A stretch of DNA of 64,000 nucleotides from Cladosporium halotolerans (GCF_011745625.1 NW_027191470.1:372001-436000), one strand, 5' to 3'; shown: positions 1 to 64,000, numbered from the stretch's first letter. A program made the numbers and translations. The notes: generated by a model not told the origin, from the letters alone.

Positions 1-1832
1 TCGTCCGCGGCGTCGTCGAGGAGCTCGTTGCCACCATCAGCGTCGTCATCCTCACCAGCTTCTTCGTCCCCACTCTGGTCATAGTAATCTTCATCTTCAG
101 TCTCATCATCACTCGCCTCCATGTTGCCTTCACTTTTCGCCTCCTTGTTTGCAGCCTTCTCCGCCTTTCTGAGATTCTGCGCATCCAGACGGGCCTTTTC
201 CAACAGATTTTCGAACTCCTCTGCTTCTTTCTCTTTCTCCTCGGCCGTCTGGATCACAATACCTTTGACCTTCAACTCCGCAAGGCGTTCCTGCTGCGCT
301 TCAAAAGCCTGCTCACGCGCCTTCTTTCGGAGTCGAGCTTCTAGCACTTGCGGGTGGACTGAGGGTTTGACGTTTGTAGGCCTGTTCGGTTTCGCGTCGG
401 TGTGGCCTAGGTGGGAAAGATGGCGGAGGTTGTGGATTGCGCTGGAGTGTGCTTCTTGCTTCTTGATCGGTTTGACTCGATCGAAAACTTGGAGGTGCTT
501 CGGCAAGGGTTGCAAAACCTCAAGATCGTCATCGCTTTCGTCGTCTCTGTAGGTTTGAGGTGCAGACTTCCTGCCCCAGCGAGCAATTTTGGAGCCTTGC
601 TCACGCGACGCCGAAGGCTCGGTGACGTCTGCTTCTTGTTTTCGCCGGGTGGGGGACTTGACAATTTTGTCGACATCCAGCAGCTCCTGCTGATCTTCTT
701 CGGCGGCCATGCTTGTGAGTGTGTCTTCGCGCACAGGAATCATCTTGGTGAGTGCGCCTCTCTCGACAAGCATTCTCTGTTTGTCAAATGGAGTGGGAGG
801 GCTCGACGGAGGTGTTGAGACGGGTTCTTTGGGCGGACCGCCGGGAGATGCTTCGATGCCGTCGCTGCTAGGCATCGACGATGAAGGCTTGTCGGCTTGT
901 ACCGCCTGATCCTGAGGCTGTCGAAAGTTGAACCGTGCTAGCAAGTCAGACGTGCTGAACTTTTTCTTGACTTTGATTTGATGCGCTAATGCTTGCTGAC
1001 GAGCCAGCCTCTGTGTTTCCCGTTCCATCTCCAGCATGGCCTTCTTGCTGGCTTTGCGAGTAGGTCTCGCGGCATCGGAAAGGATTCGATCAACATCAGG
1101 ATTTGCGGGAGCATCCTGAGAGCCCTGGAAGACTTCTTCAGGAAGATCAGAAGATACGTGCTCTGCCGCAGATTCGGCGTTGGTCTTCCGAGCCTTGTCG
1201 TTCTTCCGTTTCTCGTTTTCCTTAGCAAGACGTTCCGCTCGCTTCTGTGCGACTAGTTCAGCCAGTCGGTTTGGTCCAGGCAAGTCGTCCTCTCCGTCAC
1301 TGTCTTCCAGAGTCGTCTTTGCCGGGCTCACGAATAGACCTGTCCCTCTTTGGCTCTGCGATCCAAGAGGAGAGCCAGACCCAGTTCGCTCGGGGACATC
1401 GCGTCTTCGTTTGCTGCTGGAGTTTCTAAGTGGTGTGGCGGAGTACAAATCGTTCTCACTGTCCGCCTCAGAATCTTTTCCTGGCCCACCAATGCCCAGC
1501 ATCCTCCTCGCAGCCCGACCCTGAGGCCTTCTGACGATCCCCTCGTCTTCCTCAGCTTCAGAGTTTGGGTGAGACGAGGTGCGCGTTGCGGGTGCAGATC
1601 TTGTGGGTGATTCACCAGACAGTTCGTCTCCATCCTCGCTATCGTCCTGAAATGGCCCGGACGAGATTGTGTTGGGTTGCACTGTCGAGCGCTCAGTAGG
1701 AGGCGAGGGCGTAGGCGCCTCATCGATTTCGGCAAGCATCTTGTTAATCTTGGACCGCGGGCTTAGGTAGTCGTCGCCCAGATCAATGGCATCCTGATCG
1801 GATGGCGGCGGCGATGAGCGTTCGGCCGCCAT
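1..1832 (-). CDS. MRC1: Replication checkpoint mediator Mrc1/claspin-like protein, N-terminal part; runs off the window start
   Basis: Absent from the ORF track because no stop lies in the window. ATG at 1832 gives MAAERSSPPPSDQDAIDLGDDYLSPRSKINKML, and the codon phase matches position 3. Contains RKASKKAMLEMERETQRLARQQALAHQIKVKKK and LKVKGIVIQTAEEKEKE plus acidic tracts, as in fungal Mrc1. MCB box upstream. Confidence 0.8.
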   Translation of the reverse strand, partial: MAAERSSPPPSDQDAIDLGDDYLSPRSKINKMLAEIDEAPTPSPPTERSTVQPNTISSGPFQDDSEDGDELSGESPTRSAPATRTSSHPNSEAEEDEGIVRRPQGRAARRMLGIGGPGKDSEADSENDLYSATPLRNSSSKRRRDVPERTGSGSPLGSQSQRGTGLFVSPAKTTLEDSDGEDDLPGPNRLAELVAQKRAERLAKENEKRKNDKARKTNAESAAEHVSSDLPEEVFQGSQDAPANPDVDRILSDAARPTRKASKKAMLEMERETQRLARQQALAHQIKVKKKFSTSDLLARFNFRQPQDQAVQADKPSSSMPSSDGIEASPGGPPKEPVSTPPSSPPTPFDKQRMLVERGALTKMIPVREDTLTSMAAEEDQQELLDVDKIVKSPTRRKQEADVTEPSASREQGSKIARWGRKSAPQTYRDDESDDDLEVLQPLPKHLQVFDRVKPIKKQEAHSSAIHNLRHLSHLGHTDAKPNRPTNVKPSVHPQVLEARLRKKAREQAFEAQQERLAELKVKGIVIQTAEEKEKEAEEFENLLEKARLDAQNLRKAEKAANKEAKSEGNMEASDDETEDEDYYDQSGDEEAGEDDDADGGNELLDDAAD

Positions 1833-2024
1833 TGTCGGAGAAGAGGCCTGCCGACCCGCAATTCCTGATATATTGGCAATTGCTTATTGCAGATGATGGA
1901 GTCGAATTCGAATTTGTTTTTGCCGTGTGGGTGTGGTGCGTGAATACAGAGGTAGTGTAGGTGGTGGTAAGAGAGCTCGAGGTCTGGCTGGACGTTGGAG
2001 CCCGGCGCGGGCGCGTCGCTGGGC

Positions 2025-2041
2025 ACGCGTTTTCACGCGAA
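2025..2041. promoter_or_regulatory. MCB (ACGCGT) box plus adjacent CGCGAA in the MRC1/PPR divergent promoter
   Basis: ACGCGT at 2025-2030 followed by TTTCACGCGAA, about 200 bp upstream of the MRC1 ATG. MRC1 is a classic G1/S MBF target in yeasts. Confidence 0.55.
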
Positions 2042-2266
2042 GACAGCGCGCACCAGCGAGGGGCACGTCACTTGCAAAGAGCGCATCGCGAGTCATGTGC
2101 CCCGATGCCTTTCCTTTTCGGGACGACTTCCGCATAAAAGCTGCGGTTGTACCCTTGGGGTTCTCTCTACACGGATCGCCCACGCTCTGTCCTGTTCTGT
2201 CCGGCCTTGCCATATCCTCTCACCTTCTTGTCCACGGCTGCGTGCGCGTGCGATGACATTCCTTTT

Positions 2267-5056
2267 ATGTCCACAAATGCTGTCTCTTTGAGACGCATCC
2301 TGCGCTCTATCGGCTCCAAACCAGCATCCCTAGGCCAGGCCTCCCGAGCGAATTCAACCCTTCGGCGAAAGACCCTCCAGTTCAGCACACAAGCGAAGCC
2401 ACAGGCATCTGCTCAGGTCGGAACATGCAACGATGCATCCCACCTTCAGTGCCGACCTGGCGAGTCTGACCAGCATCAAGGCATCCGGCCTGCTGCACAG
2501 GCTGAAACAGATCACGGAGAAGCTGCATTCGGCCCAGTTGGAAACAACAGACCCGACAGAACACCGGGAAGTCATGCAGGAGTTGGAGGGCTTCATGTTG
2601 GAAGTTCGCGCTCGGCGCTGGGAGAGCATGAGAAAGGAGAGACTCTTGCGGATGCGAACAAGGCACAGCATTCGTCTGAGCAATGTGAAGAACCTTCGTT
2701 GCTCTCCCGGGGAAAGTCTTTCCGCAAGACATACAGTAATGCGCACCGCCAGCGAGACGGCAGCGAATTGCGTCTCGCGGAAACGGGCGCACGAAACCGC
2801 AATCACTACAGCAAAGCGCCCATGAAGTTCGAAAACATTATCAGCAGCGCGGCACACCGCGAGCGAAACGGTAGCCAGTCACGTCTCACGGAAATGGGCG
2901 AACTGTCGCCACAATACCGCAAGGCCCTCAAAACTCGCCAACACAGGCGCATGCAGCAACAAGCTCGCCGTCGCCAGCTTGCGAACGAGCGTAATGAATA
3001 TGAGGAGGAGCTAGCATGGCAGGACATCCTTCACTTGCTTGAGCAGGAGAGTCTTCAAGGTGCAAAGCAGTACGTCAACCGTTTAGAGAGTATACAACTC
3101 CCTGAAGGCGTAACTGCGCAATGGACAGGCGATCCGCGCGAGTCGATCGTGGAAATTATGCAGCGAACCGGCAGTCATGTACAGGTGGTGCCGGGACGGT
3201 CACCCAATGTTTTCTCCCAATTGACTCTTTTGGGCAAGCCTGTCCAGAACGCCGCAGCCAAACGCCTCCTGCAAGACTCGCAACTACTACGTGTTGTAAG
3301 TTCAGACGAGATCAGCACTATGGAGTCTCTTGCGGGCCTTGAACTACGATCCGAGGTTGTCGATGGTGGCGACAAACCTTCTGGAGAAGAAGATCTTCCC
3401 TGCGAGCTGGATGAAATCGATGCGACATTGCTTTCCAATGCCGTGGCCGAGATTCTGGAGCAGCCAAAGCCCAGGGCAGTCTGGACACTAGGACGGACTC
3501 GGAAACGCCGCGTGACTCCTCGGGAGAAACAGAACGAAGACGATCTCGATAAATCCCGGACCTCCCTGGCAACCCGGTCCGTCGTGTCTTTTACGGCTGC
3601 TATTGAAGATCTTACGACTGAGCAAGCTCCAGGGCCCTTTGTCTTGCCAAAGCATTCCTTCAACCACACGGAAACTGTACGCGACGAGCTTGTAACGCTT
3701 CTTACAAGCCCCCGATACTTTCACCTAATTAGCGTGCAGGCTTTGTCCGCGGCCATGCATTATTTGTCTAAGCACATGCACTTTTCTGCCGTTCGGGACA
3801 TTTTCAATGCCTTGACCGACGTCGAGTTGTACCTGAACGCAGATGCTTTCAATCCACTGCTGGCAGCAGCTGCCAAGAGCGAGAACGTTCTTGCTTTCCA
3901 TTACGTTGTCCACGTAATGCGCAAACGGGGTGTCATCCCGAATATCGACACGTGGAAATATTTTATCACCCTACTCTTGAAGCGCTTCCCCGACGAAGCT
4001 GGCCCAGTCCTCAATCGCATGCAAAACAAGGCAATTCAGGCGAATCTTTCGGTGGTAATTAACACTTTCGAAGAGTACGCTGTTGTGCTTTTCGCTAGCT
4101 ACATGGAAGCCTATCCTGGGGCTTCAGTGAAAAGTTACGTTGCCAAGATGAATCGCGACTTGCCCGGCATTAGTTGGCTCACGACATTCACCGTCAACAA
4201 AATTTGTCAGAGTCTCCTCATAGAAGGTAAAACGAAGCAAGCGTATGATTTCTTGGATGAGCTTGTGCGTTCGGGCGGAGTGCCAAACAGCCGGACCTTG
4301 AACACGTTCCTTTCCGCTGCCCGGAAGGACGAAAGCATGGAGATGGCTGTTGCGGTGCTCCGCAAGTTCCACCAGCTCAGCCACTCCCCGATCCCAGGGC
4401 GCCAGCACAGCCTTTCCATTGCGTTGAACGCAATCGGTGCTAAGCAGCTTTGCGACATCGCCCGGGAACGACGGTACTACAACTGCTACCGCGTGTTCTG
4501 GCGTTACGCTTGCTGTGCCGGTATTTTGACTCGGGGCATCATCGCGCCCATGTGGGAAGGCATCCAGCGAGCGAGCTTGTCATTGTCCAGCCAGCTAAGT
4601 ACCAGGGCCGCGGAGACCAGTTGGACGCATGTCTCCAGAGCAGACTTGTGGAAAGCTCTAGGACCGAGATTCGCCATCGGCATTCGATCCGAGGAAGGCC
4701 CTTTCCAAGGCGCCCCCACTTCAGTGGCTGCGGTCGCGGACAACGCCGCGAGCCCTGATAGCGGCAGAGATGCTTTAAATGATGCGGATCAGCAAGAAAC
4801 GATCGCGGAGTGGCAAAGAATGAAAGCCTTGTTACAAGCGGACCTTGTTGCGGCGCGCGCACTGCGTCCGACGAGGCCTCTTGTCGACTTAGCAGAGGAA
4901 GCCTTTCTCAAAGACAAGAACTGGAAGACTAATGAGCTGGGTTTGCCCAGAGGATTGAGGACAGAGAAATTTGGACATAAGATGTTCGACATTATGACAC
5001 AATACGGCATTGAGGTGAAAGTAAAAGAGGGCGACGCTACTGATGCGAAAGTGTAA
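2267..5056 (+). CDS. Pentatricopeptide-repeat (PPR) protein, probably mitochondrial RNA-binding
   Basis: ORF 2147-5056 with first ATG at 2267. The N-terminus (MSTNAVSLRRILRSIGSK) is basic and Ser-rich, like a presequence. PPR-like helices FNPLLAAAAKSENVLAFHYVVHVMRKRGVIPNIDTW and GGVPNSRTLNTFLSAARK. Confidence 0.75.
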   Translation: MSTNAVSLRRILRSIGSKPASLGQASRANSTLRRKTLQFSTQAKPQASAQVGTCNDASHLQCRPGESDQHQGIRPAAQAETDHGEAAFGPVGNNRPDRTPGSHAGVGGLHVGSSRSALGEHEKGETLADANKAQHSSEQCEEPSLLSRGKSFRKTYSNAHRQRDGSELRLAETGARNRNHYSKAPMKFENIISSAAHRERNGSQSRLTEMGELSPQYRKALKTRQHRRMQQQARRRQLANERNEYEEELAWQDILHLLEQESLQGAKQYVNRLESIQLPEGVTAQWTGDPRESIVEIMQRTGSHVQVVPGRSPNVFSQLTLLGKPVQNAAAKRLLQDSQLLRVVSSDEISTMESLAGLELRSEVVDGGDKPSGEEDLPCELDEIDATLLSNAVAEILEQPKPRAVWTLGRTRKRRVTPREKQNEDDLDKSRTSLATRSVVSFTAAIEDLTTEQAPGPFVLPKHSFNHTETVRDELVTLLTSPRYFHLISVQALSAAMHYLSKHMHFSAVRDIFNALTDVELYLNADAFNPLLAAAAKSENVLAFHYVVHVMRKRGVIPNIDTWKYFITLLLKRFPDEAGPVLNRMQNKAIQANLSVVINTFEEYAVVLFASYMEAYPGASVKSYVAKMNRDLPGISWLTTFTVNKICQSLLIEGKTKQAYDFLDELVRSGGVPNSRTLNTFLSAARKDESMEMAVAVLRKFHQLSHSPIPGRQHSLSIALNAIGAKQLCDIARERRYYNCYRVFWRYACCAGILTRGIIAPMWEGIQRASLSLSSQLSTRAAETSWTHVSRADLWKALGPRFAIGIRSEEGPFQGAPTSVAAVADNAASPDSGRDALNDADQQETIAEWQRMKALLQADLVAARALRPTRPLVDLAEEAFLKDKNWKTNELGLPRGLRTEKFGHKMFDIMTQYGIEVKVKEGDATDAKV

Positions 5057-5201
5057 GATACACGCTGTGAAACCTGTATAGCCATGTATAACCATCTCTC
5101 CTACTAGCAGCAACAGAGATCTTGAAGTATGGTCTGGCGGTGACGGAGATAAAACTACTGCTTTGTCGAACATAAACCCTCCTCGAAACGACATCAGATG
5201 T

Positions 5202-8200
5202 TCATTTCTTGTCTGCACAAATAGGACAACTATACACCGCCCCTCCCTCTCCCCCCTCCACTCGGCCCTCTCCCTTGCCCGACTCATCCAAGCACACCTT
5301 GTGGAACACATGCCTGCAAGCAAACACAACCAAAGCTAACCTCTTCCTATCCTCACCCATCATCTCATCGATCCTCCGCGCCGCCCCATCCGCCACAACC
5401 GTCGCCCGGCCCTTTCCCCTCGACCGCCTCCTCGCCTCATCGCCCCCACTGCGCTCCACAGCCTTCTCCGCCCTCGCCCGTTCGCGATCCTGCTCGCGCC
5501 CAACCCACTCGTCCCAGACGACCTCGCCGATGGCGGGGCCCCAGGCGCGGCGCTTGCAGAGCTCGCAGACCTGGGAGCGCGGGCGCCAGCCGCGCTGGCG
5601 GCGCTCGTGGGCGTCGTGGATCTCGGCGAAGACGTCGCCGCCGAGCAGGTCGGTCGCGAGCGCCAGCACGTTCTGCTCGAAGGCGTACGCGCTGAAGATG
5701 TCGGCGAGGACGTCGCGGAGGTCGGAGAGCGAGGGCGCGGTGGTCGCGGCGCGGGTGAGGAAGGCGCGCAGGACGCGCAGGAAGGAGAGGTTGTCGTTGT
5801 GGGGGTGTGGGCGGGAGGGTGGATGTTGGGCTTGGGGGGTTGGTTGTTTGGGGACTTGGGCGGCTGTTGCTGCGAGCAGGGCGGTGAAGGTTTGTTGCAC
5901 GTTTGCTCGCAGCTCGGAGCGGATGGATTCTGGGTCCAGGCTGGCGGTGTTGTTTTCCCACGGGTGGTCTTCGAGGTGTTGCAAGGAGGCCGAGGCTTCC
6001 TTGGTGACTTGTACGATTGCGTCGACCAAATTCAGCCAAAGGAACTCGTCAAGATCGAGCTCGTTCTCATCGATGTCCTTTGCAAGGCTTGTTCGGGGCC
6101 GTGGCCGGCGCTCTGTTGTCGCGGTCTGCCCTTGACAAAGCCAAATGCCCACCTTGGTATATTTCTGCACAGCCTCGACGAGGTCATCAGCGGTCTCTCT
6201 TGTAGCTTGGGCATCCGGAGAGTCGCCCGCCGCCTCTATTAAGCTTGTTAACGCGTGTTGTTGACTTTGCACATGTGCAACGAGGCGGTCCATAGCATCC
6301 CGTGTCAAACCGTCGCGGGCAAGCAACACCACAGCAGCGTCAATGACGCCGCTCTCCTCCATCGCTGGCAAGACTCGGTCGAGCCGGAGATCGCCCGACT
6401 GTAAGAGACCAACATAGTCTGCGACATGTCCAGGCTCGTGGGCGCACATGAGCTGCACATATCTCTCCTGGAATGTGTGCCTGACATTGTCCGGCAGCTC
6501 TTGTTGAGTCCTTAATGATGTGTCGGCTTGAATGAGTTTCGGCTCCAGCAATGTACGAAGGAACACAAATTGCTGGTAGGAGTCCGGCAAAGCCTTCGCG
6601 CTCGGCTCTAGCAAGTCTCCTGCGCTGTACAGTAATGCTCTTGCGGTTTGAATTACACTTATATCCGCCAGATCAACCGCATGGGACACGACGGATTGTT
6701 TGAAGGATTGCACCTGCTTCTGGCCGAGACCAGCACTTGGTCCTAGGTAAGAAGTGATGCAGTCGAAGACACCGTCTTTGTCTTCATAGTCCTCAAAATA
6801 CGTCTCGAAGAGCTCGGTGTACAGCTTTTGCCTTCGATAAACCGTCTTCAGCACTCTGAAAAAGCCCGCCTGTTTCAAGGCGTCTATTACTGCCCGGGTG
6901 TCTGGAGGCTGGTAGGCTGATAAAAGGTATTCTGCACTCAGCTGGCAGTCTTCGCGAAGCTCCTCAGAGGGAACTTCGCAAAGCCTCTGCAGAACGTTGT
7001 TGAGAAGCGATCCAGAGAGCACAAGCTGGGCAGGGTATTTCGGGAGACTGCGCGCGATGAAAATGTCCAAGAATATTGTTTCCTCGGGTTCGAAGTCGTT
7101 GTGATTCATGACGTCCAGCAGAATACTGACGATGTGCTGGCGCGTCATCTTGTAGCCTGAACGACTGCTTATACCGTTTGTCTGAGCAATGCCGTTCGAC
7201 TGTGAATCCTCGTCCAGCTCATTGAGGAACGGGTCTTCGAATGCTTCGTTCAGCATGCTCATGAAGCTTGCCGCATCGAAGCGCAGTAGGAGGACAAGAT
7301 AGGGGAAAGCTGGCTCGTCCAGAGGGTCAGCGATGTGGAAAACCCGCTTGCTCCCAGATGGCCAAGCGGTTGGTCTTCCGGAAAACAGATACTCAAACAA
7401 GTCCGCTTTTGCATGCGATGCCTCGTCATCGCTCATGAGATCACCATTTGGGTACAGCCTGCTCGTGAAGGCGAAGGCGAGGTAAGGAAAGACTCTCATT
7501 GCTGCTGCGAAGAATGGATTTTCCATTGAATGCTCAGCCTCGCTGCCGGCTTGAAGCAGCTTGACGAGCTGCAGCAAGTCAACGAGAGGCGTGACAAAAT
7601 CTCGGATGGCTCTGGTCCAGACGTGTATGAGAGCGTCATACAAATTGTGCTGCCGGCAGAGCATAGTGATCTCCTCGAGGTCGAAGGATGTTGGCTCCAA
7701 CCTGCAAAGCAACTCCTCTAGTCTCGCTGCCTCGTTCTGTGAGATGAAGTGTGCCACCACGCTTTTCACAATATCGGGCGGAAGAAGACTCAGATCGCCG
7801 TCAAGTACGTAAGGCTCAAGAGTCGATACGAAGACGTCTTCGTCGTCGGTCTCCTGGAACGCCTCAAAGAGTTTACCGAACAAGTATTCTGTCTCGTTCA
7901 TGCTAATGCACGCATCAAAGCATACATCTGCAAGCTCTTTCAGTCGATCATCCCTTGACCCGTCTTGTTGTGCAAACGAATAATCCATCGACGCTGACAG
8001 CATCGCGAGCAGACGTTCTCTAACCATCTCGTGGCGCGTATCATCGTCATCTGGCAGGCCGACAGTGACATTATTGGCAACACCACTGTAGTAATCAGTA
8101 GCGAGTCGGATAGCAGCAATGTGGTCTCCAGTCTCCATAAGAGCAATCAAGCGATCGGCCCAATTGGATAGCGAGCCCACTGTTAGGTCGTTGAAACCTA

Positions 8201-10103
8201 AGAGAAAGGTCCGACCTTTGTATGTTTTGAAGCTCATGTAGAATGCGTCCGCAACGACGCCGTGCATTGACGGGTCTTCTGGGTTAAGCTGCTCGACCAC
8301 GTTGTGCAGTTGCCTTGAAAATAGGTCTTGGTGATACATGTGACGATGCAGTAAGTCGATAGAATCGGTCACTTGTAGATTGCCGTCCTCAAGAATCAAC
8401 ATGCGCTGACTGATCGTGAGCACGCCGAGCACTGATCGTCCCAGCCATTGTACGGCGACAATGGCTTCCTCTGCTCTCCAGCGACTCCGTGCATTGAACT
8501 CCAACTTGGGCGGCTTATTCTTCGCGGTGTCGTCATCTTGAGGCAGCACTTCAACATCAAGCACTGTAAGAACATTCGACCAGCAGTACACCAGCTTTGT
8601 CTTCGAGACTTGCTTCTCGGAGTCTTTGCTGGAACTCTTCAGCTTGACAGCTGGGAACCACGCAAGACAGCCGCTCAAAGTGCTGTGAGGCGACACATCC
8701 TTCGGTCGCGCGCTTTTGTGCTGTGTCTGCGCTATAGGTGTAGTCGACACAATGACCAATAGGTATGGCGTCAGCAGAGCGGTCAAGCCCATGTTGTCTG
8801 TCTCCTGCTCTACATTGCCAAGTGGCAATGGAGCGAATGCCAGCACCGAGCTCGGTTTGCGGCTGCGCTCGGTTTTGGGGTCAGAAGACGGGTAGCGGCC
8901 TAGGAGGCGGGTGGTCTTGATGGTTCGTGTGACTGGACCCAAGCCCCTCGTGGCTAGATGTGAGAATGCCATGCCACCAGAGTCCGCAGATACAAGCGCA
9001 GTATGCCGTGTTCCTAGGAATCCAATATGAAGGATTGCACGATCGGCCACATGCCCATCTGGATGCTGAGATTGTTTGACGGCGCTAATGCTCACAGGCG
9101 GTATCTGCAGGAACGGCCTGGCTGGACGATTGATCTCCCATGTGAAGATGAAACCATTGGCATGCCCAGCTGCGATTGTCGAATAATCAGCCGCAATGGC
9201 TAAAGCAGTGACACTGCCGCATTCCGCTGCCTTCATTCCCTGCCCGATGATGATCTTGAGTGTTTGATGGTAATCAAATCCCAAGACTAGGCCTTTCGAT
9301 GTTCCAACCGCAATCAAAGCTGAGACGGCCAGACAAGTTGGTCTGCCGAAGTTCCGCTTTCCTATTTCAGAGAACACTTGACCAGTGATCTTGCGCAGCT
9401 TTGTCCATCTCACAACTTCCCACGGAGCCTGCTGTGGCTCATCTGACGTGGCATCGCCTTGCGAAGATCCCAGGGGAGACAGTTGTGAGGACAGAGATAC
9501 TTGTCTCGAGTGTGGCGAGAGGAAGGCGGGCGAAGCCCCTCGCGATGAGGGCGACGGAGACAACGATGGCCTACCCTCAAATCTCCTTTCGAAGGGCTGT
9601 AGCGCTCCAGATGCTGTTCGCGACGGGAACTTCCGCGGTGTTGATTGAAGACTCCGGCCGGGTGTAGATATCTGAGATCCTTGTATTGAAGGTGTATCGT
9701 CAGGTATCGAGCCAGAATCTATCGGGCTGTCAAGTGGAGACCGTGCAATTGGCGTAGCTGGATCGGGGGGGAGGTCTATGGGGGCTTCATCCGGCGTGGC
9801 CGGTCGCTCGTATTCAAGTTGAGGGATGTCCTGATCCTGATCTCCAGACTGCAGTCCCTCGTCCATGCCCGTATCTTCGCCTTCGAGGACCTCTCCCTCG
9901 AAGGTCTCTCCCTCTAGCTCATCTTCCAATGTCGAAGGCTCCTCTCCGGCACCGTAAAACTCCTGCTCTTCGGAGCTATCGCCGCCATCCACGTCCTCCA
10001 CCATCACGTCCGGAGCTCTTGCTTCTCCTGCCCGCGCTGACTCGTCTGCCTCCACATCCTCATTCTGGGCGCTTGCGTCGCTGCCGCTCAAGATTGAGCT
10101 CAT
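5202..10103 (-). CDS. VPS8: CORVET complex subunit Vps8
   Basis: About 1630 aa intronless ORF, first ATG at 10103. WD-like region (FGRPTCLAVSALIAVGTSKGLVLGFDYHQ), Vps8 core (LSNWADRLIALMETGDHIAAIRLATDYY) and a C-terminal RING (CELCKRR...FACRHVFHKVC...CPIC). Confidence 0.92.
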   Translation of the reverse strand: MSSILSGSDASAQNEDVEADESARAGEARAPDVMVEDVDGGDSSEEQEFYGAGEEPSTLEDELEGETFEGEVLEGEDTGMDEGLQSGDQDQDIPQLEYERPATPDEAPIDLPPDPATPIARSPLDSPIDSGSIPDDTPSIQGSQISTPGRSLQSTPRKFPSRTASGALQPFERRFEGRPSLSPSPSSRGASPAFLSPHSRQVSLSSQLSPLGSSQGDATSDEPQQAPWEVVRWTKLRKITGQVFSEIGKRNFGRPTCLAVSALIAVGTSKGLVLGFDYHQTLKIIIGQGMKAAECGSVTALAIAADYSTIAAGHANGFIFTWEINRPARPFLQIPPVSISAVKQSQHPDGHVADRAILHIGFLGTRHTALVSADSGGMAFSHLATRGLGPVTRTIKTTRLLGRYPSSDPKTERSRKPSSVLAFAPLPLGNVEQETDNMGLTALLTPYLLVIVSTTPIAQTQHKSARPKDVSPHSTLSGCLAWFPAVKLKSSSKDSEKQVSKTKLVYCWSNVLTVLDVEVLPQDDDTAKNKPPKLEFNARSRWRAEEAIVAVQWLGRSVLGVLTISQRMLILEDGNLQVTDSIDLLHRHMYHQDLFSRQLHNVVEQLNPEDPSMHGVVADAFYMSFKTYKGRTFLLGFNDLTVGSLSNWADRLIALMETGDHIAAIRLATDYYSGVANNVTVGLPDDDDTRHEMVRERLLAMLSASMDYSFAQQDGSRDDRLKELADVCFDACISMNETEYLFGKLFEAFQETDDEDVFVSTLEPYVLDGDLSLLPPDIVKSVVAHFISQNEAARLEELLCRLEPTSFDLEEITMLCRQHNLYDALIHVWTRAIRDFVTPLVDLLQLVKLLQAGSEAEHSMENPFFAAAMRVFPYLAFAFTSRLYPNGDLMSDDEASHAKADLFEYLFSGRPTAWPSGSKRVFHIADPLDEPAFPYLVLLLRFDAASFMSMLNEAFEDPFLNELDEDSQSNGIAQTNGISSRSGYKMTRQHIVSILLDVMNHNDFEPEETIFLDIFIARSLPKYPAQLVLSGSLLNNVLQRLCEVPSEELREDCQLSAEYLLSAYQPPDTRAVIDALKQAGFFRVLKTVYRRQKLYTELFETYFEDYEDKDGVFDCITSYLGPSAGLGQKQVQSFKQSVVSHAVDLADISVIQTARALLYSAGDLLEPSAKALPDSYQQFVFLRTLLEPKLIQADTSLRTQQELPDNVRHTFQERYVQLMCAHEPGHVADYVGLLQSGDLRLDRVLPAMEESGVIDAAVVLLARDGLTRDAMDRLVAHVQSQQHALTSLIEAAGDSPDAQATRETADDLVEAVQKYTKVGIWLCQGQTATTERRPRPRTSLAKDIDENELDLDEFLWLNLVDAIVQVTKEASASLQHLEDHPWENNTASLDPESIRSELRANVQQTFTALLAATAAQVPKQPTPQAQHPPSRPHPHNDNLSFLRVLRAFLTRAATTAPSLSDLRDVLADIFSAYAFEQNVLALATDLLGGDVFAEIHDAHERRQRGWRPRSQVCELCKRRAWGPAIGEVVWDEWVGREQDRERARAEKAVERSGGDEARRRSRGKGRATVVADGAARRIDEMMGEDRKRLALVVFACRHVFHKVCLDESGKGEGRVEGGEGGAVYSCPICADKK

Positions 10104-10449
10104 CTGCGTCTCCAGTAGTTGCGCATTGCTTCTCCAGCTAAGTGTTTGGGCTTCCAAGGAAGGGTCTCAGGTGTAGTTCGCAGGCGGCTGGGTTCGGCAG
10201 GAGCAATCGGCGCCTAAGAGATTCGAGAAGGCTTCCAACAGAAGTCAAAAAAACAAACACGCTATCGCATATCAAGCAGAGTACAGTTCGTCTGATAGTT
10301 CACGGCATTGACGGCAACGTCGTTGAGCGAGAGGATCTAGCTGCCTCAAGCGGGCCGCTTGGCGTCGATGGCGGAGCAAACACCCAGCTTCATCGTCACT
10401 GCCACCCGTCACTCTAAAGTAAATATCTTTCACCCTCACGCTGCTCAAT

Positions 10450-11339
10450 ATGTCGGGTATAGGTGCAGAGCTGCCGCCACACTTACTGGCCAAGCGAAAG
10501 CGACAACAAGATGAAGCAGCGCAAGATGCACCCGCAAGCGCTTCCGGCGCAAAGCGGTCGCCGAGCCCAGAGGGCGCAGAGAAACGAAGGAAGGTCGCGG
10601 GACCGGCGATGCCGCCTGCGCCTTTAGATGAAAGGCCTACGGAGCCTCCAAATGCACAAGAAGATGAGAGTAGCGACGATGACGATTTCGGTCCCTCACT
10701 ACCACCCACTGGAGCGAAGTCAAACGATGCGCCAGCGAATGAGCCGCAAAGACCGGACCCGGATACACCCACCGTGCAATCCAAACCACAAAGAGACGAT
10801 TGGATGACTATGCCTCCGGAGCAGGACGGTCTGGCTTCGAGAATGGACCCAAGCAAGATCAGGGCACGAGGATTCAACACAGGAAAGGGCGCCAAAGGCC
10901 CAGCAGAGAAGGGAGGAGACAATTCAGCATGGCACGAGACGCCTGACCAAAAACGCAAGAGACTGGAGGAAGAGATGATGGGCATATCAAGACCTTCGCC
11001 TGGCGATGCGAAAGCACCTGGACCTAGCAAGAAGAAGGCGGGCGACGATGCTGCTGCTAAAGAGTTACAAGAGCGCACTGTGAGTATCAAATGTTTCACA
11101 GTACATTTTTTGAACAATGCAATGCTGACATACTATCGTAGGAGAAGGCTCGTGGTCCATCACTGATGGAACAACATAAGGGGCGTAAACCGGAGCAGGC
11201 GGAAGATGACCCTAGCAAGAGATCCTTTGACCGAGAGAAAGACATGGGTGTCGGTGGAGTCGGCCGTGCCCAGAAGAAGGAGCTTTTGAAGCAGGCCAGT
11301 GGCTTCTCGTCAAAATTCTCGGGAGGAAGTTATTTGTAG
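10450..11339 (+). CDS. GPALPP-motif / DUF3752-type conserved protein, 2 exons
   Basis: GAELPPH, GPAMPP and FGPSLPP motifs; RDDWMTMPP; SAWHETP. Intron 11080-11141 (GTGAGT..GCTGAC..TAG). Exon 2 reads EKARGPSLMEQH..DDPSKRSFDREKDM..FSGGSYL*. Confidence 0.8.
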
Positions 11340-12250
11340 AAACTATTCGATCTCGTGAGACAATTCCGTGTTACGCTTTCTCACAAGCAGCAAAACCCTG
11401 GATCCAAACGGCGTTATATAAAGGCGACTGTGACTACATTAGATGCGGAGAATCCAGAGCATCGTCGCCGTCATCAATGCGCGAGTGAGCTCACATCTCG
11501 TGGCACAGGCGGACTTTTCAAAACAAAAGACCAATGCCTGTCATTATTGCAAGCCTAGCTGCGATAAACGATATGGCTTGTGGCACGCACCGAAACCTCG
11601 TGGTCCATTTCTTAGCTCATCAACCTCACAATCAGCAAAGGACAGTGCCTCATCGATTTGTTCGCTATTCAACCCTACTGTTATTGTGCGCCAAACCCGA
11701 AGGTTTTTATTATTTCGCACAGCATGTCCCTGCAAATAACGTCACGCCTAGTAAACAATAATAAGGTCTGAGCTTCCCAGGACACGAGAGCGTTTGCGCG
11801 GCTAGTGGGCTGGGTGTGGCTGAAACGGTGCGCTAGCGAGCTCCTGCCGCGCCATCAGCCAACCACGCGCCGGTTGGTACGTCGCCAGCGCCCTCCTTGC
11901 GATGCAACCACCAGCCCTCGCATTATCGTGTCTCGTTCCTTGTTGACTATTGTCTGCCCGTCTCTCGTTTTCCCTGCCGGACACATCTGGCCCACTGCTC
12001 GTTTTTTGCGATCGACCTCGCGAAGTAGAATCACCTTGCCATTCGCGTCTTTCGCTGTTAGGCTTCCACACAACATCAGCGCTTGCGCCTCCAGACAGGC
12101 AGTGTTGATCAACCGCCTCCTTGGATCGCCTCCCTGGATCAGACCCTCGCTTGACGACTACCCTTTTCGCCGTAAATTGAACGGCGCCTCTCGCCCCATC
12201 TGCCTTGCTACTGCGCAGCGGCAGTCCATCGCCCTCACACCAACGCAACC

Positions 12251-12864
12251 ATGTTCGCACGCTCCAAACGCCAGGATGACAACCTGGGCTACGACGGCTA
12301 CAGCGGCTACGACTCCTATTACAGCTCCGACGACTGCTACCAAGAAGGCCGCTGCAGCTGGTGGTGGTCAAACGTAAGCTCTCTCCCTTCCAACCAACTC
12401 CTCAACCCACCTGAACTAACTCGACCTCCCAGGCCGGCCACGCAGTCCGCTACACGATCGTCGCCGTCCTCTTCTTCATAATCTTCGCCTACTTCCTCGG
12501 CGGCTACTGGCACGCGCGGCGCCGGCTGCGCAAGAACCTGCCGCCGCTCGCCTACCACCGCTGGATGGTCAAGCGCTACACGCACCCGCGCTACTACACC
12601 CCGCACGGCGTCCCCGTCTACGTCCACCAGCACCCCCAACAGAACCCCTACTACGGCCAGCCGCAGCACCCAGACTACTACGGCATGCAGGGCAGCTCGC
12701 ACGCGCCCCCGCCGCCGGCCTACCACGCGGGCGACGCGCCGCCGCCCGTTTACCAGCCGCCGCAGGGGAGCAGCAAGGTCGCTGCGGACCAGAATTATAC
12801 CGAGGCGAGGGTTGGGGAGAGCAGTGAGGTGCAGGCGCCTGGGCCGGCGGCTAGACCGAGCTAG
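12251..12864 (+). CDS. RCR-family (Congo-red resistance) single-pass membrane protein with PY motifs, 2 exons
   Basis: Intron 12374-12432 (GTAAGC..CTAAC..CAG) joins ..CSWWWSN to AGHAVRYTIVAVLFFIIFAYFLGGYWHARRRLRKNLPPLAYHRWM. The tail has PPPAY and PPPVY motifs of Rsp5-adaptor type. Confidence 0.75.
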
Positions 12865-13870
12865 GCGGTGAAGAGAGAAAGGAAAGACAGCACCGAGCGG
12901 GATTGTTTCTCAGGAATTTGGCCAAGATTGCATAGCGCTTCTTTTCACTTTGTCATATGGGCTGGAGGGGTGGGATACGGAGTTTTGTTTTGTTTGGGAG
13001 TGAGCTTTCGCCACGCTATTTCACCAGCAAGTATACCACCAGAGACGGACGATGGGAGGATGGCAGGGAGAGAAACGAGGAAAATGAAAGAGCCTCGAGG
13101 CGCAGGAAGCCTATATCTTTTTCTTTTTTCCATTGCATACAGTATCGCATAGCTCGTTTCAGAATGTCGATCGAGAGGCACCATGCCACCATTTGCAACA
13201 CAGTCGACGAGTCGAGAATTTGGAGGCGAACTCGAACAGTGCGGCGCAGCATCCATGTGCATATATGTACGGTTACATACAGGCCCCGCTACCTACAGTT
13301 GTGTGTCAGTAGCCCCAAACTGCCGAGCTCACGTGTAACGCGACGAAACATTACAGCCTCGAACCCGTTCGGTTTCGCCGTGCTCCACTTAGCCCGTTTC
13401 AGATTCTTCGTCCTCCGCGCACGCAGCAATTCGCATCGTGCGCTCGCAAACCACCACGTGCCTCGGTTTGCGCGATCGACCGCCATGTGGGAATCAACTG
13501 CCGCTGGAAATTGGTAGTGTGTTTCGCCTCTCCGCGTGTCTGGACTCGGTCGGAGAGAATTCCATGTGGCAGGTAGGGTATTGGAGGCGATTAGTGCGTT
13601 TCGGGGACCGTGGAATGGGCCGCCGAAAGTGCTGCTGCTGCTACTAATGGAGCTTGGCTCGCGCGCTGCAGGCTTGTGGTGCTTAATCTGCTTCATGTGG
13701 TCCGTCCTTGTAGCGTTTGGTAATGAGCGTCTGCTGCGTTACTATTTGCTCCAGCATTGCGGGCGCAGAACCACCCGCAGCCTCCCAAAGACACCGTATA
13801 TCCTGCCGTTGCTGGAAACAAGAGTGGTTTCCTTGGGAGACATTGCTATGACGACGTCATGTGAGACGCC

Positions 13871-14476
13871 TCACTCGCACGTCGAGAGCATGTTCCTGAT
13901 CACGCCAACCAGCGTTCCATTCTCCATAGCAGCCGCGACACGCTCCTTGTCGCCGAGCTGCTTGTTGACAGCATCCGCGGTGGTGTGCGTGCCCTCTTTC
14001 AGGCGAACATCGATGCGGAAACGAGGTGGCAGTGCGTTCTCGAGACGCACGCGGACAGCGAGCCCGATGACGGTGCCCAAGCTGCAGTGCGCGGTGGTGG
14101 GGGTCAACAGGACGGTGACGGTGGAGATGCGTGAGTTCGGGCTCGAGGGCGGAGAGATGGAGATGTCTGGAAGGTTGACGACGGCAAGACTGGCGAGAGA
14201 GTTGGGATGCTCGGGGTCTTGGATGGAGGAGATGAGGTCGTAAATTTCCTGGGCGTCGATCTCTTCACGGGGAGTGTCCTCTTCGTCGTCAGAAGCAGCG
14301 TCAGACACTTCCGGAGATGAAAGGTCGTCGAGCGGGACGGCGTAGGAGGGGTAGGCGGGCGCAATAAGAGAGTCGAAGAGAGTCGGCCGCTTTGCGGTGG
14401 GGTTCGAGCGGCGGCGGGATGGGAGGTCGGAGGCGTTGACAATGGTCGGGTTGGGGTTGTCCTTGTCGGCGTCCAT
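13871..14476 (-). CDS. CIA2: MIP18/FAM96B cytosolic Fe-S assembly protein Cia2
   Basis: DNPNPTI, EIYDLISSIQDPEHPNSLASLAVV, TPTTAHCSLGTVIGLAVRVRL, GTH and AVNKQLGDKERVAAAMEN. Confidence 0.93.
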   Translation of the reverse strand: MDADKDNPNPTIVNASDLPSRRRSNPTAKRPTLFDSLIAPAYPSYAVPLDDLSSPEVSDAASDDEEDTPREEIDAQEIYDLISSIQDPEHPNSLASLAVVNLPDISISPPSSPNSRISTVTVLLTPTTAHCSLGTVIGLAVRVRLENALPPRFRIDVRLKEGTHTTADAVNKQLGDKERVAAAMENGTLVGVIRNMLSTCE

Positions 14477-16247
14477 GACGGCTTGCTATGCTCGTGTCGG
14501 TGTTTCGGCGTCAAGGTTGTGGGTGGGATTGGTTTTGAGACGTTTAGTGGTTTCACTTGCACAGCAGGGTAGGTAGTGGCGTATGTGAGTAGTGTGCGCC
14601 GCTGTGCAGGCGACGAAGCCCCGCGCTGACAAAAAGATTACTGCCTCAGGCATGATTCTTGGCACGCCAGCAGCCCTCAAACACCATGCCAACTACCCAC
14701 TCGGCGGTTGGAACCCATAGAGCCACCCAGTTACAAGAATCCACCTGCTTCTTCAACCTTGTCATCACGCCTTCAGCGCAACCCGAGCGTCGGGTGCAAA
14801 GTGGACAGGGCTGCTGCGGTGATGACGACGTGCCGTCTTCGAAGATCTGGCCTCTCTGGCCTTCACGCAAACATCTGTCAGGGCAGCTAGCGCAACGCAC
14901 AGGGCGACGGATTGTGCCGGAAGGATCCCTTGAGTCAAACCAAGCTGTCTCAACGACACAAATGACACGCTCTGGCGCTGGCAACAGTCCCGGGCGGCTG
15001 CACACGATTCATGTTTCAATGCACACCTCGGCTCACGTCAAGCGTCAAGCGAAGAATATGTAAGCTGGGCCGTGGGCCAATCGACTTTTGAAACGGGAGC
15101 AGAAAGTCGCGCCTTCGCCGCCCAGCAGATGGTGGAGATGATGCTGTACCCTACTCTAATCTAGCTGGTTCAGTGCCCCGGGGTTTCCGGTGCGCCGACA
15201 GAGCCCCGACCGCCAGCAAACGCCCGTGCAGTGCAAGATGCCAGCGGACTGGGCGCGGAGAGATGGTAGGGTACTGCCGGCTCAGGCGGCCTTGGTGATC
15301 CCATGATGATCACGTTCTCGATAGCGGGCACTGCCTGCGGCTCCCGCAAACCGCTCGCTTCCAGCGCCGCTCGCCGCGGGCGCTTGTCTCACTACATGAT
15401 CGGGGTCACGAACGCAGCGCCAGCGCGCTCTCACATGCCACGCGCGGGCGAGCCCCAGGGTACCATGTACATCAATCACTAGAGCGCCTCGGTGCAGGAT
15501 CCTGGGCGGCCACGAGTGCGGGCGCGGCGTCTGGAGACGACCGCCACGGCCGAGCACCTGCGCCGGCGCATGCAGGCAACGCGCAGACGCGGTCTGGCGG
15601 GCTCAGGGCGACAGGCCGTGGGCGCCTTGGGCCGCGCCGTGCGGATGGCACAGTGCAGAGGTTGTTTGGCGATGATGTGCCTGGCAGCGAGGTGCCTGGT
15701 GCGCTTCCCGGCGCAGCGAATGGCGGCCCACAGCGCGCATCCTTCAGGCCACAAAGCCAACCCCACACCGAGGCACGCTAGGCAGTTGTTTCGCGAGCAC
15801 GCTCCCACTGGCTCCCCTCTCCTCTGCCCACCGTGCCACTGCCCACCTCGCCCACGCACCAAATCAAAGCATCGCCCTCGCCGCCCGCGCCCGGCAGCCG
15901 GAGCCTGTCCGTGTCTGCCCTGTCGTCCACGCTCTCGCACCGCGCCCGCACCCACCGCTCCGCCGCCGCCTCACGACATCCGCCCGTTTGCACCCCTGCG
16001 CCATCTCAGACTCCTCCACCCACCGCCACTTGGATCTTCGTCCTCTTGCTGCCACTGCCTGCGTACTCCGTAAAAGGGCATGGCGCTTCGGGTTGTGCTT
16101 CCGGTAGCGTCGTCTCTCTAGATCGCTTCATGTGTGACGCTCTGGGCCGCCCTGAACCATTGGCGAGTTTCAGCCTCTCTTACTGCATCCTTCAACAGTA
16201 GCCTTGCCCGCTGCCCAGCCGATTTCGAGCTTCAGGTCCTTTCCAAC

Positions 16248-19100
16248 ATGGCCGAACCTGCTGCTGCCGCGGCGGCCGCCGCTGGCGCTCCTCACACCAA
16301 GCAGTATGTATTCGTCGACGAGTACAACCGGCACAAGCGCCTGAAGGTCATGCGCGCCTGCGATGGCTGCCGAAAGCGAAAGATCCGTTGCGACGGCGCC
16401 TTGCAGAACGGCCCGTGGCCCTGCGGAGCCTGTGTGCGACTTAAATTGAAATGCGTACCGCCAACCCTAGACCCGGACGATGACCCGATTACTCAGACCG
16501 CAGAGGGCTCTGCTGGCAACACTCAATTCACCTTCCAGAACACCACTTTCAATCCAACCACCAGCAAATCCTCACAGCACACGTCCAGCCCTGCACCCAC
16601 CGACTATTCATGGACCGCATCCACCCGCTCGCCACTCAGCTCAGCGCCAACCTCCGCTCCTTCCCATTCAGACGGCAGCACATCGTCTGGGTTTCTCCCC
16701 CCGAAGACAATACCGCCTCAGGCACTTGTCCCAGGAGCCGAGTATGGATATCCACCGGCAACAGCCCCCAGCCAGTACCCGCCATCTCACGACGTGTCAA
16801 GAGGGGTGCGCACGCAAAGCCAGGTCTCGACCAGCTCAGATGGCAATCCTGAAGACGTCGAAGCTGCCGTCAAAAGCCTTACCAATCAAATGGGAGATCT
16901 CCGGGTAGAAATCACCAGTACTTCACCATGGATTACGAGCCACAACAAGAGCACTCAAAAAACGCATGCACGATCAATCGACGAGGGGGACGTCTCGCTC
17001 CCGGCAAGCGTGATTTCTGATACCACTGGCAGAATCCCTTCAGAAATGATGCCTCATGATGAGCGCGTCATGGACTACTTTGGATATTACTTCACTCACG
17101 TCCATCCGTATGTTCCTGTTCTGAACAAGCGACAATTCTATGAGCAATGGCAGACGGCTCCTGACACTGTCCCGTCGTTGCTGCTTGAGGCTATTTTTGC
17201 TTCTGTATCGCGCTATCTCGACCACCCTATTGATTGTAAGAGATGGCTTGCGTTAGCCGCTAGGCACGAGGAGAATTACAAGGATGTACCGGAAGTCAGC
17301 ACCGTCCAAGCCTTGATCATCCTCCTCAAAGCACGCGAATTTGCACCAAAACCTGGTTATTTCTATCGTTCCTGGATGTCTCTGAAATACATTATTACGA
17401 TGGCGATGGATCTGGATATGCACGAACATCACGAAAAGCATGGCGCTGGAACTCCGTGCAATCTATCACGAGCGGACTGTTTTATGTACACGCGGATATG
17501 GCAGGTCCTTTTTGGCCATGAGCTTATCATTGGTGGCCCACAAGGGAGGTCGGATCTCAGCATCGAAGCTGACACTGTCAATACAACCTTCCCATACCCT
17601 GTGCCGGATATTGATACTTTTGATTTTCAGTGCTCGAGGCGGCATACAATGATGGCGCAGGCGGGACATCTCATTAAAATTACGAATACCATGATGCAGG
17701 TCGGAAAACGAAAGAAAAACCCAACTTGGGCGCTTGACCCGGAAATGGAACGCCATGACAAGGATCTGGATGCTTTCTTGCAGAACCTTCCGACAGATCT
17801 GCAGATACATTATCCGGAGGATGGCAGTCCTCCTTGGCTTGGGGGCGACCACTACCTCGCTGATGTTCATGCCTACTTCCACCTGGTTGTAGTGATGCAT
17901 CACCGACCCCAATTGCAGACGAAGCTGGAGATGAAGCAGCCTAACTGGAGACACAATCTTGACATCTGCGTGGATTCGGCGATCAAAATGTGCAAGCTGC
18001 AGGAGGCTTTACTGCGCGATTTCGGGCTACACGGTCTCAATTTCATGCTTCGGGGCATCAATTTCACGGTGTACTGTGTCTTGACTTGCACCATGCTACA
18101 CCTCGTAAGTCATTATTTCTGGGGGTTCTAATCATCATTACATTAACATCATTAGGTTGCGATTACGTGTCCAGATCCTGCGCTCAACTCCCAAGCCCGA
18201 AGATACTTTACCAGGCACATGCGTGTCCTAGAGCAATGCACCTCGTCTACACAACCAGAGATTCAACAACAGATCAACGCCCTTCGAGAAGCCTTCAGCC
18301 GAGATACCAGCAAGCCTTTCGAGCTCAAGCATACCTTGGGCATGCACAGCCCGGTCATGGACCAGCACCTTGCATCAAGTACGGCCATGGCCCATACCAC
18401 GCAACAACCCGTGGTCGGACTGGATGCGCAGAATACGGCTCCCTCAACTTGGGCATTGACTCAGGAAGATTTGTCTCCGAAGAGTACGGATCCCTCGGCC
18501 AGCTACCTGCAATCCTTCGATGCAGCTACGGCGACCGCATCAATGCCAAACACAAGCTCTGTAACTTTCAACACGAACAGCTTTGACATGCCGCCTGCCA
18601 CCGCGTATCCTGGACAGAACTTCGGCCAGGCCACAAGTGCATCATACCAGCCACCTTACGCACTCGAGCGAGTATCCAGTAATGACCAACAAACCCCGCC
18701 AGTATGGGATCCGTCTGGCATTTTCACACAATGGAACACCGCTTTTGGGCCACAAACACCCCAGCAACCATCCCCACCTGCAGCGCAATTCCAGCAACCC
18801 GTAACTTCAACCTCTATGTTACGGCAACCCTTGCCGCAGCAGACCGTCAGCGCAGGCTTCCAGCCTAGCTACTATCAGCCTCCAACAACGGCAGCGCCAG
18901 CTGCTCATCCACCACGGCAGCAGTCAGCAATGGCCGCCAACCCATTTGCGGCCCCGCCTATGCAAACCGTGACGCCCAACATGTGGCAAGATGCCTTCAC
19001 GTCGGCGTACGTGTCGGGTCACGGTCAGAAGCGGTACAGAGACGAATCGATTGATGCGTCTGCGATGTATGATCCTTACGGAACGAAACGAAGGGGTTAG
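16248..19100 (+). CDS. Zn(II)2Cys6 transcription factor with fungal-specific TF middle domain, 2 exons
   Basis: ACDGCRKRKIRCDGALQNGPWPCGACVRLKLKC cluster; YFTHVHPYVPVL middle region. Intron 18105-18155 (GTAAGT..TAG) joins TMLHL to VAITCPDP..YFTRHMRVLEQC. Q/P-rich C-terminus. Confidence 0.9.
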
Positions 19101-19915
19101 GAGGGTTGCGATCAAATTCTGGCGCTGGTATGAAAGTATGCTTCTCGATTTTTTCCTCGGCATTCGATTCGAGAGCTGCATCGCGATCTACGTGTTATGT
19201 ACGGGCACGATGTCACTTCACATTTCGAATTGATGTAGACGACAGGGAAGGGAGACACGGGCACGGGACGTAGCAACTGCCGGCGCAACAAGGTCTATGA
19301 AATGAAACTCCAAAATGTTCGACACATAATAACACAAGCATGCAGAGACGACATTATTGCACGTTAACGTTACACCACTACCTCTTCCCTCCCGTAAGCA
19401 CAACCCAACCGCGCCAATCACACAGAAGCTCCCCCAAGCTTTCCTCGCCCGCCACGCCCGCCCACAGAAGCCTTGCAGATCGCTGCCTCTCCTCACTTAA
19501 CTGTGGAGCTTAAATGCGGGGGTCCCGCACCCGCAGGCGGACTTGCGGTTACTGCGATGGCGGAAACCCGTTGCTGAGTCGGCTCTGCAATGTACTCGAC
19601 TGTGTCGGCGTATGATTTCGCGGGAATGATTGACCGACGGTGTGAGGGGTGGGCGGTTTATGTGGATAGGGCGTGGGCGGGTATATGATGGTAGGTCGGT
19701 CGGTCTGTTCTTTCATGTTTTCTGGGAGGGCACGTTTCTGCTTCTTTTGTACGCTTTTCTTCTGACCGACTCGCTGTGATATATGGAAACCTGACATCTA
19801 CGAAGCCTGTTGGTGCTAATCGTGTATCAGATCGTTTTTGGGCATCAGTTAGCATCATCGACTTCGGCTATTTACCTTCAACATATAGCAACCAAGCAGT
19901 CAACAGTAGGCCACC

Positions 19916-21720
19916 ATGGCCATCTGGAACCGCAAGACGACGCCGAACCCATCGCCGAACGATGTCTCTACCAATCCTTCTCCGTCTGGGAAGGAATCTG
20001 GCGATCCCGAAGTAGCCATCCACGCCGAAACAACATCTCACAGCCTCGATCCGGAGCCAAGATGGAAGGTCTCCAAGGCAGGCGACGGCGACGTCGCGAT
20101 GGCCCTCTTCAATTCACCCGCGGAGCTCCACGAACCCATCTCCCCCGAAGAAGACGCTCGCGTCAAGCGCAAGGTCGACTGGATGATCCTGCCCTACCTC
20201 GGCGTCTGCTACGCCTTCTTCTACATCGACAAGACGACGCTCTCGTACGCGGCCATCTTCGGCATCCGCGAAGACCTCAACCTGCAGGGCGCCGAGTATA
20301 GCTGGCTCAGCTCGATCTTTTACTTTGGTTTCTTGGCGTGGGCCTTCCCAACCAATTTCCTCATGCAGAGGCTGCCCATTGGGCGGTATCTAGGCTTCAA
20401 CATCTTTCTCTGGGGCGCGTTCTTGATGCTTCAGGCTGCGGCGAAGAACTTTGAAGGCCTTGCGGCGCTGAGGGCTTTCGCTGGCGCGGCGGAGGCGTGT
20501 TCGGATCCGAGTTTCATGTTGATCACTAGCATGTGGTACAAGGTGAGGAAGCTTCATCTCATAGCACGTATGAGTAGACATCGCTGACGTTGATCAGCGC
20601 GAGGAGCAACCTCGCGCCATGGGCACTTGGTATCTGGCGAACGGCTTCGGCATCGCCTTGGGCGGCCTGCTGGGCTTCGGTATTGGTAACATCGACGGTG
20701 CTCTTCCGAGTTGGAAGTTTGAATTCCTGATCATCGGCGCGCTGTGCTGCATCTGGGGAACCGTGATGTACATTTTCTTGCCCGACAGCCCCGTCACTGC
20801 CAAGGGCCTGAGTATGCGGGAGAAGAGAGTCGTCGTGGAGAGGCTGAGAGGCAACCAGACGGGCATCGAGAACAAGCACTTGAAGGGATACCAGGTGAAA
20901 GAGGCATTCTGCGATATCAAGCTTTACGTTTTCTTTTTGCTTGGGATTGTCTGCAACATCCCCAACGGCGGTATGGTCTTCCGAATCTCTGCACGGTCAA
21001 CGCATCAACAGCTAATACCTTGAAACCCAGGGATCTCGAATTTCGGCACCATCATCATCAAAGGCTTTGGCTTTTCTACCTTAGTCACCACCCTCATGCA
21101 GATCCCCTACGGCGCCATCATCGCCATCAGCATCCTTATCTGCGTCTTCGCCAATGAGTACGTCGAGAAGAGCGGCCGGCAAGCCCGCTCCTGGTTCATC
21201 CTGCTCTTCCTCGCGCCCAACATCGCCGGCGCCTTCGGCCTCGCCTTCCTCGACCAGAACAACCAAGCCGGCCGCCTCGTATCCTACTACCTGACCGGGC
21301 CCTACAACGCCGCCTTCGTCATGGTCCTCAGCATGTCCACGGCTAACACGGCCGGACACACCAAGAAGGTCGTCACGAACGGTCAGTCCCCTCCCCGCCC
21401 CCTCCCCACCAAACAAAAACTAAGACCCCTTCCCAGCCGTCCTTTTCCTCGGCTACTGCACCGGCAACATCGCGGGCCCCTTCTTCTACCTGTCCTCGCA
21501 GGCGCCGCGCTACGAGCTCGGCATCTGGAGCATGATCGTGTCGCACCTGATCGAGGTCTGTCTGATCCTGTTCCTGCGCTTCCTGCTGGCGCGCGAGAAC
21601 AGGAGGCGCGACAAGATCCAGAGCGCGATGGAGGGCGGGCTCGAGGGGAGGGATCTGGACGCGACGGCGTTTGGCGATTTGACGGATTGGGAGAATTTGA
21701 ACTTTAGGTACATTTACTGA
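19916..21720 (+). CDS. MFS allantoate/dipeptide permease family (Dal5-like) transporter, 4 exons
   Basis: RKVDWMILP..FFYIDKTTLSYAAIFG, SWLSSIFYFGFL, NTAGHTKK and DLTDWENLNFRYIY. Introns 20543-20597, 20971-21030 and 21382-21436 restore one frame. Confidence 0.9.
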
Positions 21721-21899
21721 TTGGCCGTGAGAGATGAGGGGATGGCACTCGGCATACTTTGTAGGAAAGGGAAAGGGGATGATATGACGAATATAGAACG
21801 GATTGCGCGGCAGATTAGGCCGCAGCGTTTGAATTTTGTTTCTGGCTGGTATCATACATACATTTGCTCAAAATCTTGCTCCATTCCCGTTTACACAAC

Positions 21900-24863
21900 T
21901 TACACCGGTCCGTCCAACACGCCGCTCTCCCTCAGACTGCGCCACAGTTCGGGCTCGAGGAACTTGCCCACCGTCACATCCTCGGCCAGACCCTTTCTCC
22001 TCCTCGTCTTGAGTACGAAATCCCTCGCCGTCGCCTGCGCGCTCGCAGGCTCCAGAGCGCGCAACTTGATGCTCTTGTCGAGCGGGTCGCCAGGGACGAG
22101 CGACCAGCGATCGAAGACGAGCGAGACGGTCGCCTGGCCCTGGGTGTGGATACGCAAGTCTGTCTCGAAGCCGAAGGAGTCAATGACGGGGATGAGGCCC
22201 TTGACGGAGTACAGCGGCGTGCCGGGCACGGGCGAGTCGGCGAGGACGTGGCCGCGGCGGCGCGCGAGAACGGTGTACAGCGCCGAGACGGCGTTGGCGG
22301 GGCCGAGCATTGTGCAGGAGTAGACTGGCTCCATCAGTCTGGGCCCGGCCATGAGGAAGGAGGAATAGCAGGCGCGTCGTGAGGTGGGGATGATCTGGCC
22401 GCCACCGCGGAAGATGGGCTCCGAGGCGAGGTCGATGTCTGTGAGGCGGAATTTGGTGTTGCGGATGGGCTCTTCGCAGAGCGGGCCTTCTCTACTGGCC
22501 CAGGAGAAGCCTTGCTTGACTGTGTCGCGGACGCTGCGGAGGATCTTCTGGTCGACGTCTGAGGGGAGGGTGTCGTTTTGGAGGATATTGGGGCCCATGT
22601 CTTCGGGTCCGAAAGCCCAGATATTCCGGCTGGCAAGCAAGTCATAGCCGTAGTTTTCCTCGAAGAACTTGCCAACCTTGCGGACAGGATCTTTGATGCT
22701 GACTTTTCCGGATTCGATATCTTCGGCAATGCCATCATCCAAGGGTTCGGCGACAAAAGTGAGCTTGTTCTTCTTGTTTGGCGTAAGGGCGTAGCACTTG
22801 ATGCTGCTTTGGTCCTGGACAGTCTCGCAGAAGCGAGTAACGGGGTCGGAGACCTTGATCTCCATGTTTGCGTAGAGTCTTCGCAGATCGTGAAGAACAC
22901 AGTCCATGTAGAGCTCGCCGGTGCCGAGTACTACATGCTCGCCCGATTCCTCAACCTTGGTGGTGATAAGTGGATATGACTTATTGATCTTGCGAAGACC
23001 GTCGAGCATCTTTGGGAGCTCTGAAGGATTGATAGGTTCCACTGCAACCTTGAAGACGCTCTCAAAGAAGTGTGTAACTGGCTTGAAGATGTGTGCATCT
23101 TCGTCGTCCGGAAGCTTCTGCGCAACAATAGTCGCTGACTTAACAATGCTGTTGTCAACTCCACCAAGCAGAACGAAATTACCAGCAGGTACGCCGGAGG
23201 TAGGTACGTTATACCGGCTCTCTGCCATCCATACGTCTGAAATTGTGGCTGTGACCATGTCTTCCTCGTCTTCAATCGAGTAGTTCTCGCCCAGAACCCT
23301 GACGGTATCTCCTATCCGTGCTGTACCTGACATTACACGGCCAAAAGAGTGGAAGCCAGAAGCATCTTGCGTGTTGAACAGCTTGGTGATGTGAACGACA
23401 AGAGGGCCGTCAGCATCGGCCTTCAGCATGCTCTCAGCGGTCTTTGAATCTTGCGGTCCAGCGTAAAAGTGATCCAGCTTCTGCTTCGCGCCCTCAAGTG
23501 GGTTAGGAACGTGCTCAATGACCATGTCGACGAAGCCACTAGCAGGACCGAAGAATTGCTCGCACACCATCTTCAACAGGTCCTTCGCGTTTGCGCGCAG
23601 CTGTGAGGGCTTCAACTGAATTCCAAGATCCTTGAGTGTTTGTTTGAGATCCTCCGGGCTCTCCGAAATAGTGTGGCTGTAAAGCTTGTAGATGGGCTCC
23701 ATCACAAAATTGACAAATGATCTCCTTGCACTCTCTTCCACGGCCTTCCTCGTAAACTTGCGCGATTGCGGGTTGAAGAAGATGTCTCCCCACAGCCTTT
23801 TGCTGAACTCCCTGACGTCGAATTGTGCTGACGGATAGCTCTCGGCGTACATCTTCGCAAAGCTGGGCAGCGTAAAGCACCAGCCCATGCTGCTACTCGC
23901 AAACGCGACGTTCCCCTTCTCAGGACTGACCCTGAACTTCTCCCCTCTCCCAGGAATCGCCTCTTCAATCTTCGTGTTGACCTCTTCCACGACATGCTTA
24001 AGCTTGAAGTATGCATCGTTGGGCGGAAGCTTCAGTTCCAGGATTAATCGATCCATCTTGTTGATCAGCAATACTATAGGCAGATCGACAAGTACCGCAT
24101 GCTTGATCGCAAGCTCGGTCTGGACCTGCACGCCTTCCACCACATCGACCACCAGAACCACAGCGTCCGCTAGGCGCATTGAAGCTGCAACCTCGTCCGC
24201 AAAGTTGACGTGACCCGGAGTATCTATGATGTTCAAAAGGTGTGTTTTGCCACTCGTGCTTTCCAGCGGGAGCGACATCGGGCTCGACTTGATCGATACA
24301 CCCCTCTCATGTTCCAAGATGTGCGTATCTGTGTATCGCAAGCGGTCGTCGCGAGCTTTCCCAGTCTTCCCTTCCTGATAAGCTGATACATCGTGTGTTT
24401 GTGCCACCAGCATATCCATTACGCTCGTCTTTCCGTGGTGTAAATGTCCGACCAACGCGATATTCCTGATTTGTTCCGGGAAGCTCATCAAGTCCGAAAG
24501 GAAACCTCTATCGAAGTATACCGGCGGCAGGTCCTCTTCCTGGACTGTGAATTTCTTCGTCTCCACCGGCGCGACGATGGGCTGCTGCAGAGTCTGTGTG
24601 TCTTCCTCTTGCACCAATGTTTCCACATCTGGACCGTAGACTTGCGACGCCGAAGGATAGTACTGCTTGTCTTCGTGTAACACGACCGCATTCGAAGGCC
24701 CGTCTTCGTCCACTTCCATCATCTCCTGGCCCACCGGCCCTGTCTCCTCGGCTTCATCGTCGTCCAGATATTGCGCGCCATCATACGCCGGCTGCTGGTC
24801 TTCCTCCTCGCTCTCCTCCGGCTCGCCGATGTAGTTGCCAAACTCGTCGTAAAGATCGTCCAT
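21900..24863 (-). CDS. SNU114: U5 snRNP 116 kDa GTPase (EF-2-like)
   Basis: MDDLYDEFGNYIG start (ATG 24863), VVLHEDKQYYPSA, GHLHHGKT, DTPGHVNF, NKMDRL and DFVLKTRRRKGL; intronless. Confidence 0.97.
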   Translation of the reverse strand: MDDLYDEFGNYIGEPEESEEEDQQPAYDGAQYLDDDEAEETGPVGQEMMEVDEDGPSNAVVLHEDKQYYPSASQVYGPDVETLVQEEDTQTLQQPIVAPVETKKFTVQEEDLPPVYFDRGFLSDLMSFPEQIRNIALVGHLHHGKTSVMDMLVAQTHDVSAYQEGKTGKARDDRLRYTDTHILEHERGVSIKSSPMSLPLESTSGKTHLLNIIDTPGHVNFADEVAASMRLADAVVLVVDVVEGVQVQTELAIKHAVLVDLPIVLLINKMDRLILELKLPPNDAYFKLKHVVEEVNTKIEEAIPGRGEKFRVSPEKGNVAFASSSMGWCFTLPSFAKMYAESYPSAQFDVREFSKRLWGDIFFNPQSRKFTRKAVEESARRSFVNFVMEPIYKLYSHTISESPEDLKQTLKDLGIQLKPSQLRANAKDLLKMVCEQFFGPASGFVDMVIEHVPNPLEGAKQKLDHFYAGPQDSKTAESMLKADADGPLVVHITKLFNTQDASGFHSFGRVMSGTARIGDTVRVLGENYSIEDEEDMVTATISDVWMAESRYNVPTSGVPAGNFVLLGGVDNSIVKSATIVAQKLPDDEDAHIFKPVTHFFESVFKVAVEPINPSELPKMLDGLRKINKSYPLITTKVEESGEHVVLGTGELYMDCVLHDLRRLYANMEIKVSDPVTRFCETVQDQSSIKCYALTPNKKNKLTFVAEPLDDGIAEDIESGKVSIKDPVRKVGKFFEENYGYDLLASRNIWAFGPEDMGPNILQNDTLPSDVDQKILRSVRDTVKQGFSWASREGPLCEEPIRNTKFRLTDIDLASEPIFRGGGQIIPTSRRACYSSFLMAGPRLMEPVYSCTMLGPANAVSALYTVLARRRGHVLADSPVPGTPLYSVKGLIPVIDSFGFETDLRIHTQGQATVSLVFDRWSLVPGDPLDKSIKLRALEPASAQATARDFVLKTRRRKGLAEDVTVGKFLEPELWRSLRESGVLDGPV

Positions 24864-25989
24864 GGTCCCGGTCGTTGACTGGTCCAGCTGCACACTCTTC
24901 GCGGCAGATTCTGGTCTCCGAATGACGATGCGCGCAATAGATCGCGTGTCGCGAAAGTCTTCTGGAAGAACGCTGGCGCGCGAGTCATGTGCCCACTGGT
25001 CAAGCTCTGGACGCAGTCGCTAATCGACTGGGGGGAAGCAACAGGGTTGAAATCTTGAACTATTGTAATCGGAACGGTGACCTTGTGTACAGCAACTTCC
25101 ATATGGGTCACTGTACATAAGTATACATGAGTATCTGGTCCGTCTTCCAAGAGTATTGTCAAGCCTGCACATCTCGTGTTCCGGGAAAACACATACTCAG
25201 CCTATGATTGGCTCGGCTAGACCCGCAACTAGCTGCGGTCTCATGTCTTGTGGAAGGTCAAATACCTTACAGTCCCCTGTTTGGTATTCGGTATGCAACG
25301 AGTATAACACTCATCGCGGCTTTTAAACCTACAATGCTATAGCTGCCGGGCTCCATAGTCTTATGATCGTCTCCCTGTAGTACCAATTTTCTTTAGCACG
25401 TACAGTTGGGACATCTAAGAGGTGCTCTCTGCTTCCGAATTGGTTTGATTCCTATCCGAGGATTCCTTGAACCCCAATGACCATATACAACAACGTGGCC
25501 TAAAAGGCTACGTCACTTGAACTATGTAGGTGACGCATTTCATCCGATTACTTGCCCGAGGAATTCACATCCATGCCTGCGGTGCGGGCTCTTTTTTTCG
25601 TGTGAAAGGTCATAGATCGACTACAACGGAAGGAAAATAAATCGCATTCTCATCGACAGACCCACATAGGATCCCTAGAAGTGGCATAAAGCAGCTTATG
25701 CTTAATCTTGCTAAGCGATAAAGGTACACGTTGACCAAGGGATATCTAACGAGATCATGAGACTCTGGCTGCCTCACCCATTTGCGCAGTAAGGCTAGGG
25801 TTAGGGTACTCAACGGTAGCTCGCGGTAACATCCGTCTGCAGGGAGCACCTGCAGTGAGATTAGCGCGGGGTTATTTGGCAGTATCGTTCGATGGTGAAG
25901 GCAGTCGGTAGGGAACAACAATTTCTTGGGCCGACACCGCTCTTCGCAACCACCACATCGCATTCTCTCCTTGTCTTTCTGGTCTCTAA

Positions 25990-27228
<1,239 letters not shown>

Positions 27229-27968
27229 AAAGTTATGATACTCCAGGGTTTAGTAAAATAAGGGTTGCAGCATTTGAGCGGTACATATCTGAGAGCCGAG
27301 ATTGAATGAAAGCATGCTTCACGATCAAACATCTACCCTCCTGTCTACGATCGCACTCGAGATGAAAAATGCATGGATTGCAGGTCAATCAAGCCAAAGC
27401 TATGACTATAGGGCTGCAGTCGGTGACAAATTTCCCGTCGTAAATATTCTAGGGCATCTTGCATGCATAATCTTCGCAGCAACAGAAGATTACCTGACGC
27501 ACAGGTCAGCGCGTGCTCACCAAAGCGAAGCTTGAATTGCAGCTGCACAAGCGAAAAGACGGCGACTCGGGCTTGTTTCCGGCGGCGCCCGGCTGTGGTC
27601 CAGCCCCGGCCCTGATCTGCACAGTGAGGCATGACGTCGTGATTTGAGATCCGAGCCGGCGCATCGCGTTATATTCCCTGACCATGGTCTGATTACTTAC
27701 AAAGCGCATGAGCAGCTTCACCTTCCAAAGGTGCTCAATCTGACTAAGACACTTGTGTCTCTCAAATCACTGAAACGAACCCCCTGCCCGACCTCACTTT
27801 ATCGCTTGCAGCCTCAGCCACGCGAAAGGAAACAACATTCCAAATCAATCGCGACTGCGGCCGTAGCATTTCACTGGAAAGGCTTCTAAAGGAAGCGATC
27901 TCCTTTCAAAACAGCACACATCAAGAAGAACCTCACAACTCGCGCACAACTACATCAATCAACCCACA

Positions 27969-28802
27969 ATGGCCCCCAACGTCGCCAAACTCATCCCCTC
28001 CGACCCGGAGAAAGTAATGGTAATCCGCTCCATCACGCCCGACATCAAGACCTTCTCCACGCCCTTCCTACGCTTCGGCCGTGTCAAAATCGGCGGCCGC
28101 GGCACCGCCGTGCGCCTCGGCTCCGGCACGACCGCTGTCTTCTCGCCCGTCGCGCTGACGCCCACCGTGCGCGCGGAGATGGCTTCGCTGGGCCCGACCA
28201 AGTACCTCGTCGCGCTGGACCAGGAGCACCACATCTTCCTTGAGGACTGGCACAAGGCGTTTCCCGACGCCAAGGTCATCGCGCCTGAGACGCTGCCCGC
28301 ATACCGCGACAAGCAGGGCTACTTCCGCATCCCCGAGGGCAATTGGAAGCTGTTCGAGGCAGGGGCGAGCGCGCAAGGGAAGCTGAGCGTGGACGAGGAG
28401 TTCGATCGCGAGTTCGACTTTACGTATGTGGACGGGCATGCGAATAAGGAGGTTGTGTTCAACCACCGCAAATCGGGCACGCTGATTGAGGGCGACTTGC
28501 TGTTCAATTTGCCAGCGACGGAGCAGTTCTCGAGGTCGGGCCTTGATCCTAAATCTGGGCTGCTTTCCAGGCTTTTCAGTTGGCTCAACAGTACGCAGGG
28601 TGAGGCGCTTGCGCAACGGCGACTGATCTGGTACGGAATCTGCGAGAACAAGCCGGCGTACAACAGGGAGGTGAACAGGATTTCTGGGTGGAAGTTCGAC
28701 AGGATTATTCCTTGCCATGGAGACGTCATTGAGACTGGAGGCAAGGGCATTTTCGACAAGGTGATGAAGTGGCACTTGGAGGCGGCGAGGAAGGGCCAGT
28801 GA
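27969..28802 (+). CDS. DUF4336-type metallo-beta-lactamase-fold protein
   Basis: FSPVALT, LVALDQEHHIFL, EVVFNHRKSGTLIEGDLLFNLP and WKFDRIIPCHGDVIE. Confidence 0.8.
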   Translation: MAPNVAKLIPSDPEKVMVIRSITPDIKTFSTPFLRFGRVKIGGRGTAVRLGSGTTAVFSPVALTPTVRAEMASLGPTKYLVALDQEHHIFLEDWHKAFPDAKVIAPETLPAYRDKQGYFRIPEGNWKLFEAGASAQGKLSVDEEFDREFDFTYVDGHANKEVVFNHRKSGTLIEGDLLFNLPATEQFSRSGLDPKSGLLSRLFSWLNSTQGEALAQRRLIWYGICENKPAYNREVNRISGWKFDRIIPCHGDVIETGGKGIFDKVMKWHLEAARKGQ

Positions 28803-29094
28803 TTGTACAAAAACCCGCGGAGTAATGATGTTTTGACGGCGAGCGACGGTGTACGGCGAGATTGAAGAAGCGATGCTGTGATGAGATCAGACGCTGCTTG
28901 TGGGTGTATGTCTATATTGTGTTCTATATCTATCGTAATGTTTCCTTTCAACAAGTCCCGTGGAAAATCGAGCCTGGACCAGCCGGGCCAACAGAAGATG
29001 CTTAGACGACGCTCACGCATGTAATGCAACATCATCGTGGCCTCTCCCAGTTTCACGTGGCGAGAGCCAAGTTCTCATGAGGCAAAAAGCGCTC

Positions 29095-29989
29095 TCAAGG
29101 ATGACCGGCGACAGGATCTCCATTTAGTCCATTGAAGTCCTCCGAGACCTCCCAAATCGCTCTCTCGACCGTCTTGGCATTCGAGAAAATCTTCTTCGAC
29201 ATTTTGAGTCTCAGGCACCAGCTGGCCATTCTCAATCGCATAGTCCAAAAGCGCCTGATGTGACTCGTACTCATGCAACGCCAGGAATCTCGGAGCCTCT
29301 TGATCTGGATTGTTGCCACTCCCAGGACCCAGCAAACGGTATCGCGTACAGCGCACGAAGATCGGCGTTCTAGCGAGCAAATCCAAGTGCTCGCCGCGAT
29401 ACCAGTCGTCTAACAGCGCTTCGTCACCGTCAGCAGGCTCGATTCCTACCGCGACAACACATCGTCCGTTCGTGGGGCGACCTTTGTGGTTGGGCGGCTC
29501 GTAGCGTTGGATGAGCGAGTAGCCTTTGAGATTGGCGCCATAGTGCTCTGCCGGTATCGAGCCTTTCCTGTGCTCTAGCCGTCGTGGTGCGGATATCTGT
29601 GGGGGCTCGAACTGTATGGGCAGCCGGGCGAACGCGGCCATCGCATCGGTGGAGTTTACATCGTGGATGCGCACGGCAAGCGCGCAGCAGCCGCCGTTGA
29701 GCGGTTTGAAGCGGGTTTGGAGGGTCCCGCTGCGGGCAGATGGGTTCGTATTGCTCAACTGCCAGAGCAGCGTGATTCCTGGCGATTCAAGAAGGGCGGG
29801 CGCGAGCAGATCAGTGACGATGTGCTGCAACTCGCTTTCGTCTGCAGTATGCTCGAAGGCGCCCAGTATGATCCAGGCGAGCCCTGAGGCGTTGTTGTCG
29901 ATGGGTGTGATGTCTTTAGAGGGTTCGTGCACAGAACCAAAGAGAGAGTGTAGACGCTTCAGGCCGTGGCGAGGGCGAGCGATGGTCAT
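29095..29989 (-). CDS. EthD-like dimeric alpha/beta-barrel hypothetical protein with an apparent 1-nt frameshift near the 3' end
   Basis: VAVGIEPADGDEALLDDWYRGEHLDLL..FVRCTRY..PRFLALHEYES pattern. Removing one base from the T-run at 29202-29205 gives PETQMSKKIFSNAKTVERAIWEV and a stop at 29095. As written, the frame stops at 29075. Confidence 0.55.
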
Positions 29990-30425
29990 CACCGAGAAGT
30001 GAGGTAAGGCTATAGCTGGCCGCCTTCTCTATGCTTTCCAGCCTCGTCTTCACGGCAAAAGCGCAGATCTAGGAATTACATACGACAAGAGGTTGCAGAT
30101 AAGAGGCGCGTTTGCCCTGGCGGGTCTGCTCGGGCCTTGCAGAAGTGGAAATTTCCGTAAATGCCCATGATGACGACCCTTCCTTCCGCTGCCGTGGTCC
30201 GTCGAAGGATGGGAGAGGCTGGCGTTTCTTGGGATGGTTCGGCGCGGACCTCGAGGCAGGGAACAGGCGCCGGGCGGCATTTGATGTCACGTGCTGAGAC
30301 TTGCTGGGCCGGACTGCGCAATACGCACGGCCACAGCCACATGGGCAGGCATCATTGCGTGAGCGAACTCCACTATCGCAATTGTTCGCGCGAGCGAGCT
30401 CTCTCACAACATCCCGTTTGCCGCC

Positions 30426-31985
30426 ATGGTCCTGGCATCAACACATCCAAGCTCACTGAGGGCTGCCCGGCGCCTCCTTGAGCTTCCACCCGCGGTGCGG
30501 CGAAGCTTCTGGTCAACTGCATCCGCAGCAGCTATTGAGCGGAAACCCGAGATCTTCGACCTTGTATGCGTTGGTGGAGGGCCGGCGGGACTCTCTCTGG
30601 TGTCAGCTCTGCGATCAGACCCGGCTACCAAGGGACTCAAAATTGCATTGGTTGATGGCCAGGATCTCACGACCTCTCGCACACCCGGAAATGAGGGCTT
30701 CTCAAATCGATGCTCCTCGCTCACGCCTGCGTCTTTACATTTTCTGAAAGAGATTGGAGCGTGGAACAATGTCAACAACATAAGAACTCAGCCGTACCAT
30801 GGAATGGAGGTCTGGGATGGCGTGAGTGGGAGCAAGATCAGCTTTGATCCCGTGGACCAGACACCCGGTCTGTTGGACTCATTAGCAGAGCTTGTTCCCG
30901 GGTCGCGCTTTGCGGCGAGTAAGAGGAAGTACGAGACGGGTGACCCGACCACAGTGGCGACGATATGCGAGAACGGAAACTTGACTGCAGCACTGTTACA
31001 GCAATTGAAGGAGTCAGGCGGGGTTGAGATCTTGGACAAGACAAAGGTGGAATCGATAAATCTAGGACCCGAACCCGAGAACGAAGAAGCGCTCGATCTC
31101 TCACAATGGCCGGTTCTGACTCTTCCGAACAACCGCCAGCTTGCTGCTCGTCTACTTGTCGGTGCGGATGGTGCCAACAGCCCCGTCAGACAGTTTGCCG
31201 ACATACCCTCTCACGGCTGGGACTACGGCCAGAACGGTGTTGTAGCGACTCTGCAGCTCGATAGAAGCTTTACAGCAGACGAAATTCGCACAGCTTACCA
31301 GCGCTTTCTTCCTACCGGTCCCATCGCTCTCCTGCCTCTCCCTGGCAACAGAGCAAGTCTTGTCTGGAGCACCACTGCCCCCTTCGCGACAAAACTCAAG
31401 CAGCTCTCTCCGCCCGATTTCATTGCCATGGTCAATGCAGCATTCAGGCTCCTGCCTATAGACATTGACTTCATGCTCACACATCACGAATCCGTCTCCC
31501 CGGCATCGGAACTGGCCTGGCGCGAAACCAGCACAAATAGCAAATCTCTCGGCCTGCTCAACACATTCCCTCGCGTAGCAGAAGTGCAAGAAGGTAGCGT
31601 AGCCAGCTTCCCTCTCCGCATGCGACACGCAGATACCTACACTGGCCACCGGGTTGCCTTGATCGGCGACGCAGCACACACAGTTCACCCTCTTGCCGGC
31701 CAGGGCCTCAACCTCGGCCTCGCAGATTCGGAGAGCCTGGTGAAGTCGATCGCCTACGGCATGGAGACCGGCATGGACATTGGCAGCTGTTGGTGTCTGG
31801 ACGGCTACAATGCGGATCGCTGGGCGAAGAACAACGCTATGCTCGGAGTGGTCGACAAGCTTCAGAAGCTTTATTCGGTCGGCTCCGGCCCTGTCGTTTG
31901 GGGCAGGAGCTTGGGCTTAGATTTAGTCAACAAGATGGGACCTCTCAAGGGTGCGTTGATGGGTGCTGCTGCGGGGACGAAGTAA
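30426..31985 (+). CDS. COQ6: Ubiquinone biosynthesis FAD monooxygenase Coq6
   Basis: Presequence-like N-terminus; DLVCVGGGPAGL, LLVGADGANSPVR, AYQRFLPTGPIALLPL and ALIGDAAHTVHPLAGQGLNLG. Confidence 0.95.
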   Translation: MVLASTHPSSLRAARRLLELPPAVRRSFWSTASAAAIERKPEIFDLVCVGGGPAGLSLVSALRSDPATKGLKIALVDGQDLTTSRTPGNEGFSNRCSSLTPASLHFLKEIGAWNNVNNIRTQPYHGMEVWDGVSGSKISFDPVDQTPGLLDSLAELVPGSRFAASKRKYETGDPTTVATICENGNLTAALLQQLKESGGVEILDKTKVESINLGPEPENEEALDLSQWPVLTLPNNRQLAARLLVGADGANSPVRQFADIPSHGWDYGQNGVVATLQLDRSFTADEIRTAYQRFLPTGPIALLPLPGNRASLVWSTTAPFATKLKQLSPPDFIAMVNAAFRLLPIDIDFMLTHHESVSPASELAWRETSTNSKSLGLLNTFPRVAEVQEGSVASFPLRMRHADTYTGHRVALIGDAAHTVHPLAGQGLNLGLADSESLVKSIAYGMETGMDIGSCWCLDGYNADRWAKNNAMLGVVDKLQKLYSVGSGPVVWGRSLGLDLVNKMGPLKGALMGAAAGTK

Positions 31986-32456
31986 GGGAAAGTTGATTTG
32001 TAATATACCGCGTTCACGCAGGAGGTGGATCGCGACTGTAGAACTATAAAATAATGATCAAGATGAGGCGAGCCATCTGCATTCCACCGGTATCGATTGT
32101 TTTGTCCCCCACCTTAGATTCGTCTCGGAAGCGTCGCGTTCATTGCAGCATCCGGGCTTTCAACGTCACGTTGCACCGTAGTCACGTTGAAGATCGATGA
32201 GCCGCAAATTAATTTTGCGCTCAATTACGATGGTCACGCTTTGAATGCATTATTAATCTCTAGTTGTTCAGGTTACATGATGACGTAATACGCACTGTTT
32301 TCGTCCACTCTTCGATCTGGAAGCTCCGGCAGGAGTGGAGGTAAACTCATTGCACCAGACCGACCTCGGCTGCCGCTCGCATCGTTTGTACGTTGTCATA
32401 CGGGGGAGATCGGTACCGCAAGCACTCCAACATCATTCGAAAACAACGGAATCAAA

Positions 32457-33442
32457 ATGTCGGTACAATCTCCAACGCCAACTGATCAAGATCTTCTCAT
32501 CTGCACAGCATGCGGTACCGAGTTTGATCAGCCTGCCGACCAACCTCTGTCTAACTGCGTTATATGCGATGTGAGTCCAAGACTCAGCATAACGACATTC
32601 AAGACTTCCACAGAAGTAAAGGCACACGTAACTGACACTCACCGTCCCAGGACCCGCGCCAGTTCGTCCCACCCCAAGGGCAAACCTGGACCTCGCGCTC
32701 TCAGATGAGCGGCAAATACACCAACAAATGGCAACCCATCGACGACAATCCCAACCTCTGGTCGATCTGGACGGAGCCCAAATTCGGCATCGGACAGCGC
32801 GCGATCCTGCTCAAAACGCCCGCCGGCAACGTGCTGTGGGACTGCATCGCGTACCTCGACACCGCGACCGTCGACTTCGTCAAGTCCCACGGCGGCCTCA
32901 AAGCCATCGTCATCTCGCACCCGCACTACTACACGACGCACCTCAGCTGGGCCTTCGCGTTCGGCTGCCCGGTGTACGTAGCGGCTGAGGATGCAAGCTG
33001 GGTGCAGCGGGAGGACCGCTGGGGGCTGCGGAAGCTGTTGTCGCAGCAGGCGACGGAGGTCGTGCGTGGTGTTACGGCGGTAAAGACTGGCGGGCACTTT
33101 CCTGGCTCGCTGGTACTGCATTGGGATTCGCGACTGTTCATCGCGGATACGCTCGTCACGGTCCCGTCGGCGCTGTATCATAAGGACCGGCCGAAGGGCA
33201 CGACGAGCTATGCGTTCATGTGGAGCATTCCGAATATGATTCCGCTGCCGCCAGGTGAGATGCAGAAGATGTGGAAGGCGATGGAGCCGTGGGAGTTTGG
33301 GAGCACTCACGGGGCGTTTGTTGGGATGGAGGTTAGGGATAGTGATGGTGGTGGGAAGGTGAAGGAGAGAGTGAGGGAGAGTATGAGGATTCAGGCGGGC
33401 GGCGAGGGGTGGATTGAGAGTTTGGGAGATGGTTGGCCTTGA
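32457..33442 (+). CDS. Metallo-beta-lactamase-fold hydrolase with N-terminal CxxC..CxxC knuckle, 2 exons
   Basis: LICTACGTEF..CVICD, then intron 32571-32650, then DPRQFVPPQGQTW. Also FGIGQRAILL, LWDC, ISHPHYY, GGHFPGS and FMWSIPNMIPL. Confidence 0.85.
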
Positions 33443-33573
33443 TGGGTGGATGGTGTAGTTGATGTTATTTATACGTCGGGCCCGTTCTTCGGGCGCCTTG
33501 ATTTTCGTAAGTCGGTAATGGAAAAGCTCTTCCTTTTGCCATGCTGAAAGGCGAGGAAAGCGCTCGGCATGCT

Positions 33574-34436
33574 TCACTGAGGAGCAACGCCGTTGATGCT
33601 GGGCAGAGTGCCACCGAAACCACCCGTGGAGCCAAAACCGCCGACTCCGCGGACAGTCTGCTCCAGCTCCTCGACGACAACGACCTCCGGGGTATATATC
33701 TAGCAAAAATGTCAGTAAAATGCGATTTCCACTGCGAACATCTAACCCAAGTGTATACGTACCCTCTCAATAATCAATTGCGCAACTCTCTCGCCCTCCT
33801 CTACCTTGAAGTCGACCTCGCTGAAGTTGAACAGCAGCACCTTCAGTGGGCCTCGGTAGTCCGCATCAATCACACCAGCACCCACATCAATGCTGTGCTT
33901 GCTCGCAAGTCCGCTACGCGGGGCGACGCGGCCGTACGTCCCTGCAGGGACGGCGATGGAAATGTCCGTGTCGACCAGCACCTTGCCGCGAGCAGGAATT
34001 GTGGTGGGTTTCGAAGCGTACAGGTCGTAGCCGGCAGCGAAGGCGGAGCCACGTGTGGGCGCTTTGGCGGTGGGTGACAGGAACTTGACCTGCAGCGCGG
34101 GAGGTGGAGGCTCAATAGACATGGAGGGCAGGGCGGTGGCAGGCTGGGGAGCGGCGGAGGCCATTGGGTCTGTGAGGGGTGCGGTATCGGGAGTGGGTGT
34201 CGGCTGGGCGGAGTTGAGAATTGCTGTATCAAAGGAGAGGGAGTCAGTCAAAGTATGCGTTGCCGTGGTATTTGGCCTTGGACGTTTGGAAGTGGGGTTT
34301 TTGACGAGGGCGGTGAACGCGTACATGCGACGGTAAGGTTGGCGGCAGGCTCAGTGTACTTTGTGCGCTTGGGCTCCGGGCTGGCAGGCAGGCTGGGAGT
34401 CTCGTGCTGGGGCTGAGGAGTTGCTTCTTCGGCCAT
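33574..34436 (-). CDS. DUT1: dUTP pyrophosphatase, 3 exons
   Basis: [34 protein letters not shown] and [10 protein letters not shown]. Introns 34224-34324 and 33700-33762. Exon 1 carries an NLS-like PEPKRTK. Confidence 0.93.
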
Positions 34437-34461
34437 GATATACAGAGTGATGTTCAATGAC

Positions 34462-34528
34462 ACGCGTGGTTGGGTGCGGAAGTGGTTCATCAATTGGCGG
34501 GGCACGCGTTTCGTTCCTGGCTACGCGT
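34462..34528. promoter_or_regulatory. Triple MCB (ACGCGT) cluster upstream of DUT1
   Basis: Exact ACGCGT at 34462-34467, 34504-34509 and 34523-34528. Confidence 0.7.
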
Positions 34529-34915
34529 CGAGGGTCAGGGTCAGGGTTCATGAGACACCTCAGGCAGCCAGCATCCACTTCCCTTATGGATACCTTGAAC
34601 TCGTCTCGCAACATCTGCTATTCTACACCCCAACCCATCTCGTTCTCAGCATATTAGCAAGTTTTCCTTCCGCTTCTATAATCATGCTGTAATTTGATCA
34701 TCGGTCACGGTGCACGGTCTGCCAACAAGACAAGAATTGAAAATCGAATGTCGCGTGGAACAATCACAAAACAGCTTCTGGTATGCGGGAACATGTAGGA
34801 AATTGTCCTACGACTTGTTCTGCATAAGCCACTTTTTGGAGGCCGTCAAATTCGTGCCATCATAATTCGCGCCATTCGATCACCAAACCCCGGTGTGAGA
34901 AGTGATTCCAGGCGC

Positions 34916-36011
34916 CTACTTCATGAACTTGCTGGCCATGTTCATAAGGCCGCCGAGTCCGGATGATCCACCAGAAGATCCACCGCCGCTGCCACCCATC
35001 TCAGACTTCATGTACATCTTGAGCGCCATCTGCGCGGCAGATGCAACGGCATCCTGCTTCGAGGCTCCGCTGGGGGCGTTACCCTGGGAGTGCTGCTGGT
35101 CTAAAATGCACTGTTAGAACATGTCCCCCAAAATAACGGCAACGGACCAAGCACATACCGAAGAGCTTAGCAGCCTCGCCCATGGCCATGCCGATGAACT
35201 GGTTCTGGCTGCTCTTTCCTCCACCAGAGCCACCCTGGTTGAACATCTTCATCGCCTGCATGGCCGCAGCGGCGCCCATGCCGTTGCTGGAGCCTGATTG
35301 GTTTCCACCGCCGCTACCACTACCGTAGAAGTTCTGGTGCTGCCTGACAGCATCCTCCTCGTCGATGTCCTCCTTGTCCTCCTTGCCAGAGAGCATGCCA
35401 AGGGCAGTGGAGAACAGACTCGAATCTTCCTTGTTTCCAGTGTGGGACTGGGCGTGATTTGCAGCCTCGGAGAAGTCGTTGCCGCCGCCATATCCGCCTC
35501 CACCGTAAGAGGTGCCAGTCGACGAGCCGTAGCCAGAGCCGTGCTGGCCGCCTTGGGAGTAGGATCCCTCGGGGCGTCCGTGATCAGACTGGTGACCATA
35601 TCCGCCGCCTTGCTGGCCTCCGTAAGAGTCGTCGCGGCCACCACCATATCCACCACCCTGACGTCCACCGTACGAGTCCTCGCGGCCACCGCCGTAGCCA
35701 CCACTCTCACGTCCACCGTACGAGTCATCGCGGCCGCTTGAGCCACCGTATCCTCCGCCGGAACCTCCATAGTTGTCGTTCCTCCTGCCACTGTCGCCTC
35801 CGTAACCGCCGGAGCCGCCATACGAGTCATTGCCCGAGTTGCCTCCGTAGCCGCCCTCAGAGGGGTTGCCGTAGCGGTCACGACCAGAGTCCTCGCGTCT
35901 TCCGCCGCCCTGGTACTCGTCCCTGCCGCCCTGGTAGTTGTTTCCACCGCCGTAGTAGTCGTTTCCGTATCCCTGGCGGTCGCCGCCTGAGCCGTACTCG
36001 TTGTAAGACAT
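34916..36011 (-). CDS. Glycine-rich low-complexity protein with C-terminal 'beta-flanking protein'-like domain
   Basis: ATG 36011 (MSYNEYGSGG), then GGYGGGRDDSY-type repeats, then MGAAAAMQAMKMF..QFIGMAMGEAAKLF, intron 35101-35158, and DQQ..KQDAVASAAQMALKMYMKS..MASKFMK*. Probable 5'UTR intron at 36030-36097. Confidence 0.75.
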
Positions 36012-36542
36012 GATTGGAGTAGTGCTAATCTGGTAGTCAGCTTCACTGAAAGCAAACAGGGTGAAAGTCCAGCGCAACAGAGTGCTTGGTAGCTTACATT
36101 TCAAGGGTCGAAGATAAAGGTAGTGAATGTAAAGCTTATGGCTATGTTTGAAGAGGAATGCTCAAGGTCAAATGAAGAAAGGGAGGCCCGTAAAGACCCG
36201 CAACCTGTTTGCTTTGACCGTGAGATCCAGCCTGGCCCTGGCCATGCCCCACCTGAGCTGTGACGCTCGAGCAAGCAAAACCCCCACCACGCTGACGCAT
36301 TGCGTCACCGGGTCGAGGGCGGTAGATCATTCGATGAGAAGACACGGGAAGCAGGCACATGGGGATCGAAATAGGATCCTGCTGCACCTACAGCTTGCTT
36401 TTGATCGCTGCCCTCCTGCAAGTCATCCTCACGCATCGACCTATCATCAGCATTGGCGACACACCTCTTTTGTAACTTTGGACATCTCACCACCTTGTTA
36501 CCAGACCTCACCTCACCGAAACCAAAACACCAAAAAGGCAGA

Positions 36543-37114
36543 ATGGGTATCCTAATGATCGTCTTCATCCTCCTCGCCATCCTAGCCGGCTACGTCTACA
36601 TGTATGTTCCCTCATTGATTGCACTTATCACTTTCCCCGAGCCATTGGCATGCCCAACTCTCCGAGTGAAATTTGGCATCGACCACCCCATAAGAGAAGA
36701 TAACGCTCTTTCTCTCTTTCAATCTACACAAGAGCCTCGCACGCCACATCCCTCCCCAAGCCCAAACCCCTCCCAAATCGCTAACCGACCCCTCCCCCTC
36801 CAGCTTCGGCATCCCCCCGCAATTCAAGCGCGAGCTCGAAAACAAAGCCCTCGAGACCATGGGCGAGAACAAGGCCAGCTACATGGCCAAGAGCTACGTC
36901 GACAAGATCCCGGCCAGCGACCAGGAGGACGTGCGCGAGGTCAAGAAGGGCGTCGGGAACGCGGTCGGCGGCGCGCTGCAGAATCCGCTGGGTGGGCTGG
37001 TGAGTGGACCTTGTTTTTCTGTTCGTGGAGTTTGCTTTGAGGGGATCTGTGCTGACCCAAAGATAGGCTGGTGATACCGCGGATGAAGTTACGAAGCCGT
37101 TGACTGGACGCTGA
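36543..37114 (+). CDS. Small (~100 aa) N-terminally anchored hypothetical protein, 3 exons
   Basis: MGILMIVFILLAILAGYVYI, intron 36602-36803, FGIPPQFKRELENKALETMGENKASYMAK..NPLGGL, intron 37000-37066, AGDTADEVTKPLTGR*. Splice signals are canonical and the frame is preserved. Confidence 0.7.
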
Positions 37115-37419
37115 AGGGCCAGGGGGCTAGGAAGCAGGCCTGGAGGTTGAGATTGTTTCGGCTGGCTCTCTTCTCCGGCTTGAACTGGACCTTTTGTGCG
37201 CTACCTTGTCTTTTCGGAGAGCATTGGTCTTGCATTTCTAGCGGCATAGTATGCTCATAGGCATTTGGAACACGTTTGAAGCTTGGGAGAACTGGGAATG
37301 GCATATTTTGGAGTATTCTTCATATCATTGAGGAAATCATGTATATCTAGTGTATACTATCGTCAGGGTCAGATCTGCTGCCCGGGTATTAAAATCGAAA
37401 AGCAAATGCAATCAGCGCT

Positions 37420-38811
37420 CTACACCGAGTTGGAGTTATCCGCGCACGACCACGCAGCGGAGCCATCGCTCTCGGCGAAAATGTTGATCAGGCCAACAAC
37501 AGAGCCGTACGTGCCCGCAATCATCAGGAAGGTGCCAGCGACGATGACGAAGATCGCCCAGCTGACCATGGCAGTCCACTTGGCGGATCCGCGGTCCGGG
37601 CGGTTCCAGTTGTCGTACAGCCACATGGCGCCCATGGGCTGGAAACACATGAGGGTGCCGAAGACGGCGCCCATGAGGGAGACGAGGCCGCCGAAGGCGG
37701 GGATGCCGCTGGCGATGCAGTAGGCGATGATGGAGGTGGTGAAGACGCAGCCGATCCAGCTGGCCCAGTGGATGAGGGTGTTGGCCGTCAGGTGCTTGGA
37801 GTTGCGCAGCGCGCGGATGAAGACGTACTTGGCCGTCAGGTGGATGTAGAGCACGGTGGAGACGATCAGGCCGGGGAGGGCGAGGCCGTAGGAGACCTTC
37901 TTCATGAGGTTGCCGGCGGAGCCGAGGGCGGGCGAGGCGACGAAGGAGCCGCAGTAGTAGTAGACGATGATGCCGATGATGAGGTAGGTGCTAATAGCGA
38001 TACCACGGCACATGGCGAGAGAGTAGGTGTAGTGGTGGGGGTTCCTCATCTCAGAGGCGATGGAGAAGTAAGCCGGGACGCCAGCGAAGGCGAAGATGAG
38101 GGAGCAGATGGCCGACATGGCGTCCGCGAAAGTTGGGCTACCAACGAGTTGCCAGTTGGACTTGAAGTCGCCGGTTTGAGGGGCGGCAGCGGGGCGGTCC
38201 TGAACACCAGTGGCGATGGTAACGGCGAAGATGGCGGAGAGGATGGAGAACATGCCGATCCACGCCAGAGCACTGATCTTGCCAAGGGTGCGGATGCTGG
38301 CAATGCTAAAGCCAATGACAGCAGCGACCGCAACGAAGACGGCGGTGCAGGTACCGTGGGTCGAAACAGCGTTCAGACCGATAGAGACACCAAGCATGGC
38401 AGAGCCGGCGATGAAGATCCAGAAGAGACAGAATGCGACAGCCAAGCAGTCGCGACCGATGGGACCAAAGAGCAGCATACCCACGTCAGGAATACCGTAG
38501 ACCTGAGGGTGCTTCAACTTGAATTGACCGACCACATAAGACGACCAGGTTGTAATGCCACCAATGACGAGCAGGAGGATAATTCCAGGGATCATGCCGA
38601 GAACGTTGAAGGCTTCAGGGATCGAAAGCACACCAAGACCGACTTCCGTCTTCATCATGAGAACGGATGCTCCGAGCCAGCCGACACTGCGGTAGTCGGG
38701 GCCACCCTCTTCGACGTTGCCGAAGACAGCATCTGTGACTTCTCCATCGGCGCGGGAGGGGACTCCAACGAGCTCCTCATCGAAGTTCTTTTTTGAGGCG
38801 TCGGCGGCCAT
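37420..38811 (-). CDS. Amino acid permease, AAAP/Aa_trans family (Mtr-like neutral amino acid transporter)
   Basis: ATG 38811; GGPDYRSVGWLGASVLMMKTEVGLGVLSIP, FAFAGVPAYFSIASEMRNP, VASPALGSAG and WSCADNSNS; about 11 hydrophobic segments. Confidence 0.92.
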   Translation of the reverse strand: MAADASKKNFDEELVGVPSRADGEVTDAVFGNVEEGGPDYRSVGWLGASVLMMKTEVGLGVLSIPEAFNVLGMIPGIILLLVIGGITTWSSYVVGQFKLKHPQVYGIPDVGMLLFGPIGRDCLAVAFCLFWIFIAGSAMLGVSIGLNAVSTHGTCTAVFVAVAAVIGFSIASIRTLGKISALAWIGMFSILSAIFAVTIATGVQDRPAAAPQTGDFKSNWQLVGSPTFADAMSAICSLIFAFAGVPAYFSIASEMRNPHHYTYSLAMCRGIAISTYLIIGIIVYYYCGSFVASPALGSAGNLMKKVSYGLALPGLIVSTVLYIHLTAKYVFIRALRNSKHLTANTLIHWASWIGCVFTTSIIAYCIASGIPAFGGLVSLMGAVFGTLMCFQPMGAMWLYDNWNRPDRGSAKWTAMVSWAIFVIVAGTFLMIAGTYGSVVGLINIFAESDGSAAWSCADNSNSV

Positions 38812-40583
38812 GTCGAACAGGCGGATGTGTGAGAGAGGAGAGGATAGAGATGGTTGTGGGAGAGAGGTTGTGCGTGTGTGAGTTCGAGAGGGGAGAATCA
38901 AGGGACGATCAAGTAGTTATACATGCCTTGCCATGTGTCCCCCGCGGCATGGACATGCATCTTACTTCGGCCGTTCAGCGGGCTCCCCGAGGCCAGAGCC
39001 ATTAGTAGGAGTAACACTGGCACGCTAGTGATTGGTCGCGATAGGATATACTCCGGGGGTCTCCACATGTCTGAAGCCGAGTGAAGCCGTGCACGGCCTG
39101 GCCTTGCAGATACCTCTGAGTGGCGTAGGACGCTGATAGCTGGTAGGCAGTATCAAGTTGGATCCCTCAAGACTTGCGGCCAAGTAATTTTAGATGATAG
39201 CGTGCGCCCCAAGCGTCAATTCGGCAGGCCCTTCCCAAACGGGACACCTATAGTGATGCTCTGTGTTCGATCACCTCTTCAGCAAATTCTGAAGGCTGTT
39301 GCGAACTCGGCCAGGGCCGCCTAGCCTGACCCTCCCCAGACCGAATCGCGGAGTCCCCAAGACGATTTACGTAAAAAAGTCTCTTTGCACGCGGGACTAG
39401 CAGCGCATTGTTGTGCTCTGGGCCTCTGCTGGTCTCAGGCGAGGCGACATGACGTGGTGAAGATTGATAACGGTTTCACGCCTCCGGCGGCCTGGAATCC
39501 TGTGGTGGCCCACCATTTCGGCCCTTTGCCTTGCCTCCTGGGGCGCGCGAATGATGGGGTTTAGGTTGGCGATAAGGCTCGACGAACGCGAGGCCCGTCG
39601 CGTGGCATCTGTCGCGGAAGTCGTAACAAGGACGTTCGGCGACGCAGATCTTCTCGCTTGCGCGCGGGACGGCGGCGGAGACTGTTCTCCCGCCCTGCGT
39701 AGAATTTCTCTCCCCGGCGCGCTGCGGCTCTGCGGTGGACGGGAGAGGCGCCGCTTGCAGTTTCTTCTGCCTCTTGGCTCACCTCACACCCCGACAGCGA
39801 GCCACGCGGGCCACGCGGGCCTTTTGCCATTATTCACAGCGTGTGTCGGGGTCTCCACCGAGCAGGCCTGCACCGCCCTCTCGCTCCATGTTGGCGCCTG
39901 GTCCGCCGCGCACTGCGCCATCCTTGTCACACGGCCCCCATTGTGGATCACCGACACGACCCAAAGTCACGTTTTTACGTTATGCATTCGGACTTCTCCT
40001 CTTGCCCCATGGGCAGCTAGTCAAGGAGCCGTGCCTAAGGTGCTCCATCGTCTAACGCGCCTCGAACTGACCGCTCCGTCTCATCCGCGGGCGATTTCAT
40101 GCACCAGGAGCGCTCCAATTGATTTCGAACAAACGGGATAGCAACGAAACCGTCTACCTGAATCGCAGCCCAAGCCACAGCCAATGGCGCCATCGAGCTG
40201 CGCGCGGGTACCGGCGGCCTACGCATTTTCTCCAGGATCTGAAATTAAGCTTCGCCTTGTGCTTGCGCTTTAATTGAACGCCGTGCATCGCGACGATAAC
40301 GCTACTACTGTACGCTCGGATCTGTACGCAACGTACATCATCGATCCTACGGGAGTCCCTCGATTCCATTTGTCCAGAGCATCCTTCAATCAGCTTCGGA
40401 GAGATTTCAACCCGCAGCTCGCCTGTTGCGAGAAAATGCCGCTGCGTCGTAAGGCCTCATCCTTCGGCCAACCCCCTTGAAGGATGATCTGCGCTCCGCT
40501 GCATGCCGCGAGTGTCGCGCAGCGATGCTATGAGGTTAATCCATCTTAGGTAGCATCAGTCTCATGCATGCACACCCGATGGG

Positions 40584-42683
40584 CTAGAAAGGCGCCATAG
40601 CAGCGTCAGACGCACCCTGGAGCGGCCGAAAGGCCCCTGCCGAGTTGGTGACAGGCTCGCTCTCATTGTCGTGGTTCCCAAGGTTCTGACGAGGGGAGCG
40701 AGTGTCCTGCAAGGCGTTCTCGTGTTGCTGACGGCTCCGCCTCAGAACCTCAAAGATCGAATCACCTTCGTCCTCGGCGTCCTCAACCAGCCGAGGTGCA
40801 CTGCTCTCCTCTGCCTCTTCTACATCGTTGTCTGCGTCGCCCAATGGTTCCGGCGATCCCGAGGCAGGGACCAGCGAGGCTGATGTCGCTGGCTGCGCAC
40901 CCGTCAACGTCTTTTTGGCCTCAGCTTTCGCCTTCCGACGCCTACGCGAGCTATCCAATCTGAGCGCATTCATCGTAGGGCACCAATATTCACTCTTAAC
41001 ATCCTCCCTCTGCCATTTGTTGTCAACCTCCTCGTACGCGTACGACTGGCTCATGGTGCCTTGAAAGACGTGTCCCGTCTCGACGTGATTGTCTGGCAAA
41101 GCAGGGAGCGAGAACACGGCGATGCAGTCGCGAATGAGATCAAGGTACTGCTTGTATCCCGGGAGATTGTCGGCGACCGTCGTGAAGCCGGCGAGCGGCT
41201 TCCCGTTGGTGTCTGTGTACAGTTCGAGGACATCCTGGGCTTGGATGCTGAAGTTAGCTTTTGGGTACAGTATTGAGAGGCTTGGGACGAATCATACCCG
41301 TATAGCGCCGCCGAATCCACTCCATGAAACTCGGCTCCGCGCTCTTGCGTTTCTGGAACGTCAAGAAGCAAATGAAGGCGTGCAGCGGCGGTTCGACACC
41401 AACTTGCCCTCCGACGACCTTATGGAAGTGCAGCGTGACCCTACGCACTTTCTCAAGCAGCTCTATCGTGATAGGGAAAGTCGTTGGACATTCAACATAA
41501 GAGTAGATGGGCGGGTACACTTCCCCATTTCTCGCCGCGCGAGCTGGGAACCCGACCCTCCGCATCACAACCTGCAGCGTGTATAGACCGGCTCGCTTAT
41601 GGTCCGCCGGGGCATGGAATTCAGGGAAGATGTCGTACAGCCCGTCTTGGATGAGGTCTTCAATGCGCGCCTGCTTGAAGACATCGTCGTCGTACAACAC
41701 CGGCCCGTGCGTGAGGAACTCCTGCGTGAATTTCCGAGGGTGCAGTCTGACCATGTTTGACTGGCCCCAATGACTGCTCCTGGGAACTTCGAAAATCGTA
41801 TAGAGATCGAGTGCGTTGTAGAAAGCGACAGGCTCACCAGTGACAGTCTTCGCCTTGCGACGATCGAGGAACTGGATCGTGACGTTCCCCTGCTTCTCGT
41901 GGTACCTCCGCAGGGCGTGCACGACTAGGAACAAGGGGTCTTTGCTGTAGGATAGCAGCTCGTCACCCCGCAGGTCCATCCACTGAAGGTGGTGGCCGAT
42001 CATGTAGACAAGCTCGGCTTGCGAGAGGTCAGTGAGGTGGTCGTGCGAGCGGTAGTTGTCTCGCGTGTCGGCGGACGGGAGCAGTAGGTCTTGGGCCGTG
42101 AAGCCGTTCGACTTCCTGTGGTACCATCCGAAGCTTTCGCCGCGGGTTAGAGAGGCAGTACGGCCTAGAAAGTTGGGACCAACGCTGCTCGCGAGCTCAA
42201 GACTGGCGATCTGTTCTGGCGTCGGCTGTAGACTCGCGAGCGCTCTCAGAGCCCTTGGGTCCTTCTTGTTCTCATCCTCGGTCAGAAGTCTCTCGTTCAA
42301 ACCTAGCGATTCACGGACGAGATCGCGGGGCTGGTTGCCCATGGCTAGCTGGATCCCTGCGCGGCTCGCTGCTGCTTCAAGAGGTACTCTGCCTCTTTTT
42401 GCTGCTTCCAAGAGCTGTAGTTGTTGGTGGTTCTTGCGATTCTCTTCACCGTGCGTTTGGTTTTCTTCAACCCCATTTTCTTCGCTACTTTAGCCATTTC
42501 CGCAAACATGAGAAGAGGCTCTGCAGAGGCCTTGAGTGGCTCTTCTGCGCCGTCATCGGCTTTGCGTTTCTTGGAGATGATCAGATCGAGTTTCGGCGAT
42601 GCTGCTCTGCAGTCGTGGACTTCAGAAGAAGGCACATCGACTCCGGCGATACTAATTTCAGCGGAGTCTGTTTCGTTCGCCAT
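40584..42683 (-). CDS. Hypothetical protein (HLxW..LLSYS..EFL-type fungal domain); 5' structure uncertain
   Basis: ORF 41254-42411 joins ORF 40584-41117 through intron 41240-41297 (GTATGA..GCTAAC..AAG), giving RRRYTAQDVLELY..DCIAVFSLPALPD. The upstream ORF 42345-42683 is in another frame. An alternative ATG lies at 42342. Confidence 0.6.
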
Positions 42684-43224
42684 TGGAAGCTCTTTGCGGG
42701 CGGAGCAATATATGCTTTGCAGCAGGTCGGGTCAATACAATGTAAGTCTTTCCTTGATGATAGGGTGGTAGATGCGAGACAATTGAGTGGTATCCGTACG
42801 AAGTGTCTGTCCAGTAGGGGATGCAGTGTGAGACGTAGATATACCCTCGAGTCGAAAGATCTCACATGCTGCTGTGGTATACCAATTCAGATGTTAACAG
42901 ATCGTGACCTCCATTGAGATACCGGTCTTTGAGTGATGGCCGCAGTTCCAGCCTCACTATTGAGGCTTGATGAGAAGATGACGAGATACAGGACTGAAGA
43001 TTGCTTGGGGGTGAAGCTAGGCGCGGATGTCAATGAATAAAGGAGGCGGCAACGAAATGAAGACTTCGGACAAAGTAACACAAATTCTGGAAAGCAACGA
43101 TGCGTAGAAATCATGTTCATTATGCTGGCTATCCAAGATCAGCAAGGCTCATTCCTCAACATTGCGAAAATTCATATGCCGCAATAATTAAGCCTCATTA
43201 CCAGTCTCATTTCCGTCGCCTCAC

Positions 43225-44117
43225 TTAACGAGCCAGGTTAGAAGGAGCAGCAAGAGCCGGGCCCTCAGGAGTGACATAAGCCTTGGTCATACCACCGTCA
43301 ACGACAAAGTCGCTGCCGTTGACAAAGCTGGCCTCATCGCTAGCCAAGAACAAAACGGCCTGCGCTTGCTCAATAGCCTCACCGAAACGGCCAGTAGGGA
43401 AGTGAACCTCACGCCTGTGGCGCTTGGCCTGGTCATCACCGAGCCAGTCCTGGAGCAGCGGGGTGTTGAGAGGCGCAGGGCAGAGAGCGTTGAAGCGGAA
43501 GCCCTCGCGCGCGTGCACGATGGCGAGCTCGCGGGTCATGGCGAGGACGGCGCCCTTGGAGGCGGTGTAGGCGAGCTGGGGAGTGGCGGCACCGACGAGA
43601 GCGACGACGGAGGCGGTGTTGATGATGCTGCCCTTCTTCTTGTTGTGCTTGCGCAGCGAGAGGACGGCGTGCTTGCTGCCGAACCACACACCCTTCACGT
43701 TGATGTTTTGGGTCATGTCCCAGATCTTCTCGGGTGTATCGACGGCGTCTAGTAAGAAGAGTTAGCTTGACGCCCTGTTACTGAATGAACATGGTGGAAC
43801 TCACCGGCGTCGTCAGCGTGCATGATACCGGCGTTGTTGAACATGATGTCAACGCCACCCCACTCGTCGACGCTGTCAACGAGAGCCTTGATGTTGTCTT
43901 CCTTGCTGACATCGCACTTAGCAGTCTTGATCTTGCCGACCATCTCCGGCGCGGCCTCCTTTGCCTTTGCGACAGCCTTCTCAAGCGCGGGCTCAGAGAT
44001 ATCGGCCATGACGACAGAAGCACCCTCGCGGAGGAAGAGGATGGTAGTCTCAAGACCAATGCCACCGGCGGCACCGGTGACGATGGCGTTCTTGCCTTCC
44101 AAGCGCAGTCCAGGCAT
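43225..44117 (-). CDS. Short-chain dehydrogenase/reductase, Rv2857c/SCO1611-like, 2 exons
   Basis: TGAAGGIG, FNNAGI, intron 43749-43804, GSIINTAS, YTASKGAV and DGGMTKAYVTP. Confidence 0.92.
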
Positions 44118-44869
44118 GATTGTTAGATGTCTGTGTGATGGGTTTGATAGTTGATATCAAAAGCGTGCGTTTGATAGAAATCGATAAGCCAAGACTCTCG
44201 CGTCGCAGAGAACTTTGCGGATGCTTCGATGTCAGGGTTCACAGGGTGTTTTGATGAAAAATGTAAGAGACGGGTTGCGGTCGCACAGTCAGAGGGGACG
44301 TCGTTTTACTTCACCAAGCCCCGCGATGATGAAGTGCTCGTGGGGTAGAAATGACACGTAGGGAGGGCACTTATCTAATCGCAATGCCCTTCTACGGCAA
44401 ACCTCCGGGCCGGCGTTTGAACGGCGGCGACTTGATAGCCGCTCGTCGATGAATCACTTGAATTGATTGATTAATGAGATTGTTACCAAATCGCCGCCCG
44501 TAAGTTCATGGGTTCGTGTGGACACGCAATGATCGATAAACCGTCGTGTGACGATACAGGACGTGCGTGCTAGCCTCCCGCGCCAGGATCGCAGAAGCGG
44601 GATGGAACAGGATAGAGCTTCTTGTTTGCGCGTGGCGGGATGCGCCGGCGACGCCAGCGGCGTTAGCCTGGTGATCTGCCACTTCGACATCGCCCTACGT
44701 CCCAGCGCCAGGGCTGGACTACCTGGCAGCCCACCACCAGCTGTCTGCCTCGCCGACCGATAGCCATTCTCTTCCTTCCACTCTGCTTGATCACCTCCGA
44801 AAACACCAATTCCCTCACCACCCTCCTTCTATAAACCCGTTTCCAGCCTCACGTGACAACAACCTCAAT

Positions 44870-46520
44870 ATGGCTATCGGCGACGATCTCACCCAGCTCA
44901 CGCATTCCGACCTCCCCGAGCTCCTCAAAGATGATATCAGCGTCAAAGTTGGCGGGACGGACATTGACGGCCAGGTTCGCGGCAAGCTCATGTCAAAGAA
45001 GAAGTTCCTCTCGATCTCCAAGTCGGGCTTTGGCTTCTGCAGCGTAATCTTTGGATGGGACATGCACGATCAGACCTACTACAAGGAATTGAAGATCAGC
45101 AACAAGGAGAATGGCTACCGTGATATTGTCGCTGAGGTCGACCTCAGCTCGTTCAGGCGTATCCCCTGGGAGAACAACATTCCTTTCTTCATGTGCAGCT
45201 TCCGCGAGCCAGAGGGAACCTCGCTCAGCGCATGCCCGCGCAGCTTGCTCGAGAGGGCAGTCGCTAAAATTGAGAAGTCGGGCTACGGCGCGATGGCAGG
45301 AGGTAAGTGGTAGATCCCATTTGCGACGGCCTGACATGCTTTTGGCCAGATCAACTCCCCACGTGCCACACAGTGTGTCGATTCAACATCACGCTGACTC
45401 GGCTCCCTACTAACCATAGCCGAATACGAGTTCTACCAATTTCGCGCGCCTTCAGCGACCAATGGACCTTCCGGCGAGCGCAACTCTTCCGCTACAGCGA
45501 CTTTCCTCCGCGACAACCCGGTGGACAGTCTGCCCTCGCTCGAGGAGGGAATGTTCGGTTATTCTCTGACCCGCCCAATTCACAACCAAGACTGGTACTA
45601 CGGTGTTTTCGACGCCTGCTCCAAGTTCCGCTGCGACATTGAGGGCTGGCACACCGAGTCCGGACCCGGCGTATACGAGGCCGCGCTGGAGTACGGCGAG
45701 ATCAGACAGATGGCCGACCGCGCGGCCCTCTTCAAGCTCACAGTCAAGAACATCAGCAGCAAATTCGGCATCACGCCGTGCTTCATGGCAAAACCGCGCC
45801 AGGGCCTGCCCGGCAACAGTGGCCACATGCACGTCTCGCTCGTCGACAAGAAGTCCGGCGCCAACCTGTTCGCGCGCGACTCGCCCGACCCCAACCCGCC
45901 GTTCGCCGACGTCGAGCACCTGAGCGACCTCGGCCGCCACTTTCTCGCCGGTATCCTTGAGGGTCTCCCCGATATCATGCCCATCGTGGCCCCCACGGTC
46001 AACAGCTACAAGCGCCTGGTCGAGAACTTCTGGGCGCCCGTCACAGTCTCCTGGGGCCTGGAGCACCGTGCCGCATCAATCCGCCTCATCGCGCCCCCAA
46101 CCTGCCCGCCTAAGGGCACGCGCTTCGAGATTCGCGTACCTGGTGCAGACACCAACGCCTACCTCGTGCTCGCCGCCATCCTGGCGCTCGGCTGGCGGGG
46201 CGTGGAGAAGAAGCTCGCGCTACCTATCGCGCCACTGGCTAGGGGCCAGGACGTTGGCGGCGAAGACGACAAGGGCGAGCGCCTGGCGAAGAACTTGAAG
46301 GATGCTACGGCGCGCTTTGTGAGGAAGGAGAGCATCGCGAGGGAGGTGTTCGGCGACGACTTCGTCGAGCACTTTGCGGGCACGCGTGAGCACGAGATTC
46401 GCCTGTGGGACGAGGCGGTAACTGATTGGTAAGTCTTTGACGCATGGGCGTTTTAATTGAGATCTTGTAGTACTGACACGTTCTTGCAGGGAAGTCAAGA
46501 GGTACATCGAGACGGTGTAA
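44870..46520 (+). CDS. Glutamine-synthetase-like gamma-glutamyl-amine ligase (GlnA4/PuuA-like), 3 exons
   Basis: DIDGQVRGK, AEYEF (across intron 45303-45419), HTESGPGVYE, FMAKP..GNSGHMHVSL, NSYKRLVENFWAP and RFEIRVPGAD. Intron 46429-46489 is followed by WEVKRYIETV*. Confidence 0.9.
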
Positions 46521-47207
46521 GGCGGGTCGACTGGCGTGGTTATTTTCCTGGCTTTGCTTTACGACACGAGCATTGATATCCCAGCGCGGGCTCGGTCTGT
46601 GTGCTGCAGCTTATAGCTTCTAGAATACATGTGTACATGTCCGTTTGAAATGCGGTATGTATAATTTTGTGACATCTGGTAGTACTCAGAGCAGCCTGAT
46701 ACTGTATAAAAGAATGAAATTGACTTAAGCAGAAGGCGGCATTAAACGTGTGAGAGGATGGGACGTGTCAATCACATGGGCCAACACGCAACTCATCTAG
46801 ATGAAGCTGCTTCAGTGCCACTTTCCCAAGCTGTGATGGCCGTTCGTTCTCTCAATGGGAAATGCTAGATCTTTAGTACAGCAGGTCTAGATAGTAGCCC
46901 AGCTCAAGCACAAACTCTAGAGGCGTGGAGACGCGCCTCAAAACCACCTTCCAGAGGATGTCGGATACAACGTTTAGAAGCCGTAATAGGCCGTTTCGTT
47001 CACAAAAAGATCCAAGGTACGGCGTCTCTAACGTCCGTGGCTCTCATGGCTGGTGCATTGGAAAGATCCTTGGGTATCATTGTCCATTTGCGCGGATCCT
47101 CTCACTCGGACGGTCCAGATATCGTACATGTATGTACACGTCCCCTCCCTCGCGCGGCACTTGGAGCGCTCGTACTGCTAGCGTTTCCCCTTTCAATCAG
47201 ATCACAT

Positions 47208-47661
47208 CTACTGCGCAGCCTCCTTCACCAGGGTGGTGATCTTGTCCTCGATAGCCTTGTCGTCCAGACCTGCACGGAATTGTCAGCCCACATTGCACTT
47301 GCATCAATGCCTTCATGCCATTGCCCAGCCATATCCAAGACTCCAATGCCACCAATCACTCACCTGCAAGATCTGCCATCTTTTCCCGTCCAAACTCGTA
47401 GCGTGCGAATACACGGGGCGATGTGTTGAGGGCCTCGCGAATCATGATAGGCGTGTGAGGGTTGTGGTGCTTCATCGTGGGGTAGGCGCGGGTGAGGAAT
47501 GATCTGAGGAGGTTCACACATTAGCATTGCTCCTTGAACCCAACATGGCTGCTTTTCGCATTGCGTGGCCCGTACCGGACGGCATTGCTGTGGTCGCTGG
47601 TCTGGCAGTGCAGGAAGCGCAGCTCCTTGAGGGCCTTGCTGAAGACGTATTTGCCGCTCAT
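47208..47661 (-). CDS. NDUFA2: NADH:ubiquinone oxidoreductase 10.5 kDa (B8) subunit, 3 exons
   Basis: MSGKYVFSKALKELRFLHCQTSDHSNAVR, intron 47504-47575, SFLTRAYPTMKHHNPHTPIMIREA..RYEFGRE..LAG, intron 47270-47363, LDDKAIEDKITTLVKEAAQ*. Confidence 0.93.
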
Positions 47662-47971
47662 TGTGTGCTGATAGATCCAAGGAAGATGTGTAGAGTTGTT
47701 TGTTCGGCAATTGTCAAGGTAGAGGGTGTAGACGAGTAGTTTCCTAGAGCCAGCAGCGGTTTGCGCAACGCTCGGAAGCCAGATGAAGTCGCAAGTGGTC
47801 AGCAACCAACCCTCAAGCTCCGCCGGGCAAAATCCTTGGCGGCCTATCTCCGCTCTGCAATGCGCTGAACGACCGACCTCACTACCGCTCGCCCGGCCGC
47901 GACCTCATTCATACACCTCTTCGCCCCGACGACTCCTCACACCGTCGAAACACCAAATCAACACCGCCAGA

Positions 47972-48650
47972 ATGTCCGCCCGCTTCGGTATCCGGGCCTT
48001 CCGCGCCCAGATGCCTGCCCGCCAGGTCAACACCAACATGCGCTTCGCGCAGCGTCGCACCTACCAGAGCGCCGCTGAGAACCCGGCCAATGTCGAGGGT
48101 CCTCCCAAGAGCAAGTTTGCTCAGCTCTGGAACAGCCCCGTTGGTCCTAAGACCGTCCACTTCTGGGCGCCTATCATGAAGGTATGCGACACGTGAGCTA
48201 GCCTCGGGCCCGGGAATACGATTGCACTGGTTCGCAACATTGGATACTGATCGAATCAATGTATTTGGGTCATTTTGGATATGAGAGACCAATTGCTAAC
48301 ACCAATGTCTTTTCCAGTGGGGCCTCGTCCTCGCCGGTGCCGCCGACTTCGCCCGCCCCGCCGACCAGCTTTCCCTCTCCCAGAACGCCGCCCTGACTGC
48401 CACCGGTCTGATCTGGACTCGCTGGTGCTTCATCATCAAGCCCCGCAACCTTTTCCTCGCCTCCGTCAACTTCCTCCTCTTCTGCGTCGGCGCTACCCAG
48501 ACTACCCGTGTGCTCCTCTACAACGCCAGCCAGAAGAACGACAGCACCATCGATGCCGCTAAGAAGGAGGCTGAGAAGGACGTTGGCGCTATTGAGAAGA
48601 TCGTTGAGGACCCCAAGGCTGCTGTCAAGAGCGTTACCAACCCGAAATAG
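47972..48650 (+). CDS. MPC2: Mitochondrial pyruvate carrier, Mpc2/3-type subunit, 2 exons
   Basis: WNSPVGPKTVHFWAPIMK, intron 48182-48317, WGLVLAGAADFARPADQLSLSQNAALTATGLIWTRWCFIIKPRNLFLASVNF. Confidence 0.92.
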
Positions 48651-48969
48651 AGGAATCTAAAAGGGAAATGCTAGACTAGTAGAGGAAGAGGATGTTTCAT
48701 ATCACGTGGGTTGTCAAGCGAGCAAGGACTCGCTTTCAGAATCGAGCGGTATTCTGGCCGCTCCAACGGGATTTGTATATGAATTGCGAGATTTCACCTG
48801 CGCAGCGACCAGGGAGCTGAACGAGTCAAGCTCCGGCGTTTCGCGGCCAGTGGTGTGGTTAATATACGATCAAATACAAATTCGAGCCTTCAATGGGGCA
48901 ATTGAAAGCATGCCGGCAGCTCAGAACATTCCTCATTTATTGCTCTAGGTACTAATTACGAAGTCAAAT

Positions 48970-49866
48970 TTACTGACCGCCGGCCGCCACTTCACCAAAC
49001 CGGAACTGCGCCCAACTCATGCTTCCTTCAGGAAGCGTCCAGAGCTGCTTTCCCTTGTCGTCGCCGGCAGCACCAGCAGCAATGTGAACAGGAAGCAGAT
49101 GCTCAAAGCTAGGATGGGCCCTCCTGGCATCACTCCGCTTCAACAACGCCACCATCGCCTTCTCTCTGCCGTCCGCATCCCCTTGCTCAACCGCTTCCTT
49201 CAGCGCGTCATCAAAGCTGTACGCATACGGCTGCGCCTTGGGCTTCCCCATGCTGCTCCACAAATCGCGTAGGTTATGAACCGCCATGCCAGAGCAGATG
49301 ATCAATACGCCCTCGTCCCGTAAAGATGCCAACGCCCTGCCGAGCGCCACATGCTGCGCCGCGTCGTCCGAATCAAACAGCGACACCTGCACAACCGGCA
49401 CGTTTAGCGGGTTCTTCTCCGGGTCAAACGCGACCAAAAACGGCGCGAAAACACCGTGATCGAGCCCCCTCCGCACGCCCTCGGCTTTGATCCCCGCTCC
49501 CTGCAGACGCCCGAGGATCTTCTCCGCGAGCTCCGGCGAACCCGTGTTGGGGTACTGAACCGAGTAGTAGTGGGCGGGGAAGCCGTAGTAGTCGTAGATG
49601 AGGCCCTGGGAGGTGGCGGTGTTGACTTCAACGGCGTCGCGGTCGGCCTGCCAGTGGGCGGAGAAGACGACGACGGCTTTCGGTTTGACTTGCTGGGTAA
49701 TCTCGCGGCCAATGGTTTGCAGTTTGGCGTAGGCTGGGTGGGAGTAGTCTTCGAAGAGGTTGGGGCCTCCTGGATGGGACCGTGAGTCTGTGGATCTTCA
49801 GGTGTCTTGACTATGGGTGTAGGCCAACATACCGTGTGAGAGGAAGTACACCGGCGTTCTAGTCAT
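48970..49866 (-). CDS. LigB-type extradiol ring-cleavage dioxygenase (DOPA 4,5-dioxygenase-like), 2 exons; optional in-frame extension to ATG 50082
   Basis: MTRTPVYFLSHG, intron 49770-49832, GPN..VVFSAHWQ..IYDYYGFPAHYY..RGLDHGVF..SGMAVHNL..AHPSFEHLLP. Confidence 0.88.
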
Positions 49867-50376
49867 CTTGCCAGAATTCGCAAGAAACGTTTGAGTAGAT
49901 TGTGAACGTGTAGTTGAAGTGAGTAGGCCAAGCTTAAAAGCTATCCGCGAAAGCGGACGGGTGAATATGTTTGAATACAGATTGTCGGTCTCCTGGCCGA
50001 TGTGAGGCGACAAGACGGGGGCTATCAGGGCGAGGGCTGCACCGAGAAATACGAGTGAGAGTACCGAGCGAGTGAAAGACATTAACAAGCAGCGGATTTG
50101 CGAAGACCTACATGTATATCCAGTAGCTAAATCCTATGATTAATCCAAGCAGAGTCCTTATACATGCTAGGGGATGTTTAATTCCGCGAGTGCTTTGTCA
50201 TTGCGGTGTCTGGCAGAGGGCTCACGAAAGCCTTCTGCGGCGTCGATTCCGCTGACCGTCTGGCCACTGTTTCAGCCCCTCCAGACGTCATTCGTTTGGT
50301 GAACGGCCTCGGCCTCACTTTTAGCTCGCGACTTCCATCCGAGACTATCTACACGAGCATTCAACTCGCACACAGG

Positions 50377-51189
50377 ATGTCAAGCAAAGCAGCTCTGGTC
50401 GTACCGGCCCTGAGGAGGCACACCTCGACCGTCATTGTCGCCCACGGCCTCGGAGACAGGTGAAGTGCCCGCGTCCAGTTGAGCAGCAGAATGCTAACTT
50501 CATGGCAGCGGCGCAGGATGGTAAGCATAGCTCGCAATTCTCTCCAACAACGGTAACATTCTGATATCTTTACCTTTAGGGCCTTCCTCGCCGAGCAATG
50601 GCGTTCGCGCAACAAGTTCCCCGAAACCAAGTTCATCTTCCCCAATGCGCCTAGCATTCCCATCACCGTCAACATGGGCATGCGCATGCCCGGCTGGTAC
50701 GACATCGCAGACTTCGGCGAACTGGCGAACCGCTCCGAAGACGAGGCCGGCGTGCTGCGCTCGCAGAAGGTCTTCCACACACTTATCCAGGCCGAGATCG
50801 ACGCCGGGATCCCCACCGAGCGCATCATCCTGGGCGGCTTCAGCCAGGGCGGCGCCATGAGCTTGATGGCCGGCGTCACCTGCCCGACGAAGCTGGGCGG
50901 CATCTTCGGCCTGTCGAGCTACCTGCTGCTGAAAGATAAGGTGAAGGATATGGTGCCTGCCGAGTCACCGAACAAGGATACGCCGATCTTCATGGGTCAC
51001 GGCGATGCGGACCCTATTGTCAGGTACGCCTGGGGCCAGATGACGGCCGAGAAGCTGCGGGAGTGGGGCTGGAGTGTGGATTTCAAGACCTACCCAGGCC
51101 TGCCTCACTCTGCTGCTCCGCAGGAGATTGACGACCTGGAAGCCTACATCAACAAGCGGATACCCGATCTTGGCGACAAGAAGCTCTGA
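50377..51189 (+). CDS. Acyl-protein thioesterase 1 / lysophospholipase-like hydrolase, 3 exons
   Basis: AHGLGDS-GAGW is built across introns 50460-50508 and 50521-50579 with a 12-nt middle exon. Also MRMPGWYDI, GGFSQGG, GHGDADPIV and LPHSA. Confidence 0.92.
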
Positions 51190-51565
51190 CTTGGGTCGTC
51201 TGAGAAAGACCCGTATGACGCTGGCGAAATTCGCCTCGTCCTGGGCGCGGGGCTTACGATGATCGTGTGGCTGCTGAGTCTGATTTTACTCAGACGATGG
51301 AGACGTGGATGAGCTCAGAGATAGCCTGAACAAGGTGCTCTGGACGAACACTATGGAGGCTAGCAAATCAAGAGAAAGATACCAAATAGAAGAATTCATT
51401 GCATAAAATCACAAAAGGCCTCTACGATTTTCGATTTTGGAGTGTCGCCCGGGTATCAAGTGAAAAAGAAAAACAATCAAAAAATTGACGACCCAAACCA
51501 TGGATCGTCTCAGGAAGGTGTATCCCTCAACAAACTCTTCCAAGCAATCTCAGCAACTTCCCCTC

Positions 51566-54565
51566 TCACGTCCTGATCAGAACCCTCACTCCCAAGCCCC
51601 TGGCCTCTCTGATACAGCAAGCCAGACACGTTCTGCCAGTCTTGCCAACGATCGCGTTCTCGCCAACCTTCGCACACCAGGCCCTGGCGAGAAGCTCCAG
51701 ATCGGCCTTCCCTCGGCAATCGAGCACAGCTACTTCCTCTTCCTCTTCGTTCTCGGCCTCTGCCGTCGCATCGGGTAGCGAGAGGGCTCGAGAGCGTGCT
51801 TCCTCCGCCCCGGCAGACAGGAGCGTTGCCACCGGCAGTGTCATATAGCGGTACGAGGTGTGCAGAGGATGCGCTGGTGGAGGCGCGACGTCGCGAGAGG
51901 ATGCCGTGTGAAAAGAGAGAGCGAGGTTATCGGATGGCGAAGAGGTGAGACTGCTGAGGTCGTGATCCTCGTCGTTGGCGACAGGGTAGCAGGGATAGGA
52001 AGAGATGAAGTGGACGTCGTAGGTGAGGGGTACGGAGATCTGGGGGAGCTTCGGGTTAATGGGCGACGAGAAGGCCAGGTACGCTGTGCTTTTGGGTGTG
52101 ATGCTGGAGGCATCGGAGTCGGAGTCCGGGCTGACGAATGACAGGCCTCGACAGACGACTTCGTTGCCCATGACTGGAGGACTGTCGGTGGGAGTAGTGA
52201 AGTCGCTGGCTCGCAGGAAGCTCGCGTCGTAGTTGTGGAATGGGTCAGAGGCTTTCGGAAGGGCTTCGCGGTCCTTGATGCGAGGTTTTGCTTCAGGGTA
52301 GGGAAAATCTTTGATCTTTGCGTCGATCCAGCCTTCTGGTTGTTCAGTCGGCGCATCGGGAACAGATATCCAGCCCATGCATTCAATGGCACCCAGTTTT
52401 GCAGCCAACACCCTGCCCACAGCTGAGCTTTTGCTCCAGAAAGTGCGGCCCCTGTATGCGAAGCCACCGTACAAGTTTGCGTTGTCACCCAGTGCATCAA
52501 TAGCTTCAGGACTGTTCTCCAGCAAAGCACTCATGAGGAAATGGCCGGCCGCTTCGCCCGGTAGCACAAGACCGGAGAGCCAGGAGCGAGAAAGCCACCC
52601 ACCGACATTGAACCCCTCAGCCTCATTTGCAGCAGGGCGCAATTGTATGCTTTGTGCAGTCTTTGTTCGATTAATACCCGGGCGGTTCTGTTGCTGACCA
52701 ATTGCGCCGAAATAGCTGGTCCTCGTTCCAGGAGTGTTCTCAACGTCGAACAACCGTGGGCTGTTCAGTGGCGTTGCGTATATGCTCATCGTGCTGACTG
52801 GCCGTTCGTAGCCTGAAAAGTCCGGCTCTGGCCGGAGCTGTGTACGTACGTCTTCGACATGTGGCCAGCTGAGCGCGCGTGCAAAAGTCAAGAGGCCGGA
52901 GATCTGATGATCTTCGTTCTTTGGGCGAAGAATAGGTTTTGAGGAGTCGTTCTGTGGGTCCTCCTGCGATGTGAAGAAAGAGATCGCGCTGAAAAAGCTG
53001 TTCCTGATCCCTTGACCATTTGCGCTCGGCAGTATCGAAACGCTCATGTTGGACAGGAACTTTTCTGCAACCAGGATGTCCCATTCCACTTTCTGGCTCC
53101 TCTGTTGCAACGGAACTGGCGAGGATCCACTGTGAGGAGCGCCTATGGCTGCTGAGAGTTTCAAGCGCACCAACAACTCTGCAGCCAGAGTCACCTGCAG
53201 AATGAAAACGTCCCTTTCGCTGAGATGCGCTGCACTAGAGTCTTCGGTGTCGAAGTCTGTCCATAGAAGCTGGCCTATCCTTATCCGCCATTCGACAACG
53301 CTAAAATCATGCCAAAGGCCCTTCATCTCAAGAACTTGCTGCAGCGCAGCAATTTGCTTATCGAGTGAGACTTTCTGAATGCCCTCAGCAGAGATGTCCG
53401 CAGAAGACCTGTTCAGTAGCCTGCCGAACAAGTCATTTCCAAGCTCGAAAACATTGTCTTCGTCGAGCGAGCCGGATACCGAGTCGCCGTCAGAAAGACG
53501 AGCATAGAGTTCTCCAGATTCTGTCAAGCAATTCACGAGCTGTGCAAGATCGAACTCAAGAAGGCCAACTTCTGCAGGGTTGTTGGTCAAAAGATGCCGC
53601 TTCTCAAATGTCGAGCTTTCGTCAGGAGTCGTCAGACTATCCGAGACAGGAAGCTGCAGAAAGTGTTCGAATCCAGTCGTCCCGGGTTCTGGTCCATTTG
53701 CGCTCAGCAGATTGGGCACCTCCAAGATATCGTCACAAGCTTCGGTCTTTCGACTGACGATTTTAAGATGGCTCGTGAATGGGATGTGTTGGCTCTCTTC
53801 CACAGCATCCACGCCTAGAGTGCTTGAGCGAAATGTTTCATGGTCAAATTGTTTATGATCTGGTAGGTAGTGTGGAGGTAGGCCAGTGCTACCACCGTGA
53901 AACACAACCTGTGGTCGGTATTCTGACAAGTCTGGGACTGCACTGAAGCATGGTGCTCCCTCGAAGAGCATAAATATTTCATCTTCTGTGAGCTGTCGGT
54001 GGACGTCGGCATTAGGTCCGTCATAAAACGGCGGCAGCGGTTCGGAGCCGGAGGCGTTGCGCGAATCCGCTCGTATTTGTTGCCGAAGGAAGAAATTATC
54101 CGAGGCCTTCTTCTTCTCTTGGTCCTTGGACGGTCCTAGTATGCGGTCGAGGGCATTTTCGCTTAGGCCGTATGAGCTACTGTTTCGCTGATGCTTACTC
54201 TTACCCTATGAAAGTGGGTCAGATGCTGTCCATGTCGCATTGCTCTTAAATGCGGATGGACTTACGGATTTATTGGACGATTTGGTTTTCTGGGTCGTCA
54301 TTCGGGTAAGAATGTTGTCATTTTCCTCTTCTTCAGCCTTGTGATTTCCGCCTTTTTGTTTAAAGAAGTCGATGACTGTCCTGCGCTTCGAAGCTTTTGA
54401 CGAAGACGCCGCTCTCTCGTGCGAAATGGCATCGTCCTCCGGAGCAACGTTTTCCTTGACTTCCTGCGCGGGCTGCCGATGACGCTTCATTATCGGCAAC
54501 CGAAAAGGTGAACCCTTTCTTTCGCCATCCTGGTCGGTGTCTGAACTCAAACGTCCTAAGCGCAT
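51566..54565 (-). CDS. Conserved fungal hypothetical protein (~980 aa), 2 exons
   Basis: Exon 1 (54266-54565) plus intron 54206-54265 (GTAAGT..CTGAC..TAG) joins in frame to ORF 51566-53971. Motifs WLSRSWLSGLVLPGE, NLYGGF and RAWCA..TCLACCIREA. Confidence 0.8.
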
Positions 54566-55212
54566 GTCTCTGGTGATCCAGTCGCAGGGCTTTGAGGCAC
54601 ACTCGCCGCAGCACAGAAGACAGAAGCAAGTAAACAGAGTGGGAAGCTGTACAAACCTGACAAGCGACCGCCGCTTCTTAGAGTCAGCACTTCCGCGGGT
54701 AATGAACCAGACGTGGCAGCCACATCAGGCTGGAACATGCATCAAATGACACGGGAGTGCCCTCTCAGGTAAGAGGGCGCGGCAGGCATACACCCGCCTG
54801 TACATCAGCGCGCCCCTCATCCAGCTAGGTACCCAGATCGGGGCCACCGGTGGCGGATGCGGGCGAAAGAGGCACGAGGCTGCGAGCCCGCGCGGCCGGC
54901 TGGCGTCGATTCGCTGTACAACAAGCACGGTGTTCGTGCGCGGTCGCAGACGAGATTGGTTTATTTGGCCCCGGCGCCCAGTGAAAGTCCAGACCACTTC
55001 GCGGCAGCACCACCTAAGCCGGCTGTGGCGCTTTAAGTGCACCATAGTGTGACCCCATCACTGCCCATGCAGGCCTTTGTGGGGAAGACCCTGGGCGATG
55101 AGCGCGGCAGTGATCGTGATCATGGGACGACGCAAATCAAGTCGCTTATGCAACCATGGGTCGCACCGCGTGACACGGGACGATAGACGAGACTGCTGCA
55201 ATGCAAATGTGT

Positions 55213-56283
55213 TTATTGCCATTGTGATATATAGATGTTATCGTCGCGCTCCAGGCGTTCAAGCTCGTGCGCATGCGTGTCTTCGCTCAGACCAATACTC
55301 GACAATTGTCTGAGAATATCGGTGAGCCATTTGCCTTTCGGCTCGCCTATGGCTTTTGCTTTTTCCGTCCAAGCCCAGAGCACAGGGTCTAGGAAGTCGA
55401 CTGCCGGACGGGAGCGGGACGCATCACGGTTTAAATGCCATCGCATGAGCTTCACAACACTCCACTGTAGCAGGTATAGAACTACTTGCTTGTTGCAGCC
55501 ATCATCAACTACAGCTTTGCGAAGCAAGTCTTGGTCGACCTCCACCCCGAGGTTACGCAGCAGTTTGATGACCTCCACTGCATGCTGTGCTATAGCCTGT
55601 GACAGGCCTTCGTAGGCGAGCTCTGCCACAATACCCTCCACAGGTGTCGCACAGCAGTTGGGATATAAACTGAAGACTTTAAGAAAGGCAATGCGATCAA
55701 TGGTCCATGGTCCATGAACTACCTTGGAGGGTGGCGGCAAGGATGTTGAAGGCTGGAGAGCAGACCAAATTTGAGCATACCGAGCTTCATCGCTAGGAGA
55801 CTCGGGTTGCTCCAAGCGTCGTGCATCACGCTCATGATCAAGCCACTTACAAAAGAACGCCCAGGTCATGAAACGGCTGTTGAGTAATCGAGTCGCACTT
55901 GCTAGCTGTGCCGACGTCGGTTTGTCGGCCGTGCCATGGAGGACAACGGACGATAAAGCATTGCAAGTGAGCTCCCACTGCAGCTGCTTGCCTGAAAGCT
56001 GAGAGGTGACACTTGTTGAAGCCGCTGGTAAGTCCAAATTGCCAGAGTGGACGAAAATGGCTTGGATCATCTCCGTCGGCAACTGCTCAAGATGTGACAG
56101 TTCGACTCTTCGTCGTTTGATCGCTCGATGCTGACTCGTGCCGACAGGGGATGTTGGTGGTGAAGAGTCGAAGGTGTTGGCGGGCCTGCGCACATGAACT
56201 CGAACTTTCCTAGCGGTCCATTTTTCGCATTTCGCACCATGGCGTTTACCTCGAATGCGGATCGGCGTCTTGTCAGAAGACAT
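55213..56283 (-). CDS. Hypothetical protein with an F-box-like motif
   Basis: 356 aa ATG-initiated ORF with a basic N-terminus. LSHLEQLPTEMIQAIF resembles an F-box start. Confidence 0.65.
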   Translation of the reverse strand: MSSDKTPIRIRGKRHGAKCEKWTARKVRVHVRRPANTFDSSPPTSPVGTSQHRAIKRRRVELSHLEQLPTEMIQAIFVHSGNLDLPAASTSVTSQLSGKQLQWELTCNALSSVVLHGTADKPTSAQLASATRLLNSRFMTWAFFCKWLDHERDARRLEQPESPSDEARYAQIWSALQPSTSLPPPSKVVHGPWTIDRIAFLKVFSLYPNCCATPVEGIVAELAYEGLSQAIAQHAVEVIKLLRNLGVEVDQDLLRKAVVDDGCNKQVVLYLLQWSVVKLMRWHLNRDASRSRPAVDFLDPVLWAWTEKAKAIGEPKGKWLTDILRQLSSIGLSEDTHAHELERLERDDNIYISQWQ

Positions 56284-57099
56284 GCTTCACTTGACAAGTT
56301 CCAGATATCTAGGTCGGTACGTTAGCCGCTGTGCATCAGACTTGTGTGACTATAAAAGCGATGCTTTGAAGGATTCCTCAGTGATCTTGGTTAAAGAATG
56401 ATCATCCCCTGGGGGTCAATTACTATCTAGTGCGTGTGTTTTAATCATCGGACATGGTGGAAAGCTGAAGGAAGAAAGAAAATGTAAAATACATACCCCA
56501 CGCAGACTCATGCAGGTAAAAGGTGAGCAGCCATGGCCAAAGAGGGTCGAGTCATCTGGGTTCTGCAGCGAGTCAGCTGATATGTCCAATGCAGTGAAGT
56601 GCTATCGTGATGAGTTTGGACATGACATTCAGAATATGTAAGAATTGAATATCAGGCTAGCCAGACCGTATGAGAAACAGGCGAGTAACTCCGGCGCTGA
56701 CTGTCAATCGCAAATTATAACATCTTGATGATGTAAGAAAGTAGTTGAGGAATCGGACTTACCAATTGGTGTGGGCATTTGCCTGCAGCAGGCCGGATGC
56801 AGTGCTGTTCACATGATGAAGAGTACGGGCAATAGAAGGAAGAGCCCAGTCTTCACGCGAAGAAGATTTCAACAACGCCGGGGGCTGCTCGGGCCGCCCA
56901 GCTGCCAAGCCCGGAACTTTTCCGCCCGCCCACGACCTGAGAATTCAGCCCACTGGACCAGAATTGAGAAGCGAGCGACTGCGACGACATCCATACTAAC
57001 CTCTCCCACACAGCCCGGTACGGTCCCACCATCATTGCGCCTGCGACTCTCGAGACTCCGTCCTAACTTGCGAATCCAGACCCGACGACAATCGATACA

Positions 57100-57760
57100 A
57101 TGGGCGACGTTGACGTTACGGCAAGCCAGTGGAGGCTCGTGGAGGTTGGCCGCGTTGTGCTGTTCGTTTCCGGCCCCTACGCCGGCAAGCTTGCTGCCAT
57201 CGCCGAGATCATCGACCACAAGCGTGTATGTGATCACCGAAATGGATGCCCCGAAGGATTGGAAAGAGACGCAAATCAGCAGCGAAGGGCATGAAGGAAT
57301 CGGAGGTTAACGTGTACAACACAGGTTCTCGTTGAGGGTCCCGCCTCCAACGCCGAGGACGTCGTTCCCCGCCAGTCCGCTCCTCTCTCGAACCTGTCGC
57401 TCACCCGCTTCGTCCTCGAGAAGCTGCCCCGTGGCGCCGGCACCGCCCCCCTCAGGAAGCAGTGGGAGGCCCAGGAGATCGAGAAGAAGTTCAACAACAG
57501 CGACTACGCCAAGAAGCGTGAGCAGACCACCAAGAGGAGGAACCTCAACGACTTCGAGCGTTTCAAGGTCATGCGCCTCAGGAAGCAGGTGAGTGCTGGA
57601 ATATGGGACCAGAGAATGCGACAAGGGAGCATGGAGAGAGGTCTTGGCTTGATCTGCTGTTCTCTGGTCTTGCGACTCGGGTGCAACGCGCAATACTGAC
57701 CTCAGTCTACAGGCCCGCTTCCAGGTCCGCAAGACCATGGCCGCTGCCAAGGCTGCGTAA
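57100..57760 (+). CDS. RPL14: 60S ribosomal protein L14 (eL14), 3 exons
   Basis: [24 protein letters not shown], intron 57226-57324, [21 protein letters not shown], intron 57589-57712, [15 protein letters not shown]. Confidence 0.96.
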
Positions 57761-58524
57761 ATTTGCAGTTCTCGAAACGACAATTCAAAATCAGGCTTGA
57801 ACGAGACGACTCAGGCTCAGAGCTTCTTTTAGACCGAATGCTCTTTGATCAGCAGGGTCGCAGGCGTCAATCAGGTGGAGACGGCAGGCATGCAGCTTCA
57901 GTAGCGTTTCGGAAAATGAGAGCTTGAAACTGCAACTGTCCTACGAGCGACTTTGATACCCGCGCAACAACTTGAAGGTGGAATGCAACATCGACACGTC
58001 TCTTTCCACCGGAAATGTTCTATCATCTGCCTTGGAGCCCCGTCATGAAAGCCGAGTCATCCACCGTCTTCCAAGCATAGGCCTCAGCATTGAAACCACA
58101 AGTACTCTGTAATCCGCCGTTCAAGTGAAGTCATGCAGATGTACAATGCCATGTGATTCTTCCACACTACCTTGAATTCCCGTGAATATGGAAAAATAGT
58201 CGTATTGCCCAACGGGCCTTGTATTCCCACGTGACTGGATACTTCGGCTTACCTGCCGTATACGTAAATTTGCAAATTGGCTGGGTGTGCGAACCGCATT
58301 GGAGAGCTCGACCCATCTCGAACAGGAAGCCTTGCTGGACAGCGCATTCCAAGACAACCAGGCCAGATTTGACAGTTTACAGTGAGTGCCGCCACAGCTC
58401 ATCCGATTGTGATTTTGCGCCATGCGCCAGCTCATTCGGCAATTTTGGCGTCTCTACATGTTCGTAACGACAGCTAGCTAACCTCGCTGTCTTGGCAGAC
58501 AACCGTCAACCTAATACCGCGAAT

Positions 58525-59197
58525 ATGTCGAACCCCCGTGTTGAAGAGCTCGTCGACGAGCCCGAGAAGAAGAACGTCAACGTCGAGGCCGACGAGAGCT
58601 CCGAGTCCGAGGCCGAGGCCGGCGAGGCCAACATCCCCGCAGGCGCTTCCGTCGCCATCCACAACAGGAACGAGAAGAAGGCGCGCAAGGCCATCGCCAA
58701 GCTCGGCCTGAAGCACGTCGAGGGCATCACCAGGGTCACTCTCAGGAGGCCCAAGAACATCCTCTTCGTCATCTCCCAGCCTGACGTCTACAAGAGCCCG
58801 AACAGCAACACTTGGATGTATGTTTGAGTCAAGCAAGAGATTGGTTAGATGGAGAATCGATACTGACACGGAGGACAGCATCTTCGGTGAGGCTAAGATC
58901 GAGGACCTCAACTCCCAGGCCCAGGCCCAGGCTGCCCAGCAGCTCGCCGCCCAGTCCGCCAACGAGCACGCTGGCCACGACCACTCCGCCGAGGGCGACA
59001 AGGGCAAGGCCGTCGCTGGTGCTGAGACCAAGGAGGAGGAGGAGGACGATGGTGAGGAGGTCGACGACACCGGTCTTGAGGCCAAGGACATCGAGCTTGT
59101 CATGGCCCAGGCCAGCGTGAGCAGGAAGAAGGCCGTCAAGGCCCTCAAGGAGAACGACAACGACATTGTCAACAGTATCATGGCTCTCAGCATATAG
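58525..59197 (+). CDS. EGD2: Nascent polypeptide-associated complex alpha subunit, 2 exons
   Basis: [41 protein letters not shown], intron 58818-58878, [13 protein letters not shown]-like tail [36 protein letters not shown]. Confidence 0.96.
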
Positions 59198-59703
59198 AGG
59201 ATTGTGGAGAAGTGACAGCATGCGAATTCGCGCTGTCTTCACGACTGGCTCTGGTGTGAGCTGCCGCGCTGCGGTGTACAATCAAAACTTCATGCTTCGA
59301 TGTGCAAAGGCGATCTCAGAGTTGTAACTTGAACGTGATGTGTAAATGGCATTGACAGAATGACGGCGACTTCGAAGCGTGTTCATATTCAAGACAATAC
59401 GTGAACGTCGGACGAATTCTGATGTTTACCAATAAGTTATTCCATCTGCAAATATTAACGATCGACCCTCGTTATAGCCAAATGAACGTTCCTTGAACTG
59501 TTATAAAGACCACGATTTATCTCTGGCGCAGAGCTTCAACGGCACTGCAGCTCGTCGTTGGAGCTGTTGCTGTTCGGCCATTCACGGAAGACTTGGCGGG
59601 CGGCGCTTGCCGCGCGCTGCTTCGGACCTCACACGCTCAGCATCCCTAGAGGAGCAAGCACACCACCCCGTCTCCCCTCACTACCAACCACACGACATCC
59701 ACA

Positions 59704-60511
59704 ATGGCCGTTTCCGTACGTACAGCCTCTTCCGATTCCCTCAATTCGAGCAATGCGCGCGATGCGATGCCCCTAGCCCCGACACCGCGCCCCGGGACCC
59801 CCGTCCTACTTTTTCCGAGATGGTGACAACCACCCACTAACACATCCGAACAGCGCAGCGCCGCCTCCAAGATCGACTGGGCCAACCTGGGCACCAAACT
59901 CGGCCTCCGCGGCACCACCGCCCAGGCCCTGCAGACCTTCAAGAAGCGCAACGACGACGCGCGCCGCAAGGTTCAGATCCTGTCCGAGCAGCCTCAGCAG
60001 GTCGACTTCGCGCACTACCGCAGCGTGCTCAAGAACTCCGCCGTCATCGACGACATCGAGAAGCAGTTCAACGGCTTCCAGGTCAAGAAGTACGACGTCG
60101 GCCGCCAGATCAAGGCCATTGAGGCCTACGAGGCCCAGGCCGTCAAGAGCGCCGAGGAGACCAAGAGCAAGGTCGACGCCGAGCTGAAGGACCTGGAGAA
60201 GACCCTCAAGAACATCGAGACCGCCAGGCCTTTCGAGGACCTCACTGTGGTGCGTATTCGCCGGCGCTGGAAAGCTCCGCGTGCGCGGAAGAAGAGGGGA
60301 AATCACGTGATAGGTGTATCTGACATTGCGCGCAGGACGAGGTTATTGCCGCCCGCCCCGAGATCGACCAGCGCGTCGAGCAGCTCGTGTCCAAGGGCCG
60401 CTGGAACGTTCCTGGCTACAAGGTAAATTGCCGTTTGGGCTTCGCTCCGAATCGACGAGATCAGGCTGACACCCCCCACAGGAGAAGTTCGGCGACCTTT
60501 CCGCGTTGTAG
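59704..60511 (+). CDS. ATP7: Mitochondrial ATP synthase subunit d, 4 exons
   Basis: MAVS, intron 59716-59853, [33 protein letters not shown], intron 60250-60335, [20 protein letters not shown], intron 60423-60481, EKFGDLSAL*. Confidence 0.95.
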
Positions 60512-63250
60512 AGGAAGTAGGGGAGATAGAAGATGCAGTAGCTGCTGCTGTGCTATAGTATCATTTGTACATAACCGCATCGAGGTTTTCTTTGCTTTCC
60601 ACGAGCCTGCATCGCCACCGAAGTCCTCCCATCTGTTGTGAGGCGGCCCCGTTGCATGCCATTTCCCTACCCTGACCACAATCGGAACCTACAACAGCTC
60701 TCAGCTCGCTATTCCACTTCCGAAAGCATTTTTCTGACATTCGACGTTCCCTCATCCCTGCGCTGTCAAAACGAGGCGTACGTTTGATACGAGCACAAGC
60801 CAAAACGAGCAAAAACGCAACCTCAAATGCCGTCAAACCATCTGCATGTTTCGCCGATAGCTCCTTCGCGGCTCTGAATGAGTAGATCCAGCTTCGCACT
60901 TAAAGGGATGAGACCATATCAACCTCGACGATCGTTCTGCTCAGATCTCGGCCCCTCACGTCCCAACATCCTACATTCAACCAAGCCCCAACTCAAAAGA
61001 GTAGCACGAGTGCGTCCACTGTTCGAGTTAGAAACCGAAGCTCAACAATATCGGAGGTGGTGCTCAGACAAGTCGCCGGTTACAATTCCCATCTCGCCCC
61101 ATTCATACAGTCCGACTTGCTGAAATTGCGCGAATGATCCTCCGTCGGCCACAGTTCGATATGACCGTAAGCATGATCATCTCTGCTGGTAATACGGGAT
61201 AGCTTGATCTATTTTTCAGACCGCAAGGGCGTCTTCAATCGCCCTCGTTTGGGAAGATAAAGATCGTGAATGGGAAATCGCACGCTGGAGACCTCCAGTG
61301 AAGCCGCTGGCATGTCCAAATCAACGACGAGGCAGAACTCGTCCAATCCTCCGCTAAACTCCATCCACCGACCACAATCGTGAGGGAACAAAAGCAACGA
61401 ACTCCTACCTACTCGAAGCATCATATCCAAAGACCACCTTACACGCCCACCTCCCTCTTCCAAAACCTGCCTACCAATCAATCCACTTTGCCCAATCCAG
61501 CAACACTACCTTCATACAAAATCTCGCAGCGACCACACAAACCATCACCCAATCATCACAATCGATCATCGCATACAGTACATCAAAACATCCACCGATC
61601 CCCAGAAACAATTCTCCTTACCTCACCAACCCCCTCCCTCGGAGTCATACCGACGACCACCCACAGCAGTGGGGCATCGCAATCTGCCCAAAAAGAAAAA
61701 CCTAACAGCCTACCTTAGGGCAGACCTCGAGATCAGATCCGAGGGCTTTTGCATGACTTACTCTACTCTACTCTGCATGACTAGGCAGCCCTGCCTGCGC
61801 CGTCGCGCTGCCGGGCAAAGCAAAGCAAAGCACGAAGAGACTTACCTTTGTGAGGTGCCGGAGGACGGGCGCCGAGGAAAGGCCTGACTTTACCTACCTA
61901 GACACACCGACTTGCTTACGCGCTCTCTGTTCTCTGATTGCCGGAGAGGAGACCTGGGGTGCCTGTGGGTTGGGGACGGCCGGCTTGGGCTTCGGTTCGC
62001 GGTGGTCTTCTGCACGTTGTTGGCTTTTGCTTTTTGCTCGCCTGGGCACGCGTTCAGACTGATCTGAGCCGGGCTCGAGATCGATGCACGACTCGACTCG
62101 ACTCGAGACGAGGCGAGCAGGTCAAAGTGAGCGTTACATCACATCACAGCCTCACTCGCTCCCTCTCTCATCTCCTTCCCACGCACGGCAGGCTCCGAAC
62201 GACCGAACATACGTACGTACGTGTCCGCTCAGCTCTCCTGGGCAGCGCGAAGATAGAGCAAGAGTGACATCAACCCCTCCCCTCGCCCCGATCGCCACAC
62301 CCACGCCGCCGAGCCCTCCCTCCAACCAACCTCAAGCGAGCCGCCCGCAGGCAGCACGATCGCAAGCAGGCTCTGAGGCGATCCGGAGGATTTGTCACAG
62401 GGGCCCTGTGCAGCCGTCCCATCCTCATCGCCCAGCAGAGCGGTGAAGACCGACCCCCCTCCCCTCCCAGCCTTTCTCTTCACAGCACGATCCAAGAGCC
62501 AGCGCCACGCCAGCGCGAGCAGAACCCCAAACAGAGAGGCCACCCCTGCAAGCAAGCAAGCACAGCCGGCCAGCCGGCCGGACGCAGCGCCCGCCTTCGG
62601 GCAAAGTGCCGCGCGCCCTCCCTCGCTGCCAGCTTGCTGCTGGGCCGCCATGCCTGATCGGAGCGAGCGAGCGGGCGCGAGCGAGGGTGTGTGTCGATCG
62701 CCCGGCGCAGCCCGTATCTCTGGGAACAGAGAGATCGCAATCGTGGCTTCGCTCGCTGCAGAGAACAGAACGAAGACGCTCACTCACTTACTCACAGAGA
62801 TCTGAAGACATAACGGGCGCGCGAGCGTTTTGCCCCTCCACCGGCGAAGCCAGCCCTGCGACGCCCAGCCCAGCGCACGCCTTTGAGTGACACGAAACGG
62901 GCTGGCAGAAGCGCGAAGCGCGCTGCGCTGCGCTTCACGATTGGGAAACCCTCGGCGTGTTCGTGCCAGGCCAGGCCAGGGCGGGAGGAACCTTCAAGCG
63001 GCCGGGGGGGTTGGGGCAAGGGGCTCGTGGGCTGGCTGCATACGTGTACGGGCGCGCGAGCGCGAGCGTGAAGGAAGGGGACGGACGCGTGCTGGGGGGT
63101 GGGTTTGGTTTGCTTTTGCCGTCGTCGGGCGGAGGAGGGGCTGGGGCTGTTTGACTCGTTCGTGTCGAGCGGGCGGCAGATGCCGTGGGGAGCGAGCCTG
63201 CGAGGGTGGGAAACGACTCCGGGTGGTGCGGCCCACTCGGTTCGCGCTCT

Positions 63251-63316
63251 GCTGGCGCTGGCGCTGGCGCTGGCGCTTGCTTCGTCTCGTCTGCAGGCAG
63301 GCAGGCAGGCAGGCAG
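63251..63316. repeat. Microsatellites (GCTGGC)4 and (GCAG)6
   Basis: Read directly at 63251-63274 and 63293-63316. Confidence 0.85.
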
Positions 63317-63747
63317 GCCTCCAGCCGGGAGTAGTGATGCGCGGCGGACTGACTACTCTGTGCTGTGCGGACTCCTGGGAGCGGCTTCCGGGAATGTGCA
63401 GATCGTGATGCGACGGGTGCTTGCAGGCTCGCGTCAGACATTGAGGGTGATCGGCCGGAGGCTTGCTCTGACTGGCAGGGCAGGGCGTGGGCAAGGGAGC
63501 TGTGCGGCCTTTTTCGGGCAGGGGAGGGGGATTCGGTTTGGTCTGGTGTGATAGCTGGGAGGGATGCTGGAGGACTAGCTAGGCTAGCTAGGCAGGCGTC
63601 TCCGACATGATCGCCCGCTCGGCCGGCGCACAGATGTAGCAGGTGTAGGGGGGGAGATAACTCGGTCGGTCAGCTTGGTCAGCTTGGCTGGCTGGCTGGA
63701 TGGATGAGCAAGGGCGAGCAGGGTAGAGACCGAGCAGCTCGAAGACG

Positions 63748-63749
<2 letters not shown>

Positions 63750-63782
<33 letters not shown>
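63750..63782. repeat. (GAC)11 microsatellite
   Basis: Eleven perfect GAC units. Confidence 0.9.
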
Positions 63783-64000
63783 ATCGGAAGGTCCACCGGC
63801 GTACGAACCACCCACACGTGCCCCCGCGATGCCTTTGCCCGCGCGAACTGGCGGGATGACATTCCATCCGCCGGCATATTCCATGCATCTCCACTTGCCA
63901 CCGTCCCGCCGGGGGGTGCGACAGGTCTGCAGCCAGCGCACGAGAGCCAGTAACAGAGCGCCGGCCGAACAGGCGTCCTCTGACCGCCACCAATTTTCGC

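Follow-up and report, generated by a model that had tools for sequence, protein, structure and literature searches.

Gene Organization

The genes described here lie between positions 43225 and 46520 of the window, i.e., the whole 64-kb stretch of Cladosporium halotolerans DNA that was analyzed. Two exons on the minus strand encode an SDR of 278 aa, and three exons on the plus strand encode a glutamine synthetase-like (GS-like) protein of 490 aa, below called the ligase. The two genes are divergent, their start codons being 752 bp apart, in agreement with the preliminary description, which had an SDR and a GS-like gene diverging from a promoter of about 750 bp.

Exon 1 of the SDR gene (43805..44117, minus strand) begins with the start codon at 44117 and encodes the Rossmann motif TGAAGGIG and Asp39, which ends β-2; it matches the Pfam model adh_short (1e-20). 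Exon 2 (43225..43748) is an open reading frame ending with the stop codon at 43227-43225, and contains the Ser-Tyr-Lys catalytic residues as well as the C-terminal substrate region. It matches adh_short_C2 (Pfam, 8.7e-36), and exon 2 alone scores 205 bits against the NCBIfam model NF004713. The product is identical in every letter to the C. halotolerans protein record P0121. Exon 1 of the ligase gene (44870..45302, plus strand) encodes the N-terminal β-grasp domain and ends in phase 1; it has no Pfam match and matches only weakly the N-termini of the NCBIfam models GGputSyn and gln_synth_III. The catalytic domain is found in exon 2 (45420..46428; Gln-synt_C, Pfam, 7.1e-70), while exon 3 (46490..46520) adds the final 10 codons and the stop. 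The C-terminus obtained in this way agrees with the orthologues.

Splicing was evaluated using contigs from runs X3, X7, and X9 of three studies; the RNA type of these runs is presumed, and the contigs are spliced. The 56-nt SDR intron (43749..43804, minus strand; GTGAGT...CTAAC...AG) is absent from the contigs of all three runs; owing to a strain difference at position 43806, the aligner places the joint one base off. For the 117-nt intron 1 of the ligase gene (45303..45419, plus strand; GTAAGT...CTAAC...AG), the joint between 45302 and 45420 is present in contigs of two of the three runs (X3 and X7), and in X9 a loose end continues into exon 2. This intron is also retained in short contigs of X3 and X9. 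Intron 2 (61 nt, 46429..46489, plus strand) is absent from the contigs of all three runs. All three introns are thus confirmed by spliced contigs from three studies, and the pair does contain introns, as had been proposed. The contig depth is zero over 44270-44777 in X7 and X9.

The motif NSYKRLVENFWAP was located in the ligase, and GSIINTAS, AYTASKGAVLAMTREL, NTPLLQ, and AYVTP in the SDR. A tblastn search of the 64-kb window (E <= 1e-4) gave no homologues of aldehyde dehydrogenase (ALDH), C26/GATase hydrolase, iron alcohol dehydrogenase (Fe-ADH), or APC permease, so the earlier statement that the ALDH and the hydrolase lie outside the window is borne out for both. An amino-acid transporter gene at 37420-38916, 4.3 kb from the SDR gene, was considered as a member of the module and rejected, as it lies near the pair in none of the other contigs.

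Conservation of the Pair in Fungi

Of the fungal metagenome contigs, 33 extend 2.5 kb or more upstream; 28 of these 33 (27 divergent and one tandem) carry the SDR gene beside the ligase gene, and the other five lack it. As a control, the outer neighbors of the pair are kept in 4/30 and 1/18 contigs. The two genes also have adjacent locus tags in Sarea, Meristemomyces, and two Paraphaeosphaeria species. The SDR and the ligase are thus a conserved fungal unit, and the linkage in other fungi on which the preliminary description depended is found.

An ALDH gene directly adjoins the ligase gene in two divergent fungal contigs, i.e., in 2/80 fungal contigs overall, while no γ-glutamyl hydrolase was seen beside the pair in the window and the fungal contigs. 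Between classes the SDR is 80-84% identical and the ligase 69-81%, and identities of this order are higher than would be usual in peripheral catabolism, which speaks against a catabolic role of this kind. The ligase family probably extends to other fungal phyla, given the longer homologues named from chytrids, Mucoromycota, and Basidiomycota, which are 45-52% identical.

Active Site and Class of the Ligase

The active-site positions are given in E. coli GS numbering, and each residue named was found at its position in the aligned E. coli GlnA sequence. The ligase retains the metal ligands E129, E131, E212, E220, H269, and E357 as well as H271, R321, R339, R344, and R359, so that all 11 mapped residues for metal, ATP, and glutamate are kept. 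The ammonium site is changed at D50 (to K), S53 (to K), Y179 (to F), and the flap glutamate E327 (to W), and the adenylylation residue Tyr397 is replaced by V. This mapping bears out the earlier reading of intact metal/ATP motifs combined with a Trp in place of the flap Glu. According to the FluG paper, γ-glutamyl ligases can be recognized by the absence of both the Asp and the flap Glu, the latter being Trp in PA5508 and FluG (PMC6478659). This supports the earlier claim that the substitution is typical of γ-glutamyl-amine ligases. On the aligned residues the ligase bears the active-site signature of a γ-glutamyl-amine ligase.

The orthologues are annotated as glutamine synthetases, and TIGR00653 is the top NCBIfam match. 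With 222 bits, however, the ligase falls far short of the cut-off of 429 bits, and all four ammonium-site residues are replaced; a true glutamine synthetase type I was rejected on these grounds. That the protein is an ordinary glutamine synthetase, beside which the SDR gene lies without functional meaning, is in addition difficult to reconcile with an adjacency kept so much more often than that of the other neighbors, and this explanation seems hardly credible. The nearest solved chains are 11zs (162 bits) and 5dm3 (154 bits), with true GS hardly lower (142 bits), and the ESM Atlas matches are "glutamine synthetase" clusters only, from Ascomycota and Pseudomonadota.

Descent of the Ligase

The ligase falls in a 21-row clade with L241 and L252 (UFBoot/SH-aLRT 98/97), for which no curated name was found. 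A larger clade of 36 rows (97/91) unites it with all nine bacterial ligases from loci of the Fe-ADH/ALDH/C26/permease type. GlnA4-type rows join the ligase only at a 71-row node with weak support (52/77), and PuuA branches off outside the two amino-alcohol clades. When the fungal and GlnA4-type rows, a group defined after inspection of the tree, were constrained to one clade, the likelihood became 365 lnL units worse (p-AU 2.8e-5). The fungal ligase is 29-31% identical to GlnA4-type ligases. Phe179, Pro264, and Trp327 are found in 3/3 fungal and 4/4 bacterial rows of its own clade; the four GlnA4-type rows have W or F at 327 and differ at positions 179 and 264. On this phylogeny the ligase is by descent a member of a sister clade and not of the GlnA4 type, and the preliminary designation as GlnA4-like had to be given up.

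In five of five bacterial genomes the best match to the fungal ligase is the SDR-linked paralogue. The closer bacterial relatives, with 36-47% identity, belong to a different clade than these SDR-linked paralogues. Nine loci encoding such closer relatives contain Fe-ADH (7/9), ALDH (7/9), C26/GATase hydrolase (4/9), and APC permease (4/9), and two further bacterial loci have the arrangement ligase-SDR-permease and a GATase. Around relatives from the ligase clade, 25 bacterial loci were fetched; Fe-ADH is nearby in seven of them and a more distant SDR in two, while the fungal-type SDR is found in none of the 25. The contexts are mixed. In the phylum of genome G001, ADH is absent from 14 of 16 loci encoding ligase relatives, and PLD-like genes are found in all three loci scanned; among the bacterial relatives a GFO/IDH/MocA oxidoreductase together with a HAD hydrolase also occurs. 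No fungal-type ligase was found at E <= 1e-70 among 301 genomes of the phylum of G002, a sample that overlaps that of an earlier search.

Another fungal protein, FluG, has a GS-type-I-like catalytic domain and the same Trp at the flap (PMC6478659). It was rejected as an identity for the ligase: FluG has about 860 aa, while the ligase has 490 and lacks the N-terminal amidohydrolase domain. Neither the 150 best representatives nor the 40 longer homologues include a protein of FluG length, and the latter are products of gene models fused with unrelated neighbors. A regulatory role might still be proposed. The ligase would then be a "FluG-like regulator" making a γ-glutamylated signal for development, stress tolerance, or virulence, with the SDR tailoring the signal and nitrogen catabolism secondary. 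Such a role would be in keeping with the GS-like C-terminal region of FluG, which is essential for conidiation in A. nidulans (PMC6478659), and with the ascomycete "FluG-like regulators" (FLR), which consist of a GS domain only, have 437-534 aa, and in Beauveria bassiana give a pleiotropic phenotype when flrA is disrupted (PMC9426541). The pair is also conserved like a housekeeping function. However, in addition to the missing domain and the absence of FluG-length relatives, the bacterial relatives are encoded alongside a permease, an ALDH, and a hydrolase in catabolic operons, and a primarily regulatory role appears distinctly unlikely. A linked SDR is not mentioned in the passages on these proteins in PMC6478659 and PMC9426541.

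The SDR Family and Its Probable Cofactor

Asn121, Ser151, Tyr165, Lys169, TGxxxGxG, and NNAG are invariant in all 12 fungal SDR orthologues, and correspond to the classical SDR motif rules for cofactor and catalytic residues. Asp39, at the end of β-2, is also invariant (12/12). An Asp at this position is associated with a preference for NAD, and the residue suggests that the enzyme uses NAD rather than NADPH; an NAD-type SDR would suit an oxidative role.

The best NCBIfam model for P0121 is NF004713 (PRK06057) with 284 bits, the second-best model reaching 217, and the score is below the equivalog cut-off of 404 bits. Of the cluster SDRs compared with the same model, L227 scores 504 bits and passes the cut-off, and L001, which is not from an actinomycete, scores 310. 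There is a sharp division among the bacterial relatives: a GS-like gene is found within 3.5 kb for 39 of the 40 SDRs with at least 45% identity, and for 2 of the 54 with less than 45% (L017 and L025, which gave short alignments, were left out of this count). In a quick tree, the fungal SDR clade is nested within a 53-row clade (SH-aLRT 99) containing 40 bacterial SDRs linked to GS-like genes, its position inside this clade being without resolution. The best SDR match lies in a GS-like-ALDH-SDR cluster in 16/16 actinomycete loci fetched, and these loci also encode a PuuD-like hydrolase (13/16) and a permease (4/16). The SDRs of these actinomycete clusters share 47-51% identity with the fungal SDR and have the same best NCBIfam model, NF004713. 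The assignment of the SDR to the subfamily of the glnA4 cluster, made earlier from motifs, is thus upheld by the tree and by the best-matching model.

The Shared Promoter

The 752-bp region common to both genes (44118..44869) contains seven HGATAR sites of the GATA-factor type, while the window has a mean of 1.03 per 752 bp. One of 2000 shuffles reached seven sites. The orthologous intergenic regions are denser in GATA sites than the remaining contig in 11 of 11 cases (5.7 vs. 1.3 per kb), the baseline being whole contigs with coding DNA included. GATA sites are also used by regulators besides AreA. The GATA-rich divergent promoter fits control by nitrogen status.

The promoter also bears on whether the pair might be biosynthetic, i.e., whether the ligase could make a stable γ-glutamyl amide as theanine-like storage, osmolyte, or precursor, with the SDR working reductively. 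Some organisms accumulate γ-glutamyl amides made by GS-like ligases, C. halotolerans is a halotolerant mould, and neither the hydrolase nor the ALDH is linked in the window. On the other hand, nitrogen-catabolic control would be in line with the GATA-rich promoter, Asp39 favors NAD over NADPH, and the informative bacterial contexts are all catabolic. We consider a biosynthetic role very unlikely.

Relation to Known γ-Glutamylation Pathways

In Streptomyces coelicolor, GlnA4 of the SCO1610-SCO1615 cluster is a γ-glutamylethanolamide synthetase required for growth on ethanolamine, and the cluster also encodes an SDR (SCO1611), an ALDH (SCO1612), and an amidotransferase (SCO1615) (PMC6529630). 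The preliminary description of this cluster and its pathway matches that paper, where the SDR step is only proposed. The fungal pair resembles this system in having a ligase without the ammonium site, in the clade to which its SDR belongs, and in the chemistry proposed; the cluster layout seen in the actinomycetes above matches that of SCO1610-1615. It differs in that the fungal ligase belongs to another clade, the fungal genes contain introns and are divergent and monocistronic, and the window has no gene for an ALDH, a hydrolase, a regulator, or a permease linked to them. According to the preliminary description, Rv2857c-Rv2860c would be the mycobacterial equivalent of the glnA4 cluster; the review PMC9397018 mentions neither these genes nor a fungal occurrence of the route.

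In Phaeobacter, phosphatidylethanolamine induces an operon with the order ligase-ALDH-dehydrogenase and an ethanolamine-binding TRAP protein, which the authors consider related to pathways that have been demonstrated in C. salexigens and A. tumefaciens (PMC10132767). With its γ-glutamylglycine amidohydrolase, this proteobacterial "Eto" type of operon resembles in its gene order the Pseudomonadota ligase-ALDH-Fe-ADH loci in which relatives of the fungal ligase are found. The fungal partner is an SDR and not the Fe-ADH of those loci; the fold of the Phaeobacter dehydrogenase is not given in the passages on the operon in PMC10132767. A more distant parallel is the Puu pathway of E. coli (locus L183), where the glutamate-putrescine ligase PuuA, the ALDH PuuC, and the hydrolase PuuD also represent a scheme in which an amine is glutamylated and oxidized and the glutamate is removed. 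The flap Glu is replaced in PuuA as well, by Tyr instead of the Trp of the fungal ligase, while the Puu oxidation is carried out by the amine oxidase PuuB and not by an alcohol dehydrogenase.

Proposed Pathway and Origin

On balance, we think that the pair carries out the first two steps of a γ-glutamylation route whose starting compound is a small amino alcohol, ethanolamine being the most likely one. The GS-like enzyme would use ATP to form γ-glutamyl phosphate and transfer the γ-glutamyl group to the amine of the amino alcohol and not to ammonium, giving γ-glutamylethanolamide. The NAD-type SDR would then oxidize the hydroxyl group of this compound to an aldehyde. Later steps, encoded by unlinked genes, would be the formation of γ-glutamylglycine by an aldehyde dehydrogenase and the release of glycine and glutamate by a γ-glutamyl hydrolase. 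The gene models with their splicing, the active-site signature, the linkage in fungi, and the operon contexts of both families in bacteria are results of this analysis, while the substrate, the direction of the SDR reaction, the co-regulation, and the physiological role of the pair are inferred.

Against this pathway stand the identity of only about 30% between the characterized GlnA4 and the fungal ligase, the rarity of a linked ALDH gene, the five fungal contigs without the SDR gene, and the other neighborhoods of most ligase relatives in the phylum of G001. The same chemistry might act on another hydroxylated amine, such as 1-amino-2-propanol, alaninol, 3-aminopropanol, serinol, or a sphingoid or amino-sugar fragment, with detoxification or salvage as a possible role in place of nitrogen nutrition. 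The ligase belongs to another clade than the characterized ethanolamine enzyme, the contexts of its bacterial relatives are mixed and include GFO/IDH/MocA with HAD hydrolase and PLD-like genes, many classical SDRs favor secondary alcohols, and the very high conservation would suit an endogenous metabolite. Set against this, the best-supported contexts of both families are published ethanolamine-type operons with an amino-acid/ethanolamine-type permease, and none of the contexts singles out another particular amine. A different amine seems rather unlikely to be the substrate, and ethanolamine is kept as the preferred one.

The pair is chimeric, since the SDR comes from the clade of the glnA4 operons and the ligase from the sister clade. 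In terms of gene neighborhoods it is a mosaic: the ligase clade is in bacteria mostly accompanied by iron alcohol dehydrogenase, and the SDR clade by GlnA4-type ligases. Both halves nevertheless point to one chemistry, in which an amino alcohol is γ-glutamylated and then oxidized. The preliminary description held that the fungus has kept a bacterial gene pairing. The linked SDR/GS-like pair and the clade of the SDR agree with this; the ligase, being of the other clade, does not. The bacterial pairing has not simply been retained, since the ligase belongs to the sister clade and none of the 25 bacterial loci has the fungal-type SDR. Of the outcomes that would have contradicted the preliminary description by computation, an SDR outside the clade of the glnA4 clusters and an unlinked pair in other fungi, neither was observed.

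A major membrane lipid carries ethanolamine as its head group. In the literature searched, neither fungal γ-glutamylethanolamide nor a fungal route for ethanolamine breakdown was found, and the term γ-glutamylethanolamide occurs in six papers, all of them on bacteria. As a wider and more speculative proposal, which we put forward tentatively, filamentous ascomycetes, and perhaps fungi more widely, may convert ethanolamine to glycine by γ-glutamylation, using a mosaic of two bacterial lineages under a nitrogen-regulated bidirectional promoter, and the phenotypes of "FluG-like regulators" may be metabolic consequences of its loss. If true, fungi would be able to reach glycine without passing through free acetaldehyde, and a catabolic strategy of protection by glutamylation, so far described only in bacteria, would reach the eukaryotes. 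It would also provide a biochemical role for a widespread family labeled only "glutamine synthetase" or "FluG-like regulator," in a fungal gene pair that would have drawn on two bacterial operon lineages, with one gene from each.

A Divergent, Spliced Gene Pair

Two genes are transcribed divergently from window 43225-46520. The SDR gene is found on the minus strand (exons 44117-43805 and 43748-43225, separated by a 56-nt intron), and its product of 278 amino acids is identical to the database protein P0121, whose source record is Cladosporium halotolerans. The glutamine-synthetase-like ligase is encoded on the plus strand (exons 44870-45302, 45420-46428, and 46490-46520) as a protein of 490 amino acids with a C-terminus that matches its orthologues. 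The start codons are separated by 752 bp, and Pfam assigns Gln-synt_C (7e-70) to the ligase and adh_short/adh_short_C2 to the SDR.

Splicing was followed in contigs from three public runs (X3, X7, and X9), each from a different study. All three runs show the SDR intron and the second ligase intron spliced out. Ligase intron 1 is spliced out in two of them, and the third displays a loose end continuing into exon 2. The label RNA is a guess for these runs, but their spliced contigs are themselves evidence of RNA. Two of the three runs have no coverage of 44270-44777. Short X3 and X9 contigs keep ligase intron 1 (window 45273-45447) beside the spliced ones, and these could be unspliced RNA or DNA carry-over.

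Conservation and Linkage in Fungi

Identity across the classes of Pezizomycotina is 80-84% for the full-length SDR and 69-81% for the ligase (12 sequences each). Such conservation of an SDR is unusually high, and it is not accounted for by reading the pair as an ethanolamine route. Exon 2 of the SDR gene shows 87-97% identity among the fungal homologues listed.

The locus tags of the two genes are adjacent in Sarea resinae, Meristemomyces frigidus, Paraphaeosphaeria minitans, and P. sporulosa. When fungal metagenome contigs were scanned with an alignment of fungal ligases, 80 loci with 50-94% identity to the ligase of the window were obtained; many of these contigs may derive from related taxa, so that the counts are not independent events. 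The SDR is found 0.5-2.3 kb upstream of the ligase in 28 of the 33 contigs with at least 2.5 kb of upstream DNA, 27 times divergently and once in tandem, while it is absent upstream in five (L120, L130, L169, L176, and L179). As a control, the outer neighbors were followed on the same contigs: that of the ligase, a pyruvate carrier, is retained in 4/30, and that of the SDR in 1/18. The SDR and the ligase are a conserved unit in fungi. L160 (3503-6630) is the tandem case, the sole fungal contig in which both genes share a strand, with the SDR upstream. Contigs L144 and L147, from a divergent fungal lineage whose ligase shows 58% identity to that of the window, carry an ALDH gene that is convergent with the ligase gene and directly adjoins it, giving a three-gene SDR-ligase-ALDH cluster (L144:6943-8448; L147:6765-8587).

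The remainder of the window is ordinary housekeeping DNA, with genes for Vps8, a U5 snRNP GTPase, a thiolase, a PPR protein, the pyruvate carrier, and an alpha/beta hydrolase. No ALDH, gamma-glutamyl hydrolase, iron alcohol dehydrogenase, or APC permease was found by homology search in the 64 kb. An Aa_trans (PF01490) amino-acid transporter is encoded 4.3 kb past the SDR (37420-38916); it was found near the pair in none of the 80 metagenome contigs. A LigB-type extradiol dioxygenase (minus) and an Abhydrolase_2 carboxylesterase (plus) are encoded back to back at 48970-51189, and in the related contigs L102 and L105 these genes likewise come after the ligase. A Zn2Cys6 transcription-factor ORF adjoins an MFS transporter fragment at 16122-20587, at a distance of some 25 kb from the SDR and the ligase.

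The Ligase Is Not a Glutamine Synthetase

The ligase was aligned with E. coli GlnA and PuuA (annotated K-12 record). Sites follow E. coli GS numbering, and the E. coli row was verified to hold the named residues at these positions. All mapped metal ligands (six) and ATP/glutamate residues (five) are retained. The positions that bind and deprotonate ammonium are changed (D50K, S53K, Y179F, and E327W), and the adenylylation tyrosine is replaced by V. The alignment is less secure in the region around D50 than elsewhere. Loss of both acidic residues is described as separating gamma-glutamyl ligases from GS, and the flap position is Trp in PA5508 and FluG (PMC6478659). The ligase scores below the cut-off of every NCBIfam model. 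That it is a glutamine synthetase is contradicted by the replaced ammonium-site residues and by a TIGR00653 score of 222 bits against a cut-off of 429.

The Ligase Derives from a Clade Other Than the GlnA4-Type

The SDR-linked paralogue is the protein most similar to the fungal ligase in all five bacterial genomes compared, but at only about 30% identity, and an exhaustive search of representatives gave many closer proteins. In a careful ML tree (86 rows, supports as UFBoot/SH-aLRT), the fungal clade (100/100) is nested in successively larger groups: one of 17 rows that includes unnamed representatives (100/100), one of 21 that adds two ligases of Fe-ADH operons (98/97), and one of 36 with all of the first nine bacterial ligases described below (97/91). 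The GlnA4-type ligases, from SDR/ALDH operons, attach only at a weak 71-row node (52/77), with PuuA further out. A single clade of fungal and GlnA4-type rows, a group named after the tree was seen, was rejected (delta lnL 365, p-AU 2.8e-5). Phe179, Pro264, and Trp327 are common to the fungal rows and the bacterial rows of their clade; GlnA4-type rows deviate at 179 and 264. The fungal ligase derives from a clade other than the GlnA4-type.

Searching prokaryote genomes with a fungal orthologue gave relatives at 35-47% identity in 1/401 genomes from the phylum of G003, 7/401 from that of G585, one Poribacteria genome, and 24/301 from the phylum of G001; a repeat sample gave 0/301. The "phylum" samples centered on G002 and G003 list the same first twenty genomes (G211-G228, G013), and G013 was also drawn in the actinomycete class sample, a grouping at odds with how G002 and G003 are recorded. 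The first nine loci, from the phyla of G003 and G585 and from Poribacteria, have an iron alcohol dehydrogenase (7/9), an ALDH (7/9), a C26/GATase hydrolase (4/9), and an APC permease (4/9) as ligase neighbors, and a fungal-type SDR in 0/9.

Among 16 loci fetched from the phylum of G001, two display ligase-SDR-permease with a divergent amidotransferase, the SDR being 40% identical to the fungal one. In L289 (5683-10286) and L290 (7217-9343) an SDR at this 40% identity directly follows a ligase of the wider sister group; L289, the one scanned with Pfam, has an APC permease next and a divergent amidotransferase upstream. These layouts indicate that ligase clades and dehydrogenase folds have been mixed and matched in bacteria too. 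The queries used found no adjoining dehydrogenase in the other 14 loci. All three of these that were scanned with Pfam have a PLD-like (phospholipase D family) gene beside the ligase (L279:10972-12645; L282:6285-7985; L283:9496-11358), and a D-Ala-D-Ala carboxypeptidase gene is a further neighbor in this group. As a lipase releasing head groups, the PLD-like neighbor would fit with a supply of ethanolamine; PLD-like domains are found in lipid synthases as well.

The SDR Belongs with Bacterial glnA4-Operon SDRs

One genome per prokaryote species was scanned with an alignment of fungal SDRs, and the best 80 of 595 confirmed loci were kept. After removal of two loci with short alignments, a GS-like gene is found within 3.5 kb of 39 of the 40 bacterial SDRs with at least 45% identity to the fungal SDR, the exception (L014) having just 1 kb of contig upstream, and near 2 of the 54 with lower identity. 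Pfam analysis of ten linked loci gave the layout permease-ligase-SDR-ALDH or versions of it in which an ABC transporter or a class-I amidotransferase is encoded. In one actinomycete class, 81 of 201 sampled genomes have a strong SDR match (79 single, 2 double). All 16 actinomycete loci fetched have the order ligase-ALDH-SDR, 13 with a PuuD-like hydrolase and four with a permease. The mycobacterial equivalent of the Streptomyces glnA4 cluster is presumably Rv2857c-Rv2860c. The actinomycete layout is that of Streptomyces SCO1610-1615, where GlnA4 makes gamma-glutamylethanolamide and the cells need it to grow on ethanolamine; the roles given there to the SDR, the ALDH, and the amidohydrolase are proposals (PMC6529630).

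A quick ML tree places the fungal SDRs (SH-aLRT 100) within a 53-row clade (99) that holds 40 ligase-linked bacterial SDRs, their placement inside it not being resolved. The best NCBIfam model of the fungal SDR is NF004713 (284 bits, cut-off 404). An actinomycete genome of 9 Mb encodes a cluster SDR that exceeds this cut-off with 504 bits, and a non-actinomycete cluster SDR reaches 310. The nearest solved chain is 4wec (224 bits; next 158). The fungal SDR is a member of the bacterial glnA4-operon SDR group. Two SDR relatives with 45% identity, in L022 (6557-8762) and L023 (4034-6316), have a linked GS-like gene that belongs to a third clade. In the trees this clade groups with the paralogue L095, outside both amino-alcohol clades.

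The Shared Promoter

GATA sites are more numerous in the shared promoter than anywhere else in the window: it has seven HGATAR sites against a mean of 1.03, and seven are reached in 1/2000 shuffles. HGATAR density is higher in the orthologous intergenic regions than in the rest of the contig in 11/11 cases; both coding DNA and related taxa enter into this comparison. The pattern is compatible with nitrogen-catabolite control, but is no proof of it.

A Putative Glutamylation Route

Two independent lines converge on one logic. The relatives of the SDR act together with a ligase, in operons that have been published as ethanolamine utilization clusters. The nearest bacterial relatives of the ligase, those of the first nine loci, are found with an ALDH, a gamma-glutamyl hydrolase, a permease, and an alcohol dehydrogenase whose fold is not that of an SDR. 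In a marine Phaeobacter, phosphatidylethanolamine induces an operon ordered ligase-ALDH-dehydrogenase. The Kd of its transporter for ethanolamine is 7.9 uM, and its authors describe the operon as a close relative of pathways that have been demonstrated in C. salexigens and A. tumefaciens (PMC10132767). The most economical reading would be glutamylation followed by oxidation: the fungal ligase would glutamylate a small amino alcohol, most likely ethanolamine, and the NAD-type SDR would then oxidize the protected alcohol, the remaining steps being performed by enzymes encoded by unlinked genes. In SDRs, Asp at the end of beta-2 indicates a preference for NAD, and Asp39, at this site, is invariant in the fungal SDRs (12 sequences).

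Several points speak against this route. The characterized GlnA4 lies outside the ligase's own clade, the SDR step is a proposal in Streptomyces as well, neither an ALDH nor a hydrolase is linked to the pair in the window, five of the 33 contigs lack the SDR, and the contexts in one bacterial phylum depart from the operon pattern. So do the very high conservation and the description of proteins with only the GS domain, one of which may be the orthologue, as "FluG-like regulators" with pleiotropic knockouts in Beauveria (PMC9426541).

This type of pathway is already known in bacteria. No fungal report of such a route was found in the literature searched, which omits most subscription journals, and gamma-glutamylethanolamide appears there in bacterial papers only, by their listings. 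The fungal pair is eukaryotic, intron-bearing, divergently transcribed, and reduced to a ligase and a dehydrogenase, a mosaic from two bacterial operon lineages.
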